Shown: positions 1 to 23,093 of the stretch, piece by piece
How positions within the stretch are numbered: the first letter of the stretch is position 1
How the letters are laid out: the number at the start of each line of letters is the position of its first letter
Notes under the pieces: generated by a model
Told to the model about the DNA's origin: nothing
Seen by the model: the letters and a program-made list of their open reading frames with translations, nothing else
The model's database searches: none
NCBI GenBank assembly: GCA_048940645.1
Contig: JBHLOI010000055.1
Coordinates: 1 to 23,093 of the forward strand
Direction: 5' to 3'
From: Promethearchaeota archaeon
Lineage (GTDB): Archaea; Asgardarchaeota; Lokiarchaeia; Sigyniarchaeales; SOKP01
DNA: 23,093 nucleotides
Translations under genes and position numbers: made by a program

Positions 1-404
1 AAAATTATCTTTTTAACTTTTTCTAATAAATGTGGAAAATTTTGAAATACTGTCGCAATGTTAGTTAATGGACCAAGCGTAAGTAAGATTAATTCATTTT
101 CATATTCTTGAATTTTATCAATTAAAAATTTAGAAGCATCGGTTAAGGTCCCTAAAGCATATTTAGAGCTAGCTCCTAAGAAATGTGGAATTTCTGTTTT
201 ATTTGCTAAATCTAAATATTTTCTTATTAATTTATAGCCAACTTCTACAGGAGTATTTCCATAAATTGCTGTAATTCCAATAATGTCAAATATATCCGGA
301 TTATTTAACATTAGAAATAGTGCTAAACCATCATTCACATCAGCAGCTTTCTTTCCAAGTCCAGGGTCGCAATCGATAATAATTTTATATTTTGGTTTAT
401 CCAT
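1..404 (-). CDS. Inosine-uridine-preferring nucleoside hydrolase family protein (runs off the window edge)
   Basis: Not in the ORF track. Manual translation from ATG 404 gives MDKPKYKIIIDCDPGLGKKAADVNDGLALFLML..IIGITAIYGNTP..LLTLGPLTNIA. The DxDPG, T.xxGN and GPLTN motifs are diagnostic of the family. Confidence 0.88.
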   Translation of the reverse strand, partial: MDKPKYKIIIDCDPGLGKKAADVNDGLALFLMLNNPDIFDIIGITAIYGNTPVEVGYKLIRKYLDLANKTEIPHFLGASSKYALGTLTDASKFLIDKIQEYENELILLTLGPLTNIATVFQNFPHLLEKVKKII

Positions 405-457
405 GAGAATTAGAGTGAGAAAATTTAATGAAAATTAAGAATATTTGATTTTTAAAA

Positions 458-1015
458 TCATCTAAATATGGCTAAATTTTGATTTGTAATGGGAGGATTT
501 GAAATATAAACTTTTTTATATTTATCCTTTCTCTTAAAATGATTTAATACATTATATTTTACGAATATAAGTAAAACAGATATTAATCCGCAATAAAATC
601 CCGGTAATATTATTTTACTATATTTAATATAATGGTCTAAATAGGTTTCATGAATATAAAACGCATTTGCTCGCTGAAATGAAGCATCATACATAAAGAG
701 GCTAGCTAACAAGCTTAAAAAAGTTAAGATTAAACTCCAATAATAAACACGTGATAGATCATACCCTTGATCATAAATAATTTGAATAATAATTCCTTGG
801 GAAAAAAAAATTGATAATAACATATTTAGATTTAAACCTAAACCCATAATAGGATAATTATACAATCCGTAAATCCAAACAATATTGAAGATTTCTGAAT
901 ATTCGTTTTCTCGGATATACCATGTACCTTCAAAAATTCCAAACTCTATAGTTAAGAGAAAAAAAACAAATAAAAAGAAATCTAATATTAATTTAGTCCC
1001 TAAATGTTTTATCAA
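458..1015 (-). CDS. Hypothetical multi-pass membrane protein, paralogue of 1175..1825
   Basis: 185-aa ORF with about 4 hydrophobic segments. Shares W.xRE.EYSE.F..VW.YG...YP..GLG..LN...SI.F.QGII.Q.I and GFY.GL.S.LLI..KY with the neighbouring ORF. Confidence 0.75.
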   Translation of the reverse strand: MIKHLGTKLILDFFLFVFFLLTIEFGIFEGTWYIRENEYSEIFNIVWIYGLYNYPIMGLGLNLNMLLSIFFSQGIIIQIIYDQGYDLSRVYYWSLILTFLSLLASLFMYDASFQRANAFYIHETYLDHYIKYSKIILPGFYCGLISVLLIFVKYNVLNHFKRKDKYKKVYISNPPITNQNLAIFR

Positions 1016-1174
1016 ATTGAATTGTACACTTAAATAATTATTCTTATCATAAAATATTCATAGTCTTATTTTAAATATTACTACAAAAGGCAAGAATGTG
1101 TTGATTCTTCCGGATATTAACCATAATTATTATTTCAACTTGTGTGCTTTGAAGCATTTAAAATGTCGTTCAAA

Positions 1175-1825
1175 TCAGCAAATTTTAGTAGAATCAGCAT
1201 ATTTTGGTAAATCATATAATATATACCATATTATAAAGTAGGTTATAATTATAATGATAATTAATAAAATTTGATTTGATTTCTTTGAGTAATCAATCTC
1301 TATATATCTATGAATTTCTTTTGAAAGATCTTTATAAAAAATCCTTAAAGTAATATATTTTATTAGTATCAATAAAGTTGATACAAGTCCATAATAAAAT
1401 CCTAGTAATATTCTAGTGCTTACTTGACAAGCATAATAATAATTAAAACTTGTACCTGCCGCACCATAGATTCTAGCTAAAAAAATGTTACCTAACCACC
1501 CTAAAGTCATCAAGAACAGGCTGAAATGAGAAAAGATTGAAACATCGAAATCTTTATAGCAAATAAATTGAACAATAATTCCTTGCAAAAACAATATAGA
1601 AAAAGCGGTATTTAAAAGAGAGCCTAAACCTTCGAAAGGATATTGAAACATTCCATAACTCCAAACCAAAGTGAAAGGTTCGGAATATTCATATTCCCTT
1701 AGATCCCATACAACTTTAAAAGTTCCCATTTTAATAGTTAAAATAACACAAATAAGGATGAAGGAGTTGAATATTAATTTAATTATTAATTTAATTATTA
1801 ATTTTGCTTTTAAAATAACCTTCAC
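1175..1825 (-). CDS. Hypothetical multi-pass membrane protein, paralogue of 458..1015
   Basis: 216-aa ORF with a GTG start. Same motif blocks as the neighbour plus one extra C-terminal hydrophobic helix. Confidence 0.75.
   Translation of the reverse strand: MKVILKAKLIIKLIIKLIFNSFILICVILTIKMGTFKVVWDLREYEYSEPFTLVWSYGMFQYPFEGLGSLLNTAFSILFLQGIIVQFICYKDFDVSIFSHFSLFLMTLGWLGNIFLARIYGAAGTSFNYYYACQVSTRILLGFYYGLVSTLLILIKYITLRIFYKDLSKEIHRYIEIDYSKKSNQILLIIIIIITYFIIWYILYDLPKYADSTKIC
1773..1804. repeat. 12-nt tandem repeat (ATTAATTTAATT x~2.7) encoding KLII-KLII-KLI
   Basis: Read directly at 1773-1784, 1785-1796 and partially at 1797-1804. Confidence 0.8.
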
Positions 1826-1901
1826 ACTGGATATATTGATTAGTTATTCCTATGATTAAAAATCCAATGATTTCTTTAAAAGTTAATTATAAAAACAGGA
1901 T

Positions 1902-2339
1902 TTATAGAATTTTTAAAGGCCCTAATTCTTTGATCTGATTAGTAAATTCAATAATCAAATCAGCAAATCGCTTACCTTCTGAAGCACTAACCCATTCCAA
2001 ACGAACTCGTTTTTCATTAATGCCTAATTGTTTTATAATAATTTTATGCAATCTTTCAAATCTTTCTTTAGCATATTCATTACCAGAGATATAATGACAA
2101 TCTCCAATATGGCATCCAGTAATTAACACACCATCAGCTCCTTCCTTTAAAGCTTTCATAATAAATGCTGGGTCTACTCTTCCAGAACACATAACCCTTA
2201 CAATCCTCATGTTGGGAGGATATTGGAACCTTGAGACTCCTGCTAAATCCGCTCCTGCATAAGAGCACCAATTGCAGCAAAAAACAAGTATTTCAGGATT
2301 AAAATCTGGATATTTTACTTTAGCTTTTACTTTTGGAAT
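1902..2339 (-). CDS. mvhD: MvhD/FlpD [2Fe-2S] subunit, Cys-only form; N-terminus extended beyond the ORF track, probable ATT start
   Basis: The frame is open upstream of ATG 2210 and encodes PEILVFCCNWCSYAGADLAGVSRFQYPPN, followed by VMCSGRVD, GADGVLITGCHIGDCHY and WVSASEG. The nearest upstream in-frame stop is TAA 2352-2354. Start position is inferred. Confidence 0.92.
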   Translation of the reverse strand: MPKVKAKVKYPDFNPEILVFCCNWCSYAGADLAGVSRFQYPPNMRIVRVMCSGRVDPAFIMKALKEGADGVLITGCHIGDCHYISGNEYAKERFERLHKIIIKQLGINEKRVRLEWVSASEGKRFADLIIEFTNQIKELGPLKIL

Positions 2340-2360
2340 AACTTTACACCTTTATTTTTC

Positions 2361-5300
2361 TTAAGTTTCTAATAAATATGATTCTATCATTGCGGTTATT
2401 TGATCAAAATCGTATTGCTTAATTGAAATTGCTCCATTTGGACAAGTTGCGGCACAAGTACCACATCCTTTACAAAGAGCAGAATTTACAAAAGATTTTT
2501 TGACATTTAAGCTGATATCCTCAAAATCTTTTACTGATTCTAAGATATCTATTGCGTTATATGAACAAACGGATTCGCACTTTCCACAACCTATACAATT
2601 TATCGGATTTACCTCTGCTACTATTCCTGAGGTGGTTATCTCTTTAGCACTTAGAAATCTACTTGCTCGAGCAGCAGCACCATTTGCTTGTGAGATTGAA
2701 TCTTGAATGTTCTTAGGCCATTGAGCACAGCCACATAAGAAGATTCCATCTGTTGCAAAATCTAAAGGTCTCAGTTTAACATGTGCTTCTAAGAAAAAGC
2801 CATTTCTATCTAGGGGTACCTTTAACATTTTTGCTAACTCTTCCAAATTATCTGCAGGGATTATAGGAGTTGATAAAATAATTAAATCAGTCTCAAATTC
2901 TAAGAAATCTTGTAGATTGGTATCATAAAATTTGATATTATATCTTTCCGGACTTTTATTTATTTGTTTAACTATTGGTAAATTGTCTAAATCATATCTT
3001 AAAAAAATTGCATGTTTTCTGCGCTCACGATAGTATTCTTCATATTTTTTCTTAGCCATCTGAAGATCTCTGTAAAGTACAACAATCTCAAGTTCAGGTT
3101 TTAATTTTTTTAGAAGACTAATATTTTTGATTGAATTTCCACAACAAATATTTGAACAATAGGTAATTCCTTCAAGTTGCCTTGCGTTTGTGCATAAGAC
3201 AGTCGTTACTCTACTTATATTAGTAAGCCATGACTTTCCTTTTTCTTTTAAAATTTGTTCTAATTCTAGTTGAGTTATAACATTCTTATTTTGGTTATTA
3301 TATTGAAACAGACCTTTAGGTTTATATTCTTTACCTCCAGTAGCAACAATTATGGTCCCAATACTTAAATCTTGAGTTTTATTACTCGAATCAGCAATAG
3401 TTACTACGTAATTACCTACATAGCCTTTAATATTATTTATTTTTGCATTTAAAAAAACTTGAATATTCTTATTTTTTTTAATTAAATCAATAGTTTGGTT
3501 TAAAAAATCAGAGGCATTTTGTTCGATTGGATATAATACATTTAGATAATTTAAATTTCCTCCTAATATGCTTTCTTTTTCTACTAGAAATGTTTTGAAT
3601 CCTTGATCTGCAATATTTAATGCAGCACTCATTCCCGCAATTCCACCGCCTATAATTAGAGCTGTCGGGGTAATTTTTAATAATTCTTCCTTTAAAGGTT
3701 TCAATAACCTTGATTTAGCAATAGCCATTCTTATTAAGTCCTTAGCTTTTTGGGTAGCAGCCTCCGCATCATCCATATGAACCCAAGAACATTGATCACG
3801 AATATTGACCATTTCGAATAAATACTTATTCAAACCAGCTTCTTGGCATGTTTCTTGAAAGAGAGCCTCATGTGTCCGGGGAGTACATGAGGCTACAATA
3901 AATCTATTTAATTTATGATTATTAATTAATTCTTTAATTCTTGCCTGAGAATCTGAGCTACAAGAATATAAATTATCTTCACAATGAACAACATTAGGTA
4001 GAGTTCTCACATATTCTGCCAGTAATGGAACGTGAACATATTTTCCGATATTAATCCCACAATGACAAATTAAAACCCCAATTCTCGCTTCATCAGTATC
4101 TTTAATATCTAATTCTGGTACTTCTAACTGCTTCTCCTTGATTTGATCAAATTTAACAGAATTTAGAAATGCAGCTACCTGTCCCGCTACACCACTTGCA
4201 TCTGCAACAGTTTCTGGTATATCCATCGGACCCTGACAAAATCCACATAAATAGATTCCATCTTTTGTCGATTTAGATTTATTAAAATAATCTTTTTCTC
4301 TGAAAAATTCATATTCATCTAATTGTATTCCCAAAATATTTGATAAAATTTTTGTTCCATTTGAAGGAACTAGTGGAGTGGCTAAAACCACTAGATTAGC
4401 TTGAAAATCATTAAATTCTCCTGATTTTAAATTCTCATAATGAATTATTAAATCATTACTTTTAGGATCTTCTTCAATTTTACTAATTTTTGTCTGAAAG
4501 TATTTCACTCCATATTCCTTCTGAGCCCGCTGAGTGAATTCATAGAAATTTTTACCATAAGCTCTAATATCGTGTCTAAACACATAACATTGTGATTTTT
4601 CAGAATGTTCTTTTGTTATGATTGCTTCTTTAGCAGTATACATGCAGCATACACTTGAACAATATGGTACACCCTCATGTAAATCTCTTGAACCAGCACA
4701 TTGAATAAAAGCAATTTTCTCAGGTTCTTTTTGATCACTTGGTCGCAATACATGACCACCAAAAGGTCCTGAGGCACACAATATTCTTTCATATTCTAAA
4801 GCACTTACCACATTATCATATTGATACCCCCACCTTGAAGTTAACTTTTCAGCTGGCATATCAAATCCAGTAGCAACTACAATAGCTCCAACTTTTAATT
4901 CAATTTCCTTAGGTTTTTGCTCAAAATCTATTGCTTCAGCTTGACAAACTTTAGCACATACCCCACATACTCCTTTATTTATCTTTAAGCATAATTCAGG
5001 ATCTATTAAATAAACTGGAGGAACTGCTTGAGGAAATGGTATGTAAGCAGATTTTCTTTTACCTAACTTCATATCAAATAGATTAGGAACTTCTATTTTT
5101 GGACATTTTGTAGCACAATCTCCACACCCCTTACACTTAGTCTCATCTATATATCTTGGTTTTTTAAGAATAATAGCAGAAAAATTTCCTGGTTCTCCGG
5201 AAACTTTTTTTACTTCATGATAAGTCATAAGTTCGATATTTGGATTACGAAATACCTCAACCATCTTTGGAGCAAGGATACAAAGGCTGCAATCGTTAGT

Positions 5301-5447
5301 CGGAAATGTTTTATCGAGTTGGGCCATACGGCCTCCAATTGAGGGATTTTTTTCTACTAAATATACTCTAAAACCTAATTCTGTTAGGTCTAATGAAGTT
5401 TGAATACCTGCAATTCCTCCTCCGATAACTAAAACAGATCCTTCCAT
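2361..5447 (-). CDS. hdrA: Large tandem HdrA-like flavoprotein (two FAD-binding modules, Cys-only)
   Basis: Two GGGIAG motifs, GGRMAQLDKTFPTNDC, an inserted 2x[4Fe-4S] domain, QCAGSRD..YCSSVCC, an internal RIGVLICHCG..SCTPRTHE..RDQCSWVH domain and a C-terminal ferredoxin. Confidence 0.95.
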   Translation of the reverse strand: MEGSVLVIGGGIAGIQTSLDLTELGFRVYLVEKNPSIGGRMAQLDKTFPTNDCSLCILAPKMVEVFRNPNIELMTYHEVKKVSGEPGNFSAIILKKPRYIDETKCKGCGDCATKCPKIEVPNLFDMKLGKRKSAYIPFPQAVPPVYLIDPELCLKINKGVCGVCAKVCQAEAIDFEQKPKEIELKVGAIVVATGFDMPAEKLTSRWGYQYDNVVSALEYERILCASGPFGGHVLRPSDQKEPEKIAFIQCAGSRDLHEGVPYCSSVCCMYTAKEAIITKEHSEKSQCYVFRHDIRAYGKNFYEFTQRAQKEYGVKYFQTKISKIEEDPKSNDLIIHYENLKSGEFNDFQANLVVLATPLVPSNGTKILSNILGIQLDEYEFFREKDYFNKSKSTKDGIYLCGFCQGPMDIPETVADASGVAGQVAAFLNSVKFDQIKEKQLEVPELDIKDTDEARIGVLICHCGINIGKYVHVPLLAEYVRTLPNVVHCEDNLYSCSSDSQARIKELINNHKLNRFIVASCTPRTHEALFQETCQEAGLNKYLFEMVNIRDQCSWVHMDDAEAATQKAKDLIRMAIAKSRLLKPLKEELLKITPTALIIGGGIAGMSAALNIADQGFKTFLVEKESILGGNLNYLNVLYPIEQNASDFLNQTIDLIKKNKNIQVFLNAKINNIKGYVGNYVVTIADSSNKTQDLSIGTIIVATGGKEYKPKGLFQYNNQNKNVITQLELEQILKEKGKSWLTNISRVTTVLCTNARQLEGITYCSNICCGNSIKNISLLKKLKPELEIVVLYRDLQMAKKKYEEYYRERRKHAIFLRYDLDNLPIVKQINKSPERYNIKFYDTNLQDFLEFETDLIILSTPIIPADNLEELAKMLKVPLDRNGFFLEAHVKLRPLDFATDGIFLCGCAQWPKNIQDSISQANGAAARASRFLSAKEITTSGIVAEVNPINCIGCGKCESVCSYNAIDILESVKDFEDISLNVKKSFVNSALCKGCGTCAATCPNGAISIKQYDFDQITAMIESYLLET

Positions 5448-5455
5448 TATTTTTT

Positions 5456-6742
5456 TCAGTCACCTTTAGCTTTAGTACGAATAACTTTGACATGATTTAA
5501 TATAAACTCTGAAAAGTCTAAAATTTCAATTGATGCAATATCTTCAAAATCATTTTGAAGACAAGTGAGATGTATATTACACTTGGGACAAGATGTAACT
5601 AATTTTGATCCTGCTAATTTTGCTTCCTGCATTCGCTTGTACCTTAAAGCTTTCGACTTTTCATTACAATTCATCCAAGAACTCACACCACAGCATAGGG
5701 AATTTTCTTTATTATGTGCCATTTCATTGAATTGATAACCTAAATCCTTAAACTCTCTAAAAATTTCTCTAACTTTGTTAGTGATATTACCATTTTCTGG
5801 TAAAAATCTGCTTAATCTACAGGGATCGTGATAAGTGAAATTAATTTCTTCTTCTGTTTTTTTTGGGTTCTTAAATTCAATTTTTTGGCTTTTCCAATTC
5901 TCATATATATATTCAATAATATGCTTTACTTCAAAATTTTCATTAAATTCATCAAAAAGATTTGCATAATCAACCTTAAATGTCCTATAACACTCTGCAC
6001 AGGCAGTAATAAGAGTTCTTACTCCTGCTTTCTTGAATTTTTCAAGATTTTTTTTTGCTAGTTTTATAAATGTCTTTAATTTTCCTTGTCCCCAATAAAT
6101 GTCATGTCCGCAACAAATTTCTTCTTTAAAAACCACTATAGGTTTTTTTTCAATTTGGCATATTAATTTTAATGTGCTAATAGCAATAGAATTTAAATTT
6201 TCAAATTCATAATTGAAGAATGGCAAACAGCCCACATAATATAAAATATCACCCTTATCTGATATCTTACAATTCTTAGGAATCCAACCCATATTTCTGT
6301 CAGGGTTAATATATGGACGACTCATTATTTCAGAAATTGTAGTATATATGCCTTTATGTGCCACATATTCATCAGAGCTTTGATTTGTCTCATGCCTCAT
6401 CTTATAACGAGCCATCCTTACAATATCTGCGAAATTAATTTTTACTGGACAATCCTTAAGGCATTGATTACATGTTAAACAATCCCAAAGTTCACCACTT
6501 TCCAATACTTTATTTTCAAGTCCTTCTAAAATTAATTGAATTATTTTACTTGGTGTATATTTTTGAACTTTACTTAGTTGGCATACACCGCTACATCTTC
6601 CACATTGATAACACTTTTTTAATAAATTTCTTAATTCTGGTTCATATACTTTCTCCAAATAATCATATGCATCTGTGAAAAGTTTTTTCCTCTCTATATC
6701 TCTCTTTGATTCGGTTATAGTTTTCTCCTCTTTAGAGTGCAA
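5456..6742 (-). CDS. HdrD-like (HdrC-HdrB type) Fe-S oxidoreductase with two CCG domains
   Basis: CYQCGRCSGVC and CLTCNQCLKDCP ferredoxin motifs. CCG domains YVGC..CCG..TACAEC and HDPC..CCG..TSCPKC. Confidence 0.88.
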   Translation of the reverse strand: MHSKEEKTITESKRDIERKKLFTDAYDYLEKVYEPELRNLLKKCYQCGRCSGVCQLSKVQKYTPSKIIQLILEGLENKVLESGELWDCLTCNQCLKDCPVKINFADIVRMARYKMRHETNQSSDEYVAHKGIYTTISEIMSRPYINPDRNMGWIPKNCKISDKGDILYYVGCLPFFNYEFENLNSIAISTLKLICQIEKKPIVVFKEEICCGHDIYWGQGKLKTFIKLAKKNLEKFKKAGVRTLITACAECYRTFKVDYANLFDEFNENFEVKHIIEYIYENWKSQKIEFKNPKKTEEEINFTYHDPCRLSRFLPENGNITNKVREIFREFKDLGYQFNEMAHNKENSLCCGVSSWMNCNEKSKALRYKRMQEAKLAGSKLVTSCPKCNIHLTCLQNDFEDIASIEILDFSEFILNHVKVIRTKAKGD

Positions 6743-7844
6743 TTTTCATAAATTCTTCTCGACGTTTAACTTTCGATTCTGAATATTGAGTTATCAATTT
6801 TACCATTTTATCTTTTTTAACGTTGTCAAGATCTACTGCTCTAATTACCCCCGCGTCTAGAGCTTTTTTTAAAATATTTATTCCTTTCTTAGTTCGTGGT
6901 ATTACAGTAGTATATTTATCTTGTGAACCCAATCCTCCAAAAGAAATATCAGCATAAACATTTGTGAAATCACTACAAGCATTACATGCAGGGCGCATAT
7001 AGTCTTTTAAGTGGTTAAAAGGGATATGAATAATCTTTTCTCCAGTTCCCTTATCCTTTAACTTGAATATAACGTCTTCTTTAATATTTATTTTCTCGAT
7101 TTCTGTAAATTTTATGTTAAAATCTTTTTCAAACTTTTCTATTTGAAATTTTTCAAAGAAGAAATTTTCATAACAGAATAAACCTAAACAGATTTCTATA
7201 TTTTCTGACGGGGTTACTCCTAAATCCTGCATGCACCTAATTGTATAGAGTTGGCATGGGGTTCCCACAACCGCCAATTTCTTAAATTTATAGTGATTTA
7301 ATTTTGGGATAGAATGAGTATATGTACAGAATTTTTGGATTTCATCAAGTTGGGGAGATATATCTAATTTAGCTCCTGAAGCCTTTATTAAATCATATTT
7401 GCTGTCAGCGAAAGTAGCTTCTCTTGAAAAAGGAGCATCAGTTTTTGAAACAATAGAGCCATCAATTACCCTTTCTTCAATTAAAAAGTTAATAATTGAA
7501 TTTACTACTCCCCCATCAGTTCCATAATCTAGAAATTCTTTATCTGTTGCTTGACATGAATAAATATCTTCGTAATATCCAATTGGTGTTGATGAGAATC
7601 CTGCAAATTTATAGGTTTGATTAAGTTCATTATCTAAAACATGAGTTTGTGGACAAATATAATAACAAATTCCACACTCAAGACATTTATCTTTGTTAAT
7701 ATATTCAGGAGGTTTATATGGATCTTTTAATCCAATCACATCGTATTCAGCTGAACTACAAAAACTTACACATCCGCCGCATTCTTGACAAATACCTTTT
7801 TCATGAACCTCCTCAATAAGATCCTGGAATGTTTTAGAACCCAT
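6732..7844 (-). CDS. Coenzyme F420 hydrogenase/dehydrogenase beta-subunit (FrhB/FdhB/FpoF) family protein
   Basis: N-terminal 2x[4Fe-4S] motifs, DGGVV, VGTPCQ, GLFCYE and CNACSDFTNVYADISFGGLGS. Confidence 0.9.
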   Translation of the reverse strand: MGSKTFQDLIEEVHEKGICQECGGCVSFCSSAEYDVIGLKDPYKPPEYINKDKCLECGICYYICPQTHVLDNELNQTYKFAGFSSTPIGYYEDIYSCQATDKEFLDYGTDGGVVNSIINFLIEERVIDGSIVSKTDAPFSREATFADSKYDLIKASGAKLDISPQLDEIQKFCTYTHSIPKLNHYKFKKLAVVGTPCQLYTIRCMQDLGVTPSENIEICLGLFCYENFFFEKFQIEKFEKDFNIKFTEIEKINIKEDVIFKLKDKGTGEKIIHIPFNHLKDYMRPACNACSDFTNVYADISFGGLGSQDKYTTVIPRTKKGINILKKALDAGVIRAVDLDNVKKDKMVKLITQYSESKVKRREEFMKIAL

Positions 7845-7858
7845 ATTTATTAAATCTT

Positions 7859-9361
7859 TTATTCTTTTTGTGTTTCTAATATAATTGGTTTACATTTTTT
7901 TCTTTTGGAGAGCGCTATCCTCTCAAGAAGACCTTGTCCCGGTTTAACTTCTTTCAAATCTTGGCATTCAATCAAACCAGCATCAATCGCTCCTTTAAAA
8001 ATTTCTTCTCCCTCTTTTGAACGTGTTATTACAGAAGAATAACCACCTTGTGAGCCAATGGAACCTACTGAAATATCTGCATAGTCTGAGGTGAGATCCT
8101 CACAATAATGACAGTTATCTCGTGCATATGATTGAACTTCTTTCAAATCAACTGCCATTTCTTCACCCGATTTTAAATTAATTATGAATTTACCCTTATC
8201 TATATTCATCTTTGTTAATTCATTTATATCTTGGTTAAATTTATCCTTCGTCAATTTTATGATATTCGCATAAGAAAAGGATTCCATACAGAACAAGCCA
8301 ATTTTATATTTAATATTTTTGAAGAAGGGGAGTCCACTTGGAAATAAGGCTCCCTTTTCAATAGCTTTCATCATACAAGGAACACCTACGACTGCAATCT
8401 TATTATATTTCTTTGCTTGATCTATAATTTTTAATGAGGGGGCATTGGCATATTTTGTACCCCCTGTTTTGTATAAATCCTTTACGTTATCTATAATAAT
8501 TGGTTCTGGTCTCCATAAATCGCTTGAATGTTGCACTGCTATTATCGCATCTACTAGTTTATTCTCTAATAAATATTCTAATAAAGATGTTACAATGCCT
8601 CCATCTTGACGCACTTTCTTAATTTCATCTTTAGTTGTTGTTCCTGTATATGCATTAATATAACCTCCTATTTTTTCGGAATAAGTTAGTGATTTATCTA
8701 GTTTTTTAATACTTTGATATGCTTGATCGATAGAAAAGGAGCGAGGACATACTGTAAAACATAAACCACATTTCATACAAATCTTATCATCAATTTCAAG
8801 TTTATCTGCTGTTACTTCTATTGCATTAACTGGGCATACAGAAGAACACCACCCACAATAACAACAGACTCCTGAATCGAATACTATTGAAACTGGTTCA
8901 AAATAATGTTCAATAAAATCATGTGGCACCTCTTTTACTTGATATCTATAGAAATATTCCTTTTCTTCGACTTCTTTTTCTTCCCCCTTTACTTTTTTTA
9001 TTACTTTTTTTGTTTTAATTTCAACTTGTTCTTCAACATATCCTTGCTCCTTTAAATAAATAACGTCTCGGATTACATTATCAGCTGGAAAAGTTTTAAT
9101 AATTTTAGCAATTTCCTCTAAAAATAATGATTTTTTACCTCTTAGTTGATCTAAGACTAATTTGCGTTCAGTTTCTGCATCGATCATAGTATCTAGAATT
9201 TCATAGAATTCTTGCTCAGAATATTTCCCAGTTTTTAAAACTTCTTCTTTTGCTTCAAAAAATGATCTTACTTGGAAATTTTCAGAAGCTTTGTATGTTG
9301 CTTCTAATAATTGCTTAGGAGAAATTCCACTGAACAATTCATTATTTACTATTTGAACCAT
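7859..9361 (-). CDS. FrhB-family protein with ~155-aa N-terminal helical/winged-helix-like extension
   Basis: CCYCGWCSSVCP, CMKCGLCFTVCP, QDGGIVT, GTKY, VGVPC, IGLFCMESF and CHYCEDLTSDYADISVGSIGS. Confidence 0.9.
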   Translation of the reverse strand: MVQIVNNELFSGISPKQLLEATYKASENFQVRSFFEAKEEVLKTGKYSEQEFYEILDTMIDAETERKLVLDQLRGKKSLFLEEIAKIIKTFPADNVIRDVIYLKEQGYVEEQVEIKTKKVIKKVKGEEKEVEEKEYFYRYQVKEVPHDFIEHYFEPVSIVFDSGVCCYCGWCSSVCPVNAIEVTADKLEIDDKICMKCGLCFTVCPRSFSIDQAYQSIKKLDKSLTYSEKIGGYINAYTGTTTKDEIKKVRQDGGIVTSLLEYLLENKLVDAIIAVQHSSDLWRPEPIIIDNVKDLYKTGGTKYANAPSLKIIDQAKKYNKIAVVGVPCMMKAIEKGALFPSGLPFFKNIKYKIGLFCMESFSYANIIKLTKDKFNQDINELTKMNIDKGKFIINLKSGEEMAVDLKEVQSYARDNCHYCEDLTSDYADISVGSIGSQGGYSSVITRSKEGEEIFKGAIDAGLIECQDLKEVKPGQGLLERIALSKRKKCKPIILETQKE

Positions 9362-9410
9362 ATCTTATTTCTATCCTTAACTAAAAATTTTAATTATTAA
9401 TTAATTTAAA

Positions 9411-9482
9411 AACCCCCCCTTTGCGAGGCAAGTCACCTTAAAACTAAAATTTTATTTTAAGATTCATTCTACGGGGGTAGTT
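9411..9482 (-). promoter_or_regulatory. SECIS element, eukaryote/Lokiarchaeia-type (AUGA..AA..GA), overlapping the vhuD stop codon
   Basis: Minus-strand RNA: AACUACCCCC GUAG A AUGA AUCUUAAAAU AAAAUUUUA GUUUUAAGGU GA C UUGC CUCGCAAA GGGGGGGUU. It has a 10-bp helix (9463-9454 with 9435-9444), an apical loop starting AAAA, a tandem GA/AG core, and lower helices GUAG:UUGC and AACU-CCCCC:GGGGGGGUU. Confidence 0.85.
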
Positions 9483-9922
9483 ACTCCTTTTTTTTTAATA
9501 GATTTCATATCTATGGTATTAATCGGATTGGGTCCAGTCCGCCTTATTTTTTCAAGAGCGTCTTCAACGCTTTTTACTAATTTTTCAGATTCTGCACCAC
9601 TTAGCCAGTACATATTAACTCTTTGACCTCCAAATCCTCGAGATTCTAAAATTCTATTCGCCAAATCTACATGTCTTTGGGCTGTATAATTACCATTTTT
9701 AAATTGACATTCATCAGGTCTTCATCCAACAACCATAACACCATCAGCTCCAGATTTAATGGTATATAAAATATGCTTCACATCAATCCTGCCAGTACAC
9801 TTAACTTTAATTATTTTAACTGACGGTGTATACTTTAAACGAGAAACTCCAGCCAAATCAGCAGCACTATAACCTCACTTTAAACAAGCAAACATAATAA
9901 CTTTAAAGTTATAATCTTCCAT
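9464..9922 (-). CDS. vhuD: Selenoprotein VhuD/MvhD, 152 aa, Sec at residues 16 and 67
   Basis: ATG 9922 with GGAGG upstream. Translates as MEDYNFKVIMFACLK-U-GYSAADLAGVSRLKY..VKCTGRID..GADGVMVVG-U-RPDECQF. TGA at 9875-9877 and 9722-9724 align with CNWC and GCHIGDC of the Cys paralogue at 1902..2339. Confidence 0.93.
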
Positions 9923-9930
9923 TTTTTTGT

Positions 9931-11871
9931 TTAACCTCCTTCTAATAACCCTTCTATTTCAGCATATAATTGATAATCACGGTAATATCGAATATCAATT
10001 GCTTGTGTAGGACAACATGTTGCACATATGCCGCATCCATCACAGTTTATTTCATCAACAACAGCGCCTTCCTCATCGACTATTTTAATAGCCTTCTTAG
10101 GACATTCTTTTTCACATCTTCTGCATGAGATACAATATTCATCATCTACTTCAGCAGTAATAAGCTCAATATCTATTTCTCCTGGTGATGTTAACTCAGC
10201 AACCTTACTTGCTGCTGCTCTTGCCTGAGATACAGAATAGGCAATATCTTTAGGTCCTTGAGCAAAACCCGCAATAAAAATACCTTTCGTTTTAGTTTCT
10301 TGCGGCATTAAACCAAAGTGAGATTCTGTTAAAAATCCATTTCTGTCAGTATCCAAATTTAAAACTTTTGAAATCTGTTTTGTACCTTCAGAAGGTAATG
10401 CTGCAGTAGATAAAACAACTAAATCAGCATCTATTTTAATGATTTCATCAGTTAAAGATGAGTAAACTCTGATTTTAATATCTTTACTTTCTGGGTCTTC
10501 TGTAATTTCACCAACTTTACCCCGAATCATCTTAATATCAGAATCTTTAGCGCGTTGATAATATTCTTCGAAACCCTTTTCATTAGTTCTGATATCAATA
10601 TAACATATTGTAATATTAGCGTCTGGAAATTCTTCTTTAAGCAATTTTCCATTCTTTAATGCTAACATACAACAAACCCCGCTACAATACGGTCGTTCTG
10701 AATCTCTACTTCCGACACATTGTATGAAAACGATTTCTTTTGGTTTCTTATTGTCTGATAGACGTCTTACATGTCCCTCTAAAGGTCCATTTGGGGCTAG
10801 CATTCTTTCTAATTGGGCTTGAGTTATTACGTTTTCGAATTCACCATAACCATATTCACCAAAAGGTTCATAAATATCCCACCCAGTTGCTATGATTATC
10901 GTACCAACTTTAAATTTTACCTCTTTGGGTACTTGACTGAAATCTATAGCATCTAATTCACAAGCTTCTATACAGCTAAAACATTCAACGCATGAATCCC
11001 TGTGTACATCATACAAGAATGGTACGGCTTGACCGAATGCAATATCAATGGCCTTACGTGCTCCCAAATATTCATCAAAATAGTTGGAAGTATACACCGG
11101 ACAAACTTCAGCACAAGCTCCACATCCATTGCAATTTTCAGTTATATACCTTGGTTTCATCTCAACTGTTATATCATAATTACCAACATACCCAGAAACC
11201 TCTTTTACTTCACTAAAACTTAGAATCTCTATGTTTTCATTTCGATTGACATCTAGCATTTTAGGACCGCAAATTCATATAGCACAGTCATCAGTGGGAA
11301 AAGTCCGGTCTAATTGTGCCATTCTACCTCCGATGGTTGTTTTAATATCTACAAGATAAACTTTAATACCTTCATTAGCAAGATCTAAAGCAGCATTCAT
11401 CCCTGCTATTCCTCCACCTACTATCAGTGTAGCTTTTTCAACAGGAACCGTTTTAATTGGTACCACTTCAAGTTGTTTTACTCGCTCAATCCCACTTTTT
11501 ACTAAAATTTTAGCTTTTTCTAAAGCTTCATCATTTTTTTCTGTACACCAAGAACAATGTTCTCTAACATTAACCATCTGAAAATAATATGGATTTAAAT
11601 CGGTTTTGGCGATTGAACCTCTATAAATCGGTTCGTGAGTACGAGGAGTTCAAGCAGAAGCTACAATACGATTTAATTTCTTCTCTTTGATGTCTTCAAT
11701 AATCTCGTTTTGGCCGCTTTCTGTTCATAGGAAGCTGTGCTGTTTCGAGACAATGACGCCATTGAGTTTTTTAGCAAATTCTACTAGCTTATTACAATCA
11801 ACTTTACCACGAATATTAATGCCTCATTGACAAGCATAGTATCCAATCCGATGCATATCAGATTCTTCCAT
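9931..11871 (-). CDS. hdrA: Selenoprotein HdrA, 646 aa, Sec at residues 16, 49, 74 and 199
   Basis: One frame from ATG 11871 through four TGA (11824-11826, 11725-11727, 11650-11652, 11275-11277) joins the 100-aa and 442-aa ORF fragments. Contexts ACQ-U-GINI, SFL-U-TESGQ, ASA-U-TPRTHE and DDCAI-U-ICGPKM match ICHCGINI, LYSCSSDSQ, VASCTPRTHE and NDCSLCILAPKM in the paralogue. Confidence 0.94.
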
Positions 11872-11947
11872 CTTTTTTACACATCCACCTCTAATTTGAC
11901 AATTTTGTATAGCTTTTTTCCTAAAAATTTTTTTACTTAATAATAAT

Positions 11948-11984
11948 CAATTTCCGATATTGAGAATTTATTTATCGGGAATTG
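11948..11984. promoter_or_regulatory. Inverted repeat upstream of the hdr operon (candidate operator or hairpin)
   Basis: CAATTTCCGATA-N13-TATCGGGAATTG, 11 of 12 positions complementary. TTTCCGATAT recurs at 12043-12052. Confidence 0.5.
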
Positions 11985-12258
11985 GCCTTTTTTTATTCTT
12001 TTTTTAACTTTTATGTTATTTACACTTTAAATAATTTGTTACTTTCCGATATAATAAAATTCTGAAAATTTAATTACTATTATAGGTATTGTTTTCCCAT
12101 TTCGAAAATTCTACTTTTATTTAATTGAGGAATTTAATAATCAATTACTATTTTTGTAAAAATAAAATTTATATTTATATTCGACATGAATGTATAATAA
12201 TAGAGAATCAATATTGTTTCACTTGAAATTAAAGAATTAATTATAAATAATAAATAAA

Positions 12259-12939
12259 GTGATTTTTTTGACTATAAGCTTTTATTATTTCCAATATCTT
12301 AATTATTTTGCACTTGTTTACACAACAATTCCATCAATAATTACAGCCATCTTTATGGTAATTTTAAATATTTTCATATTGATTTCCAGTAAGACTTTAC
12401 GTGAAGATATTCAAAGGACACGTCTTTTAAAGAGTGCTGCGATTATAAACATTATTTTTAGCATCTTACCATTAACACTTCCATCATTCGCATTCTCATC
12501 TCTAACCGAAATAGAGAAAATAATTGTAGTTGGTTATTTAGTATTTCTTGGATTGGCTGGATCCTTACCATTTTTTATAACATATGGACTCTTCTTTTTC
12601 CTTTTCGGTAAGGCTAACCAAGAAGAGTATGGTAGTTTTCTAAAAATTGGTGGGATTCTCTGGATGGTGTCTTTTGGATTTTCTTTACTAACTCTAAGTG
12701 GATTAATAGACAGTATCATATACATCTTAATTGGGGCTCCACCAACCTTTGTAATAACTTATTGGACTAGATTGCTTTTTATTATTATTGAATTAAATGG
12801 TTTTGTGTTACTACTAATCCATAGTATTAAAAATAAGAATAAGAATCTAATGATAGCCGGTATATTAAGATTTGTTGCTTTTATTACAGTATTCTTATAT
12901 CCACTTTTCGCTAACTACATTTATGATTTATTCCTCTAA
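12259..12939 (+). CDS. Hypothetical multi-pass membrane protein
   Basis: 226-aa ORF with about 6-7 hydrophobic segments and no recognised motif. Confidence 0.7.
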   Translation: MIFLTISFYYFQYLNYFALVYTTIPSIITAIFMVILNIFILISSKTLREDIQRTRLLKSAAIINIIFSILPLTLPSFAFSSLTEIEKIIVVGYLVFLGLAGSLPFFITYGLFFFLFGKANQEEYGSFLKIGGILWMVSFGFSLLTLSGLIDSIIYILIGAPPTFVITYWTRLLFIIIELNGFVLLLIHSIKNKNKNLMIAGILRFVAFITVFLYPLFANYIYDLFL

Positions 12940-12974
12940 ATTCTTTTTCCTTTAATTTACTTGTACTTAAATGA

Positions 12975-13199
12975 TTATGATTTGATATTCTTACTTTCAG
13001 AGATTAATTGTCTTTCAAGAATCATGTTTTCTTGTAGTTCTTTAAGAAGATTTTCTAATTTTCTAATTTTATCTTCAAGTGTATCAATTTTTTTAAAATT
13101 GTTCGAAATTATCTTCCTTATTAATTTATTTTCCGAGACCGTAAATGCACCTATCTTCTTTTTAAAGAACTTAAATCTGCGGTAAGCGTATTCAATCAT
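12975..13199 (-). CDS. Small basic/coiled-coil protein duplicating the C-terminal tail of the SDR at 15027..16145
   Basis: ATG start and intact frame. 44 of 46 aa are identical to the SDR tail, with 12 synonymous codon differences. Confidence 0.62.
   Translation of the reverse strand: MIEYAYRRFKFFKKKIGAFTVSENKLIRKIISNNFKKIDTLEDKIRKLENLLKELQENMILERQLISESKNIKS
13053..13190 (-). repeat. 138-nt imperfect direct repeat, copy 1 (partner 15072..15209)
   Basis: Ungapped manual alignment with 15 mismatches in 138 nt. Confidence 0.93.
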
Positions 13200-13286
13200 A
13201 AATTTTTGATAAATTTGTAAAAATTTAAATTAAATATGATTTTTATATATCTGTAAATTCAAATATCATAAACGAAAATATTTCGT

Positions 13287-14342
13287 ATGAAAACCAATCT
13301 AGATGAAACCGATTTAAATAATATTCGCTCCTTTTCTCTATCTTTAGGAAAACTTCTTAGGCAGATAGGTGGGTATACAATATTTCAATTTATTGCTTCA
13401 GTAATTCTAGTTTTTATATCTGTGGGGATGCTATTTTCCGGAGTCACTGAGACATCTCTCTCAGCGATAATCAATATATTTCAAAATACTATATGGACTA
13501 TCCTGATTGCTTCAATAGTACTTGAGGTTATCTCATACATATTTATCATTAGACTTATTAAATTATCAAGGAGTGCGGAAAAAAAAAGAATCCCATTTAA
13601 AGATAAATATCGTAAGAGTGCTCTTTTTTTCGTAATTGGAATTATAGTTGGGATTATATTACTCATTGTGGCAATTTTTTTAACGAACTGGATGTTGCAA
13701 CTAATTCAGGAAATATTAAATGATCCTTCATTTGAAATAGAGGATTTAGAACAAATCCCTTCAACTGATATCATTTCGACCCTTGTGCAGGTAGGACGTA
13801 TAGCCTTATCTTTAGCAGGTTTCTATTACTTAAAACAAAACTTTAAACAATTAAGTATTTATATGCAAAATGATGAAAGAGTCCATAAGGGACTTCAATT
13901 CCTTGTCACTGGTTATTCCCTCTTAATTCTGGGTTATCTTATTGAAATAATTGTGGCTTTGGCTAGTTTCTTAGCACTAGCTGGTTTGATTATAACCATA
14001 GTAGGATATTTCAGAGCATCAGATGGATTAAAAAATACGGTATGGAGTTTTCCCTATGAAAGGGATCACTTTCATCCAAGAAAAAGGATCATTTTAGAAA
14101 AAAAAACACAAAAAAATTATATCCAAATATGTGAAGATTTGCTCTATAAATATCTAAAAGAAAACCAACAAGCGTTTAATGTGAGAGCTTTAGAGAATAG
14201 ATTAGATGATATAATTACCAATCATGATGAAAAAGAATTCTGTCAGAAAAATCTACAAGAAATTTTAAACAAAATGAAGGCAAATAAAAGAATCCAATTT
14301 AGTTTACGTAACGGTGAATATTTTTACTTTTTTCCTCGTTAA
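13287..14342 (+). CDS. Membrane protein (~6 TM) with small soluble C-terminal winged-helix-like domain
   Basis: Hydrophobic segments over residues ~30-245. The tail LLYKYLKENQQAFNVRALENRL..LQEILNKMKANKRIQFSLRNGEYFYF has a three-helix plus beta-hairpin pattern (fold is inferred). Confidence 0.7.
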   Translation: MKTNLDETDLNNIRSFSLSLGKLLRQIGGYTIFQFIASVILVFISVGMLFSGVTETSLSAIINIFQNTIWTILIASIVLEVISYIFIIRLIKLSRSAEKKRIPFKDKYRKSALFFVIGIIVGIILLIVAIFLTNWMLQLIQEILNDPSFEIEDLEQIPSTDIISTLVQVGRIALSLAGFYYLKQNFKQLSIYMQNDERVHKGLQFLVTGYSLLILGYLIEIIVALASFLALAGLIITIVGYFRASDGLKNTVWSFPYERDHFHPRKRIILEKKTQKNYIQICEDLLYKYLKENQQAFNVRALENRLDDIITNHDEKEFCQKNLQEILNKMKANKRIQFSLRNGEYFYFFPR

Positions 14343-14535
14343 ATATGGAAATCCTCTTACAAGGAACAAAACAGCAGCTTATAGATGCTTTAAATCGATC
14401 GATTTGTATCTGTTCTATCTGCACAAAGGATTACAAATTTTTGATAACTTTGTAAAAACTTATATTAAATATAATTGTAACTTAACTTACTTTTAAATCC
14501 AAATGTTAGAAATTAAACTAAAAGAGGTGTATTTT

Positions 14536-14841
14536 ATGATTTTTATGGTAACAAATTGGTATCCATTTCATAAAGAAAATGAGGTAGCCAAAATACAACA
14601 AAAAGTGCCTCAACAATTTCCACCTTACATTAAAAAATGGCAACTTTTTGGAACAGCTGACGGAAGAAAGGGTCTTAAAGGTTATGGTATTGTATACACA
14701 GATCCCGAAAAAGTGGATGAGGCAGGAAGATACATAGCAAAAGTAATGAGTTTATTTAATGAGGTTGAAGGTTATACTTGGAAAGTAGAACCGTTAATGA
14801 GTATGGGAGATATTCGAAAATTAGAATCTCTGAAGCTGTAA
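14536..14841 (+). CDS. Small conserved-looking hypothetical protein (alpha/beta)
   Basis: The ORF track starts at 14503, but GAGGTG at 14524-14529 lies 6 nt before in-frame ATG 14536 (MIFMVTNWYP..). Confidence 0.75.
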   Translation: MIFMVTNWYPFHKENEVAKIQQKVPQQFPPYIKKWQLFGTADGRKGLKGYGIVYTDPEKVDEAGRYIAKVMSLFNEVEGYTWKVEPLMSMGDIRKLESLKL

Positions 14842-14850
14842 TTTTTTTTT
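14842..14850 (+). terminator. Oligo-T tract, candidate archaeal intrinsic terminator
   Basis: T9 directly after the TAA stop, in a convergent intergenic region. Confidence 0.45.
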
Positions 14851-15026
14851 CTGAAACAAATTATTTAAAATCTTAAATTTCATTTTTTATTTTTTTCGAA
14901 GGAATTTTCATTGAAAGCAGACGCTGAATTTACCTCTCTAACCCAATATTAAAGGAAATTTAAATGTTCAAATCTTCTATATTTGAAGATCTTGCTCATG
15001 ATATTTTTTTCGGTATCAAAACTAAG

Positions 15027-16145
15027 TTATTGAGCAGATGTGATTTTCCCTTGAAGTTCTTCCACAAGGAGTTCTAATTTTCTAATCTTATCTTCAAGTG
15101 TATCAATTTTTTTAAAATTATTTGAAATAATTTTTCTTATTAATTTATTTTCCGAAACTGTAAAGGCACCAACTTTCTTTTTAAAGAACCTAAATCTACG
15201 ATAAGCGTATGATTGTTTCAAGAGATTTAAACGAATGGCCCACTTTGCTAAAGGCATAAAGTATCTCTTGGATCCTACTTTTTTCCTTACTTCATTATAA
15301 TAATCATTAAGAGTGTGTCTTTGGTAAGTTAAGAGTTGCTGAGACTTTTTAGTATCCATAAAACCACAATGAAAATCCTTGAGTTCGAACGCATTCTCAG
15401 GTAAAAAGTTCCTACCTAACCCAAAAATCTCCATCATATTGTTAATGTACTCTTTATAGGTAGTTCTACATTGTTCTCCTCCAGCAATAAGAAAAGTTTT
15501 GCCCCATACCTCTTTACATTCGATTGCATTTACCAATGCATACCCCACATCTTTTGTATCACAAATCTCAATGCAAGTATCTAATGGCATATGAAACATT
15601 AAAGGATCCATTTTCAATTTGTTGATCGAAGTGATATAAGTTAAACGAAAGATTGAAAATTTTACTCCCGATTCTCGGATTAATTTTTCTGCTCTAATTT
15701 TTGAAATCGCATAAAAATCTCCTCTACTTGGTTTTATTGGATCACTAACCTTAATCAAAGGATTTTCTCGACGATCTCCGTATACTGCTATTGATGATGT
15801 AAAAATTAATTTTGGCTTATTTTTTTGCTTTTTTATGGCATTAATTATATTTAATGTCCCTCCAATATTGACTGCTTCAGCTAAGCCAGGATTGGTGTCT
15901 GCTAATGGAGGAATAATGGCGGCTAAATGAATAATTATATCATATCCTTCAATAGCTCTTTCTACATCACTATAGTTTCTGATATCTCCCCAAATAATCT
16001 CAATTTTACTTTTATATTTTTTAGCAATCTTTTTATTATTTTTATTATATATTTCGAAAACTCTTATCTGATGTTTTCTTTTTAATAACTCGTTTATCGT
16101 ACTCAACCCTACATTTCCAAAAGCTCCTGTTACCAATACTTTCAA
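15027..16145 (-). CDS. NAD-dependent epimerase/dehydratase (extended SDR) with C-terminal basic/coiled-coil extension
   Basis: VLVTGAFGNVG, IIHLAA, VNIGGT, TSSIAVYG and YAISK (YxxxK). TTG start with GGAGG 8 nt upstream. Confidence 0.92.
   Translation of the reverse strand: MKVLVTGAFGNVGLSTINELLKRKHQIRVFEIYNKNNKKIAKKYKSKIEIIWGDIRNYSDVERAIEGYDIIIHLAAIIPPLADTNPGLAEAVNIGGTLNIINAIKKQKNKPKLIFTSSIAVYGDRRENPLIKVSDPIKPSRGDFYAISKIRAEKLIRESGVKFSIFRLTYITSINKLKMDPLMFHMPLDTCIEICDTKDVGYALVNAIECKEVWGKTFLIAGGEQCRTTYKEYINNMMEIFGLGRNFLPENAFELKDFHCGFMDTKKSQQLLTYQRHTLNDYYNEVRKKVGSKRYFMPLAKWAIRLNLLKQSYAYRRFRFFKKKVGAFTVSENKLIRKIISNNFKKIDTLEDKIRKLELLVEELQGKITSAQ
15072..15209 (-). repeat. 138-nt imperfect direct repeat, copy 2 (3' end of the SDR gene)
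   Basis: Partner of 13053..13190. Confidence 0.93.
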
Positions 16146-16311
16146 ATTAAAATCCTCCTTTTTTCTTTTTAGTTTTAGTTAAAGTTCAAATCCTATACAA
16201 TACCCCTATGTTTATAGAATAAATAGTGACTAAAGAGTTAAATGGTAGTGATCGCAACCTATAAAAGAATAATTAAATTGATTAAAATAATTAGTAATAA
16301 AATGACGAGAA

Positions 16312-16992
16312 ATGAAAATAGTTAGATTACAAATACCTGGGAATTCTCTTAAAGAAGTTGGATTTGAAAATTTATTTGATAAAATTGAATTTGTAGAAAT
16401 ATTAAATGCATTTCAATACGATCAAAACCACTTCTTTGCTTTACAGAAAATTAGATTCAAACAAAAAACCAAGATTGATATAAAGAAATTTATTATAGAA
16501 AGTTTTAAGCCTGAAAGTTTACAAGTTTTGGAACAATCTGGAAATGAAATAATTTGTATTATGGATCAGAGTAGATCAGCTGGTTTTTTTCCTATCGTAG
16601 ATCTAGGTCCATGGGCATTTCTCTTTCCTATCCATGTATCAAGTGAAGTGGTATTAATTACCATTATTTCTCATGAAGATTACATAGAAAATTTATTTAA
16701 GAAATTAAGCTTATTTACAAAGGATTTTAGAATTATTGGGATGACTGATCTTGATAAAATGGATAAATTTAATGAATCGATTTGGAGATCGATTATCCCT
16801 CTTCCAAAATTTACAGAAAGACAAAAAGAAATTGCCAGTTATGCAGCAAAAAAAGGATTTTTTAAATCTCCAAAAGAAATAACAGCTGAAGATATTGCCT
16901 GCTACTTTGGGATAAAGGAAGCTACAGTTAATAAACATCTAAAGAAAGCAAGGGATTTAGCAATGGAGTACTTTTTTGGAAAATTTATTTAA
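16312..16992 (+). CDS. HTH_10 (bacterio-opsin activator-type) transcriptional regulator
   Basis: C-terminal FTERQKEIASYAAKKGFFKSPKEITAEDIACYFGIKEATVNKHLKKA fits the HTH_10 pattern. The gene is divergent from the SDR gene. Confidence 0.88.
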   Translation: MKIVRLQIPGNSLKEVGFENLFDKIEFVEILNAFQYDQNHFFALQKIRFKQKTKIDIKKFIIESFKPESLQVLEQSGNEIICIMDQSRSAGFFPIVDLGPWAFLFPIHVSSEVVLITIISHEDYIENLFKKLSLFTKDFRIIGMTDLDKMDKFNESIWRSIIPLPKFTERQKEIASYAAKKGFFKSPKEITAEDIACYFGIKEATVNKHLKKARDLAMEYFFGKFI

Positions 16993-17024
16993 CATAAATA
17001 TAATATTAAAAAAAAAAAGAAATA

Positions 17025-17732
17025 TTATCTCTCTGGTTCCAATTTTCTTATGAAAACGATTAACGATAATGGAATAATCCATGCAAGGATTGAAAATAAT
17101 AAAATCCATTCCCATAGGGGATTACTTTCTATTAAAAAAATGATAATAGCTGTAATTGGTCCAACAATTCCATATAATCCGAAGAACCTGGGTATTTTCG
17201 TTTTATAAAGTAGAATATACCATCCCATAAAAAAGGCGGAAAGCACGAAACCAACAAATGCTAGCTCTGACATCACACTATGAAGCTCTGCACCAAAGAG
17301 AATATCACTTCTGTCTTCGCTAAATATACCCACACCAATATATCCCAAACCTCCAATGAGTCCGAATATAAAACCACTACTTGTTAATCTAATTCTTAAC
17401 CTAGTAAATTTCTTCATACTTTTTTGTGGTATTGGTAAAAGGAGGTTTTCCATATAATATGTTATAGGAATGGTTAATGATCCGGCAATTATACAAGCCA
17501 TGTCGTACAAGTAAGGAGCGGGGGTATGAGGACTTCCACCAAGATCACTAATCCAATTATCAATAATGGAATAGCCACCTGGACCGAATATCGAAGCAAC
17601 AACTACACCAGCAATGAGTAAAGAAAGGTATAGAATAATAACAACAATTCCACAGATTTTAACGATCCTATAATTAATTACTTTATCAAATATAGTTGCT
17701 CTTATTTTATTGATTGATTCTCTTAATGACAT
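17025..17732 (-). CDS. DUF998-like membrane protein
   Basis: YSIIDNWISDLG after the first TM segment, GVGIFSED, a following His and about 6 TM segments. Confidence 0.75.
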   Translation of the reverse strand: MSLRESINKIRATIFDKVINYRIVKICGIVVIILYLSLLIAGVVVASIFGPGGYSIIDNWISDLGGSPHTPAPYLYDMACIIAGSLTIPITYYMENLLLPIPQKSMKKFTRLRIRLTSSGFIFGLIGGLGYIGVGIFSEDRSDILFGAELHSVMSELAFVGFVLSAFFMGWYILLYKTKIPRFFGLYGIVGPITAIIIFLIESNPLWEWILLFSILAWIIPLSLIVFIRKLEPER

Positions 17733-17991
17733 AATAAACCCATATCCGTTTTTAATAATCTAAATTACTAATAAATAAAAAGTTACTTAATTAGGGGGAT
17801 TGAGTTTCAATTCATCCAAAAAATCTAATTAAGCGAAGGGTTTTCAGATTTGATCAAATTTTATTGAATTTTTTATTGAAATTCATAATATTTTTTAAAC
17901 TTTTAATTTGGAAATATTTTTATTGATGAACGATCTAAAATCTTAATAATTAAATAAAAATTAGACATTTAGAATTAAACTCAATTCTATA

Positions 17992-19593
17992 ATGTTAGAA
18001 GAAAATACACCGCCAGAGGAAATATTTCAACGTAGAGAAGAATTTGGGATCGATAATTCTATAAGGTTACTAACAAATATCATTGAAAATGAAAAAAATG
18101 AGAGCCAAAGAAGGGGTGCAGTAAAATATTTAGGTTTAGTAAGCAAAGAAGCACCTTCATTAAAGAAAGAATGTTTTGCCACTCTGGAAAACATATTAAT
18201 TTCTGGAGGTAGTCTCGAAATTAAATGTGAAGCTGCCAAAGCTTTAGGAAAACTTGAATATGATAAGGCTTTAAAACCATTGATGTGGGTTTTAGAAGAA
18301 AATCCTGATAAGCTTGAAATAAGGCTCTCAGCATTAAAAGCAATAAAGAAAATAAATTTTCAGGGTAAAGAAGTAAAGCTTTTTATTAAAGAATTAGGTA
18401 GTCCCTTTACATCTATTAGAGATTACGTTAGAAATAAATTATTAACTCTTAATCCCGAAGATTTAATTAGTAATATATTAGAATCGCTTAAAAGCGAACA
18501 ATTCTCTGATGAACATAAATCGGAACTTATAAAATTAATTGGTATAGATTTATCTATGATTGATGTTTCTTTTGAAGATGCTAGCTATTTAAAAGTAAAG
18601 TATCCTGAAGTACTTTCTAATTTATTGGCAAATAAACATATACTACTAAATGAAATAACTCAAATTTTGAGAGAAGAAGATTCGGAATTAATGGACGCAA
18701 TATTAGCCATAGTAAGATTGATAAAAAGTGAAATTAAGAATGAGATCATCAAATTAATACTCATTGATGATTTTATTGTTAAAAAAAACGCGATTAAATT
18801 AACCGGAAAATTAAGACTAACTGATGCAGTAGATTTATTGATTACGAATTTAGATAACATCTACAATGAAGTCAGCGTTGCCTCAATTAAAGCTTTAGGT
18901 GAAATTGGAGATCTTTCAGCAATTCCAGATCTTTTAGGTGTTTTAGATATAGAAGATGTGAGCTTTGAATATACTGATCTAGATATGAAACTCTTTATTT
19001 TAGACGCAATCAAAAACATATACATGATTAATAATGAAGCTAATTATGATACCTTATATTCCTATTTAGAAAAAGATAATGATACTCTTAAAGAAAGTGT
19101 CGCGTTTATTTTTGGTGAATTAGGAAAGGAGGATTTTGTAGATCCATTAACTAATTTATTACGCGAAAGAAACTTAGATGTTAAGAAAAATGCTATTATT
19201 GCTCTGGGGAAAATAGGTAATCTGAAGGCGTTAGATCAATTAATAAAAATTCTAGATGATAAAGATTCTTATTGGTTAATCAAAAAGGTAAGTGTTGATG
19301 CTATTTATAATATTTTTCATAGAAATTGGTACAAATTAAAAGAAGATGAGAAAGATCTGAAAAGAAAATTAAATAAGAATCTTGCAATGTTAATTGAACA
19401 TTTAAAAAGCAATGAAGATGAAGATTTTAAGATCAAATTAAGTTTAATAAAATTTTTAGAGACTTATGGGGGTAAAAAAGCTTTAGATGCATTATTGAAA
19501 CGATTAAACGATTTTCATAGAGTTGTAAGGATTCATGCCTCCAATGCAATTAAAAGAATTGAAGAAAAACTTGAATTAGAAAAATCGGCATAA
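17992..19593 (+). CDS. HEAT-repeat (PBS lyase HEAT-like) protein
   Basis: Repeated units such as IKCEAAKALGKLEYDKALKPL, ASIKALGEIGDLSAIPDL and VKKNAIIALGKIGNLKALDQL. Confidence 0.9.
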   Translation: MLEENTPPEEIFQRREEFGIDNSIRLLTNIIENEKNESQRRGAVKYLGLVSKEAPSLKKECFATLENILISGGSLEIKCEAAKALGKLEYDKALKPLMWVLEENPDKLEIRLSALKAIKKINFQGKEVKLFIKELGSPFTSIRDYVRNKLLTLNPEDLISNILESLKSEQFSDEHKSELIKLIGIDLSMIDVSFEDASYLKVKYPEVLSNLLANKHILLNEITQILREEDSELMDAILAIVRLIKSEIKNEIIKLILIDDFIVKKNAIKLTGKLRLTDAVDLLITNLDNIYNEVSVASIKALGEIGDLSAIPDLLGVLDIEDVSFEYTDLDMKLFILDAIKNIYMINNEANYDTLYSYLEKDNDTLKESVAFIFGELGKEDFVDPLTNLLRERNLDVKKNAIIALGKIGNLKALDQLIKILDDKDSYWLIKKVSVDAIYNIFHRNWYKLKEDEKDLKRKLNKNLAMLIEHLKSNEDEDFKIKLSLIKFLETYGGKKALDALLKRLNDFHRVVRIHASNAIKRIEEKLELEKSA

Positions 19594-19647
19594 AAATTCT
19601 TATTTATTATGCGAAAAAGTATTTAAAACTACTTTGTTTCATAAATT

Positions 19648-20037
19648 TTGATGGAATCAAGATTCTTGTTTTTCTTAATCTATTTTGCAATGATCTACTT
19701 CTATGTAATTTTAATTGAATTTATTATTCTTCTACTATTTTTAATGCAATATCGTTTAAAATTTAAAGTTTTTATTTATATCCCTTTTATTAACCTGATT
19801 ACTTATCCTTTTAGCCATGTTTTTGCCTTTTTTTTTATTTATCGAATTTATAATATTTTTACATTCTATTATTTTGTTACAGCAGGAGTTTTTACCATCG
19901 TTATTGAATATATTCTTTTAATAGACAAATTTGAGAAATCAGGACTATGGACTTCACTTAACAAATTAAAAAGAAGGACATTTGTGGGGATTATTGTAGC
20001 AAATATAATGTCTTTTTTTTTAATTTATATTTTATGA
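19648..20037 (+). CDS. Small hypothetical membrane protein
   Basis: 129-aa hydrophobic ORF containing IE..I, INLITYP, VIEY and ANIMSF segments. Confidence 0.6.
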   Translation: MMESRFLFFLIYFAMIYFYVILIEFIILLLFLMQYRLKFKVFIYIPFINLITYPFSHVFAFFFIYRIYNIFTFYYFVTAGVFTIVIEYILLIDKFEKSGLWTSLNKLKRRTFVGIIVANIMSFFLIYIL

Positions 20038-20383
20038 GACTTTTTTCCGTTAGGGTGGTATAAATCAATTATTTTCATAGAGTCAAAAAAAAAAACCGAA
20101 TTAGAAAAATCAGAATAAAGATTCTTATTCTTTATGGTAAAAATATTTGAGAATATATTATTTTTAGATTAGCCAAAAAAAAATTAGTTCAAATCTTTTG
20201 GTTTAATTTCGATCAAAATTGTATAATTTCTACAAGCTATATTCCATTTATTAAAATTAAGTGGAGCATTTCATATATCTTTTAAACTTATTAATAAATT
20301 TTAAAGGATTTAATCCATTCCATTACATAAGTTTTCAATCAAAAAACTAAGGTTATTTCGGAAGTTTAATTGGTTTCTTAATT

Positions 20384-21883
20384 ATGACACAAGAGCAATC
20401 AAAGAAAAATAAAACAGCAACCCAATATGAATATTCTTTTGATTATATTCAAAAGAAGCTTGAAGGCAAGAAAGATTCATATGGTATGCTAATGAAAGAG
20501 ATAATAAGAGCGGGAATTTGTACTGAATGTGGAACCTGTGCGGCTGTATGTCCTGTTCTTGAATGGGATTATGTTACTAGTCAACCAAAATTAGTAGGCA
20601 AATGTACTGGTTGTGGAATTTGTTATAATCAATGTCCTCGTACGATTACAGATCCAATTCAACTAATGGGAGATTTTAAAACCGGATATACAGCCAATAC
20701 AAACATTCCTGAGGTAATAGGCGGTCAAGATGGGGGAACTGTGACTTCATTACTAGCTTATCTTTTTGATGAGCACTTAATAGATGCTGCTGTTGTTACC
20801 ATGAAAGATCCAAAAAACCCCTGGCACCCTATCGCCCAAATAATTACTAATAAGGATGATGCGATAAAAGCCTCTGGATCTATTTATTCTCACTCACAAA
20901 CCGTCGAAGCATTAATGGATGCAATTCGACAAGATTACAGATCTATTGCTTTCATTGGTACCCCTTGTAATATTGATGCAGTTGACAAAATGACAAATTC
21001 TCCCGCTGGAATGTTGAAGTATTTCATGAGAGCTCATATCCTCAAGATAGGGCTTTTTTGTATGGATTCATTTGCTCCAGAAGCAATATACCCCTTTTTT
21101 AAGAAAGATGGCATTGATCTTTCTAAAGTTCAAAAAATGGATATTAATAAAGGTAAGTTTCATATATACTATGATCCTCAAGGAGAACCAATTAAATCTT
21201 ACACAATAAAACAGCTAGATAAATTTAAGTCGTCAAGTTGCAATTTTTGTACGGATTTAACTGCTGAGAATGCTGACATCTCAGTTGGTTCTGTTGGAAG
21301 CGGTCCAAATAAGAATACGGTATTTGCTAGAACTGGGTTAGGAACTGAAATAATTGAGGATGCTGCTAAAAAAGGATACTTAAAAATTGAACCATTTAAT
21401 TCAATAAACCTCAATTCTGTACTATTTTTAGCTAAACTTAAAAAGGTCTCTCAATATAACATCCAAAAACGCAAAGTTTTCATAGTAAAAGATACAATTG
21501 AAGAGGAACCGAGAATTGAAACAAAACCAGAAGTAGAACAAGCTGATATTAAAACTACACTTGGAGCTAAAAAATTCTTTAGCGTTTCAAAAACTATTAT
21601 TGAAGAAGATAAAATCTTAAATATTTCAATTACTAATACAGCTGGTTATGTTCTAGAAGATGTAAAAATCAGAATTGTTGTTGTCGAAGAATTCTTTGAA
21701 AAACGACCATGGGTAACAAACATTAAGGAATTATTTCCATATGAAACTATTGAAATTGGCTATCCTCTTGAAGAAGAGGATGATCAAATAGTATATGGAA
21801 ATGTGTTAGTTGAAGCATCAACAGAGGGCTTTGGAAAAATATTCTCAAGAACCTTCAAACTAGCACCAAAAGAAGAAAAATAA
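20384..21883 (+). CDS. FrhB-family protein with ~130-aa C-terminal beta-rich extension
   Basis: CTECGTCAAVCP, CTGCGICYNQCP, QDGGTVT, IGTPC, IGLFCMDSF and CNFCTDLTAENADISVGSVGS. Confidence 0.9.
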   Translation: MTQEQSKKNKTATQYEYSFDYIQKKLEGKKDSYGMLMKEIIRAGICTECGTCAAVCPVLEWDYVTSQPKLVGKCTGCGICYNQCPRTITDPIQLMGDFKTGYTANTNIPEVIGGQDGGTVTSLLAYLFDEHLIDAAVVTMKDPKNPWHPIAQIITNKDDAIKASGSIYSHSQTVEALMDAIRQDYRSIAFIGTPCNIDAVDKMTNSPAGMLKYFMRAHILKIGLFCMDSFAPEAIYPFFKKDGIDLSKVQKMDINKGKFHIYYDPQGEPIKSYTIKQLDKFKSSSCNFCTDLTAENADISVGSVGSGPNKNTVFARTGLGTEIIEDAAKKGYLKIEPFNSINLNSVLFLAKLKKVSQYNIQKRKVFIVKDTIEEEPRIETKPEVEQADIKTTLGAKKFFSVSKTIIEEDKILNISITNTAGYVLEDVKIRIVVVEEFFEKRPWVTNIKELFPYETIEIGYPLEEEDDQIVYGNVLVEASTEGFGKIFSRTFKLAPKEEK

Positions 21884-21978
21884 AAACAAGTTTAAATAAA
21901 AAATTAAATGAGATAATTAATTATAAAAACTAATTATATTAAAATTAAAAATGTACGCGTAATGAAGGTGAACGTGAA

Positions 21979-22887
21979 ATTAAGTTAAGTCTTATTGGAT
22001 TAAGCGGATGTGGTAAGACAAGTATTTATTCAGTTGCCTTTGCTGAAAAAAGTCCTGAAGATACAAAGAGTTTGAGCCCAACAATTCTATATGAAACTAG
22101 AAGGCATCCATTTTTAGGGCTTCAAGTTGGAATTTTTGATTTTGGTGGCCAAGAGCAATACAGGAAGGAATATATGGAAAAACCTGAGGTATTCCGGGGA
22201 ACAGATATTCTCATCCCTATAGTAGATCTTCATGATCCAAAAAATTTCGAGCAAGCGAAGGAATATTTTAAAGCATTATTAGATATTTATCGTAAAAACA
22301 ATGAAAAGCCGAAGATATTCCTTTTCCTTCATAAATATGATACTGAAGACTATCAGAAGGAACTTCTTGATACCAACGTTAATAAAGCAAAAGAAATCTT
22401 TCTAGACCTGTTTAAAGATTATGATTTTAACTACAGATTAACAAGTATCTATTTACAGGATGAATTAGCTAAAACCTTTAGGGATTTGTTGATATCCTCA
22501 TACGCAGATTTAAAAACTCATGTGGAAAAAGCGGAAAGCCAACTCGAAGAAATTAAGGCAAAAATAATAATTTCAGATGTTTCAGGAAATGTTATAGTTC
22601 ATAACGTTCAAGGTGTAAGTAGTGGTTTAGCATTAAGAGGAGATTTAAGAGATTTCATAAATGCGTGTAATACAGTACGAGAAAACATTTTTATGTCTGA
22701 CTCATCCGTTTTTCAGGGGAAAAATGACGAGGGCAAGGAGATTGAACTTCACATATTTAAATATATTATTTCAGTATTAGTAATGAAATCAGAGGAATTA
22801 GATAGAGTTTCTCAGGATAAATTGAATATATTATTAAACGATATGAAATTATTTGCGGATTTAATTATTTCCGCTCACGCAGAATAA
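21979..22887 (+). CDS. Rag/Gtr-like small GTPase with C-terminal roadblock/longin-like domain (eukaryotic signature protein); start uncertain
   Basis: The frame is open upstream of TTG 22072 and contains G1 GLSGCGKTS. It is followed by G2 SPT, G3 DFGGQ, G4 HKYD and G5 TSI, which are Rag-type signatures. Confidence 0.85.
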   Translation: MKLSLIGLSGCGKTSIYSVAFAEKSPEDTKSLSPTILYETRRHPFLGLQVGIFDFGGQEQYRKEYMEKPEVFRGTDILIPIVDLHDPKNFEQAKEYFKALLDIYRKNNEKPKIFLFLHKYDTEDYQKELLDTNVNKAKEIFLDLFKDYDFNYRLTSIYLQDELAKTFRDLLISSYADLKTHVEKAESQLEEIKAKIIISDVSGNVIVHNVQGVSSGLALRGDLRDFINACNTVRENIFMSDSSVFQGKNDEGKEIELHIFKYIISVLVMKSEELDRVSQDKLNILLNDMKLFADLIISAHAE

Positions 22888-22992
22888 AAGTTAGAAAAAA
22901 TCAAATAGTAATTTTACTTTTATCTCTTTTTTCTATTAATTTTTAAGGAAAATATTTTACTTTTAGCTTTGAAATTATTTTTAAAAATAAAT

Positions 22993-23091
22993 TTAGGAGA
23001 AGAAAATTCGATATAATTCTTGATAAATTTCAGCAAGTTTAGAAAGATAATAAGAATCATTTGTTTGTAAGTAATGAGAAATATAACCACC
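22993..23091 (-). CDS. Possible 3' end of a gene entering from beyond the window
   Basis: Open frame GGYISHYLQTNDSYYLSKLAEIYQELYRIFFS-TAA. Too short to identify. Confidence 0.35.
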   Translation of the reverse strand, partial: GGYISHYLQTNDSYYLSKLAEIYQELYRIFFS

Positions 23092-23093
23092 TA

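Follow-up and report, generated by a model that had tools for sequence, protein, structure and literature searches.

A predicted lokiSECIS element with the vhuD stop codon in its AUGA core, and the placing of stop codons beside it in related hdrA-vhuD bicistrons

How can one UGA codon end a reading frame when the other in-frame UGAs of the same mRNA are predicted to specify selenocysteine (Sec)? The question is raised by two neighboring genes, hdrA and vhuD (also named mvhD), on the minus strand of the window (the whole stretch of DNA that was analyzed, 23,093 nucleotides). The second of these genes ends at a UGA that also makes up the last three letters of the AUGA core of a predicted SECIS element (Table 1). 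The initial annotation of this DNA held that a ribosome reaching this UGA must unwind the SECIS, that the UGA cannot be recoded for that reason, and that the overlap of stop codon and core would be a built-in way of telling a stop UGA from a Sec UGA. The letters and coordinates that it gave for the end of vhuD (CCC GUA GAA UGA, for a C-terminus of ..TTPVE), for the AUGA and for the 3' GA of the core are correct.

The two genes form a bicistron in which vhuD starts 8 nt past the hdrA stop codon. The hdrA product has Fer4 and FAD/pyridine-nucleotide oxidoreductase domains (Pfam), and that of vhuD is an MvhD/FlpD protein (Pfam FlpD PF02662, E 6.4e-43). Counting of in-frame UGAs gives four in hdrA and two in vhuD, in agreement with the six Sec codons that had been proposed to be served by this SECIS, and all of them are located 5' of the element at distances of 257-2359 nt. 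The covariance model used to search for the element has a single match in the hdrA-vhuD locus, 3' of vhuD, which amounts to one SECIS per bicistron. A tRNA-Sec gene with anticodon UCA is present in the same genome (G000:C101:14409-14501). Further along the same strand, a gene for a CCG-domain (HdrD/HdrB-like) protein (6742-5447, minus) most likely ends at UGA 5458-5456, 8 nt ahead of the next ATG and about 4 kb 3' of the SECIS. This UGA stop is consistent with a SECIS whose action is limited to UGAs located 5' of it, or with separate transcripts.

Table 1. Coordinates of the hdrA-vhuD bicistron and of the parts of its predicted SECIS element
Feature	Position	Strand	Details
hdrA	11871-9931	minus	646 codons; four in-frame UGA (translated with TGA = U)
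hdrA predicted Sec UGA codons	11826-11824, 11727-11725, 11652-11650, 11277-11275	minus
hdrA stop codon UAA	9933-9931	minus
vhuD/mvhD coding sequence	9922-9464	minus	152 aa; start codon ATG at 9922-9920
vhuD predicted Sec UGA codons	9877-9875, 9724-9722	minus
vhuD stop codon UGA	9466-9464	minus
Helix I, 5' strand CCCCC	9477-9473	minus	within vhuD Thr-Pro codons (..TTPVE); partner 9417-9413
5' internal loop GUAGA	9472-9468	minus	contains UAG in another frame
SECIS core AUGA	9467-9464	minus	last A of GAA plus the vhuD stop UGA
Helix II, 5' strand AUCUUAAAA	9463-9455	minus	9 nt; partner 9443-9435
Apical loop UAAAAUUUUAG	9454-9444	minus	11 nt; A run first, invariant G last
Helix II, 3' strand UUUUAAGGU	9443-9435	minus
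3' core GA	9434-9433	minus	followed by a conserved C (GAC, 9434-9432)
Side hairpin CCU-CGCAA-AGG	9428-9418	minus	3' side of the junction; loop contains GC
Helix I, 3' strand GGGGG	9417-9413	minus	last five Gs of the G7 run
U5 run	9412-9408	minus	adjoins the 3' end of helix I

The whole element spans 9478-9412 on the minus strand and would fold into a three-way junction, made up of a closing helix I between the last sense codons of vhuD and the G run, the AUGA/GA core with helix II, and a side hairpin. The lower stem had been described as CCCCC pairing with a G7 run. The pairing with the last sense codons holds and covaries among relatives, but only five of the seven Gs belong to it: the G7 run (9419-9413) is split, with two Gs closing the side hairpin and the other five (9417-9413) pairing with CCCCC. 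Helix II, given as 10 bp in the initial annotation, is shortened to 9 bp by comparison within the family. Its proposed tenth pair, U9454-G9444, is not conserved and was rejected, the G being invariant in 73/73 orthologues as a base of the loop while its partner varies. Inspection of 9478-9412 shows that helix II is almost all A-U, with one C-G pair and two G.U pairs. The core would be compatible with a kink-turn, with the GA of AUGA opposite the 3' GA and an adjacent pair that is often U.U. The helix II pair nearest the core is non-Watson-Crick, mostly U.U, in 33/73 orthologues, and a non-standard first pair beside the core is what a kink-turn-like core would allow.

Folding of the single sequence does return the helices in its minimum free energy (MFE) structure. 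The energy itself is ordinary (-19 kcal/mol, z = -0.75, with 48/200 shuffles folding as well), so that folding energy alone is no evidence for a SECIS. Rfam searches of the whole window at the gathering threshold, and of 9250-9650 at E<=10, give only chance-level matches and none to a SECIS family, the eukaryotic RF00031 (SECIS_1) being without a match even at the looser cutoff. The description of the element as a eukaryote-type SECIS stands for its AUGA/AA/GA signature and its succession of helix I, internal loop and helix II, but not for membership in that Rfam family. The case for the structure rests on comparison. The sample for it consists of 77 orthologous hdrA-vhuD loci out of 100 same-family genomes, with vhuD identities of 57-94%; these orthologues are related by descent and counts made among them are not independent. 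The 9-bp/11-nt form of helix II and apical loop is found at 73 of the 77 loci. The other four (L085-L088), all of one genus and with vhuD identities of 57-61%, have an extra stem in the apical region and thus a longer upper part, and share the same lower parts, retaining helix I (CCCCCAU/AUGGGGG) and the side hairpin.

Among the 73 orthologues of the common form, the columns that never vary are the AUGA, three adenines of the loop (AAA), the last G of the loop and the A of the 3' GA. This GA is present as either GA or AA in every orthologue, with the change from G to A in a minority, and the C that follows is at least 90% conserved. In a MAFFT alignment of these orthologues that was not fitted to any structure, 86.1% of cells pair in the three-helix structure versus 41-58% in slid controls, and 15 of the 19 pairs show compensatory changes; the observed values were reached in 0/500 shuffles. 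The model-fitted alignment of all 77 loci has 90.4% of cells paired, as compared with 44-58% in controls. A set of 10 SECIS elements from different genes of this same genome, whose helix sequences are unrelated, fits the same structure, with 90.8% of cells paired (35-50% when slid) and compensatory changes in 19/19 pairs, in an alignment that was fitted to the model and so favors the structure. In all three of these alignments, compensatory changes are found in each of the three helices.

All six pairs of helix I are compensatory, both in the orthologues and in the own-genome set; the helix is part of the constrained MFE structure of 71/73 orthologues, and its 5' strands pair better with their own than with foreign 3' strands (0/5000 permutations). 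For helix II, 8/9 pairs are compensatory in the orthologue alignment. The side hairpin has 82.5% of its cells paired in the unfitted alignment, and 4/4 of its pairs are compensatory in the 10 own-genome elements. An alternative register of this hairpin with a GNRA tetraloop was rejected, as it pairs only 60.6% of cells versus 82.5%. RNAalifold on the MAFFT alignment recovered helix II only, because indels misalign the strands of helix I and of the side hairpin; the register of these two was settled by the named structure, the covariance model and constrained folds of each sequence. In the comparative data the side hairpin and helix I are present together, which speaks against a switch to a mutually exclusive alternative hairpin in the 3' half of the element.

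The features of the element are those of the lokiSECIS described by Mariotti et al. 2016 (Mol Biol Evol 33:2441, PMC4989117), which is defined by AUGA, a 9-bp stem, an 11-nt loop that begins with A and ends with G, and GA/AA, all of which are found here. As in that study, where one element past hdrA-vhuD serves up to six UGAs over ~2 kb, there is a single element past vhuD, and the gene pair has in-frame UGAs at Cys positions. The GA/AA and GAC/AAC motifs were also described there (PMC4989117). In addition, the element agrees with the Asgard eSECIS-like type I of Huang, Xiao and Zhang 2024 (ISME J 18:wrae111, PMC11227280): its core, upper stem and loop are within the ranges of that model (GA_[G/A]A core, upper stem of 7-15 bp, apical loop of 8-20 nt), and hdrA and frhD/vhuD were likewise reported to have one element in common. 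The initial annotation left open whether the overlap of stop and core was new. It had already been published in both studies: in Mariotti et al. the AUGA of the VhuU.1 lokiSECIS doubles as stop codon, and Huang et al. describe overlaps between SECIS elements and the ends of coding sequences as frequent (PMC4989117, PMC11227280). The difference is one of gene, the published case of AUGA as stop being VhuU.1, whereas in the family studied here vhuD stops most often at the core UGA (47/73).

Neither the sense-codon helix I nor the side hairpin is mentioned in the main text of Mariotti et al. (PMC4989117), and the text of Huang et al. (PMC11227280) has an internal loop and lower stem without conserved nucleotides and describes no third hairpin or three-way junction. 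As given in the main texts of PMC4989117, PMC11227280 and PMC13188914, the models consist of core, upper stem, loop and a generic lower stem; a side hairpin or three-way junction is absent from these main texts and may be drawn in the supplement of Mariotti et al. 2016. Eukaryotic SECIS elements (RF00031) share with the element the AUGA...GA core, which is a kink-turn motif of tandem G.A pairs, as well as an apical loop with unpaired adenines and a layout in which an internal loop separates helix I from helix II; they too act from a distance on UGAs located upstream. They differ in a helix II of ~12-15 bp as compared with 9 bp here, in their location in a long 3' UTR, whereas the element here adjoins or overlaps the coding sequence, and in lacking the extra side hairpin at the junction. 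Euryarchaeal SECIS elements (Methanococcales, Methanopyrus) are likewise located 3' of the coding sequence and act at a distance, and those of vhuD also have AUGA and GAC/AAC (Mariotti et al. 2016, PMC4989117); however, on inspection of 9478-9412 the element has neither the euryarchaeal GAA_A bulge nor, in its upper stem, the three consecutive G/C pairs of that type. In Methanococcus, a SECIS of the other archaeal type remained functional when it was placed directly against the coding region, in constructs without a UGA next to it (PMC9622424).

If the overlap were what distinguishes the stop UGA from the Sec UGAs, relatives should keep it. We determined the position of the first in-frame stop in 73 vhuD orthologues, counting from the A of AUGA. 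The UGA of the core (+1) terminates 47/73; the other 26 terminate 3-18 nt ahead of the core, with UAG at -4 (11/73), UAA at -15 to -18 (12/73), UGA at -3 (2/73) or UAA at -6 (1/73), and AUGA is unchanged in 73/73, hence invariant both where it is the stop and where it is not. The alignment of vhuD 3' ends that the initial annotation had called for thus gives an invariant AUGA and a covarying helix, but not a core UGA that is always the stop. One-nucleotide indels between close relatives toggle the stop between the core UGA and the UAG of the 5' internal loop (..UAGAAUGA), by which the latter has become the vhuD stop in 11 orthologues. On a quick maximum-likelihood (ML) tree of upstream coding DNA, the stop state has changed at least 11 times, as compared with 20-22 changes needed for shuffled labels. 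These results contradict the overlap as a required discriminator between stop and Sec. The overlap is common and probably old, yet dispensable, since 26/73 orthologues stop earlier and the state has changed so often.

What the comparison of these sequences indicates instead is that the conserved feature is the nearness of the vhuD stop to the SECIS and not the overlap itself. All orthologue vhuD stops are located within 18 nt of the core, and the stop is UGA in 49/73, in every case in the core or at most 3 nt from it. By comparison, the 77 hdrA stops, 435-487 nt upstream of the core, are UAA in 65 and UAG in 12 with no UGA, and UGA terminates 12.7% of long ORFs in the genome as background. In the orthologous bicistrons UGA is thus tolerated as a stop only near the SECIS. 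Other genes of the same genome have UGA stops at -6 and -21 from their SECIS cores, and a vhuU-like gene has one at +1. These data agree with the earlier claim that recoding is barred for a UGA located at the SECIS, UGA being the stop of vhuD in 49/73 orthologues versus 0/77 for hdrA. Since the same reasoning holds for stops a few bases upstream, nearness rather than exact overlap would be the operative property. These counts reproduce in a larger sample a rule stated by Mariotti et al. 2016 (PMC4989117), in whose data hdrA always ends with UAA or UAG, vhuD stops are diverse and include UGA, and UGA stops beside a lokiSECIS are frequent. The same authors argued from proximity that a minimal distance is needed and that nearness precludes recoding, citing a minimal UGA-SECIS distance that has been measured only in eukaryotes (PMC4989117); the argument is also made by Huang et al. 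2024 (PMC11227280).

We consider it very probable that the element is a lokiSECIS of type I, the eukaryote-like SECIS of Asgard archaea of the Lokiarchaeia type, that it forms a three-way junction and recodes six UGAs whose meaning depends on position, and that its overlap with the stop is opportunistic. As the sole SECIS of the hdrA-vhuD bicistron, it would direct Sec insertion at the six UGAs upstream. Because the element adjoins the end of the reading frame, the first in-frame stop falls within it, and here this stop is supplied by the AUGA core. By the time the core UGA occupies its A site, a ribosome would already have melted helix I and would cover the core together with the first part of helix II; with the SECIS melted, the mRNA would have none left for recruiting the Sec elongation complex, and a release factor would read the core UGA. 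The meaning of UGA would thus be set by position, as Sec far upstream of the SECIS and as stop at the SECIS, because the ribosome at the core UGA has unwound the element, and the exact overlap would be a by-product of a compact layout and not a required device. The covariance model matches of this genome that were inspected adjoin the 3' ends of ORFs with in-frame UGA. The locus presents in compact form one codon with two meanings in a single mRNA, and it is one more example of an arrangement that, like its explanation, has been published before, adding numbers (47/73 core stops, 0/77 UGA stops in hdrA, repeated stop switching) and no new principle.

That the overlap was selected as a safeguard marking the core UGA as a stop seems to us unlikely. 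It would account for the core UGA being the stop in 47/73 orthologues when random phasing would place it in frame in about a third, and the vhuU-like gene of the same genome has the same overlap. An in-frame UAA also follows the vhuD UGA four codons on (9454-9452, +13), and such a UAA at +10 or +13, three to four codons on, in 42 of the 47 core-stop orthologues resembles the fail-safe of tandem stops. This UAA could act as a second stop in reserve, or it may simply come with the conserved sequence of helix II, to which it belongs in any frame. The counts are inflated by shared descent, however, and a safeguard is hard to reconcile with the 26/73 orthologues that terminate 3-18 nt earlier (by UAG, UAA or UGA) beside an unchanged SECIS, with a state that flips between close relatives by 1-nt indels and for which the quick tree requires 11 changes or more, or with UGA stops at -3, -6 and -21, by which nearness suffices. 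The same downstream UAA, together with the fact that the remaining UGAs of the mRNA are Sec codons, would allow the core UGA to be a seventh Sec with VhuD ending at 9454-9452, which we regard as very improbable. The tail so added would be encoded by helix II and be lost in all 26 orthologues with an earlier stop; past the FlpD domain, the C-terminal tail is in any case variable in length and sequence among orthologues, and a ribosome at the core UGA must have melted the only SECIS.

A last alternative concerns the element as such: the hairpins and the U5 run could be merely a transcription terminator or stabilizer of the hdrA-vhuD mRNA, with a likeness to SECIS that is due to chance. A G-rich stem followed by U5 would suit a terminator, and 39/73 orthologues have a run of at least five Ts within 40 nt past the GA. 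But 34/73 are without a T5 run, and a terminator would not call for the (near) invariance of the AUGA, the loop adenines, the last loop G and the GA/AA, nor for the same model finding the element, with unrelated helix sequences, past other UGA-containing ORFs of the genome. We give this reading almost no credence, and a role in termination may coexist with the SECIS role without replacing it. The U5 run may prolong helix I, or it may be an oligo-U signal for archaeal transcription termination, at which the hdrA-vhuD transcript may end ahead of the frhB-like genes.

Going beyond the lokiSECIS reading preferred above, it is conceivable, though we hold it rather doubtful, that the three-way junction, as opposed to a two-helix eukaryote-like hairpin, is itself of consequence, with a functional side hairpin that could dock an Asgard SECIS-binding factor and with termination resetting the SECIS. 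In that case the sole SECIS of a bicistron with six Sec codons would be stripped and reset by each ribosome that terminates on vhuD, which would couple termination to recoding upstream. These archaea have no known SBP2 (Mariotti et al. 2016, PMC4989117). The closing helix, which lies in the coding sequence, and the side hairpin, which is missing from the published models as given in their main texts, may be useful to specialists, and should enter SECIS search models and the hunt for the missing archaeal SECIS-binding protein. Closing helix I is present in all 10 own-genome elements and in all 77 vhuD elements, and so is a side hairpin (CC..GC..GG) that lies past GAC and ahead of the helix I 3' strand.

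Several of the other elements in the genome adjoin ORFs with distinctive Sec motifs. On contig C94, near 43636, the vhuU-like gene (..DCULSCAAH..) ends at the UGA of its SECIS AUGA, as in the published VhuU.1. A SECIS on C57, near 33010, is located past an ORF with vicinal Sec-Sec (..GCUU..), and another on C120, near 11733, past an ORF with GGGUGC whose UGA stop is 6 nt ahead of the core. On C11, near 63404, the element follows a short zinc-ribbon-like ORF that ends with ..KU just ahead of a UAA. The SECIS on C121 (core near 12467, minus strand) adjoins the gene for a small predicted membrane protein with L-U-G-U-G-G-U, in which three UGAs fall within six codons, and which is possibly a multi-Sec selenoprotein outside the five classical families.

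Follow-up and report, generated by a model that had tools for sequence, protein, structure and literature searches.

Why does a small open reading frame in a Promethearchaeota genome repeat, almost residue for residue, the C-terminal tail of an SDR enzyme encoded nearby, and does its signature of purifying selection mean that it works as a protein in its own right? The small ORF, here called T′ (12975–13199, minus strand, 74 aa), lies in a 23,093-nt stretch of DNA that was analysed as a whole and that we call the window; the tail now attached to the SDR gene is called T. An initial annotation read T′ as a possible microProtein-type regulator or a reusable targeting module, or alternatively as a truncated relic of a full SDR paralogue. 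We concluded, with a probability of roughly 0.84, that T′ is an orphan fragment composed of the native last ~60 SDR codons and their 3′ flank, left behind by one-sided homologous recombination together with an illegitimate join.

Every sequence used was a MAG or a metagenome assembly. The window's own genome, G000, comprises 3.83 Mb in 126 contigs and is 89.6% complete. It was compared with 41 other genomes of the genus (42 in all) and with metagenome contigs or loci, including L130, L131 and the Logan contig L119 (SRR10836661). A further contig, L127, carries the SDR P0004 and comes from GCA_048940105.1, a MAG of a sister lineage. Close homologues bear the database names of Promethearchaeota or Lokiarchaeota MAGs. 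For T′ versus T (56 codons), dS and dN were obtained by the Nei-Gojobori method, and protein relatives of the tail were sought in a database of 5.8 billion proteins.

The SDR gene (15027–16145, minus strand) encodes 372 aa. Its product is an NAD-dependent epimerase/3-beta-HSD-type Rossmann protein (Pfam PF01073, PF01370). AF2 modelling with 38 homologues gave a confident Rossmann core (pLDDT >90), and in the monomer the tail formed helices at residues 294–311, 313–326 and 330–371 with low to moderate confidence (pLDDT 40–78). The tail comprises ~60 residues, with a basic/aromatic stretch, a strongly conserved GAFT(V/I)SENKLIRK motif and then heptad-like sequence; for T (window 15027–15212) the prediction gives an amphipathic helix of basic character, followed by the motif and by a helix ~40 residues long. 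Such a tail might serve in membrane anchoring or in oligomerisation.

The tail extension is specific to the genus. It was present on the SDR orthologue in 30 of the 41 other genus genomes, where it always ends a frame of 373–419 aa except in the relic of G056, and orthologues from other families of the order stop at about residue 315–330 without it. Both SDR and tail are absent from 11 of the 42 genus genomes. A tblastn search with the small ORF found only two copies of the tail in the genome of the window. Because the tail is restricted to this one SDR orthologue group and occurs just twice in G000, the proposal of a reusable targeting module was abandoned.

T′ and T include a direct repeat of 168 nt (13024–13191 and 15043–15210; repeat family D1) that is ungapped and 85% identical; the left copy consists of native tail sequence. 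Codon by codon, the recount reproduced the figures of the initial annotation: codons 4–49 of the small ORF differ from SDR codons 313–358 by 12 synonymous-only differences and two replacements (K/R and I/V), with no indels. The core is thus 96% identical in protein sequence (44 of 46 residues). Also as first described, T′ starts with its own ATG three codons before the homology and ends in a different C-terminus. The homology to the SDR sets in abruptly at codon 4, and the C-termini of T′ and T part after ...KIRKLE, with weak similarity persisting 3′ of the SDR stop. Over 56 codons, T′ and T differ by 17 synonymous and 9 non-synonymous changes (dS 0.92, dN 0.07). This pattern lies far beyond chance and reflects common ancestry under constraint, though it does not say when the constraint applied. 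The only Pfam hit to T′ was a sub-threshold coiled-coil match (BLOC1_2, 17.5 bits against a cut-off of 33.4), and Rfam gave no match anywhere in the window.

Comparison with relatives showed which of the two tails is at home. The gene order hth226–SDR–(m226)–HdrA is shared by 29 same-genus genomes and by L130, and in all of them one full-length, tail-bearing SDR occupies the position held here by T′; full-length genes at this place, which the initial annotation had named, together with a lack of expression, as telling against its reading, are therefore a fact of the locus. The DUF973 gene, p112 and the R repeat, which make up much of the insert described below, were found at the SDR locus in none of these 29 genomes nor in L130. 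The order in the window is m226–T′–D5′–DUF973–D5–p112–R–SDR, with a 2,019-bp insertion, seen in G000 alone, parting T′ from the SDR body.

The membrane-protein gene m226 (12259–12939, plus strand) natively borders the SDR gene on its 3′ side, in convergent orientation, and directly follows the SDR in G019, G045, G047, L130, G018, G010 and G020. A single blastn alignment joined window positions 11501–13191 to positions 8726–6948 of L130, running from the HdrA upstream region through m226 up to the first base of T′ homology. Both repeat copies map to one 168-nt stretch of L130 (6948–7115), so that the same 168 nt match T as well. T′ and its 3′ flank are colinear with the tails, flank, m226 and HdrA of G019, G045, G047 and L130, and in a three-way alignment they tracked the G019 tail and 3′ UTR closely, whereas T diverged past ...KIRKLE. 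It follows from this colinearity in tail, flank and synteny that T′ (corresponding to about SDR codons 313–372) is the native tail in its native place, displaced from its gene. In the neighbouring HdrA gene (window 9931–11871), an in-frame TGA after DDCAI would fit selenocysteine, and the G056 orthologue has three more in-frame TGA codons in its N-terminal part.

These data also bear on the third suggestion, that T′ is what remains of a second full-length SDR paralogue that once stood beside the first. A truncated copy with ortholog-like divergence would indeed look like T′. However, all relatives have one SDR at the locus, T′ sits in the tail position of that very gene with its own 3′ flank, no tandem tail-bearing SDR genes were found at the locus among the 42 genus genomes, and the other SDR paralogue of G000 (on contig C54, 48% identical) has no tail. 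We gave this origin next to no probability. In offering a truncated relic as its alternative, the initial annotation came close; the paralogue did not hold up, and T′ is instead the original end of the one SDR gene, from which it was displaced.

If T′ is native, the tail now on the SDR should be the stranger, and divergence along the gene bore this out. The native 5′ part of the SDR (codons 1 to ~269; 15339–16145, minus strand), which contains the PF01073 and PF01370 matches, is closest to G019, G045 and G047. Relative to these three genomes, dS was 0.23–0.37 for the SDR body and 0.36–0.40 for T′, similar to the body, versus 0.65–0.93 for T. With the gene divided at the border of the imported segment, dS was 0.21–0.37 for the 5′ part and 0.47–0.65 for the 3′ segment as a whole. 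That segment (codons ~270–372, T, the stop and ~22 nt of 3′ flank; 15005–15338, minus strand) is nearly identical to L127. Between G000 and L127, dS fell 15-fold, from 0.489 in codons 2–269 to 0.033 in codons 270–372. At the nucleotide level 13% of positions differed in codons 1–269, compared with 6 of 309 in codons 270–372 (Fisher test, p = 9e-10). No differences were found in codons 308–365, and identity ran on for 22 nt beyond the stop.

Differences private to G000 numbered 0–4 per 60 nt and then 5–14 from about codon 301 on. The ratio of 3′ to 5′ dS against G019 was 3.1 in G000 and 1.4 in L127, which marks G000, rather than L127, as the recombinant. Tails of the T type (...KLELLVEELQGKIT...) occur on the SDRs of several other metagenomic species (P0004, P0005, P0006, P0008 and P0010), and P0004, on L127, is the closest. 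In L127 other genes lie downstream of the SDR, and the contigs of P0005 and P0008 end no more than 140 nt past the SDR stop; the donor arrangement SDR–R–p112–DUF973 was seen in no sampled genome, a point against the explanation given below. From the divergences we concluded that the SDR now ends in foreign, recently acquired sequence.

The insert holds two passenger genes. The first (13287–14342, plus strand) encodes a 351-aa membrane protein of the DUF973 family (Pfam PF06157, E = 2.3e-7), and its nearest homologues, 50–59% identical, lie elsewhere in G024 and G020. The second, p112 (14503–14841, plus strand; 112 aa), belongs to a multi-copy family in the genus and to no Pfam family. The start of p112 is more likely the ATG at 14536, which is preceded by AGGTG and near which the orthologues in G054 and G012 begin. 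A promoter-like, BRE/TATA-like element, D5′ (13195–13252, plus strand), stands upstream of the DUF973 gene and is 81% identical to its repeat copy D5 (14430–14487, plus strand) upstream of p112. A BRE/TATA-like motif of ~45 nt, AAATTTTTGATAAATTTGTAAAAACTTATATTAAATA, recurs ahead of three genes, namely the DUF973 gene, p112 and one on contig C104. Elements of the D5 type were also found upstream of p112 in G054 and G012, and at C104:54764–54810 in the same genome as the window.

The p112 cassette (14429–14792) is 95% identical in DNA to G054:C205:2746–3108 (L079) and 88% identical to a copy in G012:C20, and both of these copies sit in unrelated, housekeeping contexts. The species with the 95%-identical cassette (G054) has an SDR that is only 70% identical in protein sequence, a contrast which suggests that this small-gene cassette spread horizontally, and recently, among members of the genus. 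Base composition was uninformative on the origin of the insert, because insert and flanks alike have a GC content of 29–31% throughout.

The imported SDR 3′ end is bordered on the insert side by R (14885–14960, plus strand), a dispersed intergenic repeat with 14 copies in G000 (≤4 mismatches) and none in a reversed-genome control. Its core, TTCATTGAAATCAGACTCTGAATTTACC, contains three short palindromes, and it has no Rfam match. Copies are found on C88 (five, at 78.9–86.2 kb), C92, C5, C7, C30, C55 and C68, placed 70–250 nt upstream of unrelated genes. R directly precedes the D5 and p112 cassette in G012, and L127 carries part of the repeat after its SDR stop. The repeat may mark where cassettes end or serve as a common regulatory element.

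The two edges of the imported DNA differ in kind. On the SDR side, divergence steps down at about codons 265–270 (near 15338), as at a homologous crossover. On the other side (13191|13195), native codon 313 meets the D5′ element with homology of no more than a few bases. Alignments place the end of SDR homology and the start of D5′-derived sequence in 13192–13199 (minus strand), an illegitimate junction from which the new ATG and the two following codons of T′ derive. Because the ATG lies in D5′-derived sequence, the start codon of T′ is an accident of the joint. The sequence ATCAT at the junction (ATGAT on the minus strand) is also present in the D5 element copy of G054.

Direct repeats flanking a 2-kb insert are what a site-specific integrative element would leave if its attP mimicked the SDR 3′ end, the two tails then being attL and attR and the element-borne copy restoring the target gene; the dispersed R and D5 repeats likewise suggest mobile cassettes. 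Pfam, however, detected no integrase or recombinase domain in the insert ORFs, assigning the 351-aa ORF to DUF973 alone and giving no hit to p112. Identity between the repeats is just 85%, their longest run of identical bases is 32 nt and does not lie at the borders, and the right junction shows no shared core. Moreover, the imported DNA reaches ~43 codons upstream of the repeat, so that the left crossover was not inside it. Integration of this kind is accordingly very unlikely. We also considered a tandem duplication of a D5–p112–tail unit, as T′ abuts D5′, but such a duplication would explain neither the foreign origin of the attached tail nor the DUF973 gene that separates the D5 copies, and we rejected it.

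A mosaic gene in a MAG might also be an assembly chimera, in which reads of two co-occurring Promethearchaeota populations were mixed at the conserved tail. G000 and the MAG of L127 belong to the same MAG series, and contigs of sibling MAGs break 7 nt from the junction. Yet the junction between D5′ and T′ does not fall at sequence common to the genomes, and k-mer sharing therefore cannot create it. The 2-kb middle piece is absent from L127, and a second MAG (GCA_048938325.1) reproduces both junctions identically within the whole 6.2-kb arrangement. Given that the right junction falls outside shared sequence and that both joints recur in a second assembly, we regarded a chimera as most improbable. 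The sibling contigs concerned, L117 and L118 (GCA_048940185.1 and GCA_048941225.1), end at window position 13184; a repeat may have broken the assembly there, or the population may contain both alleles that carry the insertion and alleles that lack it.

We infer the following course of events. DNA of a related lineage, one resembling the MAG that carries L127 and P0004, would have recombined into the locus. On one side, a homologous crossover would have taken place within the SDR body at about codons 265–270, and the resident gene would therefore end in the donor's 3′ end and tail. On the other side, ~2 kb of non-homologous donor DNA, made up of the R repeat, p112, the DUF973 gene and the two promoter-like D5 elements, would have become attached to codon 313 of the resident gene by an illegitimate join. 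Resident codons ~270–312 would have been lost, and codon 313 to the end left as a stump beside m226. By chance, the end of D5′ would have supplied an in-frame ATG. The ancestral TAA stop is CAA in T′, which lengthens the frame by 11 codons; with the in-frame ATG from D5′ and the mutated old stop, a 74-codon ORF reads through.

The selection signature can be explained in the same terms. The 12:2 pattern is best taken as divergence accumulated before the transfer, between the functional full-length SDR tails of two lineages, and T′ and T would have belonged to such SDRs for essentially all of their divergence (dS ~0.9). From the dS of 0.033 to L127, only ~3 substitutions are expected in T′ since the transfer if it is neutral, a number that gives no power to detect either decay or constraint. 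In the conserved core, the changes private to T′ were five synonymous and no non-synonymous ones, with one further replacement at a variable position, and this load is the ordinary terminal-branch load of the G000 lineage elsewhere in the gene. T′ codons 49–61 stood apart, with five private replacements in addition to the stop loss, at sites where four native relatives are identical. These private changes are a small excess over what the short time since the transfer would lead one to expect, and we counted them against our explanation; they would reflect either changes that the lineage had already acquired or a process other than plain decay.

The reading with most bearing on function is that T′ is a working microProtein, expressed, maybe leaderless from a bidirectional AT-rich D5′ promoter, and modulating the SDR; its long helix would pair with the SDR tail or compete for the tail's partner or membrane site. 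The ORF is intact and has an ATG, its core (YRRFKFFKKK-GAFTVSENKLIRK...) shows no change in protein sequence, and the corresponding SDR tail is predicted to form a basic helix followed by the ~40-residue helix. A TATA-like sequence lies ~25–35 nt upstream, making expression possible. An identical T′ ORF was found in about three (3–4) sibling MAGs of the same population; one of these has the same 6.2-kb arrangement, and two have the contigs ending 7 nt from the junction. A second organism, represented by L119, also has an ATG-started ORF consisting of the tail only.

However, T′ is not kept across species as a separate gene. An intact stand-alone tail ORF was present in none of the 41 other genus genomes, and the search of 5.8 billion proteins recovered stand-alone tails from the same population and from one deletion allele only. 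Thus the hunt for separate copies in relatives, proposed in the initial annotation, turned up no conserved gene and just two remnants, in G056 and L119. G056 (L113 8298–8525, on G056:C46) has lost the SDR body along with the 5′ portion of hth226; what it keeps of the tail begins at about codon 305 and lies in an open frame of 82 codons that offers no ATG, GTG or TTG ahead of the conserved core. In L119 (163–427), the tail starts at the native Met297, with the breakpoint at about codon 294, and comparison with the 94%-identical full-length locus L131 revealed a clean deletion of nt 925–1868. The L119 tail differs from its full-length relative by dS 0.33 and dN 0.05, values not usable for or against function because the history that they record may predate the deletion. 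Both tails are plain leftovers of independent SDR deletions and not members of a conserved small gene family.

Other observations weaken the microProtein reading further. The selection signature is fully accounted for by pre-transfer divergence, the ATG of T′ is a junction accident, no Shine-Dalgarno-like AGGTG of the kind preceding p112 stands before it, and 11 of the 42 genus genomes do without tail and SDR altogether. We therefore considered a functional microProtein unlikely, and T′ probably lacks a function. The regulator proposed at the outset is unsupported, on two grounds: no relative keeps an intact stand-alone gene, and the synonymous-rich divergence arose before the two tails shared a genome. 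If the microProtein reading were true, T′ would be a newborn archaeal microProtein at its moment of origin, its ATG and TATA-rich region furnished by the insertion, and the remnants in G056 and L119 would hint at an autonomous tail module.

The three separate rearrangements (G000, G056 and L119) have breakpoints that all fall within ~20 codons upstream of the tail. This clustering is weak evidence, because there are three cases and they were found by searching with the tail, and we counted it against our preferred explanation as something that it does not account for.

The locus carries a general caution: a small ORF that copies its neighbour at low dN/dS can be an orphan fragment with an inherited selection signature, and changes need to be polarised with relatives before a microprotein is called. 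It also documents recent between-species transfer inside a genus of Promethearchaeota (Lokiarchaeia), by one homologous and one illegitimate crossover, of two passenger genes bounded by dispersed repeats. To specialists this will be no surprise, and the locus serves as a concrete, datable example of Asgard genomes gaining cassettes.

Several known systems resemble the locus in part. Integrated elements produce partial gene duplications, attL and attR, at tRNA or protein-gene targets. Here too the inserted DNA is bordered by a duplicate of a gene's 3′ end while the gene targeted stays whole; unlike such cases, the locus has no integrase and no identical core, and its imported DNA extends beyond the repeat. 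MicroProteins (miPs) are small single-domain proteins related to a larger protein (PMC6003976, PMC5381583, PMC9638782). T′ shares with them its homology to a helix that may mediate interaction in a larger protein, here the product of a nearby gene, but differs in that it is not conserved as a separate gene and originated at an accidental junction.

Closer parallels come from recombination. Homology-facilitated illegitimate recombination (de Vries & Wackernagel 2002; Meier & Wackernagel 2003, as cited in PMC5361080) is described as an experimental finding in transformable bacteria and E. coli conjugation (PMC5361080, PMC3240628). In our case it is deduced from sequence alone, and in an archaeon. 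The likeness lies in one homologous anchor (the SDR to about codon 270), one homology-free joint (13191|13195) and foreign DNA that ends up inserted beside the anchor.

In C-terminal displacement at rhs, cdiA and T6SS loci, a homologous 3′ end that arrives together with extra genes is recombined onto the conserved 5′ part of a resident gene, and the resident 3′ end is pushed downstream, where it persists as a promoter-less or truncated orphan (PMC2935791, PMC5361080). The present gene encodes an SDR, with no toxin or immunity domains and with tails that are conserved and not polymorphic; its passenger genes encode a DUF973 membrane protein and the small p112, and the host is an Asgard archaeon. 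As in those systems, the 3′ end of the SDR is foreign relative to its 5′ part, and the resident T′ is kept in its original flank with the DUF973 gene and p112 in between. We infer that homology-facilitated illegitimate recombination, or C-terminal displacement, produced this arrangement, and T′ would then be an ordinary orphan 3′ gene fragment of recent recombination between lineages.
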